DNA from: Candidatus Thermosaccharophagus tengchongensis
Lineage (GTDB): Bacteria > Armatimonadota > Fervidibacteria > Fervidibacterales > Thermosaccharophagaceae
Length of the DNA: 64,000 bases
Reading direction: 5' to 3' (one strand)
Assembly: GCA_032161105.1 (NCBI GenBank)
Contig: JAVHTD010000013.1
Shown one piece after another: positions 1-64,000 of this stretch (the first letter of the stretch is position 1; every line of letters starts with the position of its first letter). The notes beneath the pieces are model-generated. The model ran no database searches and had not been told where the DNA came from. It worked only from the letters and a program-made list of their open reading frames with translations. A program made the translations under genes and the position numbers.

Positions 1-483
1 TGGCGCAATCAATGGCTCATAGCTCTTCTCAAACTTGGTGAGCGATTCGCCTCGGACTACAGGTGTTGAAAGCAATTGCACCAGAGTGCCACTCACCGAT
101 AGCCTCGTTGGCGATAGCTCAACACTTGGCAGCTGCCTTACTCCACCGACGATCGGTGCGGGTATGATTGAGATTTCGGGAGTAGGTTGAATTGCGCCTT
201 CACGCATCACTGTGCTCCACTTTAACTCCGCTCCGCCCTCACGGCTCAACACCGGAAGCCCAACAGGCACACCCTCCCTAACAGCCGCCTTCAATGGCGC
301 AATCAATGGCTCATAGCTCTTCTCAAACTTGGTGAGCGATTCGCCTCGGACTACAGGTGTTGAAAGCAATTGCACCAGAGTGCCACTCACCGATAGCCTC
401 ATTGGCGATAGCTCAACGCTTGGCAGCTGCCTTACTCCACCGACAATCGGTGCGGGTATGATTGAGATTTCGGGAGTAGGTTG
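1..483. repeat. Tandem direct repeat, period 294 bp (98 codons), inside the Ig-like protein gene
   Basis: 1-189 matches 295-483 with 3 mismatches (107/401, 124/418, 151/445). Confidence 0.95.
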
Positions 484-1371
484 CTTTATCGGCGCCCTCG
501 CTTCACCCAATTGAGCAGGTCTTGCAATTATGACTGCTCCATAAGATGGCTTCACCAGTGGGCGTTCGCCACCCCTTGGGCTTGTCTCTGGGCGCTGTAT
601 GACCGCTTCAACGGATTGATTTCTCACCGTAACGAGCACTTCAGGTGACGCGCCCTCTTGACCCTGCCCATCTACAGCCCACGCTTGAAGGATATAAAGA
701 CCATCGGGAAACACCGGCGAACCACCGATAGCGGAAGCTGTATCCCAAAGCACAGTCGCTTCGTATATGCGTTCTCTGAACACGCCACCCTTAGCGTAGA
801 GGATGTAATGCTTGCGCTTTTCGTCCTGTGAAGTCGCCTTAACGCCGACTTGGGCAAGCTGCCTATCGTCTTCAAATCTCGCAATGATTGCGACCACACC
901 CCTAACGACCGAGCCACTCTTTGGTGAGAGTATTTCAGCTTTCGGCTTAGTTGTGTCGGCACCTTTGTAAATTGTCACGCTCGCCTCGCCCATGCGGTTG
1001 CGTGCATCAAAAACTCGTATCGTGATTGTGTGAGGACCGTCTCGGAAGAATGTCGCATCCCACTCAAGCGTTTCCTGAACAGATGTGGTCGGCGGATTGT
1101 AGGTTAACCCTTCATCACCCCTCACGCCATCAACATAGGCTTCAGCCCTTATGAGCGGAGTCCCATCGGGGCTCCATGCTTGATACACAATCGGTATAAC
1201 CGTCTCCTTCACGAATGTAGCGCCATTTTGTGGGGCGACAATTTGAACGCGAGGGTTGCCTTGCGAAGCTTCTTGTTGGTTGGCTATGCCATTGTGCAAA
1301 AGTAGCGTAAGGCACACTACGGCAGCAAGTATTGGGGCAAAATATTTATGCCTTCCCTTCATCCCTCCCAT
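1..1371 (-). CDS. Secreted protein with two Ig-like (Big) domains followed by 98-aa tandem repeats; 3' end runs off the window
   Basis: Manual translation from ATG at 1371 (SD GGAGGT just upstream): MGGMKGRHKYFAPILAAVVCLTLLL (signal peptide), PRVQIVAPQNGATF...LEWDATFFRDGPHTITIRVFD, DTTKPKAEILSPKSGSVVRG...WDT...PDGLYILQAWAVD. The frame is open to position 1, so it is absent from the ORF track (no stop in window). Confidence 0.8.
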   Translation of the reverse strand, partial: MGGMKGRHKYFAPILAAVVCLTLLLHNGIANQQEASQGNPRVQIVAPQNGATFVKETVIPIVYQAWSPDGTPLIRAEAYVDGVRGDEGLTYNPPTTSVQETLEWDATFFRDGPHTITIRVFDARNRMGEASVTIYKGADTTKPKAEILSPKSGSVVRGVVAIIARFEDDRQLAQVGVKATSQDEKRKHYILYAKGGVFRERIYEATVLWDTASAIGGSPVFPDGLYILQAWAVDGQGQEGASPEVLVTVRNQSVEAVIQRPETSPRGGERPLVKPSYGAVIIARPAQLGEARAPIKQPTPEISIIPAPIVGGVRQLPSVELSPMRLSVSGTLVQLLSTPVVRGESLTKFEKSYEPLIAPLKAAVREGVPVGLPVLSREGGAELKWSTVMREGAIQPTPEISIIPAPIVGGVRQLPSVELSPTRLSVSGTLVQLLSTPVVRGESLTKFEKSYEPLIAP

Positions 1372-1621
1372 CTTGAGCACCTCCCACATTGCACAACCAC
1401 CACAAGGCTGTGCAGCATTAAAACTTCAGGTTGCAGTGTAACGACTTTCAAATGCTTTGTAAAGGGATAGCACCATAGTGACTTTAGGGCATTGTGCAAG
1501 CTCATGCGTCACCATTGACTATGGAGCAAACTCAAAGATTAGGCTGCAAAGCACGGCTATGAGCTACCCACGAGCCTTCAGTGCTACGGGCTGCCCAAGG
1601 CGAGAAAGGGTGACCAAAAGG

Positions 1622-3574
1622 ATGAGCAGCGAGAGAGCCCTTGAAAGTGAGCGCTTGCGTTCAAAGGTTGCAGCAATGCCGGATTGCCCGGGAGTATACA
1701 TGTTCAAAGATGGCGATGGCAAGGTCATTTATGTCGGGAAGGCATCATCCTTACGAAACCGCGTTCGCAGCTACTTCATTTCAAGTGCTGAGCGCAGTCC
1801 ATGGCATCATAAGTTGAGGCAACGCATGCGCGATGTTGAATACTTGGTAACGCGCACCGAGAAGGAGGCGCTAATACTTGAGGGCAATTTGATAAAGCTT
1901 TACCGACCACAATTCAACATACGCTTTAAGGATGACAAACGCTATCCGTTCCTCAAGATACCGATGCATGAACCCTTCCCACCGCTCCTAATTGTTCGGA
2001 CACCGAAGGATGATGGAGCACTATATTTTGGTCCTTTCACCTCCGGCAAAGCGCTCAAGGAAACGGTTGACATAATCAAGCGAGCTTTCGGGATGCGAGT
2101 CATGGTGCTCATCGGCGATAGGCGTCTGAGCGGCTGCCCATGGCGTGATACATCAAAGCGCATGCCGAGGGCTTGTTTGGAATACCACATAATGCGGTGC
2201 AGCGGTCCTTGCATTGGAGCGATAAGCGAGGAGGATTACAGCAGGGTTGTCAGGGAAGTTCGCGCCTTCCTTGAGGGGAGGCACACAAAGGTTGTTGAGG
2301 AGTTGCGCCACCAAATGATGGAGGCTGCCGAAAAACTTGAATTTGAGCGCGCCGCGAGGATAAGAGACCAAATATTCGCCATTGAAAGGGTCGTTGAAAA
2401 GCAAAGCGTTGTCATCGGAACATGTGAGGATGTAGACGCATACGGATATGCCGAAAGGGGCGGATGGGCTTGCATACAGATGCTTATCGTGCGTTCCGGA
2501 AGGCTGATAGGCAGTGAGCCGTTTATCGTCCACTCTACGGATGCAAAGTCACCCGCCGACCTGCTATCGGCATTCCTGAAGCAGCATTATTCATCGCTTG
2601 TCCCAATACCGCAAAGTGTCATCCTGCCAATGCCGATTGAGGATGCCGATGTGATGTCCGAATGGCTCTCTGACAAGCGAGGGGATAAGGTCACAGTGCG
2701 AGTTCCAACGAGGGGCAAGCTGAAGGAGCTGCTTGACATAGCGCAGCAAAATGCAGAGCAGGCTCTGATTGCCGAGCTTGAGCAGAGTGAGCGCAAACAG
2801 CACCTCATTCAAGAGGCGTTGGAATCGCTGCAGCGCTGCCTATCGTTAGACCGTCAACCCAAGCGCATTGAATGCTTTGACATCTCAAACTTGCACGGGC
2901 ATATAGCCGTCGGCTCAATGGTCGTGTTTCTGGATGGTCGTCCGGACAAAAGCTCATATAGGCGGTTCACGATAAAGATGCATGAAGGACTTCAGGATGA
3001 CTACGCCATGATGCGAGAGGTGCTAAGGAGACGCTTCATGAGGTTGCTCAGCGGTGATGAGAAGTTTATGACCCCTCCAGACCTTCTGCTCGTTGATGGC
3101 GGCAGAGGACAAGTGAATTGTGCCGTGCAGGTGCTGAATGAGCTCGGATTGAGCGGCATAAAGGTTGCTGGCTTGGCTAAGGAACACGAGCTCATCTACC
3201 TACCAAATGAGCCTGCCCCAATTGCACTGCCATATAACGATCCAGCCCTGTTGCTCCTCCAGCGAATAAGGGACGAGGCACACTCATTCGCAATAAGGCA
3301 TCACAGGGCGAGGCGGAGGAAGTTTGCATTGCGCTCCTTGCTTGATGAGGTTCCCGGCATCGGTGAGGTAAGGAAGCGACGCCTGCTAATGCGCTTTGGC
3401 AGCTTAGATGGGTTGAAGAGGGCGAGCATTGATGAATTGGCTTCCGTTCCGGGTATGACGAGAGAAGCGGCTATGAGGCTCTGGGAGTTCTTGCACACAG
3501 AGCAAGCTGCTCATCATGAAGAGCATGAACAATCAAGCACAAACAAAAGTGAACGAACTGACGGCGCGAGGTGA
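1622..3574 (+). CDS. uvrC: Excinuclease ABC subunit C
   Basis: GIY-YIG (PGVYMFKD..VIYVGKA), UVR motif (FERAARIRD), RNase H-like domain (RIECFDISN, DGGRGQ, RDEAH), C-terminal HhH (PGIG). Start trimmed from 1478. Confidence 0.97.
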   Translation: MSSERALESERLRSKVAAMPDCPGVYMFKDGDGKVIYVGKASSLRNRVRSYFISSAERSPWHHKLRQRMRDVEYLVTRTEKEALILEGNLIKLYRPQFNIRFKDDKRYPFLKIPMHEPFPPLLIVRTPKDDGALYFGPFTSGKALKETVDIIKRAFGMRVMVLIGDRRLSGCPWRDTSKRMPRACLEYHIMRCSGPCIGAISEEDYSRVVREVRAFLEGRHTKVVEELRHQMMEAAEKLEFERAARIRDQIFAIERVVEKQSVVIGTCEDVDAYGYAERGGWACIQMLIVRSGRLIGSEPFIVHSTDAKSPADLLSAFLKQHYSSLVPIPQSVILPMPIEDADVMSEWLSDKRGDKVTVRVPTRGKLKELLDIAQQNAEQALIAELEQSERKQHLIQEALESLQRCLSLDRQPKRIECFDISNLHGHIAVGSMVVFLDGRPDKSSYRRFTIKMHEGLQDDYAMMREVLRRRFMRLLSGDEKFMTPPDLLLVDGGRGQVNCAVQVLNELGLSGIKVAGLAKEHELIYLPNEPAPIALPYNDPALLLLQRIRDEAHSFAIRHHRARRRKFALRSLLDEVPGIGEVRKRRLLMRFGSLDGLKRASIDELASVPGMTREAAMRLWEFLHTEQAAHHEEHEQSSTNKSERTDGAR

Positions 3575-3715
3575 AAGCACCCTGAAAGAAGGGGAGCTCC
3601 TATTGCCCGACCATGCTTTGCCATATCAAACGGCACCGCAACACTCCAAAGCCAATCGCATGGAAAGCGGTTGGTGACCAAATCGGACTTGCAAGGGGTA
3701 TAAGGCGGTGTTGCC

Positions 3716-5182
3716 GTGATGACCAAAATGACGCGCAAGGTGCTCCTCCAAATCGGCATTGTGCTTTTTGTGCAGCTTCGTTCGCTGGCGCTTGAAAAGC
3801 TTGAGCCGCCATATGGCTGTTACATTGGCGCATTCATTGAGCGGGATGAGGTTGTCCGTGGCGACATAAAGCTGTTTGAGGAATTGACCGGCAAAAAGCA
3901 TGCAAGCTACATCACATATGTCGGCTACGGCTCACCGTTCCCAATTGATTGGGTGCGCAAGGTGATTGAAGCAAACGCGATTCCACACATTGCATGGGAG
4001 CCAAACGACGGGTTGGATGTTGTCCGAGATGACGAATATTTGCGTTCGTGGGCTCGCCAAGCAGCGCAGTTTGACTTCCCGATAATGCTGCGCTTTGCCT
4101 CCGAGATGAATGGCGCATGGAGCGCTTACTTTGGCGACCCGAGGAAATACATTGCCAAGTGGAGACTCGTTGCGAATGTCATGCGAGCGGAAGCCCCAAA
4201 TGTGGTCATGTTATGGGCACCGTTTTGCATGCCGAAAGAAAACATCAATGCCTACTACCCGGGCGACGAGTTCGTTGATTGGGTTGGTGTTAACATCTAT
4301 AGCGTCTACTGCCACAACGGGAATCCAAACGATAGAGCCCATCATGAAGACCCGGTTGAGCTTCTAAGGCATGTCTACAGAACTTATGCGCACCGAAAGC
4401 CAATAGCCATCGCCGAATATGCGGCAACTCATTACTGCAAGGGCACGAGGCGAGACACAACAGACTTTGCACTCGCAAAGATGGCTCGCATGTATGAAGC
4501 CATAGTCAGGGAGTTGCCGAGGGTGAAGATGATAAACTGGTTCAGCATGGACACGATAAAAATGGGGCTTGCCAACAATAACTACTGCTTGACGACGAAT
4601 GGCTATGTGCTCGCCGCATACAGGGCGCTCGTCTCATCAGAGCACTTTTTGAGCGAGCCATACTTTGGCAACTGGTTTACGCCAGTGAAGTTGCTGCCGC
4701 GCCGCCCATTGCAGCTTTTAGCCACTCCGCAACTGCATGGCATCCCAAGACAAAGGGAATGCATGCAACGGCTAAGATGGGTTGAGCCGATGAAGGCTAC
4801 CCCAAATGACGGCGTCTATAGCGCATGCGGGATAGCGCTTGTTGGGCTGCGCAAAGGCGAGTCCGTTTATGGCTCACGGCTTGTGTGGCTGCATGTCCCA
4901 AATGGCATTGATGTGCGCTATGTCGCATATAGGCTCAATGGCAGGGTTATCCTCATAACCAACAGACGCCCATACTATGCACGCATTGAACCGGTGGATG
5001 GACAAAGGCTCCATCGCTTGAGCATTTCAATCAACCTTGCAAATGGTGAAGCCATCACGCTGCCAGAAGTCCAATTTGAATTCGCCGGAGATGGGATTAG
5101 GAGCTCACACAGCTGTGAGGAGGATTCTAAAGCCAGCAATCCCAAGAGCGCCAGCGAGCAAGCGCAAAATCCAATCGGATGA
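3716..5182 (+). CDS. Glycoside hydrolase family 26 protein (beta-mannanase-like), secreted, with C-terminal Ig-like region
   Basis: WEP, LRFASEMNGAW, YYPGDEFVDWVG, KPIAIAEY motifs; N-terminal hydrophobic signal. Confidence 0.85.
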   Translation: MMTKMTRKVLLQIGIVLFVQLRSLALEKLEPPYGCYIGAFIERDEVVRGDIKLFEELTGKKHASYITYVGYGSPFPIDWVRKVIEANAIPHIAWEPNDGLDVVRDDEYLRSWARQAAQFDFPIMLRFASEMNGAWSAYFGDPRKYIAKWRLVANVMRAEAPNVVMLWAPFCMPKENINAYYPGDEFVDWVGVNIYSVYCHNGNPNDRAHHEDPVELLRHVYRTYAHRKPIAIAEYAATHYCKGTRRDTTDFALAKMARMYEAIVRELPRVKMINWFSMDTIKMGLANNNYCLTTNGYVLAAYRALVSSEHFLSEPYFGNWFTPVKLLPRRPLQLLATPQLHGIPRQRECMQRLRWVEPMKATPNDGVYSACGIALVGLRKGESVYGSRLVWLHVPNGIDVRYVAYRLNGRVILITNRRPYYARIEPVDGQRLHRLSISINLANGEAITLPEVQFEFAGDGIRSSHSCEEDSKASNPKSASEQAQNPIG

Positions 5183-5923
5183 AACTCGCCCCGAAAGAGC
5201 AGCGCCAACTTGCGCGCCGACTGTCATCCCCACACCGATGGCTATTGACTCAAGAATTTTGAACGAGGTCCCGGAAACGAAGTGCGTCAGCACACCGACA
5301 AACGAATTGGCGCAAACTGCAACCATTGATGTAGCTGTGGCGATGTGTGTCGGGATGCCAAGCAAACCGATGAGCATGGGCACAAGCATGATGCCGCCGC
5401 CAACCCCAACAAATGCGCCAACGGCTGCAACTGCGCATCCGAGAAGGGCGACAACGACGAAATTCTCCATCGCGCTTCGTTGAACCCTATCACACTCATG
5501 CGCAAGTGCATCACTGTAAAACCCTCTAACATGGTCAGCTGCCATATGGGCATGGCATTGCCTGCCCGCCTTGAGGAGCAAATATGCCGATAACCCGATG
5601 AGCAGCATTCCGAAGGCGAGATTGAAAAAAGACCTCCTTACGATGTGCGTGAGCATCACGCCGAATATGCTCCCGGGAATCATGCCAGTGATCAAAGCCA
5701 CAGCACACCTGTATCTTATGCGCCCCGCACAGGCATATGCGATTGACCCCGATAGTGAGTTCATGAACACCGCCATTAGGGACATCGCAGTTAAAGAACT
5801 CGGTTGCTCAAATGGATGCATCAAAAGCAACACCGGCATGAGGATGAAACCGCCACCGGCACCAATGATGCAGCCATACACACCGGCGAATAAGCCAATG
5901 AATGCGAGCAGGATAAATTTCAC
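5105..5923 (-). CDS. Sulfite exporter TauE/SafE family membrane protein
   Basis: Duplicated GxGGG..xP motifs (GAGGGFILMP, GVGGGIMLVP), ATATS, multiple TM helices. Confidence 0.9.
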   Translation of the reverse strand: MKFILLAFIGLFAGVYGCIIGAGGGFILMPVLLLMHPFEQPSSLTAMSLMAVFMNSLSGSIAYACAGRIRYRCAVALITGMIPGSIFGVMLTHIVRRSFFNLAFGMLLIGLSAYLLLKAGRQCHAHMAADHVRGFYSDALAHECDRVQRSAMENFVVVALLGCAVAAVGAFVGVGGGIMLVPMLIGLLGIPTHIATATSMVAVCANSFVGVLTHFVSGTSFKILESIAIGVGMTVGAQVGAALSGRVSSDWILRLLAGALGIAGFRILLTAV

Positions 5924-5975
5924 ACCTTATGCCTCCACTCACGCAAGGGACAACAATTTGGACTCACCTGAGCAC

Positions 5976-7424
5976 TCAAGCCTCAGCAGCACGGCGCTTT
6001 GTGCGCTCCTTACGCAGCTCCACCTTTCGCTTAAGCTCAATCGTTATCTCAACGGAGCGCTCCTTCAAAGGCATGGTCACTTCCCTGTGAGCGGGTTCGT
6101 ATCCGTCAGCAACGGCGTAGATATTCCATGTTGCCACTGAAACGCCCTCAAAAACAGCCCAACCGTCCTCATCGGTTTTGGCAAAGTATTGTCCACCCAG
6201 AGCGAGCGCCTTCTTCTGTGCTTGCTTGTTCATCCTCATGCGCAATTCAACGAGCCTCGGATCAACCTCCCTGAGGGAGATGAGCACACCCGCATCACCA
6301 ATGGGTAAGCCATCTTCAGCGCTGATGACGCGCACCTTCAGTGTTATTCCCTTTGTCACAATGACCTTACCGACATCCACCCTCACTTCATCGGCATCTC
6401 GCCTCAGGATTTGCTCAACCGCTTCATTTGGCAACCTCACAATTGTCGGCGCATAACCGTCAACCTCAAATGTGAGTGTGAATTCAACCTCGCCTCCAAC
6501 CGCAAACCTGATGTTCCCCTTCCACAGACCCACATCACCAACTGTCACATTAAACTTGCCCTCCCTATCCGTCTTGGAGGGCAGGTTGAAAGCTGCCATC
6601 ATGGCAAATTGGTTGCCACCTTTACCCCGCAGCCGAATTTGCGTCCCCGTCACCCTGAACGGTGTCTCAGCTAAGGGGTTGCCATCTTCATCCACAAGCA
6701 GCCCGCTAACTTGCAGGTTTAGTGCATTGCGCTTTAATCCCCCCACACCACCTAACGCCAACTGACCCATCTGCACCGCGATTAAGTCCAAACGCAATAT
6801 CGCTCCATCTTGCAATGTCACCGTCTGTGGCTTAAGCGATGTCGTAAGCAAACGCCTGAGTGGATCAGGGATGCGTGTTATCGCCCCAGCCAGAGCTGCG
6901 ACCTCGTATTCTCCGGGGCTCAACCCACGCACGAAATACATCCCAAACTCATCCACTTGTGTGCGCTCCCACTCCCTGTCACCAACCTTGCGATAAAAGA
7001 CTTGAGCGTCAATGACCACTTCACCCTTATCCGTCTTGACTACGCCCCAAATCATGGCGCCATCTTGCGAACGCATCTGACGGAGCGTCAACCAGACGCC
7101 AACACGGCTCTCATCGTTTGGCAGGCGAGTCTGCGATGTCGCCATAGTGCCATCAACTTCGTGGAGCGCACGCACAGTGTATGCTCCGGAGATAAGACCG
7201 CCAAATTTGAACCGTCCATTATCGTCCGCTGTCGTTGTGCGCGGAAGATTAAAGCGCACCCTCAACGGCTCGTCCGAGGAGGACAAAAGGACAGTGACAC
7301 CAGCCTTCGGAGTTTTTCCATCTGTGTCAAAGACCGTCCCAGCTATCTCACCAGCAATTGATGGAAGTTGAATGGCGCAGCAGGAGAGTATGACAACAAG
7401 CCATCCCACCAATCGCATCACCAT
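5976..7424 (-). CDS. Secreted carboxypeptidase-regulatory-like (CarboxypepD_reg/Cna-B) repeat protein
   Basis: Signal peptide; repeated G.V.D..G.P...A.V...TD..G.F...GL..G.Y.V patterns. Confidence 0.75.
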   Translation of the reverse strand: MVMRLVGWLVVILSCCAIQLPSIAGEIAGTVFDTDGKTPKAGVTVLLSSSDEPLRVRFNLPRTTTADDNGRFKFGGLISGAYTVRALHEVDGTMATSQTRLPNDESRVGVWLTLRQMRSQDGAMIWGVVKTDKGEVVIDAQVFYRKVGDREWERTQVDEFGMYFVRGLSPGEYEVAALAGAITRIPDPLRRLLTTSLKPQTVTLQDGAILRLDLIAVQMGQLALGGVGGLKRNALNLQVSGLLVDEDGNPLAETPFRVTGTQIRLRGKGGNQFAMMAAFNLPSKTDREGKFNVTVGDVGLWKGNIRFAVGGEVEFTLTFEVDGYAPTIVRLPNEAVEQILRRDADEVRVDVGKVIVTKGITLKVRVISAEDGLPIGDAGVLISLREVDPRLVELRMRMNKQAQKKALALGGQYFAKTDEDGWAVFEGVSVATWNIYAVADGYEPAHREVTMPLKERSVEITIELKRKVELRKERTKRRAAEA

Positions 7425-7658
7425 TTCACCTCATGTTGCGTTTAAGAATCGCCATCCCTCAGTCTATAAATTTTGACGCTGCTCGGCTGAGCGGATTTAC
7501 CGAATTAAAGCTTCGTCGCTAAAGTAATCCCCACCCTATAGTTTGGCAGCGATGGTGAGGTTGGTTGCTTCAAACTTGCCGCGCAGCAAACTTTTGAGTG
7601 AGCTGGCGCAGAGCAATTTGGTTTCACAGGGAAAGCACGGATGGGAAGGTGAAAGGTG

Positions 7659-9104
7659 ATGGGCATTGACACATTTGATGTTGTCGTGATCGGTGGCGGA
7701 CCGGGTGGATATGTTGCTGCGATAAGGGCTGCACAATCCGGCATGCGCACAGCCCTGATTGAGAAGTGGAAGCTCGGTGGCACATGCCTGAACAAGGGTT
7801 GCATACCGACAAAGGCAATGCTGCACGCAGCTTACATGCTCAGACGCGTGCGCACGCTTGATAAAATCGGCATAACCGCGAGCAATGTGGGGTTCAACTA
7901 CGACCGAATGGTCAGTTGGAGGGATGGCATAGTAAGCACTTTGAGGCGTGGCTTAGAGGGGTTGATGCGCTCAAACGGCGTTGAGCTCATCTTCGGCAAG
8001 GCGAGCTTTGTAAGCCCAAATGAGCTCAGCATCATCAGCAAGGGGAGCGAGTTCAAGATCGGGTTCAAGCACGCCATCATAGCGACTGGCTCAAAGCCAT
8101 CCAACTTGAGGTGCTTTAAGGGGTGCAAGAGTTGCCTTTTAAGCGAGGGCGCACTGTTCATGCAATCGCTGCCTCGCAAATTAGCCATCGTTGGCGGTGG
8201 CGCAATCGGTGTTGAATTGGCTTGGCTCTTCGGCTCACTCGGATGCAATGTAACTCTGATTGAACTCATGCCGAGGCTGCTCCCGACGATGGATTCCTCG
8301 CTATCGCGCGGCATTGAGATGCATTTCCGAAGGATGGGCATTAATGTGATGACCGCAACTTGCGTCACATCGGCTGAGGAGACACACGACGGGATAAGGC
8401 TTCAATGGGGGAGCCCGCCCGGCAAGGTGGTGGAGTCATCCGGGGATTGTTTTGAGGGTGTCATCGTCGCCGTGGGGAGAATTGCGGATACCGGTTCACT
8501 CAATGCGCATGCCGCGGATGTGCAACTCTGTGATGATGGCAGGGTGATGGTTGACTGCAGCCTTAAAACGAGCAATCCTCACATCTATGCCATCGGCGAT
8601 GTGATTAGAGCCGGCGGTTTTGCACATCAGGCGATGGCTGAGGGAGAGCTTGCGGTTGAGGCATTGCATGGCGTTCAAGTTGATATCAGCAAACTGCTGA
8701 TACCGCAGTGCATTTACACGCATCCCGAGATAGCCTCCGTTGGGTTGACAGAGGAGCAGATGCGCGAGCAAACCGATTCCGTGCTCGTCGGCGAATTCCC
8801 GATGAGGGCTAACGGGAGGGCGTTAACTTGCGATGAGCCGGAAGGCTTCGTCAAAATTGTCGGCGATAAGCGCACCGGTGTTGTGACTGGCGTGCACATA
8901 ATTTCGGCAGGGGCAAGTGAGCTTATAAGCGAGGGCACCCTTGCAATACAGCTCGGTATGAAGTTTGACGAATACATTAGGCTCATTCACCCTCATCCAA
9001 CGCTGTCGGAAGCCCTTGGGGAGGCTGCGATGGCTGCTATCGGAAAGCCATTGCACATCCCAAAACTCACGAGGAGGATTGGGAGAGTTAAAGGCAACGC
9101 ATGA
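7659..9104 (+). CDS. lpdA: Dihydrolipoyl dehydrogenase
   Basis: GGGPGGY, GGTCLNKGCIP redox disulfide, GGGAIG, HPHPTLSE. Confidence 0.95.
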   Translation: MGIDTFDVVVIGGGPGGYVAAIRAAQSGMRTALIEKWKLGGTCLNKGCIPTKAMLHAAYMLRRVRTLDKIGITASNVGFNYDRMVSWRDGIVSTLRRGLEGLMRSNGVELIFGKASFVSPNELSIISKGSEFKIGFKHAIIATGSKPSNLRCFKGCKSCLLSEGALFMQSLPRKLAIVGGGAIGVELAWLFGSLGCNVTLIELMPRLLPTMDSSLSRGIEMHFRRMGINVMTATCVTSAEETHDGIRLQWGSPPGKVVESSGDCFEGVIVAVGRIADTGSLNAHAADVQLCDDGRVMVDCSLKTSNPHIYAIGDVIRAGGFAHQAMAEGELAVEALHGVQVDISKLLIPQCIYTHPEIASVGLTEEQMREQTDSVLVGEFPMRANGRALTCDEPEGFVKIVGDKRTGVVTGVHIISAGASELISEGTLAIQLGMKFDEYIRLIHPHPTLSEALGEAAMAAIGKPLHIPKLTRRIGRVKGNA

Positions 9105-9126
9105 TAACTGATGCGGGTGATAGCGC

Positions 9127-10278
9127 ATGCTTAACTCACTGCTCATAAAGCCAGCTGGTCCGGATTGCAACATGCGTTGTGCATACTGCTTTTACCTGCC
9201 AAAGGCATCACTGTTCCACGAGAGCAAGGTGCACCGAATGAGCTACAAAGTGCTTGAGGCACTCACAGTGCAATACCTGCGCATCGCAGGGGATATAGCC
9301 TCATTCTGCTGGCAGGGTGGCGAGCCAACACTTATGGGGCTTGAATTCTTTGAGCGAGCTATGCACTTACAGCGGGCAAATGTAAGAAGCGGTCAAGCGC
9401 TGAGCAACACCATACAAACAAATGGGCTGCTGATCAATCACGATTGGGCGCGCTTCCTGAAGAGGCATGGATTTCTCGTCGGGGTGAGCTTGGATGGACC
9501 AAAGGAGTTACACGACCACTACCGAAAAGACGGCGCCCAAAGGGGTTCGTTTGATAGGGTCATGCGTGCTATTGAGTGCCTTCGTGAGCATGATGTTGAG
9601 TTCAACATATTGTGCGTGCTCAACGATGTCACGGTGAAGCATCCCGAAAGGCTCATTGAGTTCTTCCTGTCGCATGACCTTCGCTACTTGCAATTCATAC
9701 CGTGCGTTGAGTGGGATGAAAGCGGTGAGCGCATTGCGCCATTTTCCGTGACACCCGAGGCATATGGCGAATTCCTGTGCAGGGCATTTGACATGTGGCA
9801 CGGTGATGGCGTGCCTCAGTTCTATGAGCGCTTCTTCAACGATGTTCTTGCCGTCTATGCCGGATATGGAATGCCAACATGCGTAATGAAGAGGCGGTGC
9901 GGTGACTATGTCGTGGTTGAATATAACGGCGATGTGTATGCGTGTGACTTCTTCGTTGAGCCACAATGGAGGTATGGCAACCTGCTTGAAAGACCGCTTG
10001 AGGAGCTGCTGAAAATCCCCGTCGCGCTGCGCTTCAGGGAACGCAAGCGGTTGCTCTCAAGGGAGTGTTTAAGTTGCAGGTGGCTACATATATGCAATGG
10101 CGGTTGCCCGAAGTATCGCATGTTTGCTGGCGGAGTTGAGTGCGTCAATTATTTCTGCGGCGCATACAAGCGCTTTTTCTCACACTCCCACAGGCGCTAT
10201 CTTCGCATGGCAGAGCGCTTAAATGTAGTGGCGCATACAAAGAGCATGCTGCATTGGTGGCGACAACGAAGCCATTAG
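9127..10278 (+). CDS. Anaerobic sulfatase maturase (radical SAM/SPASM)
   Basis: KPAGPDCNMRCAYCFY, WQGGEPTL, QTNG, SLDGP, SPASM cysteines (CDFFV, CLSC..CNGGCPK..C). Confidence 0.92.
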   Translation: MLNSLLIKPAGPDCNMRCAYCFYLPKASLFHESKVHRMSYKVLEALTVQYLRIAGDIASFCWQGGEPTLMGLEFFERAMHLQRANVRSGQALSNTIQTNGLLINHDWARFLKRHGFLVGVSLDGPKELHDHYRKDGAQRGSFDRVMRAIECLREHDVEFNILCVLNDVTVKHPERLIEFFLSHDLRYLQFIPCVEWDESGERIAPFSVTPEAYGEFLCRAFDMWHGDGVPQFYERFFNDVLAVYAGYGMPTCVMKRRCGDYVVVEYNGDVYACDFFVEPQWRYGNLLERPLEELLKIPVALRFRERKRLLSRECLSCRWLHICNGGCPKYRMFAGGVECVNYFCGAYKRFFSHSHRRYLRMAERLNVVAHTKSMLHWWRQRSH

Positions 10279-10356
10279 GTTCATTCGGCATAATGTCAGT
10301 TTGATTGGCGAATGCCCGGCATGCATTGCGATCGCTGTGTCGGAGGGGTGGCTGAA

Positions 10357-11148
10357 ATGCCGCCAAAGATGAAAAGGACAACAGATGTGGTTGGGCTTCC
10401 GGATGTTCAAACCGAGCCCCCAAAAACACCGCTGGCATTGACCCGCGTCGGAATAACCAATCTGCGCTACCCAATCGCGTTCCATCAAAAAGGAAATGTG
10501 GTGGAGACGATCGTGAGCGTGACGGCATCAGTTGACTTGCCGCACAGGCAGCGCGGGGCGCACATGAGCAGGTTCACAGAGGAGATTGCGAGGGCTTTCC
10601 GCATACCCTCTGAGGTGGGCTCACTCTCTGAGTTAGCTGAGGGGCTTTGTGAACAGCTCCTCAAGGCGCACGATTATGCCAGCCATTGCACGGTCTCAAT
10701 TCAAATGGACTCACACATTGACAGCAATGTCTACACAGCGGTGGTGTCATACTCGTCGTTGTCTCGCAGGTGGACTGTCGGGGTTAAAGTCATGGGGACT
10801 TTGGCATGCCCATGCTCAATTGCTCTGACCGGAGGCATGAGCCACAACCAACGCGGTATTTTGGAGATAGAGATTGAATCGGATGACCACAGAATTGACC
10901 ACAGGGACTTGGCGCTGCTTGCGGAGAAGTCATTCTCTGCGCCGGTTAGGCTCCTGCTAAAGCGTCCCGATGAGAAAAGGGTTGTTGAGGAGATGCACCT
11001 AAACGCGAAGTTCGTTGAGGATGTGGTGAGGGATTGCGTCAAGATGTTGAAGGAAAGATACAAGGGGCTGAAGGCGAGGGTTAAGTGCATCTCCTTTGAG
11101 TCCATTCACCCGTATGATTGCTTTGCCGAGTGGGAGGGCAAACTCTGA
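10357..11148 (+). CDS. folE2: GTP cyclohydrolase FolE2/MptA family
   Basis: LPDVQ, RVGI, GAHMSRF, CPCS, HNQR, LKRPDE, FVEDVVR, ESIH. Confidence 0.88.
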   Translation: MPPKMKRTTDVVGLPDVQTEPPKTPLALTRVGITNLRYPIAFHQKGNVVETIVSVTASVDLPHRQRGAHMSRFTEEIARAFRIPSEVGSLSELAEGLCEQLLKAHDYASHCTVSIQMDSHIDSNVYTAVVSYSSLSRRWTVGVKVMGTLACPCSIALTGGMSHNQRGILEIEIESDDHRIDHRDLALLAEKSFSAPVRLLLKRPDEKRVVEEMHLNAKFVEDVVRDCVKMLKERYKGLKARVKCISFESIHPYDCFAEWEGKL

Positions 11149-11150
11149 AC

Positions 11151-11492
11151 ATGCTCAAGCTATGCGTCATTGACAGCTTTGAGGCAGCACACTACCTTCC
11201 GGGGCATCCAAAGTGCAGCCAGCTTCACGGGCACACATACAAAGTGGAAGTGCTGATTGAGACGGAAGAGGAAACAGACATGGTGATGGACTTCGGTGAG
11301 TTGAAGGGTAAACTGCGTGAAGCGCTATCTGAGTATGACCACAAGCTCCTCAATGAGGTCATGGAACGGCTCCCAACCACGGAGAACTTAGCCCGCGCGC
11401 TCCACTCAAAGTTGAACCCGGTTTTTTCACGCTACCGCCTAACAGTGAGAGTTTGGGAAGGCGAGGACAAATGGGCTGAATACAGCGAATGA
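11151..11492 (+). CDS. queD: 6-carboxy-5,6,7,8-tetrahydropterin synthase (QueD/PTPS)
   Basis: FEAAH, CSQLHGH, MDF, DHKLLNE, PTTEN, VWE. Confidence 0.9.
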   Translation: MLKLCVIDSFEAAHYLPGHPKCSQLHGHTYKVEVLIETEEETDMVMDFGELKGKLREALSEYDHKLLNEVMERLPTTENLARALHSKLNPVFSRYRLTVRVWEGEDKWAEYSE

Positions 11493-11627
11493 AAAAGCGA
11501 TGGCGATGCCCTCTCAATCGCCCCCACAAAAAGGAGGATGCTTCAGCACCCCAAAAACACGCCATCAATTGCCCCACAAAAGCCGCCCCAAAAATCCCTT
11601 GCAACTGCGATGCCAAATTCAATTCGC

Positions 11628-12938
11628 CTAACCAAATAGCGCATACGCCACCTTCAGTATCGCCCTTGAGATTTGGCGCGTGTGCACTCGCTTCATCTTC
11701 TGGCTCAGGGGTATAGCGACCGTGCGAGTCAGAATGCTCATCGTTTGAGGACACATGTCTGGTGAGTAACTCACATTGCCTTTATAGCGCGTGTCTCGCC
11801 ATGGGTCAAACTTCTCGGTCACCGGCACTCTGCCGAGCACATACTCCCAGTAGCGGTAAATATGCCTATCAGGGAAACCCTCCGTGTGTATCGTATGCAC
11901 TGGGACACCCTCAGCTGCGAGCGCCTTTGAGAAGGATTGCGCCTGTTCAACCGTTTCAAAGAGGAAGTTGACCGAGTAGGCGCACTCGCCATCTGGGTCT
12001 GGGACGCGCATCGGCTTTATCCCGGGTGCGCCGGCTATGTCTTCAAGTATCTCACGCTTGCGTCTGCGCAGTGTTGCGACAATCTTGTCAAGCTTCTTCA
12101 GCTGCGCCAACCCAACTGCACCTGCAAGCTCGCTCATCCTGTAACCATCGCCCGCAAACGGCGTTACACGCTTCAGTTCCTCTGGCACCTCTTGAGAGAG
12201 CTTCCACCAGAATGTGACACCAGAGTCATGCGCAAGCGCTGCTCGTATGTAGATCATCGGGTCATTTGTGACCACCATTCCACCTTCACCAGTTGTTATC
12301 GTCTTTGAGACTTGGAAGCTGAAGCAACCGACATCTCCTATGCTGCCAACCCTTTTACCCTTGTAGCTGCCGCCGTTACACTGCGCGCAATCCTCAATGA
12401 TGAACAGCTTGTGCTTGCGAGCTATTCTGACGATCTCATCCATCTGGCATGGTATGCCGCGCATGTGCACCGGCATTATCGCCTTCGTGTGTGGCGTTAT
12501 CTTCCGCTCCACATCCTTCGGGTCTATGGTGAGTGTGTCATCAATTTCGGCTATGACTGGAACCGCGCCGACAAGTATGACCGCTGCGGCACTCGCAACG
12601 AATGTGTATGCCGGAACAATGACCTCATCTCCCGGACCAATTCCGAGCGCCCTTAAGCCGGTTATGAGCGCTGCAGTGCCACTGCTCACAGCAACGGCAT
12701 ATTTGACGCCGAGCAGCTTGGCAAACTCACGCTCAAAGCGAGCCACATATGAGTTCTTTGCATCCTGCCAGCGAAACAACATTTGCCTATCAAGGACATC
12801 AAGGACATTGCGCTTCTCTTCCTCGCCTATCTCCGAAAGCCCGAAGTAACTCCTCGGTATCGGTATAGTCACGGCTTTTGGACCGCCATCAATTGCGAGC
12901 TTCTCCCTCAGCACTTTGCGCACGATGACTTTAGCCAC
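11628..12938 (-). CDS. DegT/DnrJ/EryC1/StrS family PLP-dependent aminotransferase
   Basis: SSGTAAL, PGDEVIVPAYTF, EDCAQ, FSFQVSKTITTGEGG. Confidence 0.93.
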   Translation of the reverse strand: MAKVIVRKVLREKLAIDGGPKAVTIPIPRSYFGLSEIGEEEKRNVLDVLDRQMLFRWQDAKNSYVARFEREFAKLLGVKYAVAVSSGTAALITGLRALGIGPGDEVIVPAYTFVASAAAVILVGAVPVIAEIDDTLTIDPKDVERKITPHTKAIMPVHMRGIPCQMDEIVRIARKHKLFIIEDCAQCNGGSYKGKRVGSIGDVGCFSFQVSKTITTGEGGMVVTNDPMIYIRAALAHDSGVTFWWKLSQEVPEELKRVTPFAGDGYRMSELAGAVGLAQLKKLDKIVATLRRRKREILEDIAGAPGIKPMRVPDPDGECAYSVNFLFETVEQAQSFSKALAAEGVPVHTIHTEGFPDRHIYRYWEYVLGRVPVTEKFDPWRDTRYKGNVSYSPDMCPQTMSILTRTVAIPLSQKMKRVHTRQISRAILKVAYALFG

Positions 12939-13030
12939 AGTGCGTTCACCTCCTCAACATGCTCCCCAAGCGTGCGAGCCTTTTCCCAATCGCCATTTTA
13001 GCAGTCAGATTGAAAATCGTCCTCAACGGA

Positions 13031-14260
13031 CTATGCTGCATGGCGGACGCCTTTATAGCTCAAGCGCATAGCGAAGGCAAGCCCGCCAACGATGCATATC
13101 AATCCATTCAGCGCCACTGTCCTCGGTGCGCCAAGCATGTGCGCCATTGTTCCCGCAAGCAGTGAGCCAAGCGGAGCCATTCCCATGAACATCATTGCGT
13201 AAGCTGCCATGACACGCCCTCGCATCTGATCCGGGGATAGGAATTGCACAAGCGTGTTGGATGAAGCCATTTGCGTGATCATGCAAAAACCAGCCGGCAC
13301 GAGAAGCGCTATGGATAATGCGAATGAGCGTGAATGCGAGAATAGGAGTAGGCATATGCCGAAGCCAGTCGCACCAAACGCTATGCGCTTATCCAAACCG
13401 GCAACTCCCTTACGCATTGCAAGGGAAAGGGCACCTATGAAAGCGCCAGTGCCAGATGCAGCCATGAGCATACCCAAGCCCTTTGGACCAACATGCAAGA
13501 TGCGGTCTGCAAAGATGGGCATGAGAACAACATAGGACATCCCAGTCAAGCTGATCAAACCAAGCAATGCCAATATCCTGCGAACCGGCGCTGTGCCGAC
13601 GACAAACCTTACCCCTTCAATCAGGTGAGAGATGGGTGATGATGGCGCATTTCGTTCTACGGACTTTGGTAACTCCATCATGAGCAAGCTTAGGATGATG
13701 GCGAGGTAACTCACGCCGTTTATGAGAAAGCACCAACCTTCTCCAATCCACGCAACTACAACGCCAGCCACAGCTGGACCTACAATGCGTGCCATGTTAA
13801 ACATCGCCGAGTTGAGCGCTATCGCATTTACGAGCAGGCTTTTGGGCACGAGCTCCGGGACAAAGGATTGCCTTGTCGGTATGTCAATTGCGCTTATTAA
13901 CCCAAAGATGAGCGCCAACACCGGGATGTGCCAAACCTTGATCAAGCCCGTGAGGGTTAATAACGCAATGGTGAATGCATGCGCCGCAAACAGCGACTGT
14001 GCAGCGAGTAGCACTGAGCGCTTTTGGAATTGGTCAGCAAGCATTCCGCCGACCGGCGCAAGCAGCAAGACGGGCAGCTGACCAAGGAAGCCAACGATGC
14101 CGAGCATTGCAGCAGAACCGGTGAGCCTATAGACGAGCCACTGCTGTGCGACTGTTTGCATCCATGTGCCAATGAGGGATAATGACTGACCCAAAAAGAA
14201 AAGGCGATAATTGCGGTATCCCAACGGGAGCAACGGCAATGTCAAATTATGCCGTTTCAT
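13031..14260 (-). CDS. MFS transporter (MFS_3/H+ antiporter-like)
   Basis: YRNYRLFFLGQSLSLIGTWMQ, GGMLAD, MRGRVM, about 12 TM helices. Confidence 0.9.
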   Translation of the reverse strand: MKRHNLTLPLLPLGYRNYRLFFLGQSLSLIGTWMQTVAQQWLVYRLTGSAAMLGIVGFLGQLPVLLLAPVGGMLADQFQKRSVLLAAQSLFAAHAFTIALLTLTGLIKVWHIPVLALIFGLISAIDIPTRQSFVPELVPKSLLVNAIALNSAMFNMARIVGPAVAGVVVAWIGEGWCFLINGVSYLAIILSLLMMELPKSVERNAPSSPISHLIEGVRFVVGTAPVRRILALLGLISLTGMSYVVLMPIFADRILHVGPKGLGMLMAASGTGAFIGALSLAMRKGVAGLDKRIAFGATGFGICLLLFSHSRSFALSIALLVPAGFCMITQMASSNTLVQFLSPDQMRGRVMAAYAMMFMGMAPLGSLLAGTMAHMLGAPRTVALNGLICIVGGLAFAMRLSYKGVRHAA

Positions 14261-14548
14261 AACGGCATCACCAAGGCAAATTATGCCCCGTGATTTGGCG
14301 CCAGCTTATCCAAGCTCCAACGGTTTGGACGAAGAGACGAAGATAGGAGACAATCTATGTCCGAGCTTCAGCCACACACGCCATATTGGTGGGGCAATTA
14401 AGCCATATCCACACAGGCAAGACAAGTTGCTATGCTTTGAATGGATTGGTGGTATAAACTCAAGTGACATCTGCACGCCGTGCGGCTTCTTAAGGCGACC
14501 AAGCGCAATTTCGTATTGATGGGGGGCAAGCTCAAGGTGGGTCATTTC

Positions 14549-15703
14549 ATGCCTCACAGCAGAAGAAAGGGCGTGACAATGGTTGCCGTCGCATTCCTCA
14601 TGATTGCCTTAATGATCATGCTCACATGCGTGATTGAATGGGGGCGCATTGTGCGCGCAAGGACAGAAATGCAACAATGGTGTGATGCGGCAGCGCTTGC
14701 TGGCGCATTTGAGCTGCCAAACGCTGAGTCGGCAAAGAGAGTTGCAGTTGAGTATTATGCGCACAACCTCGGCGTTGAACCGTGGCAGTGCGTTTTGATT
14801 GGTGAGGATGGCGAAACAGCCACCTATAGAGTTGGCTCAGATGAAGTCTCAGTCACCACACCATACGAGGATGGGGAAGTTCGGCGCAGTGGAGTCGCTT
14901 CGGAATACGCCATATCCGTCTCAGCCAAAAGGCAAGTGGCGATGATACTTGGTAGAGTGCTCAATGTTGATGCAATCAGCGTGTCGGCAAACTCCGTTGC
15001 CGTGTATGACCAATCGCCGTTCAAGTGGGTGCTTTTTAGCAACTCACGAAATGACCCATTGACCATCACCGGAAGCGATGTCCAAATTGATGGCAGCCTG
15101 CACACAAATGACGATTTAGTGGTTCGCGGTAGCAGGCACAGTGCCAGTGGCATTGCGAGTGTTGTGGGGCTTGCACAAATAACCGGCAGCAGCCATTCAT
15201 TCAATGTTCAGCGTTCCTCATACCGTCAACCACCACCGTTGCCGACGGCGCTTGAACATTACAGGCAACAGGCTGAGAAGTCAGGTCAGTTGATCATCGG
15301 AAGGGATTACCAATTTTCATCAAACAACCCGCCAAGTGGCGTTGTCTTCGTTGAGGGCGGCGACATAATCAGTCAGGGGCATGGCTTCAGTGCCGATGTC
15401 ACTCTCATAGCCGTGCGAAAAGGCGGCAAGGGTGGCTCCATACGCATTGTCGGCAATTCATGGCGCTTGAGCGCAAGCGATGGTGTGCTTTTGATGTTCG
15501 CGACTGACGAAGTTGAGGTGCATGGGAGCAGCATAAGTTTCAACGGCGTCATCTATGCTCCCGACGCCTATGTGCGCATAACTGGCTCTGGGATTGCAAG
15601 CACGAGCGTCATCGGAAACTACATCCGAGTTGATGGGAGCGGCATGAATTTCACTCCCAGTGTTGACATCTTTGGCGAGTGGCAGGCAAGGCTGCTTGAG
15701 TGA
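14549..15703 (+). CDS. TadG/Tad-domain pilus protein with Gly-rich beta-solenoid-like C-terminus (copy 1)
   Basis: RRKG + TM helix, EWGR...RTEMQQWCDAAALAGA Tad motif; C-terminal ITGS and FNGVIYAP repeats. Confidence 0.8.
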   Translation: MPHSRRKGVTMVAVAFLMIALMIMLTCVIEWGRIVRARTEMQQWCDAAALAGAFELPNAESAKRVAVEYYAHNLGVEPWQCVLIGEDGETATYRVGSDEVSVTTPYEDGEVRRSGVASEYAISVSAKRQVAMILGRVLNVDAISVSANSVAVYDQSPFKWVLFSNSRNDPLTITGSDVQIDGSLHTNDDLVVRGSRHSASGIASVVGLAQITGSSHSFNVQRSSYRQPPPLPTALEHYRQQAEKSGQLIIGRDYQFSSNNPPSGVVFVEGGDIISQGHGFSADVTLIAVRKGGKGGSIRIVGNSWRLSASDGVLLMFATDEVEVHGSSISFNGVIYAPDAYVRITGSGIASTSVIGNYIRVDGSGMNFTPSVDIFGEWQARLLE

Positions 15704-15751
15704 AATCAACCGATTGCCATTCCAACACCAGCAAGGGGTTAGGTGGTGAAA

Positions 15752-16948
15752 ATGCAGAATATGTTTAAGCGCCGCTGCAGCGGTCAGACAATGGTAGTTC
15801 TCGTAGCGACATTCATTGTGTTGATGCTCATGCTCGCACTCGCAATGGAGTGGGGCAGGTTGACGAGGGCGAGAACGGAAATGCAACAATGGTGCGATGC
15901 TGCAGCGTTGGCTGGTGCTGCGGATTTGCCGAATGCCGACACGGCAAAAAGCACAGCGGCAAGTTACTATGCGCGCAACTTGGGCTTGGGTGAGAACGAT
16001 TACAAGCTAATCGGCACCGAAGGCAATACGAGCATTTATCAAATTGGCACCGACAAAGTCTATGTCACGACGCCATACGAAAGTGATGTCACTCGCTCGC
16101 TTGGCATTGCGCCGGAGTATGTGATACGAGTGTGCAGCGAACGCGATGTTGGGCTTTACCTTGGGCAGCTAATCGGCATCTCAAGCATGATGGCGAGCGC
16201 ATGCGCAACCGGCGTGAATGAGGGGGCAGGTGCATGCTATGTTTTTTACAACTGCGACCCAAACAGCTCGCTCACCATCACTGGCTCAAATATCGGTGAG
16301 AGGGTGAGCATCAAGGGCAGGTTGCACACAAACCAGGATTTCATTGTGCATGGATACAACCATAGGGCTTCAGGTCCTGTAACGGTTGTTGGGAGAAGCG
16401 TGATCACCGGCACCGGACATTCATTCAACATTGTGAGAGTGCCATTGCAACCATGCCCCGAATTCCCAACATTACCCACCTCACTTGACGGCTACCGCAA
16501 GATGGCTGAGGAGAGCGGGCAACTCATTATCGGTAGTGACTATCGCATCTCCAGGGACAATCCACCATCCGGGGTCGTGTTTGTTGAGGGTGGCGACATA
16601 ATCGGCACCGGAACTGGAGTTAGCGCGAATGTGACGCTAATTGCAGTGAGCAAGGGTGGCAGGGGTGGCAACATCAAAATCACCGGCAACTCTTGGGATT
16701 TGAGGGCAAGCGATGGTGTAACCCTCATGTATGCTACGAATGGGGTGGAAATAAATGCCACCGGGTCGTCGTTTGACGGTCTCATCTACATTTCGGACGG
16801 TGACTTCCGCTTCACCGGCTCAAATTGCGATTCAAGGATAACGGTGGTAGCGGCAAGGGGAATAAGGGTTGATGGGCATGACCTGCTCTTTGAGGCGCCA
16901 TGTCCAAGCTTGATTTCGGTAAAGGGAGGGATAAGCCTCGTGGAGTAG
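15752..16948 (+). CDS. TadG/Tad-domain pilus protein (copy 2, paralog)
   Basis: SGQTMV prepilin-like site, TM helix, RTEMQQWCDAAALAGA, colinear similarity to the upstream gene. Confidence 0.8.
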   Translation: MQNMFKRRCSGQTMVVLVATFIVLMLMLALAMEWGRLTRARTEMQQWCDAAALAGAADLPNADTAKSTAASYYARNLGLGENDYKLIGTEGNTSIYQIGTDKVYVTTPYESDVTRSLGIAPEYVIRVCSERDVGLYLGQLIGISSMMASACATGVNEGAGACYVFYNCDPNSSLTITGSNIGERVSIKGRLHTNQDFIVHGYNHRASGPVTVVGRSVITGTGHSFNIVRVPLQPCPEFPTLPTSLDGYRKMAEESGQLIIGSDYRISRDNPPSGVVFVEGGDIIGTGTGVSANVTLIAVSKGGRGGNIKITGNSWDLRASDGVTLMYATNGVEINATGSSFDGLIYISDGDFRFTGSNCDSRITVVAARGIRVDGHDLLFEAPCPSLISVKGGISLVE

Positions 16949-17106
16949 AGGGAAAAAGCTTATGACAAAGCCTTCCCTGACCGAGCTTTTGCCAATCATC
17001 CTCTTAGCGATTCAACCCTCAGAAGCCATACAGTTGAATAGTGGCTGTAGCGGCGCAGTGAAGACAGGTTGCTGTCCAAATACGAGGTGTAAGGGAGTGA
17101 CGCTAT

Positions 17107-17532
17107 GTGAGACGAGTGATATGGCTACAGCACATCGTCAAGTTCGCAAATGAGCGTTCTCAGGCGACACTTGAATTCGCCATCGTGCTCGTGCTCCTCT
17201 TTTTGCTCATCATGGGCATCATTGTTTTCGGTAGGCTGTTTGGTTTCCTTCAGGTGGTCAACAACGCTGCAAGGGAGGGTGCAAGAGCCGGCGCAGTTTG
17301 CAAGAGCGATGAGGAAGTGATCGCTATAGTCAGGGAGAGGCTTGCGCGTATACCTGGTTCAGATCAAGCTCAGATAACAATTTCACCGGCTGGGACAAGG
17401 GTGGCAGGGCAACCAATATCTGTGACAGTGCGCATACCGTTCAAGGCATTGTGGCTCCCCGGCGTTACAAACCAACCGACATGGCTCACAATAACGCAAA
17501 CAATGACGATGGAATGCACACGCTCGTGGTGA
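17107..17532 (+). CDS. tadE: TadE-like pseudopilin
   Basis: SQATLEFAIVL + TM helix, NAAREGAR motif. Confidence 0.88.
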   Translation: MRRVIWLQHIVKFANERSQATLEFAIVLVLLFLLIMGIIVFGRLFGFLQVVNNAAREGARAGAVCKSDEEVIAIVRERLARIPGSDQAQITISPAGTRVAGQPISVTVRIPFKALWLPGVTNQPTWLTITQTMTMECTRSW

Positions 17533-17579
17533 GGACTGCAAAACTCGGCTGTGAAAATGCCACTGTGATGCTGCCCTGT

Positions 17580-17744
17580 TCATTCGGTGAGCCGTTCAAA
17601 TTCGCTCTTCTCAGCGCCGCACACAGGGCAAACCCAATCATCGGGCAATTCCTCAAACGGCGTTCCGGGAAGGATGCCATTTTCCATATCGCCAACTTCG
17701 GGGTCATAAATATAACCGCAGACCGTGCATCTCCACTTCTCCAT
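17580..17744 (-). CDS. Rubredoxin (54 aa)
   Basis: Manual translation [54 protein letters not shown]; two CxxCG knuckles; SD GAGGTG upstream; below the ORF-track length cutoff. Confidence 0.97.
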
Positions 17745-17859
17745 CTAACACCACCTCACACTGCTCAAAACTTGGTAGCGAAAAGCCGCGGCGGCATTGC
17801 GGCATCAACGATGTGTATAATGCATTATGACACGATGCAACATCGCGGGGGTGAGGTAA

Positions 17860-18741
17860 ATGGGGTTGCGATGGGGAGCGTTATCTTGGGAGCACCTTAT
17901 GCGCAGCAAGTGGTGGCTTTATGCAGTAGTGTGCGCCACCAGCTTGCTATCTTACTCACTGGCTTTCACTCAGGCGAAGCGCATCACTGTCAAAGGCTCT
18001 GACACAATGGTGATACTCAACCAGAGGTGGGCGGAGGAATTCATGAAGAGGCATCCCGGGGCAACCGTGCAAGTTAGCGGTGGTGGCTCTGGGATCGGCA
18101 TCGCCGCACTGATCAATGGCACTACAGACATATGCGCTGCTTCACGCCCAATGAAACCAAAGGAAGTTGAAATGTTCAAAAGGCGCTACAGACGAGAGCC
18201 GGTGAAGTTTGAAGTGGCGCTTGATGGAGTGAGCATTTATGTCCATCCCGAAAACAAAGTGAAGGAGCTGACGATTGAACAGCTGCGCCTGATTTACATC
18301 GGCAAGGTGAACGATTGGAAAAATGTCGGCGGTTCTTCGGGAAGGATAGTCAGGTATGGCAGGGAGAACACAAGTGGCACTTATGAGTTCTTCAAAGAGC
18401 ATGTGCTGAAGGGAGCCGACTTCACAAACGATTACCAAGCACTCCCCGGGACTGCGGCGGTTGTGAGCGCTGTCTCAAAAGACAAGCTCGGGATAGGCTA
18501 TGGAGGCATAGCTTACACCAAGGGCGTTAAAGTTGTGCCATTGCGCAAGGATGAAAAGTCACCGGCAGTCGCGCCGACGGAGGCAAATGTGCGAAAGGGT
18601 CTTTATCCGCTTTCCCGCCCGCTTTTCTTCTACACCGCAAAGCCACCGACTGGTGTGGTCAAGCAATTCATTGACTTCGTCCTATCACCTGATGGTCAAA
18701 AGTTAGTCAAGCAAGTTGGCTACATCCCGATACGCCAGTGA
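17860..18741 (+). CDS. pstS: Phosphate ABC transporter substrate-binding protein
   Basis: GSDTM, GGGSGIGI, ASR, RENTSGTYEFF, IGY, YPLSRPL. Confidence 0.92.
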   Translation: MGLRWGALSWEHLMRSKWWLYAVVCATSLLSYSLAFTQAKRITVKGSDTMVILNQRWAEEFMKRHPGATVQVSGGGSGIGIAALINGTTDICAASRPMKPKEVEMFKRRYRREPVKFEVALDGVSIYVHPENKVKELTIEQLRLIYIGKVNDWKNVGGSSGRIVRYGRENTSGTYEFFKEHVLKGADFTNDYQALPGTAAVVSAVSKDKLGIGYGGIAYTKGVKVVPLRKDEKSPAVAPTEANVRKGLYPLSRPLFFYTAKPPTGVVKQFIDFVLSPDGQKLVKQVGYIPIRQ

Positions 18742-18824
18742 TGATGGCGCTCCCAATCGTGGGTGGCTGGCGAAACGCATTTTGCGCTGTCAATGCGAAG
18801 CGACTCTTGAAGTGATAACCCGTC

Positions 18825-20219
18825 TCACGCTGCGTTGTATTTTCGCCCATGCGACATGCGAAGCAATATGCGTATTGGTGTGGCATCAAGCGAGAAGCGT
18901 TCCCTTATTCGGTTCTCCAGATAGCGCATGTAAGAGAAGTGCATCAACTCAGGGTCATTGACGAAGAGCACAAATGTTGGCGGTTTGACATCGGGCTGAG
19001 TTGCATAGTAAATCTTGAGCCGCCTCCCCTTTATCATCGGTGGCGGATGAGTGGCCAAGAACTCCTGTATCGCCCTATTTAGGACACCGGTTGTTATGCG
19101 CTGCATAGATTGCTCATAGCAATAAAGCGCCTTCTCAAGCACGCCGTCTATGCCTTCGCCCTTGATTGCCGATGTGAACTCAATCGGGGCGTAATCAACG
19201 AACTTGAGTTGGTGGCGAATGAGCCTCTCATAGTCCTGCCTAAGCAGCTTCTCCTGTCGCTTCGCATCCTTGCGCTTGAGCTCGTCAACTCCGACGCGCT
19301 CAAGTATCAAATCCCACTTGTTGATGACGATGACAATCGGCTTGCCGCCTTCATGCGCGTAGCCGGCGATCCTCGCATCCTGGTGCGTTGCGCCCTCAGT
19401 GGCATCAATGACGAGCAACGCTACATCTCCCCTATCAATTGCGCTCAGAGCCCTCACCACGCAGTAGTATTCAAGCTTTCGCTTTATCCTCGCCTTGCGG
19501 CGCAGCCCAGCTGTATCAATGAGCAGCAACTTCTTACCGCGCCATTCAAATGGCGTATCAATTGCATCGCGAGTCGTTCCCGGTATCGGACTTACAATTG
19601 TTCTCTCCTCACCGATGATGGAATTGAGCAGCGCAGACTTGCCGACATTTGGGCGCCCGACAATGGCTATGCGTATTCGTTCACCATCCTCGGTCTCCTC
19701 CTCGCCACTTGGTGGCGGCAGGTGAGAGAGTATTGCTTCGCACAGCTCATTTATGTTCCTGCCGTGAATTGCTGATATCCCCATCGGCTCTCCGATGCGC
19801 AGCTCATAAAACTGACTCACATCAGCATTTGATGCATCTATCTTGTTTGCAGCAAACACAACTGGCTTAGCTTGCTTGCGCAATCGCTGCGCAATTTCGT
19901 GGTCAGTGGCTGTTGGTCCTTCAACGGCATCAACGAGGAAGATGATGACATCAGCCTGCTCAATGGCAAACTCAACCTGCTCAATAACCTTGCTACCTAT
20001 TGGGTCATCCTTCAAAGCCAAATCAAAACCGCCAGTGTCTATCAGGATGCATTCCCTTCCGAGTATGGAGACATCGGCGGCAAGCCTGTCCCTTGTAACT
20101 CCGGGCACTTCATCAACTACGGCGACGCGCCTCCCAATGAGCCTGTTGAACAGCGATGACTTGCCGACATTCGGTCTTCCGACAATGGCGATGACGGGTT
20201 TCGGCATTTCGGAGTTCAC
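18825..20219 (-). CDS. der: Ribosome biogenesis GTPase Der/EngA
   Basis: Two GRPNVGKS G-domains, DTGG/DTAG, NKxD, KH-like C-terminus (PPTFVLF). Confidence 0.97.
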   Translation of the reverse strand: MNSEMPKPVIAIVGRPNVGKSSLFNRLIGRRVAVVDEVPGVTRDRLAADVSILGRECILIDTGGFDLALKDDPIGSKVIEQVEFAIEQADVIIFLVDAVEGPTATDHEIAQRLRKQAKPVVFAANKIDASNADVSQFYELRIGEPMGISAIHGRNINELCEAILSHLPPPSGEEETEDGERIRIAIVGRPNVGKSALLNSIIGEERTIVSPIPGTTRDAIDTPFEWRGKKLLLIDTAGLRRKARIKRKLEYYCVVRALSAIDRGDVALLVIDATEGATHQDARIAGYAHEGGKPIVIVINKWDLILERVGVDELKRKDAKRQEKLLRQDYERLIRHQLKFVDYAPIEFTSAIKGEGIDGVLEKALYCYEQSMQRITTGVLNRAIQEFLATHPPPMIKGRRLKIYYATQPDVKPPTFVLFVNDPELMHFSYMRYLENRIRERFSLDATPIRILLRMSHGRKYNAA

Positions 20220-20372
20220 CCCATCGCATTAGTGTGCCGACAATGAAACTGAAAACGCATCGGCTGCTTTACCGAGTGGATGGGCGCGTTAAAATGAGCT
20301 GCTGAATTTTTCTCCCAACAACGCCATTTGCTTGGCGCTATATTTTTATGCCCATGTTTGGGGGTGAAGTGG

Positions 20373-21287
20373 ATGAGGCGTCCTTATGCCATGATTATGA
20401 GCGCATGGTTGATTTGCGTTCCCATCCTCGCACTTCATCTTGTCCTCGGTGAGGAAGGCGAAAAGGCGGTCCATAGCAAGCCGATCAAAAGCTTCGTGGA
20501 GAAGCTGTCGGGCACGCTCGTCAAATTTGAGATGGTCTACATTCCCGGTGGCGTTTATGAGATGCCCGACCCATTAAACCCGGGGCGAATCCGAACGGTT
20601 GAGATTAAGCCGTTTTGGTTGGGCAAGACTGAGGTCACTTGGGACGAATTTGATGTTTACATGTATCGGCTTGACAAAGCCGACCCGAAGGCGAAGGAGG
20701 CAGACGCCGTTGCACGCCCAAGCCATCCGTATGGCGCTCCTGATAGGGGCTTTGGGCACTTCGGCTATCCGGCGATGAGCTTATCCTTTCATTCAGCAGA
20801 GCATTACTGCAAGTGGCTGTCAGTCAAGACGGGCAAGAAATATCGTCTCCCAAATGAAGCTGAGTGGGAGTATGCTTGTAGGGCTAACAACTTGCCGGCT
20901 GGCAAGCTTGATAGGGATTTGCTTGATCGCATGGCATGGCACAGTGGGAATTCGGATGAGCAAACTCACCCAGTTGCGAGCAAAGAGCCAAACGCATGGG
21001 GTCTGTATGACATGCTTGGCAATGTGGCTGAATGGTGCATCGGAGTTGATGGCAAGCCAGTTGTTCGTGGCGGCTCTTACATTGACCCGCCCGAGAATGT
21101 GCACCCACTTGCGAGGGCATATCAAACACCCGAGTGGCAACTCTCCGACCCGCAAGAGCCAAAGAGCAAGTGGTGGCTCACGGACGCGCCATTCGTCGGA
21201 TTTAGAGTGGCTTGTGATGACGAACACGAGAGGGTAAACACTATGGTGAAACGGCACCTCATCCTCGCCAAAGTGGGCGGCAATTAA
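20373..21287 (+). CDS. FGE-sulfatase (SUMF1/EgtB/PvdO) family protein, probably exported
   Basis: FWLGKTEVT, YRLPNEAEWEYACR, PNAWGLYDMLGNVAEW, RGGS, GFR. Confidence 0.88.
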   Translation: MRRPYAMIMSAWLICVPILALHLVLGEEGEKAVHSKPIKSFVEKLSGTLVKFEMVYIPGGVYEMPDPLNPGRIRTVEIKPFWLGKTEVTWDEFDVYMYRLDKADPKAKEADAVARPSHPYGAPDRGFGHFGYPAMSLSFHSAEHYCKWLSVKTGKKYRLPNEAEWEYACRANNLPAGKLDRDLLDRMAWHSGNSDEQTHPVASKEPNAWGLYDMLGNVAEWCIGVDGKPVVRGGSYIDPPENVHPLARAYQTPEWQLSDPQEPKSKWWLTDAPFVGFRVACDDEHERVNTMVKRHLILAKVGGN

Positions 21288-21317
21288 TGGCGCATGAAAT
21301 GCGTTTGGAAAAAGCGC

Positions 21318-21326
21318 TGCTATAAT
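21318..21326 (+). promoter_or_regulatory. Extended -10 promoter element for yceD-rpmF
   Basis: TGCTATAAT matches TGnTATAAT, about 55 bp upstream of the yceD start. Confidence 0.6.
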
Positions 21327-21380
21327 GTTGTGTGTTAGTTAGCGCCGTTCACCGTGCCCCATCAAAGTTGGTGATGGCTC

Positions 21381-21914
21381 ATGAGACTTGACTTGCGAAG
21401 GATAATTCGCCACGCGGGAGCATCCGTCACAAGATCATACCGAGAGGTGATTTACCTTGACAGGGAGGAGGTGAATGTGGAGGTTAGCGGCGATGTCACA
21501 GCGCGAAATGATGGGCGATTGGTGATTGTTCATGGGACGGTCAGTGGAAGTGTCATGCTGCGTTGCAGCAGGTGCCTTAAGCCGACCGAGTGCCATGTGC
21601 AAGCCGAATTTGAAGCTGAGTGTGAGGTCAAAAACTTCTTCGCGATGGCGGAGGGAAACTACGAAGGGCTTGATGAGGAAGTCACATCAATCTTTGATGA
21701 GTCAACTGCTGATGTGACAGAACTTGCAAGGCAAGCTTTAATTCTCGCCTTGCCAATGCGACCACTTTGCAGGGCTGATTGCAAAGGCATATGCCCGTAT
21801 TGCGGTGCTGACTTGAACGAAGGACCGTGCAGCTGCAAACCACCAAAAGACCCAAGATGGGCTAAGCTTGAAGAGCTGCTCACCAAGATGAAGGGAAGAG
21901 CAAAATCGCCATAA
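21381..21914 (+). CDS. yceD: DUF177/YceD family protein
   Basis: CSRCL, LPMRPLCRADCKGICPYCGADLN..C.C..DPRW; upstream of rpmF. Confidence 0.92.
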   Translation: MRLDLRRIIRHAGASVTRSYREVIYLDREEVNVEVSGDVTARNDGRLVIVHGTVSGSVMLRCSRCLKPTECHVQAEFEAECEVKNFFAMAEGNYEGLDEEVTSIFDESTADVTELARQALILALPMRPLCRADCKGICPYCGADLNEGPCSCKPPKDPRWAKLEELLTKMKGRAKSP

Positions 21915-22025
21915 GGGCTTACACAGCTGATAACCTGCAGCAGAATGCACAGCTAATCCATGTTGGGGTAACAAACCGCCCCCGTTCAATCAGTTAACTC
22001 TTGTGCAAGTTGGAGGGTGAATGAG

Positions 22026-22226
22026 ATGGCAGTTCCAAAGCGTAAGGTCTCAAGGACAAGGCGCGATAAGCGCAGGACACATTGGAAACTTAAGCCACCC
22101 ACCTTCTCCCTATGCCCGCAGTGTCGTAAGCCAGTCCTACCACATCGCGCATGCACATTCTGCGGTTATTACAAGGGCGTGATTGTCCTGCCGAGGGAGA
22201 AAAAGGGCATGGGCGAGGAGGCATAA
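22026..22226 (+). CDS. rpmF: 50S ribosomal protein L32 (Zn-ribbon type)
   Basis: MAVPKRKVSRTRRDKRR, CPQC...HRACTFCGYY. Confidence 0.97.
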   Translation: MAVPKRKVSRTRRDKRRTHWKLKPPTFSLCPQCRKPVLPHRACTFCGYYKGVIVLPREKKGMGEEA

Positions 22227-22418
22227 GCATCGTGTGAGGCCGGCTTTCCAACCGCTCTCCATACCTGCAACATGCCACAATGAGCTGCACTAATGCAAGT
22301 CTAACTTTTGCCTCCTCAGGGTTGCGTGTGTGCGGTTGCACAAGCCATATTCGTTATTAGCGCCGGTGTTGATTGTCATTTGCTGTGTGCAGATCCTGAA
22401 CGGCATGAGGTGAAGCTA

Positions 22419-24845
22419 ATGGGTGCACAGAAGTTGAGTGCGAGTGAAGTGAGAGCCACATGCGACCCAAGTGAACTTGACTTTGAGACAACGGCAGAGC
22501 TGCCACCGCTCAATGAAATCATCGGGCAACCGAGGGCAACTGAAGCGCTGCGCTTTGGCGTTGACATTGACAGCTTCGGTTACAACATCTTCGCGCTCGG
22601 ACCACCGGGGACGGGCAAGATGAGCTTCGTCAAGAGTGTGCTTGATGAGGTGGCAAAGAGTAAGCCTGTCCCGGACGACTGGTGCTATGTCTACAACTTC
22701 TCAGAGCCACATCGCCCAAGGGCACTGAGGTTGCCTGCAGGTATGGGGAATGAGTTCAAGCGCGACATGGAAAAGCTGATTGAGCACTTAAAGCGCGAGA
22801 TTGGCAGGGTGTTTGAGAGCGAGGATTATCAACGCCAGCGCCAAGAGGTGATAAATGCCCTTCAAAGGGAACGGGATAAAGTCCTGGCAGAGCTTGAGCG
22901 CCGTGCGAACGAAATGGGCTTTGCAATAATTGGCACGCCTGCCGGTCCAATGCCTGCACCGCTTTTGGGCAACGCCATAATGACGCCAGAACAGTTCATG
23001 CAACTTCCAGAGCCAATTAAGGAGCGGATTGAGGAAAACAGGCGAGAGCTGCTCAACGAAATACAGACAGTGATGCGCGACTTGGGGAAGCGCGAGCGTG
23101 AGGCACGCCAGCAGCTTGAAGAGTTGGACAGGAAAGTGGCAGTGCTTGCCGTCGGACATGTCATAAGCGACCTGATGGAAAAGTATGCCGCCCATGAACA
23201 AGTTGTTGATTACCTTCGCCAAGTGCAAGAGGATGTCGTTAACAATGTCAATGCGTTCCGCACCGCAGCTCAACAGGAAACAACACAGACACATCCACTT
23301 GCCGCCGCAATATTTGACCGCTACAAAGTGAATGTGCTCGTTGACAACAGTAGCCTTCAAGGCGCCCCCGTCGTCGTTGAGACGAACCCAACATATTACA
23401 ACTTGGTTGGGCGAATTGAATACAGGCTTGAGATGGGCGCATTCATTGCGCACTTCACGATGATAAAGCCGGGCGCATTGCACAGGGCTAATGGCGGTTA
23501 CCTCATCCTTGATGCGAAGGCGCTGTTATCAAATCCATTCTCGTGGGATGCGCTCAAGCGGGCGCTCAATGACCGCCAAATACGAATTGAGGAGCCGGGA
23601 GAGGCATTCAGACTGATAAGCATTGCCAGTTTGAGCCCCGAACCAATACCGCTCAATGTCAAAGTTGTGCTTGTTGGCAGCCCTTGGCTTTATTACCTGC
23701 TGCAAGCCTTTGATGAGGACTTCCGAGGATTGTTTAAAGTCAAAGCGGACTTTGATGTCGTCATGGACAAGACGGATGAGAATGTGCGCAAGTATGCCAT
23801 GTTCATTGCCTCAAGGTGCGCCGAAGAAAACTTGAAGCCGTTTGATAAGACGGCGGTTGCGAAGGTGATTGAATACAGCTGTCGGCTCGTTTCCGACCAA
23901 AGGAAACTGTCAACGCACTTTGCGAGCATATGTGACATTCTCCGTGAGGCAAACTATTGGGCATCGCGCAACGGACGAGAATTCGTCACCGCAGAGGATG
24001 TCAGGATGGCGATTGAAAGGAGAGTCTATAGGGTCAACCTGATTGAGGAGCGCCTGCTTGAGATGTTCAGGGACGGCACACTGCTCGTTGATGTTGATGG
24101 CGAGCGTGTTGGCACGGTAAACGGGCTTGCCATCGTGGACCTTGGAGACCACATCTTCGGCAAGCCAACACGAATAACGGCGCGCACATTCCTTGGGCGC
24201 GGGAGTGTAATCAACATTGAGCGTGAGGTGGCTATGAGCGGCAGGATACATTCAAAGGCTGTGATGATACTCTCAGGCTACCTTAGGGGCAAGTATGCGC
24301 AGGACAAGCCGCTGGGCATAGGAGCGCAGCTAACATTTGAGCAGTTGTATGACGAGGTTGAGGGTGACAGCGCAAGCGCGGCTGAACTGTATGCGCTTCT
24401 GTCAAGCATTTCGGGCGTGCCAGTGAAACAGGGCATCGCAGTGACTGGCTCAGTCAACCAGTATGGCGAAATACAGCCAGTTGGCGGCGTCACTTACAAG
24501 GTTGAGGGATTTTTTGATGTGTGCCGAGTAAAGGGATTGAATGGGCAACAGGGCGTCATCATACCGAAACAAAATGTGCATAACTTGATGCTGCGCGAGG
24601 ATGTCGTTGAGGCAATTGAGAAGGGGCTATTTCACATCTGGGCAATAGGCAACATTGATGATGGTGTGAAAGTGCTCATGGGCATTGAAGCTGGCGAGCG
24701 ACAACCCGATGGAACTTATCCAGAGGGCACTTTGCATGCGCTCGTTGAAAAGCGGCTTTCGGAGATGGCAGAGCTAATGCGCAAGTTGCAACAGCCAAGT
24801 GATGAAAAGGATAGAGGTGACAACGACCGTAAAGGCAACCCTTAG
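22419..24845 (+). CDS. Lon-family protease, LonC/AAA_32 type
   Basis: IGQPRA, GPPGTGK, PDDWCYVYNF, PGALHRANGG, catalytic GDSAS and GGVTYK dyad. Confidence 0.92.
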   Translation: MGAQKLSASEVRATCDPSELDFETTAELPPLNEIIGQPRATEALRFGVDIDSFGYNIFALGPPGTGKMSFVKSVLDEVAKSKPVPDDWCYVYNFSEPHRPRALRLPAGMGNEFKRDMEKLIEHLKREIGRVFESEDYQRQRQEVINALQRERDKVLAELERRANEMGFAIIGTPAGPMPAPLLGNAIMTPEQFMQLPEPIKERIEENRRELLNEIQTVMRDLGKREREARQQLEELDRKVAVLAVGHVISDLMEKYAAHEQVVDYLRQVQEDVVNNVNAFRTAAQQETTQTHPLAAAIFDRYKVNVLVDNSSLQGAPVVVETNPTYYNLVGRIEYRLEMGAFIAHFTMIKPGALHRANGGYLILDAKALLSNPFSWDALKRALNDRQIRIEEPGEAFRLISIASLSPEPIPLNVKVVLVGSPWLYYLLQAFDEDFRGLFKVKADFDVVMDKTDENVRKYAMFIASRCAEENLKPFDKTAVAKVIEYSCRLVSDQRKLSTHFASICDILREANYWASRNGREFVTAEDVRMAIERRVYRVNLIEERLLEMFRDGTLLVDVDGERVGTVNGLAIVDLGDHIFGKPTRITARTFLGRGSVINIEREVAMSGRIHSKAVMILSGYLRGKYAQDKPLGIGAQLTFEQLYDEVEGDSASAAELYALLSSISGVPVKQGIAVTGSVNQYGEIQPVGGVTYKVEGFFDVCRVKGLNGQQGVIIPKQNVHNLMLREDVVEAIEKGLFHIWAIGNIDDGVKVLMGIEAGERQPDGTYPEGTLHALVEKRLSEMAELMRKLQQPSDEKDRGDNDRKGNP

Positions 24846-24992
24846 GGGGCGGTTATCGGGCTGCACGCAATCCCTGCGGATTGGCATAACCCTTTGCGTA
24901 TATCTTGCGAGTGAGCTATCGCCTGCCCTCGTGTAACCTTTTGTAAAAACCCTTCATTCGGGTGCGGCATACTTAAGCGATTGGGGTGACTG

Positions 24993-25943
24993 GTGATGTG
25001 GAGGGCAGTCGTGGTCTGTGCCGTGGTTGGCATAATGGTTTTAACGCTGCACGCCAATTCAGCCGCTTGCAACCGGAGTGATTACCACATCGTTCAAAAT
25101 GGGGACACCCTTTGGAAGATTGCGAGGGCGCACAATACCACCGTGCAAAGCCTGTGCAAAGCTAATGGGTTGAGCGAACAAAGCATCATTCATCCGGGCG
25201 ATAAGTTAATCATCCCACAAAAATCGCCGAGCGCAACAACTGGGCTGGCGCCAAACCTGCGACCCGGAATGAAGATGCTTGTGCGGGCAACCAATGTCAA
25301 TGTCCGATGTGGACCATCAACATCGTCAAAGCGCATCGGGATGGTTGACAGGGGCGATGTTGGGACGGTGGTTAAAACTTGCGGGCAATGGGTTAAAGCC
25401 TCATTTCGCACAAAGGGGATTACTGGGTGGGTGAAGACGGATTTCATTGAAGCGTGCAAAACAGTTTGTAGTAAGGCACGGAGCGCAGCGGAGTGCCGTC
25501 AAAAACACCACTCCGCTATCGCAGATCATGCCTCAAGTAAGATGGCAAGCCATGTATCCCATTCCAACATGGGTGAGTTGCTCGCTGCAACAGCCCAACG
25601 CTACATCGGAACACCTTACCGGCGTGCATCAAGCTACCCATCAAGAGGTTTTGACTGTTCTGGCTTCGTCTATTACCTGCTCCTCAGGTTTGGTGTCATA
25701 GCCCCTCGCACTGCGAGCGCAATGTTCGGCATTGGCAAGCCAGTTAAGCGCACGGAGTTGCGCCCCGGGGACTTGGTCTTCTTTAAGACGACATCAAGTG
25801 ACAGAGTGACCCATGTCGGCATATACATCGGCGATGGCAAATTCGTGCATGCATCAAGTGGGGCAGGGAGAGTGACTGTAAGCCCATTAACACACGGCTA
25901 TTACGCAAACCGATATGCAGGCGCAAGGCGAGTCATTGAATGA
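24993..25943 (+). CDS. LysM-SH3-NlpC/P60 cell-wall peptidase
   Basis: Signal peptide, LysM (HIVQNGDTLWKIA), SH3b (NVRCGPS..W...GWV), GFDCSGF, PGDLVFF, HVGIYIG. Confidence 0.93.
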   Translation: MMWRAVVVCAVVGIMVLTLHANSAACNRSDYHIVQNGDTLWKIARAHNTTVQSLCKANGLSEQSIIHPGDKLIIPQKSPSATTGLAPNLRPGMKMLVRATNVNVRCGPSTSSKRIGMVDRGDVGTVVKTCGQWVKASFRTKGITGWVKTDFIEACKTVCSKARSAAECRQKHHSAIADHASSKMASHVSHSNMGELLAATAQRYIGTPYRRASSYPSRGFDCSGFVYYLLLRFGVIAPRTASAMFGIGKPVKRTELRPGDLVFFKTTSSDRVTHVGIYIGDGKFVHASSGAGRVTVSPLTHGYYANRYAGARRVIE

Positions 25944-26083
25944 CGATGAAGAGTCACGCCCAAAAGCCCCCTTTGAAAGAGGCATCCACAAAGCGTTACG
26001 CCGGCTGCTTCCTCCACATCCCGGAGAGCTAACCCAAGACGAACATACCCCACAAGCCCCACATTGAATGAGCAAGATGTCGG

Positions 26084-26112
26084 TTTACATTTATGCTCAA
26101 GTGCGCTATACT
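26084..26112 (+). promoter_or_regulatory. Sigma70-type promoter for the PMM/NDP-sugar genes
   Basis: TTTACA-17 nt-TATACT. Confidence 0.6.
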
Positions 26113-26233
26113 AAATGACGCCACTGCAAAAATTGACCCCATTCAGCGCTGCTATAAGCACGAGTTGCAGCAACATCTTCGGGTTAGAGTGGTGCTACGC
26201 GGTCGTGAAGGCATTTGAATGGAGGGGTAAGGT

Positions 26234-27616
26234 ATGCGCGTTGCTGTGGCAAAGCATATTTTCCGCCAGTATGACATCCGCGGTGTTTTTGGTGAGGACT
26301 TGAGCGAAGATGTGGCGAACCTGATTGGGAAGGCATATGGCACATTTGTCAGGCGCAACGGCGCAAGTGATATTGTCGTCGGACACGATAACCGTGCCAG
26401 TTCACCTGCCTTGCATTCGGCGATAATTGATGGATTGCTTTCAACCGGCTGCGATGTGATAGACATCGGTGAAACGCTGACACCGATACTTTACTTTGCA
26501 CGCCATGCCTATGGCACCAAAGGCGGTGTGATGATAACCGGCAGTCACAATCCGCCGCAGTATAACGGCTTCAAGCTGTGTTGGGGTGCCGGAACGCTAT
26601 TTGGCGAGCAAATCCAACACATCCGTGAGGTTATTGAGGCGGGCGACTTTGAGACTGGCTCAGGGAAGCTCACACAAAGGGACGCCATAAGTGACTACTA
26701 CGACTGGATAGCTGACCACATAAAGCTTGGCGATAGGAAGCTAAAAGTCGTCGTGGATGCCGGCAACGGGACTGCAGGTCCGATAGTCCCACCGCTGCTG
26801 CGCAGATTGGGATGTGAGGTGATTGAGCTCTACTGTGAGTCAGACAACACCTTCCCAAATCATCATCCAGACCCAGTCAAGGAGGAAAACCTTCGTGATT
26901 TGATCGCCAAGGTTGTTGAGAGCAACTCTGATGTTGGGCTGGGGTTTGATGGCGATGGAGATAGGCTTGGTGTAGTTGACGATAAAGGCAGCATCATTTG
27001 GGGCGACTACTTGCTCATCCTGTTTGCGAGGGAGATTCTGCGCTCGCACCCCGGGGCGAAGATAATCGTTGAGGTGAAGTGTTCACAGGCAACGGTTGAG
27101 GAGATAAAGCGAATTGGCGGCATCCCAATACTCTCACGGACTGGACACTCGTTCATAAAGGACATGCTCCACAAGGAAGGTGCATTGCTTGCCGGCGAAA
27201 TGAGTGGGCATATGTTCTTCGCCGATGAGTATTTTGGGTTTGATGATGCAGTCTATGCAGCTTGCAGGCTTTTGCGCATCCTATCAAATGCCCATGAACC
27301 ACTCTCACAACTTCTCTCAGATGTGCCGAGGTATTACTACACACCCGAAGTGAGGGTTCCGTGCTCAGATGATTGGAAGTTCAAAGTGGTTGCGCAAGTT
27401 GTGGATGACTTCAAGCGCAAATACGAAGTGATAGACATTGACGGTGCAAGGGTCTTGTTTGAGGATGGTTGGGGATTGGTTCGTGCGTCAAATACCGAGC
27501 CAATGCTCATCTTGAGGGCAGAGGGCAAAACGCCCGAAGCGCTTGAGCGGATAAAAGGCATCATCGCAGAGGAACTCTCAAAGCTGCTCCATATCTCAGC
27601 ATCGGAGCTCTGGTAA
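26234..27616 (+). CDS. Phosphomannomutase/phosphoglucomutase (AlgC-like)
   Basis: IFRQYDIRG, TGSHNP, FDGDGDR, GEMSGH, RASNTEP. Confidence 0.95.
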   Translation: MRVAVAKHIFRQYDIRGVFGEDLSEDVANLIGKAYGTFVRRNGASDIVVGHDNRASSPALHSAIIDGLLSTGCDVIDIGETLTPILYFARHAYGTKGGVMITGSHNPPQYNGFKLCWGAGTLFGEQIQHIREVIEAGDFETGSGKLTQRDAISDYYDWIADHIKLGDRKLKVVVDAGNGTAGPIVPPLLRRLGCEVIELYCESDNTFPNHHPDPVKEENLRDLIAKVVESNSDVGLGFDGDGDRLGVVDDKGSIIWGDYLLILFAREILRSHPGAKIIVEVKCSQATVEEIKRIGGIPILSRTGHSFIKDMLHKEGALLAGEMSGHMFFADEYFGFDDAVYAACRLLRILSNAHEPLSQLLSDVPRYYYTPEVRVPCSDDWKFKVVAQVVDDFKRKYEVIDIDGARVLFEDGWGLVRASNTEPMLILRAEGKTPEALERIKGIIAEELSKLLHISASELW

Positions 27617-27718
27617 GCCCACACATAAAGCCACTTTTACCGACGGATAAACGATTTAGCGGCATCGTCAGGCGCGAAGTGGCAACCGATGATGCTGTGG
27701 TGGCTGGAGGTGATAGAG

Positions 27719-28774
27719 GTGCAAGCGCTGGTTCTCATTGGGGGTTATGGGACTCGCTTGCGCCCGCTCACCTACACCGTTCCTAAGGCAATGGTGCCAA
27801 TAGCGAATGTGCCATTTATTGAGCACATGATGCGCTACTTGAAGTCAAATGGCGTTGAGCATGTTATCCTGACACTTTGCTACTTGCCAGACCAAATCAA
27901 AAGATACCTTGAGCACAACGATTGCGGGATCGCAGTTGACTTCGTTTTTGAGAGTGAGCCGCTTGGCACAGGTGGGGCTGTGAAAAATGCGGAGCACTTG
28001 CTTGAAGACGAGTTCCTCGTCTTCAACGGAGACATACTCACGACGATTGACCTGAAGAAGCTCGTGAGCTTTCACAGGGAGCACAATGCTTTCGTAACGA
28101 TTGCCTTAACGCCAGTTGACAACCCTTCACTTTACGGCGTTGTCGTGCTTGACAGCGACGGGCGAGTTCAAAAGTTCATTGAAAAGCCGCCAATTGAGCT
28201 CGCACCATCAAACCTGATAAACGCTGGAATTTATGTCTACCGAAAGGATGTGTTAAGGCACATACCGCCAAAGGTTGAATACTCGGTTGAAAGGCAACTA
28301 TACCCAAAGTTACTTGAGTGCGGCGAAAGGCTATTTGCCGTTGCATTCGCAGATGACTACTGGATTGACATAGGGAGCATTGACAAATACATGAGGGCAA
28401 ACTTTGACATCCTTGATGGCAAACTGCCGACACAAATTCGCGGCAAAGAGGTTTCGCCAAGGCTGTGGGCAGAGGATGGGGCAGAAATTAGCCAGAATGC
28501 GAAGATAATACCGCCTGCATTGATAGGCGCCAACTCGGTGATTGAGGCTGGGGCGCAAGTTGGTCCTTATGCCATCTTGGGGCGAAATGCGCTCGTTAAA
28601 TCGGGTGCCGTAGTTGAACACGCCATAATTTGGGATGGATGTGAGATCGGAAACAACGCGAGGGTTTGCGAGACCGTCCTCGGCTTTAACTGCAAAGTTG
28701 AAGATGGCGCGATAGCGACAATGCCAGTGTATGCATGCAATACAACCATTTGCGCCCAAGTTGCGATGACTTAA
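27719..28774 (+). CDS. Sugar-1-phosphate nucleotidyltransferase (mannose-1-phosphate guanylyltransferase-like)
   Basis: GGYGTRLRPLT..PK, EPLGTGG, NGD, FIEKP, INAGIY, WIDIG, hexapeptide C-terminus. Confidence 0.92.
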   Translation: MQALVLIGGYGTRLRPLTYTVPKAMVPIANVPFIEHMMRYLKSNGVEHVILTLCYLPDQIKRYLEHNDCGIAVDFVFESEPLGTGGAVKNAEHLLEDEFLVFNGDILTTIDLKKLVSFHREHNAFVTIALTPVDNPSLYGVVVLDSDGRVQKFIEKPPIELAPSNLINAGIYVYRKDVLRHIPPKVEYSVERQLYPKLLECGERLFAVAFADDYWIDIGSIDKYMRANFDILDGKLPTQIRGKEVSPRLWAEDGAEISQNAKIIPPALIGANSVIEAGAQVGPYAILGRNALVKSGAVVEHAIIWDGCEIGNNARVCETVLGFNCKVEDGAIATMPVYACNTTICAQVAMT

Positions 28775-29018
28775 ACAAGCTGACACTTTTGTGACAGCTC
28801 TGCTTGGCTGAAGCAAGACGAGGGTAAGTCTGGAGTGTATAGCAACGGCATTGCTGAGTTGAAGGCTTTGTGTCCAGAAGACGCATTATCTGCGCTGGAG
28901 GTGAGTGGTGGCATTGTGATAGCTGTGCGGGCGTGCGGATGTGGTTGCCACCTCCAAGCAACTTTTGGGAAAATTGGATTTTTTGCCAATACTGCAGCTG
29001 TGAAGGGAGGTGGAGACC

Positions 29019-30287
29019 ATGGCTGTTGCGCCCAAGCAGTTTGTTTACAGCGAAGTAGCTCGCAAGTTAAGAACCGCCACTTACCGTGATGGTCTTACGA
29101 TTGCCTTCGTTAGCACATACCCACCACAGGAGTGCGGAATAGCCACATACACACAAGACCTCATCCATGCCCTTGAGATGCATGGCTGCATCAAAAGGGC
29201 AACAGTTGTCGCCGTCTCCGATGGTGCGCAAGCTTATGATCACCATGTCAACTTCGTCATCAGGAAGAATAGCCGCAAAGATTACGCATTGGCAGCCGAA
29301 TTTTTGAATGATAGCGATGTTGACATAGTCAACATACAGCACGAATTTGGCATATTCGGCGGTGAAGATGGTGAATTCGTCCTTGAACTTTACAAGGGGC
29401 TGAAAAAGCCGATAGTAACCACCTTGCACACAATCCTATACAATGTGGACAGCTCAAAGCGGCGAATAACGCAGCTCATGGCTCAGCACTCCAAAAAACT
29501 CATCGTGATGAACAGCATTGCCTTCTGGCTGCTCTCATGGCACTATGGCATTGATGCGGCAAATGTCGCGCTGATCTATCATGGCGCCCCAGACATACCA
29601 TTTGGGCTGAAGGAGGAGGCAAAGAGGGAGCTTAATCTTTCGGGAAAAATTGTGCTATCAACATTCGGGTTGATCAACAGGGGCAAGGGAATTGAGTATG
29701 CCATCCAAGCCATGAGCCAAATTGTGAAGCACTATCCGCAGGCAATTTATCTCATCATCGGAAGGACACACCCGAATGTAGTCCGCTACGAGGGAGAATC
29801 ATATCGCATGGAGCTTGAGGAGTTGGTCAGGAAGCTCGGCTTAAGCGAACATGTCAAGTTCGTGAACAAGTATCTGACGAAGGGCGAAATAATACGCTAC
29901 CTTTGCGCATCCGACATATACATTTGCCCATACACTTCGTTGAATCAAATCGTTAGTGGCACACTTGCCTACGCTGTTGCTGCTGGAAAAGCCATAATTT
30001 CAACGCCTTCTCTATATGCCCAAGAAGTGCTGGCTGAAGGCAGAGGATTATTGTGCGAGCCTTGTAATCCAGAGTCAATTAGCGAGAAGGTAATCTACCT
30101 TTTGAGCAACCCAAGGGAGCTTGAAGCGTTGGAGAGGAGAGCATACCGTTTTGGTCGCCAAATGACATGGCAAGCAGTTGCTTGGGATCACGAGAGGCTT
30201 TTCAGAGAGGTCGTCGCATATTCATACACTCATCAAGCTTATCCATCGCTGAGCGATTCGCTGCACATCAGGGCAGCAAAGTTATGA
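29019..30287 (+). CDS. Glycosyltransferase family 4
   Basis: STYPPQECGIATY, QHEFGIFGG, TFGLI..KGIE, SGTLAYA. Confidence 0.92.
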   Translation: MAVAPKQFVYSEVARKLRTATYRDGLTIAFVSTYPPQECGIATYTQDLIHALEMHGCIKRATVVAVSDGAQAYDHHVNFVIRKNSRKDYALAAEFLNDSDVDIVNIQHEFGIFGGEDGEFVLELYKGLKKPIVTTLHTILYNVDSSKRRITQLMAQHSKKLIVMNSIAFWLLSWHYGIDAANVALIYHGAPDIPFGLKEEAKRELNLSGKIVLSTFGLINRGKGIEYAIQAMSQIVKHYPQAIYLIIGRTHPNVVRYEGESYRMELEELVRKLGLSEHVKFVNKYLTKGEIIRYLCASDIYICPYTSLNQIVSGTLAYAVAAGKAIISTPSLYAQEVLAEGRGLLCEPCNPESISEKVIYLLSNPRELEALERRAYRFGRQMTWQAVAWDHERLFREVVAYSYTHQAYPSLSDSLHIRAAKL

Positions 30288-30401
30288 GGGCGCGCTTTCA
30301 CGCCACCCAACGCGCAGAAATTCGCAGCATAACGCCAACGCCCGTTAGCCTACCATCCTCACACCAACCTCGCGAGCCATTGCAAGGTGAGGTGTGAGAG
30401 G

Positions 30402-31502
30402 ATGAGTGAAATGGTCAAGCTAAGCAAAGTGATAAAGTGTCCACGAATTAACATCGCTCACTTGGCATCAATCACCGATGACACAGGTGTGCTTCAGCAC
30501 ACAAAATACGGCGTCCCAAATCCAAAGCACGGTTACACCACCGACGATAACGCAAGGGCATTGATCGTTGCGGTAAAGCATCACGAGCTAACGGGTGAGA
30601 GTGAATCACTGGAGTTAGCGCGCACATACTTGGCATTCCTTCAATGGATGCAGCGTGAGGATGGCTTATTCCACAACGAGGCAAGCTACGATAGACGCAT
30701 ACTTGATGATGTCGGTTCACTTGCATGTCAAGGGCGCGCAGTGTGGGCGCTCAGTTGGGTTGCCGTAAGCAAGCTCCCAATTGGGATGCGAATGACCGCC
30801 TTTGAAATGCTTCAACGAATGCCGCTCAGTTCCATCCCGCTTGATACATCAATCCATGTGCCATCGTTCATCATCTATGGTTTGACTGAGCTGAAGGAGA
30901 AGGCTGGTTCAAACAGCTTGGAAAAGATCGCAATGCAAAGCTCGCATGAGGTGGCGCTTGAAAATGCCATCACAGCGCTCCTTGACCTTTACAGACGAAA
31001 CTCATCCGATGATTGGAAGTGGTTCATTGACGAAATGACTTGGGGCATCGGAGCACCATGTGCTGCGCTATTTAGGGCATACAGGTTGCTTGGCGACGAG
31101 CAAATTTTGCGTGTGGCGATGAGCGCATACGAGTTCATGTGTGGCATTGTCTTTGAGGACGACATCTTTCAGCCCATCGGGTGCAAAGGGTGGTTCAAGA
31201 GGGGTGGCGAGCGAGCTTACTTTGACCAGCAACCAATAGATGCGATGTGGATGTTCCTTTCGGCATACGAGGCATACAGGTGTTTAGAACGCAGGATTGA
31301 CTTTCACAGGGCTTCGCTTGCGCTCGGCTGGTTCATTGGATACAATGTTCATGGCATTGAGCTTTACGATGAGCTAACTGGCGCATGCTATGATGGCTTG
31401 CACGAATTTGGCGTCAACATGAATCAAGGCGCTGAGGCGACCATCGCTGCCTTGCTCACATTCATCACTTTCTCCCAGCTCAACATGCGTCAAAATAAAT
31501 GA
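30402..31502 (+). CDS. Six-hairpin glycosidase-like domain protein (domain often fused C-terminally to this GT4 subfamily)
   Basis: HL..ITDDTGVLQH...VP...HGYTTDDNARAL, FDQQP, WF.G.N, CYDGL...VNMNQGAE. Confidence 0.75.
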   Translation: MSEMVKLSKVIKCPRINIAHLASITDDTGVLQHTKYGVPNPKHGYTTDDNARALIVAVKHHELTGESESLELARTYLAFLQWMQREDGLFHNEASYDRRILDDVGSLACQGRAVWALSWVAVSKLPIGMRMTAFEMLQRMPLSSIPLDTSIHVPSFIIYGLTELKEKAGSNSLEKIAMQSSHEVALENAITALLDLYRRNSSDDWKWFIDEMTWGIGAPCAALFRAYRLLGDEQILRVAMSAYEFMCGIVFEDDIFQPIGCKGWFKRGGERAYFDQQPIDAMWMFLSAYEAYRCLERRIDFHRASLALGWFIGYNVHGIELYDELTGACYDGLHEFGVNMNQGAEATIAALLTFITFSQLNMRQNK

Positions 31503-31521
31503 CGGGGCGTTACAAGGGGCA

Positions 31522-31917
31522 ATGCAGTGGGCAGGGTGGTCGCTGGTGAGCATGCACATCGCATGCTCATCAGAGGAAAGTCCGGACTCCATAGGGCAGC
31601 GCGCTGGGTAACTCCCAGTCCCCGTGAGGGGAGGAAAGTGCCACAGAAAACATACCGCCATGTGGTTAAGCGGCAGCTGCTAAAACTGTAACGCCCTCAG
31701 CTGCTGGCGTTGCCACATGGTAAGGGTGAAAAGGTGGGGTAAGAGCCCACCAGCAACGCCGTGAGGCGTTGGCTTGGCAAACCCCGCGCGGAGCAAGACC
31801 AAACAGGGGACGCTATCAGGTTGCCCGCCGATGTCCCCGGGTGGGTCGCTTAGAAAAATGACCACCACCGCCACCATGCTGTGGCGGGACAGAATCCGGC
31901 TTACATGCCCACTGCAT
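31522..31917 (+). ncRNA. rnpB: RNase P RNA, bacterial type A, lacking P18
   Basis: GAGGAAAGTCCGG, AGTGCCACAGAAA, GGGTGAAA, GGCAAACCC, GAGCAAG, ACAGAATCCGGCTTA; P1 ATGCAGTGGGCA pairs with TGCCCACTGCAT. Confidence 0.98.
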
Positions 31918-31966
31918 GCCCCATTTTACCCTCGCACTACACTATGCCAGTGTGAGCCCATCAGCG

Positions 31967-32385
31967 CTACCTCAATTTCACCCGCCACACTTTCGTTGTC
32001 TCATCCTTGCTTGCTGATGCCAGAAACTCACCAGACGGAGCAAAAGCCAACGCAAGCGACCAATTGCGCCCGCCCTCCTTCGTCAAAACCAGCTGCCAAT
32101 CATTAACCCGCCAAACCCTCAACCTATCATCCATGCTGCATGAGACGGCAAATTTGCCATCTGGACTAAACCCGACGGCACGAATTTCCCTTTGATGCCA
32201 TCCCTCTAAGCGCTTGACCAAACTTCGGCTAACAACATCCCAAACCGCCAAAGTCGCATCTTCGCTTCCAGAGAACAAAATCGCACCATTGGGATGAAAT
32301 GCCATCGCCGTAATTGCACCTTGATGGGCTTGCCATTTTACTATCGGCTCCGATTGAGCAACATTCAAAAGCCAGATTTGCCAAT
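31967..32385 (-). pseudogene. C-terminal remnant of a WD40-repeat protein (about 3 blades, 5' end truncated)
   Basis: AH..AITAMAFHPNG..LFSGSEDATLAVWD, GFSPDG..SCSMDD.LRVWR, AFAPSG..LASASKD.T.KVWR; no SD or start context, and the frame stops at the low-GC junction. Confidence 0.75.
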
Positions 32386-33014
32386 ATTAAAAGCTCAAGC
32401 ACAAAATATACCAATATGTATAGTTCCAAGAGGTTTTGGGGCATTCCAAAACTATTGGGTTTTATCAGGAAATAATCTCTATGCTTCATCTACAACTTGG
32501 AATGTTGGCATCGGGACAACGAATCCAGGGGCTAAGTTGGAAATTAATGCTACAGGTGTTTTGGTCCAGGAGGATGGTTGAAGGGGATTCATTTCACAAT
32601 CACTCAGCAATCACCATCAAAAATCCACAGGCTGGAAAAGGTGGGCTCTTATTTGGTTTACATGCATTAAATCAAAAGTTTTATTTTGGGCATTATAACC
32701 CAGATGATAGTTGGGATAAATATATGATGGTGATTGATGCAATTTCAGGCAATGTAGGTATAGGAACAGATAATCCTCAAGCTAAATTAGAGGTAGCTGG
32801 AGCAATAAGGTTAGCTCCTTCTTCTCAACCTTCTAATCCTCAAGAAGGTATGATGTATTATGATAGTAGTTTGCATAAGTTTATGTGTGCAACAGACAAA
32901 GGTTGGCAAGATTGTGGAGGAGCTGGAGAAGTAGCCGGGGGAGAACTAACAGTACCAGTTAAAATTTGGGATTCAAATAAAACTCGTTTAGTTTTAGAAA
33001 TTACAGAAGAATAA
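32386..33014 (+). pseudogene. Frameshifted 3' fragment of a GNVGIGT-repeat (tail-fibre/CPR-style) protein
   Basis: Frame A: YWVLSGNNLYASSTTWNVGIGTTNPGAKLEI; frame B: SGNVGIGTDNPQAKLEVAGAIRL...EGMMYYDS...GWQDC; no start codon or SD. Confidence 0.75.
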
Positions 33015-33015
33015 G

Positions 33016-33045
33016 AAAAATCAGCCCCCTTTATTAGGGGGCTGA
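33016..33045 (-). terminator. Rho-independent terminator between convergent island genes
   Basis: TCAGCCCCCT-ttatt-AGGGGGCTGA 10-bp stem followed by T5 on the minus strand. Confidence 0.85.
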
Positions 33046-33058
33046 AGAGAAAATTGCC

Positions 33059-34324
33059 CTATAAGGGATCTCCAGGTTGATGCGCATATAAGAGATGAAT
33101 AGCTTTCTGCATGAATGGGTGAATGTATGGTCTAGGAGAGGCATCGAGGAAACTACCATTTTTGGTATGATACGCGTTATTGGCTGGTATTAGCAACACA
33201 TGTCCAAGCTCATGGGCAACTATTAGAGCTTTGAGTTCGTTAGCCGACGTTAACCAGCCGCGATAGAGAGCTACAAGGCCAATTCCTACTTTGTAGTTAG
33301 GATCTTCGTACACGTAAAACTTCCATGCCTTAGCATAACTAGTGGTATCTACGGTCTCCAGCCGGAGCAGGATAGAACCATAGTCTTCAGGGGCCCTTAG
33401 GTCATCCTTTTGCGTTATTTCAACTACAAAGCTTAATCCTGTATATCTAGTCCAGAAGTCAACTCCCTGTCGGATAGTTTCTAAATACGGCTCTAGCGCT
33501 CTATTGACCAAGACTTTGATTGGCTTACTAGGCGGTCCGTCACTTAAAGACATAAATCTGACTACTCTCCCGTTTACAGTTGCATACTTAAGCAGAAAAT
33601 CTCGAGCCAACCTTTCGAGCTCTGCAGGATCATGAATTAACTCCAGCTCGCTGCTGCCTACATTTCCTTGTGAATCCACTGCCTCCACTCTCACCCATTT
33701 TCTGCCTGGACTTCCGAACTTCTCTAAGTCAACCTCAAACTGCCCACCATTAAATGGCCACTCCTGCAATATTGTTCCTTGGTCAGTTACACGAAGCTTT
33801 GCAATCGGATAACTACCAGGATATGCTTCTCCCACAATTTTTAGCTTTGTGCCATTTCCTACAGTTCGGACATCTTCTGGCCAATCAGCAGGATACCTTA
33901 GATAGACCTTTGGAGGTTCAACAGAAGGAGAAGGGATTACACGAATTTGTGTCTGACCACTAAACCTGATGTTGTTTCTCACTGCTACAAAGCTAATGGT
34001 GTATACAACCTCGTTACTGACTTGGAAGCTTACTTGCCAGTGCCTGGAATCATTCAGTTTCTTGAAGGTGATGGATGGCTCTGTTGGCTGGTAGCTCCAG
34101 CTTACATCTGCTTCAGCTAAAATTTGATCCTTCACAGAATCACCGGTTGTAAGCTCAAGGTTAGCTACATCTCCACTTTTGGCTTCGCTTGGTCCGATGA
34201 TGGACGTAATTACATCAGAAGGCTGGCTCGGTGGATTGCTTGGAGGTAGTAGAGGTCCTTTTCCTCCACCTCCGCACCCTCCTATTGTTAGAATCACAGC
34301 AAGTAGCAACAGATGCCTTTTCAC
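33059..34324 (-). CDS. Lipoprotein with Ig-like domains and a C-terminal zincin (HExxH) metalloprotease domain
   Basis: MKRHLLLLAVILTIGG-C lipobox, Pro-rich linker, VRVEAVDSQGN Ig motif, VAHELGHVL...H; SD GGAGGTG. Confidence 0.75.
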   Translation of the reverse strand: MKRHLLLLAVILTIGGCGGGGKGPLLPPSNPPSQPSDVITSIIGPSEAKSGDVANLELTTGDSVKDQILAEADVSWSYQPTEPSITFKKLNDSRHWQVSFQVSNEVVYTISFVAVRNNIRFSGQTQIRVIPSPSVEPPKVYLRYPADWPEDVRTVGNGTKLKIVGEAYPGSYPIAKLRVTDQGTILQEWPFNGGQFEVDLEKFGSPGRKWVRVEAVDSQGNVGSSELELIHDPAELERLARDFLLKYATVNGRVVRFMSLSDGPPSKPIKVLVNRALEPYLETIRQGVDFWTRYTGLSFVVEITQKDDLRAPEDYGSILLRLETVDTTSYAKAWKFYVYEDPNYKVGIGLVALYRGWLTSANELKALIVAHELGHVLLIPANNAYHTKNGSFLDASPRPYIHPFMQKAIHLLYAHQPGDPL

Positions 34325-34367
34325 AGCTTTTCACCTCCCTTTGGTTTTGTTTTAGTGCACTACTTAA

Positions 34368-34376
34368 ATTATAACA
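34368..34376 (-). promoter_or_regulatory. Extended -10 promoter for the island lipoprotein gene
   Basis: TGTTATAAT on the minus strand, about 45 bp upstream of the GTG start. Confidence 0.6.
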
Positions 34377-35226
34377 CTAAGGGAATTTGATTTTGTCATC
34401 ACTCCCTGAAGCCAAAATTTGTCCGTCTGGGGAAAAGGAAACGGAGCTCACCAAATCTGTATGCCCCATAAGTGTTCTAATAAGGCTTCCGTCTGATACT
34501 CGCCATAGTGGGTGAAACACTATTGCTGATGCCTGCCATATTGCTCTCACTTTCCCGATCGCCTTCGTCAGTGTAGAGGCTTTTAGTGGTATGGTTGGTC
34601 TCGGTATAGGCTTGGGTTGCACCTTACCTTGTATTGCCCTCCAAAACTCGTCCACACTATCAAACCGATGGTTAGGGTCAAACCTCATTGCCACTTCAAT
34701 GGCTTGCCAAGCAGCATCGGGGGGCATCAGCAGGTTTAGGGGGCAATGTCAGTTCACCATTTCGGAATTTCTCCATGCGAGTGAACGCATCATCGGGTAT
34801 TTGTCCTGTAAGTGCGAAGACCATTGTGGCTGCCAAAGCATATTGGTCGGCACGAGCATTAACTTCAACCCCGCTTTGATACTGCTCAGGTGGCGAATAG
34901 CCATCCGTCCATGCGACAATGGAGCTTGACCTTGGTCGGTTCGGGTCAACGGCTTCCAAAACCTTCGCAACACCAAAGTCAACGAGATGGTTTTCCTTGA
35001 TGGCGACAAGTCCGTTAGTTTGCAAATCGGTTGCCCGATACACTGCGCCAAAACCGCCACTGCCACGAATGCCATCAATTCGGTATCGCCCTTGCAAAAC
35101 CGTTCCACGACCGAGAAGTTGCCTTTGAGGAGTCCCACACTTGGGGCAGTTGTTTGCCGACAGCGAAACATCAGCACCGCACTTTGGGTTTGGGCAAAGT
35201 TGAATGTTTGAGGCTTGAACCGTCAT
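34377..35226 (-). pseudogene. Decayed zinc-ribbon/Ser-Thr kinase/WD40 gene (internal deletion, frameshift, truncation)
   Basis: CPNPKC..CPKC, GSGGFGAVY, VAIKENH joined directly to LVDFG (subdomains III-VIb absent), YSPPEQ; frameshift at the G6 run 34719-34724; a single WD40 repeat ([24 protein letters not shown]) cut by a stop. Confidence 0.85.
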
Positions 35227-35365
35227 CCTCTCACCCCAACTTCGGTGAACCAACATCTTCACCAACGACTTTACCCGCACCGATACAGCGATGCGCCACC
35301 CACAATTGACCTCTTCGCCAATCCTGCTGCATTTGGTGCAGCTCAAGATTTCTCCCGCGCTCGCA

Positions 35366-37663
35366 TCACTCAATCTTCCTCAAAGGCGCATATTCAAGTG
35401 CGAGGCATTTTTCGCCGATGGTTGGTTCGTCAAAGACGATGTAAGCTTGCGCTCTCCTCCCGACTCGCTCAACCATCCTTACAGTGCCTGTGCCAAATTT
35501 GGCGTGAATGACCCTGTCACCAGGTTTGAGGTCAATCAATGTCTCACTTTCTTCGTGCTCATCCAGTGAGGTGGCAGTCAATCTGGGCTCGCTTTCCGAT
35601 TCGCGTTTGTGCCTGTCAAGCAAGTCCCGAATGTTGAACACCACTGATCGCCACGGGCGCATCACCGTGGTTGGCTGGAAAGTCCTTATAAAGCCGCTCA
35701 TTGTCGGCTCACCATAAATGCGATGCATTAGCTCATTCGGTATCTCGCCAATGAATCGTGATGGGGCTTGCGTATAGTGCAAATAGCCGTCATAGCCCCT
35801 TCTCATGCGCTTTGCGGCGTGCGTCAGTATGACCAAGTCCTTTGCCCTCGTCAGTGCGACATAGAACAGGCGCCTTTCCTCCTCAAACTCCTCGTCGCTA
35901 TTCATGCTTCTGAAGTGTGGGAATAAACCTTCCTCAAGCCCGACGACGAAGACAACTGGAAACTCAAGTCCTTTGGCACTGTGCACAGTCAGCAATGTGA
36001 CTGCGTCGCCATCCCAAGATGCCTCATCCTGCGGCGTCAAAAGGGCGATTTGCTCAAGGAAGGGTTGCAATGCCTTTGAGGCTGGCTCATCATCAAATGC
36101 CCTCTTTGCCGCCATCATGAGCTGTTCAATGTTTGCAAGCCTTTCCAATGCCTGCAATTCGCCCTCGGCTTTGAGCATCTCGCCATAGCCGCTTTCGTCA
36201 ATGATGAGCTCAATCAACTTCGGTATGCTCACCTTGCTCATTTGCTCCCTCCACCTGATGACCAAACGCCTGAAGTTGAGCACGGCTTTAAGCTCCCTTT
36301 CCCTGAGCGACGATATCCCGCCTTCAAAGATAAGCCCTCCAATTGACAGCCCCTTTGATTGCGCCTCCGCCCTCAGATTGCGCAATGTCATTTCGCCGAT
36401 GCCCCTCGGCGGAAGGTTGATTACCCTGAGCAGGCTGATTTCGTCATCGCTGTTGATTAGCAGGCGCATGAATGCGACCATGTCCTTAATCTCTCGGCGC
36501 TCGTAGAAGCGCACCGCACCAACAACACGGTGCGGTATGCCAAAGTGCAAGAAGGCTTCCTCAAATGGGCGTGACTGCGCATTCACACGATACATCACGG
36601 CGAAATCACAATAGCGCCTCCTATCCTGTGAGATGAGCTCACGAATCATGTTCGCCACAAAGAGGGCTTCCTTGTCCTCGTCCGATGCCTCATACACGAG
36701 TATTGGCAGTCCGCCCTCCCTCACCGTCCTTAGGCGCTTCTCATGCCTGTAGCGGTTGTTCTTTATGACATGGTAGGCTGCATCCAATATCACGCCCGTT
36801 GAGCGGTAGTTCCTCTCAAGGGTTATCACCTTGGCATCGTGGAACCTGTCTTTGAGCTCAAGTATGAACTTGACGCTCGCCTTCCTCCAACCGTATATCG
36901 CTTGGTCATCATCGCCGACGACGAAAATGTTTCGGTGCCATCTTGCGAGGGCGCAAGCAAGCTCATGCTGGAGGTAGTTCACATCCTGATACTCGTCCAC
37001 ATGGATGTATTGGAACCGCTCGCTGTATTGCCGCCAAAGGCTTTCGTTCTCCCAAAGCATGCGCAACGCATAGAGCAACAGGTCATCAAAGTCAACGGCA
37101 TTTGATGAGCGCAGTGTCCTCTCATACTGCTCATAGATGGTTGCGACGGTTTTCTCAAAAGGTGTCTTTGCAACCTCGGCATAATCTTCGTGTGAGAGCA
37201 TGTCCACCTTGGCGCTGCTTATCGCCGCCTGTATCGCATTCGGGCTATACATGTCGCTGCCCATCCCGAGCTCCCGCATTATTCGCTTTATGAGCGCGAT
37301 TTGATCATCCTCATCAAAGATGACGAAGTTGGGCTTCAAGCCAACAGAGCTGCCGTGCATCCTGAGCATGCGTGCGCATATTGCGTGGAATGTCCCTATC
37401 CACATCTGCTCGCATGCTCTCCCGATGAGGCGCTCAAGGCGCTCTCGCATCTCATTTGCGGCTTTGTTCGTGAAGGTCACAGCCATGATGAAAGACGGTG
37501 GGACGCCCTTGCACCCAACAAGGTATGCAACCCTGTATGTCAGCACCCTCGTCTTGCCGCTGCCCGCACCAGCAAAGACGATGACCGGCCCTTCGGTCTC
37601 CATAACTGCCATGCGCTGTTGCTCATCAAGTTGCTCAATCAGGTGTGAGGGATTGAAGCGCAT
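35366..37663 (-). CDS. pcrA: ATP-dependent DNA helicase PcrA/UvrD
   Basis: AGAGSGKT, TFTNKAA, VDEYQD, VGDDDQAIY, NYRS, HSAKGLEF, EERRLFYVALTRA, C-terminal Tudor-like domain (GDRVIHAKFGTG). Confidence 0.96.
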   Translation of the reverse strand: MRFNPSHLIEQLDEQQRMAVMETEGPVIVFAGAGSGKTRVLTYRVAYLVGCKGVPPSFIMAVTFTNKAANEMRERLERLIGRACEQMWIGTFHAICARMLRMHGSSVGLKPNFVIFDEDDQIALIKRIMRELGMGSDMYSPNAIQAAISSAKVDMLSHEDYAEVAKTPFEKTVATIYEQYERTLRSSNAVDFDDLLLYALRMLWENESLWRQYSERFQYIHVDEYQDVNYLQHELACALARWHRNIFVVGDDDQAIYGWRKASVKFILELKDRFHDAKVITLERNYRSTGVILDAAYHVIKNNRYRHEKRLRTVREGGLPILVYEASDEDKEALFVANMIRELISQDRRRYCDFAVMYRVNAQSRPFEEAFLHFGIPHRVVGAVRFYERREIKDMVAFMRLLINSDDEISLLRVINLPPRGIGEMTLRNLRAEAQSKGLSIGGLIFEGGISSLRERELKAVLNFRRLVIRWREQMSKVSIPKLIELIIDESGYGEMLKAEGELQALERLANIEQLMMAAKRAFDDEPASKALQPFLEQIALLTPQDEASWDGDAVTLLTVHSAKGLEFPVVFVVGLEEGLFPHFRSMNSDEEFEEERRLFYVALTRAKDLVILTHAAKRMRRGYDGYLHYTQAPSRFIGEIPNELMHRIYGEPTMSGFIRTFQPTTVMRPWRSVVFNIRDLLDRHKRESESEPRLTATSLDEHEESETLIDLKPGDRVIHAKFGTGTVRMVERVGRRAQAYIVFDEPTIGEKCLALEYAPLRKIE

Positions 37664-37710
37664 CTGCTAAATCACCCTGAACCACATCAATCCGATAGAG
37701 CAAATGTGGA

Positions 37711-39351
37711 CTACGGTGCAACTGTATGCCTGACTTTGAACATGCTGTGGCTCTTCTCAAGCGCCGCAGCTATGAAGTCCCTGAACAGCGGGTGTGCTCT
37801 GTTGGGGCGCGATTTGAATTCGGGATGAAACTGCGTTGCCACAAACCAAGGGTGGTCTCTAAGTTCAATTATCTCAACGAGCCTGCCATCCGGAGACAGC
37901 CCGCTGAAGACCATCCCGTGCTTTTCAAGCAAGTCGCAATATCTCGGGTTGACCTCATATCTGTGCCTATGGCGCTCATAAACGCAATCGGCTTTATACG
38001 CCTCGTAGGCTTTCGTGCCCGGTTGAATGACGCAAGGATAAGCTCCAAGGCGCATTGTCCCACCAAGCCTTGTAACCTTCTGCTGTTCCTCAAGCAGGTC
38101 AATCACTGGGTGCTCACATGTCTTATCAAACTCACTGCTGTTTGCGCCCTTAAGACCGCACACATCCCTTGCAAATTCAATCACGGCGCACTGGAGTCCA
38201 AGGCAAAGCCCCAAAAACGGTATCTCCCTCTCACGGGCATACTTTATTGCCGTAACCTTCCCTTCAATCCCCCTATATCCGAAGCCGCCGGGAACGACTA
38301 TGCCGCTCACATCCCCAAGCAGCGATTCAACATTGTCATCGGTGAGCTGCTCAGAGTCAACCCACTTTATCTCAACGCGGCACCTGTTTGCGTATCCACC
38401 GTGCTTTATCGCCTCAGCAACGCTTATGTATGCGTCATGAAGCTGCACATATTTTCCGACGAGAGCCACACGGCACGAGTGCAATGGCTCCTTCATCGCC
38501 TTAACCATGTCACGCCACTCCGAAAGGTCCGGCTCCCTATCTGGCAGGTTGAGCCGCTCAACAGTTAGCCTGCCAAGCCCCTGCTCCTCAAATGTCAAGG
38601 GCAGCTCGTAAATTTGGTCCGTGTCAAGCCCCTCAATTATTGCCTCAAGTGGGACTTCGCAAAAGAGGGCAACCTTCCGCCTCATCTCCTCAGTGAGCGG
38701 CAGCTTGCTCCTGCAGATGAGCACATCAGGCTGTATTCCGATGCTGCGCAGTTCCCTCACGCTATGCTGTGTCGGCTTCGTCTTCATCTCGTTCCTCGGT
38801 CCGACATATGGTATGAGCGTGACATGAACATACATCACATTATCAAAGCCCTCGTCAATCTTGAACTGCCTCGCAGCCTCAAGGAATGGCATCCCCTCTA
38901 TGTCCCCGACTGTCCCACCAATCTCAACAATCGCCACATCGGCATCGTAGTCATCGGCAAGTGAGCGTATCCTGTCCTTGATCTCATCCGTGACATGCGG
39001 GATGACTTGAACCGTTTGACCGAGATACTCCCCCCTCCTCTCCTTCTCAATCACAGCGCCGTAGATTGTGCCAGTTGTGATGTTCGCCTTTCTCGTCAAG
39101 TTGATGTCAACGAAGCGCTCATAGTGCCCCAAGTCCAAATCAGTCTCAGCACCATCTTCGGTGACGAAGACTTCGCCATGTTGATACGGATTCATCGTCC
39201 CGGCATCCACATTCAGGTATGGGTCAATCTTTTGCAGCGAGACCTTAAAGCCACGAGCTTTGAGAAGCCTGCCAAGGCATGCAGTCGTTATTCCCTTACC
39301 GATTGAGGAAACGACGCCGCCAGTAACGAACACATATTTCCTTCGCCTCAT
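37711..39351 (-). CDS. pyrG: CTP synthase
   Basis: [43 protein letters not shown]. Confidence 0.98.
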
Positions 39352-39420
39352 CTCCGCTCACCCTCTTTGAGACCACTCCATTGAGTGTGAGTTTGCGACA
39401 GCGCTATCGGCACTCAAAAA

Positions 39421-40440
39421 TTATTTTGAGCAGTTGATGAGCACTTTGATTCGCTCAAGATCACCGTAAGCCAAGCTGAGGAAAGCCTCCCTCGCCTCAC
39501 GCAACGGGACTTCACTCACCCAGCCATGAACTTGCACATGCTCATCACAAAGCAGCTTTATGGCTGCTTCAAAGTCACCACGGGTGTATGCATAGCTGCC
39601 TTGAATGCGCTTTTCGCCCGTCACAATGCCCGCGCCATCAATGAGGGCATCGGCATCGTGCAAGCCAATCCACACCGCAATCCCTTCCGGGGATAGCAGC
39701 TTGCATGAGAGTGCCCTCGTCTCACTCTTCCCAACAGCATCAAAACACACATCAGCGCCAACACCATGCGTCAAATCGCTAACAAGCTCACTCACATCAA
39801 CTTCATTCGGGTCAATAGCCACTTCAGCACCGAGTGACTTGGCGACCTCCCTGCGCTGCTCAACCGGATCAATGACCACGACAGTGATGCCATCAAAACG
39901 CTTCACCACTTGCAGGCAAAGCAACCCTATCGTGCCAGCGCCAATGATGACCACATTGTTGAAACCGTTTGTGCGCGCAAGGCGGCATGCATGCACCGCA
40001 TTTGCCAACGGCTCCGAGAGGGCTGCAAGCTTTAGGTCAAGCATGCTTGGGAGCTTGAAGACGCATTGCCTTGGAACACTCACATACTCGGCATACCCGC
40101 CGGGACGATGCATGCTCAAAAGCTTCCTCCGCTGGCAAACATTCTCAAAGCCCCTCATGCACAGCCTGCATTCACCGCATGATATAAGCGGGTTAACCAC
40201 TACGCGCTCTCCAACCTCAAAGCCACTTACGCCATGACCAACATCAGCCACAATGCCACTAAACTCATGCCCCATGATCAAAGGCGGCTTGCGCCTCCTG
40301 CCACTCACAAACGATTCAACCTCAGAGCCGCAAATGCCGCACCATGCAACCTTGATTAACACTTCATCGGCTCCCGGTTTGGGCATCGGCAACTCAAGCA
40401 ATTCAATCTCTCCGGGCGCTGTGTAAACGAGTGCCATCAT
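39421..40440 (-). CDS. Zinc-binding (MDR) alcohol/sugar-alcohol dehydrogenase
   Basis: GICGS, GHEFSG, CGECRLC..C structural Zn site, GAGTIG. Confidence 0.92.
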   Translation of the reverse strand: MMALVYTAPGEIELLELPMPKPGADEVLIKVAWCGICGSEVESFVSGRRRKPPLIMGHEFSGIVADVGHGVSGFEVGERVVVNPLISCGECRLCMRGFENVCQRRKLLSMHRPGGYAEYVSVPRQCVFKLPSMLDLKLAALSEPLANAVHACRLARTNGFNNVVIIGAGTIGLLCLQVVKRFDGITVVVIDPVEQRREVAKSLGAEVAIDPNEVDVSELVSDLTHGVGADVCFDAVGKSETRALSCKLLSPEGIAVWIGLHDADALIDGAGIVTGEKRIQGSYAYTRGDFEAAIKLLCDEHVQVHGWVSEVPLREAREAFLSLAYGDLERIKVLINCSK

Positions 40441-40660
40441 CCCCTTTTGAGTTCACCTCCAACATGGCAAGCCTGCCACATGCCACTTCAACGGTGCATT
40501 TTATGTCGCGCTCGGACGAATGGCACATCCGTTAACGGCACTTGGCACACTGCGACACATTGCATAATTGATGAAAGCTGTGGGCTGTTTTTTCATCAAT
40601 CACCACATAGCGCAAGCTGCGCAAGCTATATTCACAGCTGCTTCAAGGTTGTGAACGAGC

Positions 40661-41746
40661 ATGCGCGAGGAACGGCTTAAGGAGCGCATACTGTCGTTCA
40701 TCTTGAATGGCGATGGCTCATTTGACGAACTCGCAATTGAGCTGTTTGCCCATCAGTTTGAGCGCAATGCGCCATACAAACGCTATTGCGAGCAACTCGG
40801 CATCACACCGAGGAACATCACCAATTGGCGTCAAATACCATCAGTGCCAACACTCGCTTTCAAGTTCTTTGACTTGGCTTGCCAACCGATTGGGATGGCA
40901 AAGTTCATCTTCACATCAAGCGGCACAACACATGGGCAATGGATGAGGAGCAAGCATTACATATTTGACGAGAGGTTCTACGAAGCCGCCGCATCTGTTT
41001 GGTTCAAACGCCATCTCATGCCCGACAACTCACGCATGACATTCCTCATCCTTTTCCCATCGCACGGCGAGCTCAAAAGCTCGTCGCTTGCATTCATGCT
41101 TGACCTGCTAATGCGCCGCTTTGGCTCTGAGGGGAGCGCTCACTTCGTCGTCAACGGCAAGCTGCTCACTGATGAACTGATTGACAGGTTGGCAAAAGCC
41201 TCCGATGATAATGAGCCAGTCTGCATCCTCGGCACTTCGCTTGCATTGTGCGAATTCGTTGATGAGTGTGAGAGGCGCAAGTTGAGCTTCAATTTGCCGG
41301 GCGGCAGCAGGCTGATGGACACCGGCGGGTTCAAGGGGAGGCGCAAAGAAGTCCCTAAGGACGAGTTGTATGAGCGCTACGAGAGCCTCTTTCGGATACC
41401 CAAATGCAACATCATCAACGAATATGGCATGGCTGAGCTGTCGTCACAGTTTTATGATGGCGTCGTGGGCGCTGCAAGCGAACGCGCATTTAAGCCACCG
41501 CCATGGGTGAGGAGCGTCGTTGTTGACCCTGTAACGCTCAACGAAGTGGATGATGGTGCAGTGGGCATACTGCGCCATTACGACTTAGCCAATGTTGATT
41601 CCGTGATGGCGATACAAACCGATGACATCGCCCGAAGGCATGGCGATGGCTTCATACTGCTCGGGAGGGCGAGCGGCTCCGAAGCGAGAGGTTGTTCGCT
41701 GCTCGCTGAAGAGTGGGACATAGCAGTTGGCAATAGGGGCAGCTAA
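40661..41746 (+). CDS. luxE: Acyl-protein synthetase, LuxE family
   Basis: FTSSGTT, DTGGFKGR, EYGMAELSSQ, DLAN..S...IQTDD, LGRA...EARGCS. Confidence 0.82.
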   Translation: MREERLKERILSFILNGDGSFDELAIELFAHQFERNAPYKRYCEQLGITPRNITNWRQIPSVPTLAFKFFDLACQPIGMAKFIFTSSGTTHGQWMRSKHYIFDERFYEAAASVWFKRHLMPDNSRMTFLILFPSHGELKSSSLAFMLDLLMRRFGSEGSAHFVVNGKLLTDELIDRLAKASDDNEPVCILGTSLALCEFVDECERRKLSFNLPGGSRLMDTGGFKGRRKEVPKDELYERYESLFRIPKCNIINEYGMAELSSQFYDGVVGAASERAFKPPPWVRSVVVDPVTLNEVDDGAVGILRHYDLANVDSVMAIQTDDIARRHGDGFILLGRASGSEARGCSLLAEEWDIAVGNRGS

Positions 41747-41846
41747 GCTGCTCGCAGTTGCTTGCAGCTTTGTTGGCAGAGAAAACCCAATCAATCGCGC
41801 ACGGGAGCATTTGAAGATGGCAATCAAATGGGTGCTTAAGGGATGA

Positions 41847-42608
41847 ATGACCATGAGGACGGCTCACCAAAAATCTGCGAAAGCCAGAAGGGCGGAGAGG
41901 TGGCGTTGCCCAAAGTGCAATAGGGTGGTGAGCCCTCGCCCGATTGAATCGCCGCGCTGCCCGCACTGCGGCGAGAACTTGCGCAAGTGCCGATATTGCA
42001 GGTGGGCAGACACGAGGATGTGGGAATGCACCAATTTCACGATGGTCTCAATGCACGGTGACGAGACCGGCAGACTGCGCATACCTGAGCCGGAGTTCTC
42101 GCGGCAGTGTCCGTTCTACGATTCAAGATTGAAGGTCGGCTTCCCATTGAAGCCAATGCACATAGTGAGCATAGGAATTGCGCTCGTCCTTCTCCTCGCC
42201 ATCGTCTATGGAGCATACTTTCGCCCTCGGCTTGAAGAGGTGCGCGTTGGTGACATCTGGGCAAACTTACAAGCACCACCGGTTGCCCGTTTCCTAACGC
42301 CATTTTACATAAGGGTGGATCTGCGAAATTTGCATCACTCACTTGACTCAGGTGATATCGTGTTCCGAGTGGAAGGAGAGCTCGTGCAAAATTGCGACCT
42401 CATATCCGCATACCCGCCGCCGCTGCGCATGACAAAATCAAGGGCTGCAGCACATTGCTTTTATCCCCCGATCAAACCCGGCTCTTGGCTCATTGCTGAG
42501 CTCGGATTTAAGCCGCTCCATACGGGTGAATTCACTGGCAAGCTCGTCATCTTCCAAGGCGGAAGGAGAACATATAACCTGAGCCTCAAAGTGGCGGTGA
42601 TACCGTAG
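41847..42608 (+). CDS. Hypothetical single-pass membrane protein with Cys-rich N-terminal zinc ribbon
   Basis: CPKC..CPHC..CRYC..C..C, then a TM helix, then a beta-rich domain. Confidence 0.65.
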   Translation: MTMRTAHQKSAKARRAERWRCPKCNRVVSPRPIESPRCPHCGENLRKCRYCRWADTRMWECTNFTMVSMHGDETGRLRIPEPEFSRQCPFYDSRLKVGFPLKPMHIVSIGIALVLLLAIVYGAYFRPRLEEVRVGDIWANLQAPPVARFLTPFYIRVDLRNLHHSLDSGDIVFRVEGELVQNCDLISAYPPPLRMTKSRAAAHCFYPPIKPGSWLIAELGFKPLHTGEFTGKLVIFQGGRRTYNLSLKVAVIP

Positions 42609-42719
42609 GAAGCAAAGCGGGCGTGATTAAATTGGGTGTGTTGTGGGAAACGAAGACAAGCCCTCATTCTCAATGCGGGTAAGCTTTGAAAGCGCCTTTG
42701 GAAGAAGGGGGTGGTCGCA

Positions 42720-43607
42720 ATGAAGCTGCGCGGGATAATACCTCCCGTAGTCACTCTGATTGATGAGGGTGAGCGAGTTGACGAGAGCGCTTTCGCAGCA
42801 CACCTTTGCGCATTGATTGAGAGTGGTGTTCACGGATTGTTCGTCCTCGGTAGCGCAGGCGAGTGCGTCTCCCTCAGAGATAGCGAGAAGAGGCGCGCCA
42901 TAAAGGTAACAGTTGAACTCGCCAAGGGGAAGCTTCCCATACTCGTCGGGACGATGGACACGAGCACCATGCGCACGATTGATAATGCAAGGGTTGCCGA
43001 GGACATGGGAGCAGATGCAGTCGTTGTCACACCGCCATTTTACTACAACCACACGAGGGATGAGGTAATTCGCCATTACGAGATGGTGGCAAAAAGCACC
43101 GGTTTGCCATTGGTCATCTACAACATCCCGCAGCTAACCAAGTTTCACCTGAGCGCCAGAGATGTCTCGGTGTTGATCGGCACGGGCAACATCATCGGGA
43201 TAAAGGACAGCAGTGGCAGCTGGAGCAACTTGCTTGAGCTGTTGGAAACATTCGGCGGGAGGGACGACTTCAGCATACTCATCGGTGACGAAGACTTAAC
43301 ATGCGCCGGACTCCTCATGGGCGCTGATGGCGCGATAATGGCGATCGCAAATTTAGCACCGAGGCTTGCGGTGCGCATATACGAAGCTGCCTCAAACGGT
43401 CATTTGGATGAGCTGAGGGCACTGCAGCGTGAACTCCTCAAGCTGCTTCGCATTTACAAATACGGCTCACCGCTGGCATGCCTTAAAGCGGCATTGTCAA
43501 TTGCGGGTGTGGGCAACGGAAAGGCATGCGAACCAATTGGTGGAGTCTCGGAGGATGCCCGTGAGCGCATCAAGCAAATCCTCATTGAGTGCGGTTTGCT
43601 CACATGA
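42720..43607 (+). CDS. Dihydrodipicolinate synthase/N-acetylneuraminate lyase family aldolase
   Basis: GSAGE, PPFY, IYNIP, GIKDS (Schiff-base Lys). Confidence 0.9.
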   Translation: MKLRGIIPPVVTLIDEGERVDESAFAAHLCALIESGVHGLFVLGSAGECVSLRDSEKRRAIKVTVELAKGKLPILVGTMDTSTMRTIDNARVAEDMGADAVVVTPPFYYNHTRDEVIRHYEMVAKSTGLPLVIYNIPQLTKFHLSARDVSVLIGTGNIIGIKDSSGSWSNLLELLETFGGRDDFSILIGDEDLTCAGLLMGADGAIMAIANLAPRLAVRIYEAASNGHLDELRALQRELLKLLRIYKYGSPLACLKAALSIAGVGNGKACEPIGGVSEDARERIKQILIECGLLT

Positions 43608-43642
43608 GCGCATTGCATGCGATTAACCGATGCGGTAGCGTT

Positions 43643-44806
43643 TTACCTTTGCACCGATTGACCGGCTGGGCGCACGGTCAAATCGGCTGGGAAAAATTTG
43701 AAAGCCACAAGTGGCTCATTGCCATCGTTCTCAAAGATGTGCGGCTTTGTCGCTGCCATGTGTGAGACGAAAAACTCGTTTCCGGGGCGCACGGCTTTAC
43801 CGTTCAACCTGCCCCTCCCACGCCACACAAACAGGGCATATGGCGATGATTCAACGCTCTCAAAATTCGTGTGGACAATGAGCCGCTTGGCTCCAAACTT
43901 CCTTGTAAGAGTTGGCGGAACTATCCAAGCCTCTTCGCCGCCCCTCCTTTCACCCTCAACCGGTGTGGGCACAAGGCGATACCTTTCAATGATGTCGTCC
44001 TGCTGTGATGTCTCCATGTCAATGAATTGCAAAGCCATCTCAATGTCCGTGAACCCGGGGTGGACTTGCCTTGGGCTCATCCTCCTCCCGTTGATTTTCG
44101 TTTCAAGCAGCGTATACACATCCGATGGCTGTTGGACTTCAAGTGTGAGTGCCGTCCCGGGACGATGCGGCACGCCAGCCGGAACAAAGAAGCCCTCACC
44201 GTAGCGCTGATAAAAGTGCGGCGAGAGCTCAAGAAGGTAATCACGACCTTTTTCAATTGCCCTCTTCAGCTCGTCAAGGCTTACACCCTTGTGCAGCCCG
44301 ACATGCGTATATGGCACATTACCTTTCGGTGCCTCAAGGAAGTAATAAGCCTCGTCCTTGCCGAAGCGATGCCCGAGAAAGTGCTGTGGGAAATTTGAGA
44401 CGGCTTTATCGTCTGCGTGGAAGTGAAAGACGATTGGCTCATAAGGGTCAAGTATCTTCACGAGGACAAGGAAGTCACCGCCATGCGCCTTGTTGCGCTC
44501 CTCACCAAGGAGCAAGTCACCGCGCATCCTCAATGCATCGCGCAATGTCAATTTGGCTTTGCGTGTGGCGATGCGGCTCAATCCCTCACCGCTTATTGGG
44601 TGTGGATTGACCGCTTCAACAGTTGAGGCTATCCAGCGCTCCGGTATCCACAGCTTTGAATCCGATTGGAATGTGTCGCCGGGCTTCTTGCCCAAGCCGA
44701 GCCTGCCACCATCCATGTAGAAGCGCCGCACAAAAGTTGGCTGCAACGGCAATATCCCACCTGTGCGCTCAATGAGCTCATCTAACACTTGCTCAACATC
44801 CACCAT
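43643..44806 (-). CDS. Cupin-fold protein resembling type I phosphomannose isomerase
   Basis: LVKILD..FHFH..KDEAYYF..VPAGVPH..LEVQQPSD metal-ligand pattern. Confidence 0.6.
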   Translation of the reverse strand: MVDVEQVLDELIERTGGILPLQPTFVRRFYMDGGRLGLGKKPGDTFQSDSKLWIPERWIASTVEAVNPHPISGEGLSRIATRKAKLTLRDALRMRGDLLLGEERNKAHGGDFLVLVKILDPYEPIVFHFHADDKAVSNFPQHFLGHRFGKDEAYYFLEAPKGNVPYTHVGLHKGVSLDELKRAIEKGRDYLLELSPHFYQRYGEGFFVPAGVPHRPGTALTLEVQQPSDVYTLLETKINGRRMSPRQVHPGFTDIEMALQFIDMETSQQDDIIERYRLVPTPVEGERRGGEEAWIVPPTLTRKFGAKRLIVHTNFESVESSPYALFVWRGRGRLNGKAVRPGNEFFVSHMAATKPHIFENDGNEPLVAFKFFPADLTVRPAGQSVQR

Positions 44807-44914
44807 GCAAACCGCACCACCTTACCCCTTTGGTTGATGAACTGATGCACCACTTGGCGGACCGCTCTTGCAGCACAGCGGTGATATGCCATTTAACTTG
44901 GGCTTCTTAACTCG

Positions 44915-45619
44915 TTAACTTTGCGCCTCAGGCTCATCGCGTTCTAAAGCGACATCGGCGGGCAATTTCCCCTCGCCACCAATTGCGAGCGCCTCAGTTA
45001 GCTCGCCCATGCCCGGTTTGAATGCCCCACCTGAGACAATCAACTTGATGGCGTCCTCAAATGAGATGTCAATGTATATGACGCTCTCCTCCGGAACGAC
45101 AAGCGTAAACCCAGTTAATGGCGTAGGCGTGCTCGGAATAAAGACCGTCACCATGCGCTTCCCAACGGCATTTTCAATGGCGCCACCAGCATAACCTGTC
45201 AGGAAGCCAACGAGATGACACCCAGCCCTCGGCAGTGAAATAAGCACTGGCTTCCCAAGGAACCTCACCGTTGGCTGCGTGAAGAATTGAACAATTTGGC
45301 GAGCCGGCGGGTAGATGATGCGAATTATGGGCAATTGCGCCAGAAGCGAGTCCCACCACTTTATAATCCTTCGCCCAACCACAGTTGAACCGATGAACCC
45401 GATGAGCACGATTATTCCGATGACCAAGATGAGCGAGAGGAACAATCCGATCCCCGGTATTGTGATGTGCAATGTCCTGCTAACCCACTTATCAGCAACT
45501 GGCGCAAGCGGCTTGTAGATGAGTTGCGTGATGTATGCCAATACGCCCACCGTCACGGCAATGGGCAAGGTGACTGCAACACCGGTCAAGAAGTAACGCC
45601 TCAAAAGTCTCAGGCTCAT
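44915..45619 (-). CDS. DUF502 membrane protein
   Basis: RRYFLTG, P.IRIIY, VFIPSTPTPLTGF, IVSGG. Confidence 0.9.
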   Translation of the reverse strand: MSLRLLRRYFLTGVAVTLPIAVTVGVLAYITQLIYKPLAPVADKWVSRTLHITIPGIGLFLSLILVIGIIVLIGFIGSTVVGRRIIKWWDSLLAQLPIIRIIYPPARQIVQFFTQPTVRFLGKPVLISLPRAGCHLVGFLTGYAGGAIENAVGKRMVTVFIPSTPTPLTGFTLVVPEESVIYIDISFEDAIKLIVSGGAFKPGMGELTEALAIGGEGKLPADVALERDEPEAQS

Positions 45620-46911
45620 TCATCTCCCTCCTTGGGCGTCACCACATCGGTATTGTGCTCCATCACGATGCGCACCTTTGTCACGCGGCGCCTCCTCACC
45701 TCCTCAACGAACATGGTTGCGCCATCAATTTGGATGCCTTCACCAACCTGAGGTATGTGTCCGAGGGCATACAGCACGAATCCACCGAGTGTATCATAGT
45801 CGCCATCCGGTAACGATATCCCGAGTTTGCTATGCACCTCGCTTTTGCTCAAGCCGGCATCCACGATATAGCTGCCATCCGGCAAACGCTGTATTTGCGG
45901 CGCTTCAATATCATGCTCATCAACCAGCTCACCAACGACTTGCTCCACAATGTCCTCAAGGGTGATTAAGCCAGCCGTGCTTCCATACTCGTCAATGACG
46001 ATGGCAATGTGAACCCTTGAGGTGCGCATCTCATTCAGCAACTCCCTGAGGTTTTTCGCCTCAGGCACATAGAGCGGTGTGCGCATTATCAATCTCGGCT
46101 CAATTTCAAACTCGCCTCTGCTCCAGCGGCTGAGGATGTCATAGGCATACACGACACCGATTATGTTATCAATGTCGCCCTCATACAGCGGTATGCGTGA
46201 GTGCCCCGTCTCCACAATGACTTTCACGACATCGCTGATCCTGCAATTTGATGGCAGGCAGACTATGTCTGGACGGGGCACCATGACTTCCCTTACAAGC
46301 ATCCTATCAAGGCGCACTATGCCAGAGGCGATGTCAAACTCGCGCTTCTGTATGACATCCTCATCAATGCCTATCTCAAGCAACGCCATTATCTCTTCAT
46401 CTGTGAGCTTGAGCTGTTCACGCGCCTCTTTGTATCCTATGAGGCGAAGGAAAGCCCGTGCAGCTGTTAAGAATAAATCCGCAATTGGCGTCACCAACTC
46501 ACCGAAGAGTTTGAGCAGCTTATTCCACCTTGCAAGAACCCTCTCAGGATACTGCATGCTGTATGCCTTCGGGGTTATCTCGCAAACGCTCAATATGAAG
46601 GTGAGCATGAGCAATGTCCCGATGACATGGATATGCGTTTCCTTTGGGGCGATGGTGACAAGCATGTGCGTTGTCAATGCCGATGTGAACAGTATCGCCA
46701 TGTTACACCCGACCACAAATGACGGGATGTAACGCCTTAACCTCTCCCAATCAAGCAACCATTGTGCTTCATCGGCGCTGCGGCTGAACATTGCCTGAAG
46801 CCTTGCCCTGCTTGAGGCAACTAAAGCAGCCTCAAATAGCGAGAGCAAAAATATGGTAATCAACCCGCCACCTATTAGGCAAGCCTCAATCCACAGCAGC
46901 GCTCCTTTCAT
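45616..46911 (-). CDS. Hemolysin-family HlyC/CorC (CNNM-CBS-CorC) transporter, copy 2
   Basis: CEITPK, VREVMVPR, GHSRIP, IDEYG..AGLITLEDI.E..VGE..DEHD, YDTLGG. Confidence 0.92.
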   Translation of the reverse strand: MKGALLWIEACLIGGGLITIFLLSLFEAALVASSRARLQAMFSRSADEAQWLLDWERLRRYIPSFVVGCNMAILFTSALTTHMLVTIAPKETHIHVIGTLLMLTFILSVCEITPKAYSMQYPERVLARWNKLLKLFGELVTPIADLFLTAARAFLRLIGYKEAREQLKLTDEEIMALLEIGIDEDVIQKREFDIASGIVRLDRMLVREVMVPRPDIVCLPSNCRISDVVKVIVETGHSRIPLYEGDIDNIIGVVYAYDILSRWSRGEFEIEPRLIMRTPLYVPEAKNLRELLNEMRTSRVHIAIVIDEYGSTAGLITLEDIVEQVVGELVDEHDIEAPQIQRLPDGSYIVDAGLSKSEVHSKLGISLPDGDYDTLGGFVLYALGHIPQVGEGIQIDGATMFVEEVRRRRVTKVRIVMEHNTDVVTPKEGDE

Positions 46912-46959
46912 CGTTACCGCTCCATAGCCAAAACGGAATCAACGCCGTTTAGCCGTGGC

Positions 46960-48285
46960 TTAAAGCGAGTGCTCAGGCTTCGGCATTGTGCTCCCGTTGC
47001 CGCTGCGCACTCCCTTTAACTTCAACCGCTTGATTCGCCTCCCATCCATTTCGGCGACCTCAATCTGGACATCGCCGACTGTTAATCTATCTCCAACCTG
47101 AGGTAGACGCTCAAGCACCTCATAAACAAGCTCAGCAAGCGTGTCGTATTCCTCCTCGGGCAGCTCAATGTCAATCAACCTCTCAACCTGTCTCAAGCTC
47201 AAGCGAGCATCAACTATGTAGCTACCATCTGGCAAACTCTTGATCAGGCTTTGTGCGGCATCCCACTCATCATGTATCTCGCCAAATATCTCTTCAATGA
47301 GATCCTCAACCGTGACCAATCCAGCAACGCTTCCCTCTTCGTCAAGGACAATAGCCATAGCTCGGTGCATCCTCTGCATCGTTTCAAGCACAGTGTAAGC
47401 CCGCTGCGATTCCGCAACAAATAGCGGCTCCCTGCATATCTCCCCGACTTTGAGGTTGCTCTTGCCGAAGTGCCAAGCTGCCAATACATCCTTCGCATAC
47501 AGTATCCCGACAATGTTATCAAGCTCGCCATGATACACGGGTAGCCTTCCATGACCAGACTCAACCATCTTTTGAACGGCTTCTTCAATGGTCATCTCGT
47601 CTGGTATGCAGACCATGTCTCGTCTCCTGACCATGACTTCGCCAACCGTTATATCGGTGAACTCAATTGCGCTGTGGAGCATCTGGCGCTCATCATAGGT
47701 TATCGTCCCTTGCTCCTCAGCCATTTTGATCAGGGCGAGGAGCTCCGACTCGGTGATAAGCGGGTAACGAATCTCATGCCCAGCCCTGACCATGCGCAGG
47801 AGCGCACCAGAGATTGTGCTCGTCAACCATATGAGTGGGGAGAGGATAAAGCCCACAAGTTTAATCGGCAATGCCGAAATGAGGGCGACTCGCAGCGAGT
47901 TTGATATGCCGTATGTTACTGGGGCGAGTTCGGCAAAGATGAGTGCGAGGAATGCGAATGCCAACGGGATGAGCGGCTTGAGCCACCTGATGGAGTCAGT
48001 GTTAAGCAAATCGGTAGTGGCGTGTGTTGCCAGTGCCTCAGCAATATACAAATGCGCCGTTATCGCAATGAGTATAGTCGCAACAAGCTTTGACGGGTTT
48101 GAGAGCATGCGCTGAATGATGAGGGCACGCCTATTCCCTTCCTTCGCCAACCTTTGTATTTGTATCCTCCCGACACCAAGGAGCCCAACCTCAGCTGCTG
48201 CAAAGAATGCACCGATGCCGAGGAAGATCAACCCGATGAGAAGCTTCAAAGCCGCCCATAAAGGCGCGCCTTCATCCAACTGCAA
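46960..48285 (-). CDS. Hemolysin-family HlyC/CorC (CNNM-CBS-CorC) transporter, copy 1
   Basis: FFAAAE, FAELAP, EVMVRR, GHGRLP, DEEG..AGLVTVEDLIEEIFGEI. Confidence 0.92.
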   Translation of the reverse strand: MQLDEGAPLWAALKLLIGLIFLGIGAFFAAAEVGLLGVGRIQIQRLAKEGNRRALIIQRMLSNPSKLVATILIAITAHLYIAEALATHATTDLLNTDSIRWLKPLIPLAFAFLALIFAELAPVTYGISNSLRVALISALPIKLVGFILSPLIWLTSTISGALLRMVRAGHEIRYPLITESELLALIKMAEEQGTITYDERQMLHSAIEFTDITVGEVMVRRRDMVCIPDEMTIEEAVQKMVESGHGRLPVYHGELDNIVGILYAKDVLAAWHFGKSNLKVGEICREPLFVAESQRAYTVLETMQRMHRAMAIVLDEEGSVAGLVTVEDLIEEIFGEIHDEWDAAQSLIKSLPDGSYIVDARLSLRQVERLIDIELPEEEYDTLAELVYEVLERLPQVGDRLTVGDVQIEVAEMDGRRIKRLKLKGVRSGNGSTMPKPEHSL

Positions 48286-48345
48286 ATTGCCCCCTCACCG
48301 AAGGTATGGTTCAACACGCCATTCGCCAAAGCGTCGGCATTAAGT

Positions 48346-48354
48346 ATTATAGCA
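48346..48354 (-). promoter_or_regulatory. Extended -10 promoter for the hlyC-hlyC-DUF502 operon
   Basis: TGCTATAAT on the minus strand, about 60 bp upstream of 48285. Confidence 0.55.
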
Positions 48355-48548
48355 TCGCCAAACTGGATGTGGGAGCGAACTGGTATGAGCCGCGCTTCAT
48401 AACGACTTATGATGGCATCTCGTGCTCAAAAGCCGCACAACCATAATGGACAGCATCATGTCGGCAAACGCTCGTTATGATTTATTTCGGCATAGGATGG
48501 TTTGGGTTGACGATTTGAATGATGGGCGGTGCAAGGAGGGCGATAGCA

Positions 48549-48911
48549 ATGCCGCTTTACGAATATCGGTGTGAAGGCTGCGGGAAGCGCTTTACCTTCC
48601 TTTACGGCGTTATATCCGATAACATCAATCCGAGATGCCCGAGGTGCGGCAGCAGCCAGCTCAAGAAGCTCATCTCAAGAACGAGGAGATTGAGGGGCGA
48701 GGACGAAATACTTGAGAGCATGGCTGACTCAATCAGCGATATAGACGAGACGGACACTAAAGCCATACGGAAGTTTATCAGGCGCATGGGTAAAGAACTC
48801 GGCTCGGAGCTCGGTGAGGACATCACTGATGAGCTTGAGGCTGCCCTTGAGGAGGAGGAAAAGAGGGGCGGCGCAAGGGAAGGGGAGGAAATTGATGAGC
48901 ACATTTATTGA
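48549..48911 (+). CDS. FmdB-family zinc-ribbon protein
   Basis: MPLYEYRCEGCG...CPRCGS...KLIS; SD AGGAGG. Confidence 0.88.
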   Translation: MPLYEYRCEGCGKRFTFLYGVISDNINPRCPRCGSSQLKKLISRTRRLRGEDEILESMADSISDIDETDTKAIRKFIRRMGKELGSELGEDITDELEAALEEEEKRGGAREGEEIDEHIY

Positions 48912-48977
48912 TTGCCGTCCGCAGCTTAAGGATGCCATACGCACATGCAAGTTGAGGCGCAATGAGGGTGAGAGCAA

Positions 48978-49358
48978 ATGGATTGCATCACCTTGAAAGG
49001 GCTGCAGTTTTACGGTCATCACGGATGCACAGCGCATGAGAGGAAACTCGGACAGCGTATAGAAGTGGATGTGACATTGAGGCTTGACTTGAGCAAGGCT
49101 GGAGAGAGCGACAATTTGAAGCACACGGTCAATTACATCTCGGTGTATGAGATTGCGCGCGACATCGTTACGAACGAGAGCTGCAGGCTGCTTGAGTCAA
49201 TTGCAGCAAGGATAGCAAATAGCATCCTTTCAAGGTTTGGGAGCGTTCATGAAGTTGAAGTTAGCGTCAGGAAGTATAACCCGCCGATTGGTGGTATTTC
49301 CGAGTTCGTTGAAGTGAGCATATCTCGGACGAGGGAGCACGGATGCGGACTCAAATGA
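48978..49358 (+). CDS. folB: Dihydroneopterin aldolase
   Basis: FYGHHG...ER..GQ..VD, SDNL..TVNY, LLE, K.NPPI. Confidence 0.95.
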   Translation: MDCITLKGLQFYGHHGCTAHERKLGQRIEVDVTLRLDLSKAGESDNLKHTVNYISVYEIARDIVTNESCRLLESIAARIANSILSRFGSVHEVEVSVRKYNPPIGGISEFVEVSISRTREHGCGLK

Positions 49359-49939
49359 ATGAGCCTGTCCAAAATGAGCAGGAGATGCACAGCGGTGAAT
49401 GGGTGAGCGCTTTCATCTCCCTTGGAAGCAACATAGAACCGAGGCTGCGTCACTTGCAAGCTGCCGTTCAAATGCTCGTTCAAGTTGACGGTGTGCGCCT
49501 CGTCGCGGTCTCTTCCGTATACGAGACTGAGCCAGTTGAAGTGGCTGCGCCTCAGATGCCATACCTCAACGCGGTCATCAAAGTTGCAACGCGCCTTTCG
49601 CCAATGGAATTGCTCTCCGCAATGCAATCCATTGAGCTGAAGCTCGGCAGGACGCCGAGCTCAAAGGGAACGAAGCTGCCAAGGACTATAGACTTGGACA
49701 TGCTCACCTACGGCGATTTGAAGCTCACAACGATGGAACTCACGCTGCCGCACCCGAGGATGAGCGAAAGGGCGTTTGTGCTCATCCCGCTGTGCGAAAT
49801 TTCACCGCTGCTTAAGCTGCCCGATGGGGCCAATGTATGTGAGCGCGCAAAGGAGCTGTCACGCTCTCAAAGGGTCGTCCGATACCTGAAGCCAGAGCAA
49901 TGGCTCAAGTTAGATGGGCGAGGTAAACAAGGTAAATGA
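49343..49939 (+). CDS. folK: 6-hydroxymethyl-7,8-dihydropterin pyrophosphokinase
   Basis: SLGSN, SSVYETEP, YLN, PRTIDLD, LPHPR..ERAFVL.PL. Confidence 0.95.
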   Translation: MRTQMNEPVQNEQEMHSGEWVSAFISLGSNIEPRLRHLQAAVQMLVQVDGVRLVAVSSVYETEPVEVAAPQMPYLNAVIKVATRLSPMELLSAMQSIELKLGRTPSSKGTKLPRTIDLDMLTYGDLKLTTMELTLPHPRMSERAFVLIPLCEISPLLKLPDGANVCERAKELSRSQRVVRYLKPEQWLKLDGRGKQGK

Positions 49940-50033
49940 ACGAGCGCGTCCGCACGAATTGCATCATAGAGGGAAACGAAGATAGTGGCGCACGGGCAAA
50001 TGAATAACTCCTGAATTAGCGGGTGAGGCTTAA

Positions 50034-51233
50034 ATGCCGATCTTCTCATACCGAGCAAGGGATAAAGATGGGCGCTTGCACTTTGGGTTTGAGTTGGCGC
50101 CATCACGGGAGGAAGCGGTGAGCAAGCTGATGGAAAAAGGGCTTCGGGTCATTGAGGTGAAGGAACACAGGGAGCACCCGATGAAGCAATTCAGCGCATG
50201 GGCATACAGGACATTTAACATCTTCCAACCGAGCGCAAAACACTACGCCATCTTCTTCAGAAGCCTTTCGTCGGCGCTGTCGGCTGGGATGACAGTGTAT
50301 GAGGCATTTGACATGCTCTCGTCATCTGCACCTCATGGGGCATTGCGCAAAGCAGCTGCCAATGTGAAACTCCTTGCGCGCTCAAATTTCGCCCTATCGC
50401 AAGCGCTGGCACGGCATCCACACCTTTTTCCGGGGTTCATCGTGAGCATGATTCAAATTGGCGAAGAGAGCGGCAGGTTGGATTCCGTGCTTGACTTGCT
50501 CGCCAATTACTACGAGAGGGAGCACGAGCACTCCCTTGAACTGAAGCGCGAGACATTCTACCCGATAATGCTGTGTGCGTTCCTCATCGTTTACCTCTGC
50601 GGGCTGCAACCGCTCATTGGTTGGCTCACCGGGAAAATGTCCGCCTTTGAATTCGCGTTGGCATTCTTAAAAGGGCTTGTAGGGTATGCCCTCATCATAG
50701 CCGCCTGCTACTTTATCATCAGGGGATTGCTTTCATTGCCGCAGCTACAGTTGATTGCCGATTCCGTCCTCCTGTCATTTCCACTCGTTGGTGGGGTGAG
50801 GCGGAGGTTAGTTGAGGCGAGATTCTTAAGGGCGCTGGCTATGCTGCAAGCCTCTGGAGTTGATGCGGCGCGCTCAATCTCACTCGCCGGAGAGGCATCC
50901 GGGAGCAAAATATTTGAGGCACTTTGCAGCAGAGCTGCCTCTATGGTCAGGGGCGGAAAGAGAATGAGCGAAGCACTCGCATCCGCATCAAGACGCCTGA
51001 TCACCATTCAACCGACAACACTCCAAATGATGTCAACTGCCGAAACCACTGGCTCACTTGATGACCTTCTCCCTCGCTTGGCAGATCGTTATGAGCAAGA
51101 GGCATTCACAGCGATGCGCCAAAGGGCTATCGCAATCGGTGTAATCATGTTTTTGGGTATCGCCATCATCATCGGGGCAAAGGTCATCGGATTTTACATG
51201 GGCTATTACGGCGCCCTATTCAATGAGCCATGA
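50034..51233 (+). CDS. Type II secretion system F / PilC family platform protein
   Basis: MPIFSYRA, GEESGRLD..L..LA.YYE, YP, AETTGSLD. Confidence 0.9.
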   Translation: MPIFSYRARDKDGRLHFGFELAPSREEAVSKLMEKGLRVIEVKEHREHPMKQFSAWAYRTFNIFQPSAKHYAIFFRSLSSALSAGMTVYEAFDMLSSSAPHGALRKAAANVKLLARSNFALSQALARHPHLFPGFIVSMIQIGEESGRLDSVLDLLANYYEREHEHSLELKRETFYPIMLCAFLIVYLCGLQPLIGWLTGKMSAFEFALAFLKGLVGYALIIAACYFIIRGLLSLPQLQLIADSVLLSFPLVGGVRRRLVEARFLRALAMLQASGVDAARSISLAGEASGSKIFEALCSRAASMVRGGKRMSEALASASRRLITIQPTTLQMMSTAETTGSLDDLLPRLADRYEQEAFTAMRQRAIAIGVIMFLGIAIIIGAKVIGFYMGYYGALFNEP

Positions 51234-51280
51234 TGTGCTAACCATAACAATGGCAATGAAGGTGAATGGCATTTGCTGCA

Positions 51281-52516
51281 TCAAAGGGCTGGTGGATAGT
51301 TAACCTCAATCCCCTCCCTCACTGCTCTTGAGGCGTCCTCATAAATGGCAATATACTTGTGAGCGCACACTTCCCAGCTGACTACATCCTCAAGATACCT
51401 TTTGAGGTTGTCCCCGAGCATCCTGCGCAAGCCCTCATCGCAAGCCAACCTTATGACTTTGCGGATGAAGCTGTTCCTGTCGGTGAACATCAATCCACCT
51501 TCGCTTTCAACCGTCTGAGCCGTCAAGCCCTCAAGTGGTGCTGTAGTGATGTATGGCTTATTCAGGGCAATGATGCGCGCGAGCGTCCCGGATTGAGTTT
51601 CGTCAACAGTTGGCAAAAGGACAAAGTCGCAAATCGCCATCACCTTGTAGTAGATGAGACCCCTCGGCGTAAATTTGTAGTAGAGCGCTATGCCATCACG
51701 CTCAAGCTCACGGATCATTTCAACAACGCGCTGATAATAGGACAGGTGCTCGGGGTCCCTCATATCTCCGGCGCAAAAGAGCAGCCATTGCTCCCCAGTC
51801 CTGTAAGTTATCTCCGCGTGAATATCCCGCCATGTTTCAAGGACGAGTTCCCAGCGCTTGTTTGGCTGTATCCATCCGACAATGCCGACAACATGCTTCC
51901 CCTTAAGCTGCGGCAACCCAAGCTCCTCCTTAAACTGCTCAACTTCACCATTGCCCCACCGCCTATCCGGGCGCGCGCCATGCTGGACAACCGTAATGCG
52001 CCTTAGCAAGCGCTTTGCTTCATCGTCATCTCGCCATTGCCATTCAAGCCTCCACTTCTGGTATGCGCACTTGAGGATGCACACTGTCACCTTGGATAGC
52101 ATTTGCTTTAAGAACCTCTCCTCACCCTCGCGCAATCTCCCATGGACTGTATGCGGCTCAACCACTATTGGGTAGCCATGAAGCTCATCAAGCATCTTGA
52201 GGAAGCCCTCATTGTATTCGTCCACGCCTTTCTCGCTCACTGAGCGGTATAGCCCATACTCGTGTTGGATGTGTATGACATATGGATCAAGCTCCCTGAC
52301 AAGCTTCACAACTGGCTCATACCAATCAAATCGGCTCAGGTCAATTATCGGATGGACATTCTCTCCCTCACCGTCAGTGTGCGAGATGATGTGTATCGGA
52401 CGACCATTGAGACGCTTGCTTACGAACTCAAGCTGCTCTTCAACAAATGTCGCAATGCCACACGGTCTCGGTGGATAGCTGCTTATTACGACCAAAGGCT
52501 GCATAGACTTTATCAC
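51281..52516 (-). CDS. Glycosyltransferase (GT4-like), related to 29019-30287
   Basis: SSYPPRPCGIATF, QHEYG, HTVH, QSGTLA. Confidence 0.82.
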   Translation of the reverse strand: MIKSMQPLVVISSYPPRPCGIATFVEEQLEFVSKRLNGRPIHIISHTDGEGENVHPIIDLSRFDWYEPVVKLVRELDPYVIHIQHEYGLYRSVSEKGVDEYNEGFLKMLDELHGYPIVVEPHTVHGRLREGEERFLKQMLSKVTVCILKCAYQKWRLEWQWRDDDEAKRLLRRITVVQHGARPDRRWGNGEVEQFKEELGLPQLKGKHVVGIVGWIQPNKRWELVLETWRDIHAEITYRTGEQWLLFCAGDMRDPEHLSYYQRVVEMIRELERDGIALYYKFTPRGLIYYKVMAICDFVLLPTVDETQSGTLARIIALNKPYITTAPLEGLTAQTVESEGGLMFTDRNSFIRKVIRLACDEGLRRMLGDNLKRYLEDVVSWEVCAHKYIAIYEDASRAVREGIEVNYPPAL

Positions 52517-52541
52517 CCCACATCACGAATGCAGCATTAAA

Positions 52542-54194
52542 TCACCTGAGGCGAATGATTGATGCGAACCTTCTGGCGACCAATCCCACCTCCTTGAATC
52601 CCGCTAACCATAATGTGAGCGCGAATGCGAACGCACCGATGAGCGCCGGAATAAACACGCATGCAAACCGCCCATACAAGTTAGCGCTCACCCACATTGA
52701 AATGATGCGCAAAACGGCGTGGGCAAAAACGCCCGTAACAACGCTTCCGATGGCAAACCACGCAAACGAACGAGCCATCTCAACATCCAAAAATCCATTG
52801 ATCCTCCTGTTGAGCATCATCATCAACATGAGCATGTAAAACCAAGCTGCCACAGATGACGCCAATGCAAGCCCACCATGTTCCAACCGTGTTCTTACAA
52901 GCAGCAAGTTTGCGAGCATAGCCAACGCGAAGCTGCCAAGGGCAATCATGACCGGCGTTCGTGTATCACGCATTGCGTAAAATCCCCTTGCCAATACATT
53001 CTGGCACGCCATCGCCGGCACACCAATGCTGTAAAAGAGGAGTGCAGTGCCCGTGACCTGAGTGTCATACGCAGTCCAGCGACCGTATTGAAACAGGAGC
53101 GCAATGACTTGCACCCTCAGAACACCTATGAGCACCGCTGAAGGGACGGCGAACAGCAAGATGGCTCTTACACCCGCAGCAATTTGCTTGCGAAGCTCGT
53201 CCAAAGCTTCAGTCGCTGCAAGAGTTGAAAGCGTCGGAAAGAGGGCAATGCCAATGCTTGCCCCAAACAGTGCCACAGGTAGCTGTATAACCCTGTTCGC
53301 CATCTCAACGGATGTGGCAGCACCCTGCGACAACACCGAGCTGAAGCTCCTCGGCAGTATCGTTGAGTTGATGTATGTGACTGACAGGCTCGCCATAACG
53401 GGCAGGATAAGCCTCATGACCTCCCTTGCCCCCTCATCGCGCCAATCAAAGCACGGTGAGAAGCTCATCCCCAACTGCCGTAACCTGAGCCACTGTATTC
53501 CAACGGCGCCGATGGCTGCCCCAATGAGCGCCCCGATTGCCATTCCTTCAACCCCGCCGCCGAGCCAGTGAGAGCAAAAATGGGCGCCAACTATGCCGCC
53601 CATGAGGATGCCGATGTTGTAAAGCACGGATTGTAATGGCGGCTCAGCGAAGCAGCGCAATGACATCAAAGCACCGGAGAACAGAGCGCCGAGCGCAAAG
53701 AAGAACTGAGCCGGCAAAATGATGCGAACGAGCAGCACCGTGAGCCTAAGCTTATCATGATGCTCCACCATCCCGGGGAAGAGCAAAATGACAAGGCGCG
53801 GTGCGAGCAGCTCACATGCAAAAATCACAGCCGCAATTAAGATGGCGATGTAGGTCATGAGCACCCTGAAGGTTTTGATGGCTCTTTCATCCTCGCCAGC
53901 GGCAAGGTATCCCGAGAAGACAGGTATGAACCCGGAGGACAAAGCGCCACCCGAAGCGAGCAGATACACCAAATCGGGCAAGCTAAAAGCGCATACATAT
54001 GCGTCAGTGCGCCAATCCCTGCCAAAGAGCGATGTCCTACCAATATCCCTTACGACGCCGGTCACCCTTGAAAGCCCAATGAGAGCGCTCGTCATTACGG
54101 CAGCCGCAACGACACCGCTTTTCTCATTGCGCTTCAGCGCTCTCTTTGCACCGCCAATTGAAGCCACATCACAATCATCCGTTCTATCTGGCAT
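52542..54194 (-). CDS. murJ: Lipid II flippase MurJ
   Basis: SRVTGVVRD, TDAY..AF.LP, GALSSGFIP, ANRVIQLP, FYA..DTRTP, GLALASS. Confidence 0.93.
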   Translation of the reverse strand: MPDRTDDCDVASIGGAKRALKRNEKSGVVAAAVMTSALIGLSRVTGVVRDIGRTSLFGRDWRTDAYVCAFSLPDLVYLLASGGALSSGFIPVFSGYLAAGEDERAIKTFRVLMTYIAILIAAVIFACELLAPRLVILLFPGMVEHHDKLRLTVLLVRIILPAQFFFALGALFSGALMSLRCFAEPPLQSVLYNIGILMGGIVGAHFCSHWLGGGVEGMAIGALIGAAIGAVGIQWLRLRQLGMSFSPCFDWRDEGAREVMRLILPVMASLSVTYINSTILPRSFSSVLSQGAATSVEMANRVIQLPVALFGASIGIALFPTLSTLAATEALDELRKQIAAGVRAILLFAVPSAVLIGVLRVQVIALLFQYGRWTAYDTQVTGTALLFYSIGVPAMACQNVLARGFYAMRDTRTPVMIALGSFALAMLANLLLVRTRLEHGGLALASSVAAWFYMLMLMMMLNRRINGFLDVEMARSFAWFAIGSVVTGVFAHAVLRIISMWVSANLYGRFACVFIPALIGAFAFALTLWLAGFKEVGLVARRFASIIRLR

Positions 54195-54214
54195 TGAACC
54201 GTCAACTCACCCCT

Positions 54215-56920
54215 TCAAGCGAACACGAGTTCAACCGTCTTTATCTCAAATGGTGCGCACGGGACGGTCACGCTCCCATCTTCGTTGATCTTCAGCTCGC
54301 CTTCGCTCAACCTCTCCTCATTCAAGTTTGTCAGCCACGCAACAGTTGGCTTCTTGAACGGGCGCAAGGTCACATCCTGCGACCGGTTGCTTGAGTTGTA
54401 AAAGCGCACAATGAGGGAATCTCGCCACTCGCATTTCTTGATCGCCGTCACAACACCAGCGGGCGGCTCAACCAAAAGGAAGCTCATCGTTGGCGGCAAC
54501 GCCGCTTCCATCCTTGGATGCCATTCGCCAACGAGAGCACCAACATTGAACTCATGTGCATAGCGCTGCACAAGCGCCTCTAACCAATCGCCACCGTGTA
54601 TCATGACCGCATACTTGAATGTGTGCATCCCGATGCACTGGGCTTCTGGAGTCTGTATCGCCGGACCTGCGTGTCCGGAACGAGTGAGCAAATCGCCACG
54701 GGATAACCACCCAACACACCTGAGAAGCGTCAGGCAAATGACGGATCCAACCTCAGTTTGCTTGACTTCATACTCGGGCAAACCCTGATTGATGAGGGCA
54801 AACCCGCGCTTGCCATCGTTAACCTCAACGAATGAACATTGATGATTTGTTGGCAATGGCTTTTGCGCCCAACCTTCCCCGGATGGCAGCTTGAGCGAGC
54901 GCTCCAAAACACAGAAGTGCCCCTCAACTATCGCCCTGTCGGAATTAATCCCGGTCGGGAAGAGGACGCGCAGGCGATGATCTTTAGCCCTATTATCAAC
55001 GGTGGTTGTGAAGTCAATCCTCGGTGAGCCGGAATGCAACCTCACAACCGTTGTGATTGGCAATGTGCAAGTCCTGTTGGAGCGCGCCTTCCTGTCACCG
55101 CGCAGCTCAATCGGCAATCGCCAGTTGAGCCTTATTGTCATCTCCGCAGCGACGGCGCCAAGGCGCCTTACCCTCACAATCGCCCTCTCATTTTCCGTCG
55201 TCATAACTTGCGTCGCTTCAATCGGCGAGTAGTCATATTCATCGCCGGCATCTTCGGCATCCTCAAAGAGCAAGACGCCGCTGTATATCTCACCAGTTGC
55301 CTTGACGAGTATGTCCAATGTGCCATTGCCATTGGAGCTTATGCGGTAGTGCTCATTTTCAATTGAGTTAGCTCCAACGCTTATGTCGCTTATCATTTGC
55401 TGCCCCTTAGGTCTGCCAGCGAGGAAGTAAATCGTTGTGTAACCACATGCTGGCAGCTCATCCAACTTGATGAGCCATTGTGCCTCATCGCCAAGTCGCT
55501 CCCTGTGTGCGGCTAACACTTTTCCATCGGCACTCACAAATGTCCCAATAGCATCTGACGGCAATCTTACGCTGACGACCTCGGTGCGCTTCCATGGGAG
55601 GGTGTTGAATACAATGAATGCCCTTGCATCACCCGACGGCGCCGATGAGGATGCATTCACATGGGAGCAAATGTTTGACAATGCCTCCCGCACAATCGCC
55701 TCACCAACTTGCTCGGCGAGTGAATAGCGATACATATCCTCACGGTGCACTTGGTCAATGCTGCATCCGCATATGTCATCGTGCGGGTGATTCTTCATCA
55801 GCGTGCGCCACGCATACCAAATGTGCCATGACGGATAAACTTGCCCGCAGACAAGCCACGAAATGGCGCATAGCGGTTCGGTGTATCGCTCAAGCAAAGT
55901 TTGAACCCTCCAGTTGGATTGCTTCAATGGCATTCTGGAGGAGAGCACACCAGAAAGGAGGTATTGATACCGACCGCTTCTGAACTCCCCCCTGTATGTC
56001 CTCAAGTGCCCGCCAAACTGACGCACCAATTTCAAGTAGTCATGGAAGCTGCCTATGATGAGCTCTCCACCGTCCCAGTGTTCGTTGATGTAATTGACAA
56101 TGTCGGGCAGCTCAGGTTGCGGCTCAACATGGTCGCACCCATTGTTGAACAACAGTGCATTTGTCCTCGCATATTTGCGCAGGCGCTCCACAAGTTCAAC
56201 CGTGCGCCTCAAACCGGCTTCATAGTCAACCCTGAAGCCACCCTGTGAGTGCACATAGCCGAGGTGGACGGCGTTGCAATATCCGCCAATCTGATGCACG
56301 GCAAGCACATTTGATTTGCCATCCAAGCCCTCCCACAAAAACTCACTCCCCAGCTCCTCACCCTCATCACCAACGCCCCTCGTGAATATTGCTGAGTCAA
56401 TTCCGAACCCACAAAGTATCTGCGGCAGCTGCGCTATGTGCCCAAACGGATCTGGTATGTAGCCAACTTTCATTACACCACCCATGCTTGTGGCTATCTT
56501 GTGACCGAGCATCAAGTTGCGCACGATGGCTTCGGCGCTGACAAGGAATTCATCGGGGAGGACATACCAAGGTCCGATGAGCAACCTCCCAGAGCTGACA
56601 AGCTCTCTGATTTCATCGCGCCGCTCCGGACGAACCTCAAGGTAATCTTCAATGACAACCGTCTGACCATCAAACACAAAGCATTTGAACCGTTCATCGG
56701 ACTTGAGCAGCTCAATGACCTTGTCGGTCAACTTAACCAGGCGTATGCGGAACTGCTCAAATGTGAGATACCATGCCCTATCCCAATGCGTGTGCGGCAC
56801 AACTACGACTGTCCACCTCTCAGCTGCGTTTCTTCCGTGCATACCACATTCACCCCCAATCATCGGAATCGCAAGCAGCGCAAACACCACCCAAAGAACG
56901 CAGCAATGCAGCGCTCTCAC
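54215..56920 (-). CDS. Glycoside hydrolase family 38 alpha-mannosidase (MngB-like)
   Basis: PHTHWDRAWY, DGQ, GPWY, PDPFGH, GCDH, HDDICGCSID, LTLLR. Confidence 0.93.
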   Translation of the reverse strand: MRALHCCVLWVVFALLAIPMIGGECGMHGRNAAERWTVVVVPHTHWDRAWYLTFEQFRIRLVKLTDKVIELLKSDERFKCFVFDGQTVVIEDYLEVRPERRDEIRELVSSGRLLIGPWYVLPDEFLVSAEAIVRNLMLGHKIATSMGGVMKVGYIPDPFGHIAQLPQILCGFGIDSAIFTRGVGDEGEELGSEFLWEGLDGKSNVLAVHQIGGYCNAVHLGYVHSQGGFRVDYEAGLRRTVELVERLRKYARTNALLFNNGCDHVEPQPELPDIVNYINEHWDGGELIIGSFHDYLKLVRQFGGHLRTYRGEFRSGRYQYLLSGVLSSRMPLKQSNWRVQTLLERYTEPLCAISWLVCGQVYPSWHIWYAWRTLMKNHPHDDICGCSIDQVHREDMYRYSLAEQVGEAIVREALSNICSHVNASSSAPSGDARAFIVFNTLPWKRTEVVSVRLPSDAIGTFVSADGKVLAAHRERLGDEAQWLIKLDELPACGYTTIYFLAGRPKGQQMISDISVGANSIENEHYRISSNGNGTLDILVKATGEIYSGVLLFEDAEDAGDEYDYSPIEATQVMTTENERAIVRVRRLGAVAAEMTIRLNWRLPIELRGDRKARSNRTCTLPITTVVRLHSGSPRIDFTTTVDNRAKDHRLRVLFPTGINSDRAIVEGHFCVLERSLKLPSGEGWAQKPLPTNHQCSFVEVNDGKRGFALINQGLPEYEVKQTEVGSVICLTLLRCVGWLSRGDLLTRSGHAGPAIQTPEAQCIGMHTFKYAVMIHGGDWLEALVQRYAHEFNVGALVGEWHPRMEAALPPTMSFLLVEPPAGVVTAIKKCEWRDSLIVRFYNSSNRSQDVTLRPFKKPTVAWLTNLNEERLSEGELKINEDGSVTVPCAPFEIKTVELVFA

Positions 56921-57849
56921 TTACCGGAGATGAAGCCAAGGACAACAATGGTGAGTATCCAAAGGAAAACCGTGAGCACTAATGGCAGGTCTTGCAACAT
57001 CCTTTCCGGTGCACCGGCTATATCTGTGCTGTATGCGAGATACATGTAACGGAACATGCCGTAGATGACATACGGTATCGTGAGCATGAGCAAGGGCGAA
57101 TCAGAGTTGCCGAGCAGTATGTGTGGCGCAGTGAATGTGTATAGCGAGTAAGCCATGATTGTCGCAGCAGCGGTTGCGGCTATCATCTGGTCAAGCATCG
57201 CCGGAGAATACTTAGGGAGCACATTCCTAAAACTCTGTGCCCTGTCACCGAGCATGAGGAGCTCATGTCGGCGCTTGCAAAGCGCTATGAAAAGCGAAAG
57301 CAAGAGCGTGCAAAGCAGAAGCCACGGTGAAATGCTAACTCCAATGGCAAGGCATCCTGCGACCACTCGCAACATAAATCCGGCGGCAACGGCAAGCACA
57401 TCAATGATGACTATGTCCTTCAGCAGCATTGAGTAAAGGAGCGCCCAGATGGGATAGGATATGGAAGCGAGCGGAAAAAGCGGTGCGCGCATCACTATGC
57501 TCACAAAGGCGGAGAGAATGAGACCGCAGAGCAAACATGTGATGGCAAACACAGCAGCCTCGCGTGGCGTTATGCGCCCAGATGGCAGCGGACGATGGCG
57601 CTTCAGTGGGTGATGCAAATCACGCTCCCTGTCTTTGAGGTCGTTGATGGCATATGCAAATGAAGAGAGCATGCAGAAGCTGACGAAGGCAAGGATGACA
57701 CCAACAAGCTCAATTAGTGCCGATGGCATCGGCATCTTGAGTCTCCCGGCGAAGATGTAACCGGCAAAGAGCAATCCATTTTTGCTCCATTGCAGCGGTC
57801 TCGCAAGCTCAACCAGTGCGGCTAATTTACCACCTTCACGCATTCTCAT
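56917..57849 (-). CDS. UbiA-family decaprenyl-phosphate phosphoribosyltransferase-like protein
   Basis: RPLQWSKN, Y.INDL.D..RD..HP.K..RP..SG, LK..IIDV, KRRHE, YG.FRY. Confidence 0.88.
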   Translation of the reverse strand: MRMREGGKLAALVELARPLQWSKNGLLFAGYIFAGRLKMPMPSALIELVGVILAFVSFCMLSSFAYAINDLKDRERDLHHPLKRHRPLPSGRITPREAAVFAITCLLCGLILSAFVSIVMRAPLFPLASISYPIWALLYSMLLKDIVIIDVLAVAAGFMLRVVAGCLAIGVSISPWLLLCTLLLSLFIALCKRRHELLMLGDRAQSFRNVLPKYSPAMLDQMIAATAAATIMAYSLYTFTAPHILLGNSDSPLLMLTIPYVIYGMFRYMYLAYSTDIAGAPERMLQDLPLVLTVFLWILTIVVLGFISGK

Positions 57850-58762
57850 CCCTTCCGCTCACCGAGAATTCAACTTGCTGCGTTTCCATTTCCCAACTCC
57901 ATCTCTCCCTTCCGGGGACAAGATCGGGATTATCCGCGTAGCGGCGATAAAGTTGCAAGTATGTAACCGTCGGCATCCCGAGAGAGAGCACATGCTCTAT
58001 CAGCAACCTGACTATGCGACAATCCTCACTCAGCCGATAAATTGAGTGTGGGTGATAGACCAGAGAAATGTAATCAAGCCGATATCTCAGTGCCCTGTCA
58101 ATCCAGACTTTTTGCACCTCAAGTTCCTCCTCCGGTGTTCTTGTAGGGCGGCTTGGTATTCCCCACGGCAGGAGCTTCGGCCAAGGAAGCGTCAGGCGTG
58201 GCTCAAGCGAGCCATCCGGATCCTTGAGCACATTGTCATGCCAACCGTGTGCCGGCAACTCAAGCAAATGCGGGAAGCCTTCCACATCATACCAATACGC
58301 CTGTTGCAATCCCGAGGGGATTGAATCCGCTGGTCCTCTCGCATCGCTGCTGATGAATTTAAATCCGCACGACCATATCACTCCCAGGCGCTCAACCTCA
58401 CCTTGCATTCCCCTGTAGAAACCGCATGGCGTTCTAAAGCCGATGCACTCAACACCAAATGCCTCCTCAACAAGGCGCTTGCCGAGGTCAAGCTCCATTC
58501 GCATCTCCTCAATTGATATCCCGTGACCGTGCATGGCGCTGTCTTTAAGCAGCTTGTGAGAGTAAGTGTGCGACTGAATGTCAAAAAGGGTGTCGCCGAG
58601 AAGGAGTTCACGCAGCTCCTCGCCACTCTGCTCAATGACTTTTCCGACCACGAAGAATGTTGCAGGCACATTATACCGGCGGTGAATTTCAACAATCGTT
58701 GGCAATGCCTTCATGCAAAGCTGTGGATGCTCAACATCGTAGCTGAAGACATAGCTCGTCAC
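57836..58762 (-). CDS. Polysaccharide deacetylase (CE4/NodB-like)
   Basis: FSYDVE, ATFFVVG, SHTYSH, GFRTP, YHP; start set at GTG 58762 after SD AGGAGG. Confidence 0.82.
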   Translation of the reverse strand: MTSYVFSYDVEHPQLCMKALPTIVEIHRRYNVPATFFVVGKVIEQSGEELRELLLGDTLFDIQSHTYSHKLLKDSAMHGHGISIEEMRMELDLGKRLVEEAFGVECIGFRTPCGFYRGMQGEVERLGVIWSCGFKFISSDARGPADSIPSGLQQAYWYDVEGFPHLLELPAHGWHDNVLKDPDGSLEPRLTLPWPKLLPWGIPSRPTRTPEEELEVQKVWIDRALRYRLDYISLVYHPHSIYRLSEDCRIVRLLIEHVLSLGMPTVTYLQLYRRYADNPDLVPGRERWSWEMETQQVEFSVSGRDENA

Positions 58763-58966
58763 ATCTAATCCCCTCCTTACAGTTCCCAGATCGCTTTGCG
58801 GACTTGCAACCCAAAGCCAACTCAGACTACAAATTTGCATTTTGACATGCTCATGCCAGCAATGCATCTCGGTGGGCATCGGGCGCGCGTTACGGTTACA
58901 ATTTGCAGTTGAGCTTGACGAGAGCTTGCTTCATCGGGTCCGAATCCGGGAAGGGAAGCAAACCAA

Positions 58967-60382
58967 ATGGAGGCGGAGGTGGGAGAGATGTTTCACATGA
59001 TGCGCAAAGAGCTTACAGCGTGGCGCAATCGGATTGCTTGGCTGATAACGAGTGTTGGCAGAGCCAAGTTGAGCATACTCCCGGATGGCGGGGAGGGAGA
59101 AAAGAGCTTAGCTGAGGAACTGGTCACGGCATTGAGGCTCGCATTCTCTCAGCCGCGTCTCAGCCTCATGATGTTCATTCAGTATGCAGTTTGGGGAGCT
59201 TGGTTTCCAGCTCTTTCGGGTTACCTTGAGAAGCACCTCGGGTTTGCTGGGAAACAGATTGGATGGATATACAGCATGCTTCCGCTCGCCAACTTGATTG
59301 TGCCATTCACTGCCGGACAAGTCGCGGATAGATGGCTACCGGCGCAAATTGCATTGAGCCTATTCCATCTCACCGGCGGGTTGATCATGCTCGCCATGGC
59401 TTTTCAGAGCGGCTTTTGGACACTGCTTATGCTCATGCTTATCTGCGCTATCCTATATGCACCAACACTCGCCCTGACAAACACGATTGCATTGCGCAAC
59501 CTTGTGGATCCGAAGAGGGAGTTCGGTCCAATAAGGGTGTGGGGAACGATAGGTTGGATAGTTTCTGGATTGTTGCTCACTGTGCTGCGCAACTTCTTTG
59601 GGAGTGAGGGTTGGCGTCTCTCCCCGGAAGTGAGAGTCATTGATGTATTCGTGCTCGCCAGTGTGCTCTCGTTCATCATGTGCATCGTCTCATTAACTTT
59701 GCCGCACACACCACCGGTTAAGGAGGCGCCAGACCCGCTTGCCTTCAGAAGGGCATTTGTGCTCTTGCGCAACAGAAGCTACCTCACCTTCTTCATCATC
59801 GCCTTCGTTGTGGCGACGGAACTTCAACTCTACTATGTCCTCACATTCCCATTCCTCTCGCAATGGCAGGGGAAGGTTTACGGGATAACCACCGAGAACC
59901 TGCCGGCATACATGACCATAGCTCAGATAGCTGAGATATTCGTGATGACATTCATGCTGCCATATGGGTTGCCGAGATGGGGTGTCAGAAATTCGCTGCT
60001 TATAGGTTTGATAGCATGGCCTGCGCGATATTTCATCTTCTCAATTGCATGGTCGTTGTATGCCACTGCGCCAGCTTTCGTTTGGCTCGCCATAGCTGCT
60101 CTGGCGTTACATGGATTTTGCTATGTCTTCTTCTTCGTTGTGGCTTTCATCTACACGGATATGGTTGCGCCACCCGACATCAGAGCATCGGCACAGTCGC
60201 TTATTAACCTCGCTGTGCTCGGCGTTGGATTGCTAATCGGCAGTTGGTTTGCCGGTTGGTTAAAGGATATCTGCACCAATGCATCCGGGATGACAAATTA
60301 CACCATCGTATTTCTCGTGCCGGGCATCATCACCTTGATATGCGCATTCATATTCGCAACCCTATTCCGAGAGGAGCGCTAA
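58967..60382 (+). CDS. Nucleoside:H+ symporter family MFS (NupG/XapB-like)
   Basis: RLSLMMFIQYAVWGAW, GQVADR, IRVWGTIGWI, LPHTPP, QIAEI, LHGFCY.FF. Confidence 0.88.
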   Translation: MEAEVGEMFHMMRKELTAWRNRIAWLITSVGRAKLSILPDGGEGEKSLAEELVTALRLAFSQPRLSLMMFIQYAVWGAWFPALSGYLEKHLGFAGKQIGWIYSMLPLANLIVPFTAGQVADRWLPAQIALSLFHLTGGLIMLAMAFQSGFWTLLMLMLICAILYAPTLALTNTIALRNLVDPKREFGPIRVWGTIGWIVSGLLLTVLRNFFGSEGWRLSPEVRVIDVFVLASVLSFIMCIVSLTLPHTPPVKEAPDPLAFRRAFVLLRNRSYLTFFIIAFVVATELQLYYVLTFPFLSQWQGKVYGITTENLPAYMTIAQIAEIFVMTFMLPYGLPRWGVRNSLLIGLIAWPARYFIFSIAWSLYATAPAFVWLAIAALALHGFCYVFFFVVAFIYTDMVAPPDIRASAQSLINLAVLGVGLLIGSWFAGWLKDICTNASGMTNYTIVFLVPGIITLICAFIFATLFREER

Positions 60383-60468
60383 ACGAGATCCCGCACGCTA
60401 TCTACGGCGCTATACACACTCCGCAGGCTGTGCAGCTGCGACATACAAGTCAGATGAGGTGATGCTCC

Positions 60469-61368
60469 ATGGGCAGCAACAATGAGGGGCGAATAAAGGT
60501 GCTGCTTGATACCGACATCGGCTCTGACATTGATGACGCGCTTTGCTTAGCTTATCTGCTCATGCAGCCGAGGTGCGAACTGCTCGGCATCACAACCGTG
60601 ACTGGGGAGCCGGATAAGAGAGCAATGCTTGCAAGTGCAATCTGCATTGCTGCCGGTAAGGACGCCATCCCGATAAAACCCGGCTCGCCAAAGCCACTGC
60701 TCATTGAGCAGCGCCAGAAGACAGCACCACAGGCTGAAGTCCTGCCCCGATGGAAGCATGCCACAGATATGCCGAAGTTTGAAGCCGTCCAATTCCTCAG
60801 GGAGATAATACGCTCGCACCCGAAAGAAGTCACGCTGCTGACAATCGGACCGCTTACAAACATAGGCTTGCTGTTCGCCATGGATCCGGAAATACCGACG
60901 ATGCTCAACCAACTCGTGATGATGTGCGGGGCTTACAAAGTTGGGAAGAGAGAGTGGAATGCCGTTGTAGACCCACACGCCACTGCAATCGTTTTTAACG
61001 CCACAGTGAGAAAGGTTGTGGCAGTTGGCTTAGATGTGACCACACGATGCGTGATAAATGCCGAGGAGTTCCGCAAGCGCTTCAAAGGGACGCCACTGCT
61101 TGACCTCATCCGTGAAATGGCTGAGGTTTGGTTTAAGGGGACAGAAAGGGTGGTCTTCCACGACCCGCTTGCTGCATCGCTCATATTTGAGCCCGACATA
61201 TGCAAGTATGAGCAGGGGCTTGTTGTTGTGAACTTGAGTGATGGAGAGGCACTTGGAGAGACAACATTCCTCCCGAAGGGTGATGGGAGACATACGGTTG
61301 CAACCGATGTTGATGTGGGGCGCTTCTTTGAGCATTACTTTTCCGTTGTCTGCGGTTCGCAGCGCTGA
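60469..61368 (+). CDS. Nucleoside hydrolase (IUNH family)
   Basis: DTDIGSDIDD, IGPLTN, EWN..DP, GLDVT, HDP. Confidence 0.93.
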   Translation: MGSNNEGRIKVLLDTDIGSDIDDALCLAYLLMQPRCELLGITTVTGEPDKRAMLASAICIAAGKDAIPIKPGSPKPLLIEQRQKTAPQAEVLPRWKHATDMPKFEAVQFLREIIRSHPKEVTLLTIGPLTNIGLLFAMDPEIPTMLNQLVMMCGAYKVGKREWNAVVDPHATAIVFNATVRKVVAVGLDVTTRCVINAEEFRKRFKGTPLLDLIREMAEVWFKGTERVVFHDPLAASLIFEPDICKYEQGLVVVNLSDGEALGETTFLPKGDGRHTVATDVDVGRFFEHYFSVVCGSQR

Positions 61369-61541
61369 GTCATATCAGCACACAGAATTTACCAAACGTC
61401 GCCAAAGGTTTTTGGGATCTGACTACGGCGTTTGGTGTGGGTCGATTGACACATCATTTTCAAGTTGCGCAGCACCGATGCACGCGCTAAGTTTCTAATA
61501 TGATGGGCGCTGAGCAGATGCTCAGCGTCTGGTGAGCTGCC

Positions 61542-62507
61542 ATGAAAGCGGACAAGTTTGATGCAAGCGATGAATGGTATGCGAGGATGGCAGAAGTGAG
61601 GAGACAACTTGAGGAGCTGAAGAGGTCGCTTTCCATCTCTGAGTTTCTTCACGGGTATTACAATGTCATCCTGAACTACCTTGAGGGGCTTGCACCATAT
61701 GGAATTAAGTGGCTAAAAGCAATGCAAGCCATGCTTCAGTATGAGGCGTGGCGGCATAAAGCCATGCGCTCAGTCAAGGAATCCTCAAACATGAACCTGT
61801 TGCTTGTGCTCGGTGTGGAGATGAGGAATGCCCTTGCCAGGTTGCTCCAGCAGCTTGAGCGCATGTCCCCACAGAACTCGTTTGAAACCATAGTGCTTCA
61901 CCTGCTACAAGCTGAATGCCTTTATCAGCTTGGGTATACAAATGAAGTGATTGAGGCACTTGATAAAGCCGTTGAGGCTGGGTGTGATCATCCGCTTGTA
62001 TACTTTGCGCTCGGATTCAACATCTACAGGCAGGCACTTCAGAATTATGTTGAGATTGAGCCGGCCACTCAAAGGGCGGTCATCACCGACAGGAAGGAGT
62101 TTGAGGAGCTGTGTGAAAGAGCCATTGGGGCGTTTCGCTCCGGCATATCCGACGCCGGGATGGAGCCAATGGACGCGCAACTCCATTTTTGGATTGGCAT
62201 CGTTTATGAGACGCTCGGAAGGCATAACGAGGCGAGGAAGGAATATGAGACTGCGCTTGAGATAGCCCCGGAGCTCTCAAGGGAGATTGAACAAAGGCTC
62301 AAGCACCTTCAACGCACTGAGGCTCAAGCCGGCAAGCAGGTGAAGGAGGCACAGATGGAAGAGCCAGCAGAGCCGCAAGAAATGAAGAGAGTTGAAGGGC
62401 TTGGCAGGATAACGGATGAGGAGTTATCCAAGATGAACGACCTTCTCGGCAGGATAGACACACTCTCCGAACTTCTAAAGGGCAGTGAGGGCGCAGAAGA
62501 TAATTGA
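61542..62507 (+). CDS. Tetratricopeptide-repeat protein
   Basis: HFWIGIVYETLGRHNEARKEYETALEIAP and related helical repeats. Confidence 0.72.
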   Translation: MKADKFDASDEWYARMAEVRRQLEELKRSLSISEFLHGYYNVILNYLEGLAPYGIKWLKAMQAMLQYEAWRHKAMRSVKESSNMNLLLVLGVEMRNALARLLQQLERMSPQNSFETIVLHLLQAECLYQLGYTNEVIEALDKAVEAGCDHPLVYFALGFNIYRQALQNYVEIEPATQRAVITDRKEFEELCERAIGAFRSGISDAGMEPMDAQLHFWIGIVYETLGRHNEARKEYETALEIAPELSREIEQRLKHLQRTEAQAGKQVKEAQMEEPAEPQEMKRVEGLGRITDEELSKMNDLLGRIDTLSELLKGSEGAEDN

Positions 62508-62620
62508 GCCGCAGCCAATGCTGCCCATCTGGCACAACGGATTTATGACACCCTTATGTCCAGCGGCTGAATGCTACATCGTGATGGCACGGATGCGGGC
62601 TTGGTCAAGAGGTGTGAAAG

Positions 62621-63496
62621 GTGTGCAGGTTTGAACATCATGCCCCAACGACACTTGAAGAGGTGATAATCCTTCTAACAAAGTTTGGTGCTGAGGCGAG
62701 GTTGCTTGCCGGCGGAACTGACTTGCTTGTCTTCATGAGGCATGGTCGCTTAGCGCCAAAGCACATAATTGAGCTCTCAAAGGTGAATGAACTGACTCGC
62801 ATTGATGAGACGAAGGACGGTTTCATCATTGGGGCATGCGTCAAACTGCGTGACATAGAGCGCAACGAATCCATAAGGCGCTGCTACACGCACATAGCTG
62901 AGGCAGCAAGCCAAGTTGGCTCAGTTCAAATACGCAACCTTGCTACCATAGGGGGGAATTTGTGCACCGCATCGCCAGCTGGGGACATGATACCAGCCCT
63001 CATGGTCTCAGATGCAGAATTGCGCATTGCTGGGACAAACGGAATGCGCACCCTCAAGATGGAGGAGTTCTTTAAAGGACCCAATGAGACTGCGCTAAGC
63101 GCAACTGAAGTGCTTGTCAGCATACACCTGCCGCCGCCAAAGCCGCGCACCGGTGGAGCTTTCTTCAAGCTCGGTGTGCGCAACGCTATGGATATCTCAA
63201 TTGCGAGCGCAGCAGCCAAAATCACGATGAGTGAATCCTCACCGGAGGTTGTGAGTGAAGTCAAGGTAGCCCTTGGCTCAGTTGCGCCTACTGTTATTCT
63301 CTCACGGAATGTTGAAAGGGTGCTCATCGGGAAGCGCATCAGTGATGCACTTATTGAAGAGGCAGCCCGCTCCGTAATGGACGAAGTCAAACCGATCACC
63401 GACCACAGGGCTTCAGAGCAATACCGACGACTGATGGCATCTGTGCTGACTAAGAGGGCGCTCAAACTTGCGCTGCAAAGGGCAATTGGAAAGTAG
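62621..63496 (+). CDS. Xanthine dehydrogenase/CoxM-family FAD-binding subunit
   Basis: AGGTDL, QIRNLATIGGNLC.ASP.GD, PITDHRAS..YR. Confidence 0.93.
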   Translation: MCRFEHHAPTTLEEVIILLTKFGAEARLLAGGTDLLVFMRHGRLAPKHIIELSKVNELTRIDETKDGFIIGACVKLRDIERNESIRRCYTHIAEAASQVGSVQIRNLATIGGNLCTASPAGDMIPALMVSDAELRIAGTNGMRTLKMEEFFKGPNETALSATEVLVSIHLPPPKPRTGGAFFKLGVRNAMDISIASAAAKITMSESSPEVVSEVKVALGSVAPTVILSRNVERVLIGKRISDALIEEAARSVMDEVKPITDHRASEQYRRLMASVLTKRALKLALQRAIGK

Positions 63497-63521
63497 CGTA
63501 AGGTTGCGAGGGGGAGTGAAA

Positions 63522-64000
63522 GTGAGCATCACCAAGAGAGTGAGGTTGCGCGTAAACGGAGTTGAGCACGAATTGGATGTGCAGCCGTATGAGCGATTGA
63601 TTGATGTGCTGAGGTATCGTCTCGGCTTGACCGGGACAAAGGAGGGTTGCAGCACCGGCGACTGTGGTGCGTGCTCTGTGCTGATGGATGGGAAGGTAGT
63701 GCCATCGTGCCTTGTGTTGGCTGTAAGCGCCGATGGACGGGAGATAATCACAATTGAGGGCTTAGCTGATGGTGATCAACTTCACCTGATCCAACAGGCT
63801 TTCATTGAATGCGGTGCAGTTCAGTGCGGCTTCTGCACTCCGGGGATGATATTGGCTACAAAGGCGCTGCTTGACGAAAATCCCAACCCAACGGTTGAGG
63901 AAATAAAGAGCGCTCTATCGGGCAACCTTTGCAGGTGCACGGGCTATGTGAAGATAATTGAGGCTGTCATGGCTGCAGCAGCTAAACTCAAGCCATGCAG
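63522..64000 (+). CDS. Xanthine dehydrogenase/CoxS-family 2x[2Fe-2S] subunit (runs off window end)
   Basis: Manual translation: GTKEGCSTGDCGAC...SC...TIEGL...QCGFCTPG...GNLCRCTGY. Confidence 0.93.
   Translation, partial: MSITKRVRLRVNGVEHELDVQPYERLIDVLRYRLGLTGTKEGCSTGDCGACSVLMDGKVVPSCLVLAVSADGREIITIEGLADGDQLHLIQQAFIECGAVQCGFCTPGMILATKALLDENPNPTVEEIKSALSGNLCRCTGYVKIIEAVMAAAAKLKPC

Follow-up and report, generated by a model that had tools for sequence, protein, structure and literature searches.

The locus at 31524-31919 of the window, which is the whole stretch of 64,000 nucleotides analysed here, is a bacterial type A RNase P RNA without helix P18. RNase P trims the 5' leaders off tRNA precursors, and its RNA subunit is catalytic. 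Judged from sequence comparison, the locus is very probably the only rnpB gene of its genome, functional, and carried by a hot-spring bacterium that belongs to the Fervidibacter class. The same holds for a clean deletion of P18 in an ancestor that the class shares with its sister family f17, which makes the RNA one of many independent cases of a known variant of the type A architecture. The window RNA is a further lineage of the already known type A RNase P RNAs that lack this helix.

A full-length type A RNA with an empty P18 site

Using cmscan, we obtained a match to the Rfam model RF00010 at 31524-31919 (+) with 291.8 bits (gathering score 100, E 2e-94), which covers all model positions from 1 to 367 and is the only Rfam match within the 64-kb window. 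The conserved strands of J3/4 and P4 (AGGAAAGUCCGG ... ACAGAAnCCGGCUUA) equal the consensus at 31574-31586 and 31889-31903 in this alignment, and the further type A traits, namely the specificity domain with P13 and P14 and the P15-P17 arm, are aligned to RF00010 as well. Type B RNase P RNA instead carries P5.1, P10.1 and P15.1. The GGU motif of L15, which according to a published passage pairs with the 3'-CCA end of the tRNA, is present at 31819-31821 in the P15/P16 internal loop. For P6, the evidence is the complementarity of GGGCA (31594-31598) and UGCCC (31822-31826).

The P18 block counts 24 positions in the model but none in the window RNA, meaning that 24 consensus columns stay empty. 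The first-pass annotation had proposed a type A RNA without P18 and an inspection of the P18 columns in a covariance alignment to RF00010, and the full-length match, in which no P18 stem was placed, bears out this proposal. Its further claim that the sequence runs from the 3' strand of P15 to P2 without room for P18 agrees with our reading, as GC and UUAGAAAAAU alone stand between them. The P18 helix with a GNRA loop docking on P8 is consequently missing from the window RNA; this helix is a usual but not a defining trait of class A RNase P RNA, since some accepted members do without it. All helices listed in the annotation were either aligned or readable from the sequence, apart from a sixth pair of P6: the model pairs G31599 in P7, and P6 therefore comprises 5 bp (31594-98 / 31822-26). 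Its coordinates (31522-31917) point to the right locus; they deviate by 2 nt from the ends of the model and fall short of the RNA with its extended P1 (31516-31922). The parts of the RNA along the window are as follows:

31516..31520 (+): P1 extension, 5' strand GGGGC; not covered by the Rfam model, pairs with 31918-31922
31521-31523 (+): AAU internal loop of the extended P1
31524..31534 (+): 5' strand of P1 (cmscan); pairs with 31904 and 31906-31915
31535..31541 (+): 5' strand of P2, GGUGGUC (cmscan); pairs with 31860-31866
31543..31573 (+): P3 hairpin of 13 bp with loop 31556-31560 (cmscan and hand reading of the sequence)
31574..31586 (+): J3/4 and 5' strand of P4, AGGAAAGUCCGGA; conserved core, equals the consensus
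31594..31598 (+): 5' strand of the P6 pseudoknot, GGGCA; complementary to UGCCC at 31822-31826
31604..31618 (+): P8 with L8 (UAACU) (cmscan); docking site of L18 in P18-bearing RNAs
31619..31632 (+): P9 with GUGA tetraloop (L9) (cmscan)
31655..31725 (+): long P12 (10-bp base, 8-bp distal stem, 18-nt loop); exceeds the model by an insert of 43 nt
31733..31751 (+): P13 (cmscan)
31753..31773 (+): P14 with GUGA loop (cmscan)
31797..31847 (+): P15-P16-P17 arm; P15 is GACC 31797-31800 / GGUC 31844-31847, GGU at 31819-31821
31848..31859 (+): junction without P18; GC at 31848-31849, then the J18/2 sequence UUAGAAAAAU at 31850-31859
31860..31866 (+): 3' strand of P2, GACCACC (cmscan)
31868..31887 (+): P19 hairpin of 7 bp with loop CAUGCU
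31889..31903 (+): region of the P4 3' strand, ACAGAAUCCGGCUUA; conserved core (cmscan)
31904..31915 (+): 3' strand of P1, A31905 bulged (cmscan)
31918..31922 (+): P1 extension, 3' strand GCCCC; pairs with 31516-31520, AUUUU comes next

The long P12 has a fold energy of -32.1 kcal/mol with a z-score of -3.55.

Extended P1 helix and flanks of the gene

An extension of P1 by GGGGC/GCCCC had also been suggested from the sequence. It is present at 31516-31520 / 31918-31922 and is kept throughout the genus: the flanks of P1 pair in all four same-genus genomes, with a different sequence in each, the other three species having GGGGACA/UGUCCCC, CCCGGCGA/UCGCCGGG and ACUGGCGA/UCGCCAGU. The duplex energies of these flanks range from -13 to -23 kcal/mol within the genus, and at most 1 of 200 shuffles was as good. 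In family f2, the P1 extension comprises 4-7 bp and is statistically weaker. For annotators, this serves as a warning that the Rfam model stops within the extended P1. Besides, in most class members the P1 extension leads on its 3' side into a run of U. A conserved A/T-rich stretch, AAAAUAAAUGAyGGGGCG, is located about 20-35 nt 5' of the extended P1 (window 31475-31515) and is common to the window's genome and one further genome (G003, locus L003); it may represent the -10 region of the rnpB promoter.

The neighbourhood of rnpB consists upstream of a family 1 glycosyltransferase ORF (29010-30287, +) and a 371-aa ORF (30387-31502, +), which gave no Pfam hit up to an E-value of 0.001 and ends 22 nt before the RNA and 14 nt before the extended P1. 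Downstream, we found a WD40-repeat ORF (31967-32368, -) and, at 33059-34324 (-), a 421-aa ORF, again with no Pfam hit at this threshold. Two ORFs overlap rnpB itself (31374-31661, -, and 31774-32106, +); neither matches a Pfam family, and both are most likely spurious. We considered and rejected a functional link of rnpB to its neighbours, as nothing ties the glycosyltransferase, the ORFs lacking Pfam matches or the WD40 ORF to the RNA.

P18 was lost at least twice within Armatimonadota

The rnpB gene of one genome of family f2 and genus g2 (G005) shows 100% identity across 453 nt with that of Candidatus Fervidibacter canadensis, and the window therefore represents a sister family of Fervidibacter within the same order and class. 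GTDB assigns the group to Armatimonadota, and the NCBI taxonomy puts Ca. Fervidibacter canadensis under Candidatus Fervidibacterota. Our sample of the class comprises 24 species genomes from one order, two families (f1 and f2) and three genera.

For the phylum as a whole, we read 147 rnpB genes, made up of 138 of the 139 above-cut-off matches from a sample of 151 genomes and nine further class members; the gene of G065 was left out because its match ends at model position 222. The P18 status of each gene was read from the 105 nt that precede the P4 3' strand. In total, 41 genes lack P18, 105 carry a hairpin at the site and one (G126) is cut off there. P18 is absent from every gene read in f1 (4), f2 (19), f17 (5, with RNAs of about 336 nt), f10 (12, with RNAs of about 320 nt that also lack P19) and f34 (1). 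All other families read, with together 105 genes, have a hairpin of 20-60 nt at the P18 site, mostly with a GNRA loop; these 105 calls were made by eye from the printed segment and not by model alignment. Rfam alignments confirmed the absence of P18 in f10, f34 and f17 (G031, G095, G088, G038). As a separate observation, the f5 genes (for example G026, G054 and G111; loci L030, L145 and L116) have two consecutive hairpins with GNRA-type loops between P15 and J18/2 instead of the usual single P18, which may be P18 plus a P18.1-like expansion.

To place these genes on a species tree, we used 80 of the 151 genomes, 21 without P18 and 59 with P18 from 30 families, leaving out 71. The data consisted of 17 ribosomal proteins from the S10-spc regions, collected by blastp against the ORFs of the window's genome (2355 trimmed columns), and trees were calculated with FastTree and IQ-TREE (LG+G4, quick search). 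In both, the P18-less genomes fall into two clades with a support of 100 each (starred branches): f17+(f1+f2) with 12 rows, including the window's genome (clade A), and f34+f10 with 9 rows (clade B). The starred branches separate both clades and force two changes, which is also the fewest changes possible; shuffled labels needed 18.7 changes on average, and none of 500 shuffles was as low. Forcing a single P18-less clade of 21 rows costs 86.97 log-likelihood units with a p-AU of 0.0214, a modest p-value that comes from an unrooted tree, a simple LG+G4 model and 11 rows with an atypical amino-acid make-up.

Since f17 groups with f1+f2 in the tree, the loss in the window lineage predates the class and is common to f17. 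The deletion is thus probably ancient and would date back to the ancestor of the Fervidibacter class and its sister family f17. Armatimonadota appear to have lost P18 at least twice, with the loss in f34+f10 being a separate one, as the AU test rejects a single clade. The first-pass annotation had considered a possibly independent loss in this lineage. The organism lies outside Chlorobi and Aquificales, and its loss is therefore separate from those two. The loss is lineage-wide, and its extent is wider than had been suggested, as it includes the class plus f17, with a second clade in the phylum in addition.

While assembling the ribosomal protein regions, we also noted a 713-aa ORF between the S17 and L14 genes of the S10-spc operon in the window's genome (contig C2, locus L268, about 6103-8240). 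With its GTPase-like N-terminus (…GQGGSG…), it resembles a paralog of the EF-G type, and its position there is unusual.

Direct junctions are widespread in bacteria

Loss of P18 has been described for Chlorobium (Haas et al., 1994, as given in a citing paper), and all identified RNase P RNAs of Hydrogenothermaceae and Desulfurobacteriaceae lack the helix according to the relevant passage of PMC4227106. A further published passage states that a missing P18 is not unusual. The statement that P18 is lost in Chlorobi and some Aquificales is in accordance with these passages of citing papers and with our alignment of the Chlorobium RNA, which is empty at P18. Our literature search yielded no study of this RNA in Armatimonadetes, Armatimonadota or Fervidibacter. 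In the portions of the literature consulted, P18 loss in Bacteroidota was not found listed; a wider distribution of the loss could already be on record in the primary papers or in the RNase P database.

To map the direct junction, a collection of genomes from 185,579 species was scanned with a pattern made of the P15 3' strand, 0-4 nt, the J18/2 sequence and the P4 3' strand. True and false junctions were split by a script rule (a second AGAnnRAU inside the match) together with reading of the rows. Among the matches listed, 112 of 120 have a direct P15-to-J18/2 junction, which gives at least 112 records under at least 20 NCBI phylum labels. The remaining eight are P18-bearing RNAs, in which the degenerate pattern read into the helix, and were discarded. 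Again among the matches listed, the direct junctions include at least 30 from Bacteroidia, at least 8 each from Kiritimatiellia and Verrucomicrobiota, at least 7 from Actinomycetota, at least 5 from Armatimonadota plus one from Fervidibacter, which has a phylum label to itself, at least 3 each from Lentisphaeria, Clostridia and Chloroflexota and at least 2 from Bipolaricaulota. Thermoleophilia and Limnocylindria are represented among them as well. At least 5 matches listed belong to Chlorobiaceae (Chlorobium, Pelodictyon and Chlorobaculum), the published case, which served as a positive control. Neither Bacteroides itself nor Aquificales occur among the matches listed, which says nothing about either group. 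The P18 columns were empty in the Rfam alignments of all ten representatives, including Chlorobium, a Bacteroidales MAG and an Actinomycetes MAG.

These at least 112 records under at least 20 phylum labels are at odds with the earlier assumption that P18 is near-universal in bacteria, and they undercut the premise on which the novelty of the window RNA had been based. In taxonomic terms, the direct junction is common in Bacteroidia MAGs (at least 30 of the 112) and in Kiritimatiellia (at least 8), far beyond the clades named in the cited sections of the papers.

A more far-reaching reading would be that P18 loss is frequent and recurrent in bacteria, with Fervidibacter, its sister family and f17 as an old, purely thermophilic case in which the extended P1, P19 and the long P12 compensate. 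We consider this reading possible, with its chances somewhat below even. If the recurrent-loss part is true, a map of losses against co-varying elements and growth temperature could reveal what replaces the L18-P8 contact. Independent of this, P18 provides one of the chief contacts between the two halves of the ribozyme, and the natural P18-less RNAs show how much of this scaffold is dispensable, and those of the Fervidibacter class provide thermophilic P18-less material for folding studies. The finding also corrects the idea that P18 is near-universal; its practical value is modest, and it opens no new question.

What might replace the P18 brace

P18 acts as an interdomain stabiliser through an A-minor contact with P8, as described in a passage of PMC12974513. 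An excerpt of PMC5839562 reports for the full-size E. coli RNA that removal of P18 lowers the rate almost 700-fold without protein. In addition, the cited part of PMC4227106 regards it as a hallmark of thermophile RNAs that L9 is a GYAA loop, docked on a tandem of G-C/G-C within P1. In the window RNA, L9 is GUGA, which equals the Rfam consensus loop and differs from the thermophile hallmark GYAA. The idea that a long P1-L9 contact compensates for the loss of P18, put forward together with the extended P1, is not supported by this loop. Moreover, we found nothing in the window RNA that is unique to P18-less RNAs.

Another element, be it P19, the enlarged P12 or the extended P1, could have taken over the job of L18, in which case the brace would have been replaced and not simply lost. 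All three occur in the window RNA, the P19 hairpin is found in members of clade A including f17, and P8 and P9 are much enlarged in the P18-less RNAs of Fervidibacter and Chlorobium. However, neither the P19 loop CAUGCU nor the 18-nt loop of P12 is a GNRA loop, and P8 and P9 of the window RNA are of ordinary size. Clade B (f10 and f34) dispenses with P18 even though P19 is absent there, P12 is short and the RNAs measure about 320 nt, and therefore no single substitute tracks the loss of P18. Taken together, we regard such a takeover as unlikely.

We favour a clean deletion of P18, which probably took place in the ancestor of the Fervidibacter class and its sister family f17, from an RNA that would continue, with the small RnpA protein as its partner, to cut the 5' leader off tRNA precursors. 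With the L18-P8 brace gone, RnpA and the contacts L8-P4 and L9-P1 could keep the two domains in register. The specificity domain may additionally be stabilised by the L14-P8 contact, and helices rich in G+C, among them P1 with its 5-8 additional bp, may help to maintain the domain register.

Protein partner and integrity of the locus

The window's genome (2.74 Mb, 44 contigs, 97% complete) contains exactly one match to RF00010. Elsewhere in this genome, the protein subunit is encoded by an rnpA gene, a 142-aa ORF that matches PF00825 (Ribonuclease_P) with 83.7 bits at a cut-off of 22.3. It is located between rpmH and a yidD-like ORF, which is the canonical rpmH-rnpA-yidD order. A protein-only RNase P, HARP, was not found: HARPs are presumably members of Pfam PIN_5, and the best PIN_5 match in the genome is partial, lies in a frame of 409 aa and scores 21.9 bits, which is less than the cut-off of 27. 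The search for rnpA and HARP that the first-pass annotation had proposed hence revealed an intact rnpA and a PIN_5 match below threshold. This bears on a scenario in which the organism relies on HARP, and a relaxed or redundant RNA enzyme permitted the loss of P18. A few bacteria do possess HARP alongside an RNA-based RNase P, as stated in an excerpt of PMC9945441, but with the sub-threshold, partial PIN_5 match and the intact rnpA in its usual operon, we consider this scenario highly improbable.

A comparison of related rnpB genes had been proposed as well, and it showed the same P18-less junction throughout the class. We found rnpB in 23 of the 24 class genomes, the exception (G022) being only 61% complete, and the direct junction GGGUnGGUCGCnnAGAnAAAUG is identical in all 23 genes. 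Furthermore, contigs of four out of four independent runs, which stem from four studies of hot-springs metagenomes, bridge the junction with 0 gaps and no indels listed. They cover 31726-32050 (one of them to 32035) with 1-3 base differences and contradict an assembly deletion, which had been named as an alternative cause. None of the 24 sequencing runs listed for this DNA is recorded as RNA. Joints in the P12/P13 region of metagenome contigs were disregarded, as they trace back to the rnpB of other organisms, whose P13 has the same conserved sequence. Although the genome assembly is in 44 contigs, an assembly or binning artefact or a decaying pseudogene has next to no probability in view of the same junction in 23 of 23 class genes from separate species genomes, the gap-free bridging in four independent runs, the full-length model match with its conserved core and the sole RF00010 match in the genome. 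With its conserved core, GGU motif, rnpA operon and status as the sole rnpB match, the gene looks functional as far as sequence can tell.

Comparison with known RNase P RNAs

In its overall architecture, the window RNA resembles standard type A RNA (RF00010), such as E. coli M1 RNA and the P RNA of Thermotoga maritima, in the P4 core, the P6 complementarity and the GGU motif. The specificity domain P7-P14 and an rnpA partner gene are likewise common to both systems. In contrast to standard type A RNA, the window RNA lacks P18, has a P1 longer by 5 bp with an internal loop and a long P12, and P19 is present.

The P18-less RNA of Chlorobium and other Chlorobiaceae has the same direct P15-to-J18/2 junction, and in Chlorobium phaeovibrioides (L196), which belongs to a different phylum, gaps extend across all P18 columns. 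In this RNA, however, P8 has 26 nt versus 7 in the model and P9 is enlarged, whereas P8 and P9 of the window RNA are standard. The same difference holds for the closer relative Ca. Fervidibacter canadensis (L181), with 31 and 23 nt in P8 and P9 compared to 5 and 4 in the model.

The P18-less RNAs of Aquificales (Hydrogenothermaceae and Desulfurobacteriaceae), as far as described in the cited passages on Marszalkowski et al. (2006), are of type A and come from thermal habitats like the window RNA. In both cases, the gene for the protein subunit is located behind rpmH. The Aquificales-type L9 is GYAA, whereas the window L9 is GUGA, a comparison that relies on an excerpt of the published description (PMC4227106) and not on an alignment.

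The closest parallel within the same phylum is found in the Armatimonadota families f10 and f34 (Chthonomonas sp., Fimbriimonadaceae), which show the same kind of clean deletion. Nevertheless, they form a separate clade, and their RNAs differ from the window RNA in their length of about 320 nt, in the lack of P19 and in a junction that ends with AAAUCG instead of AAAUG.
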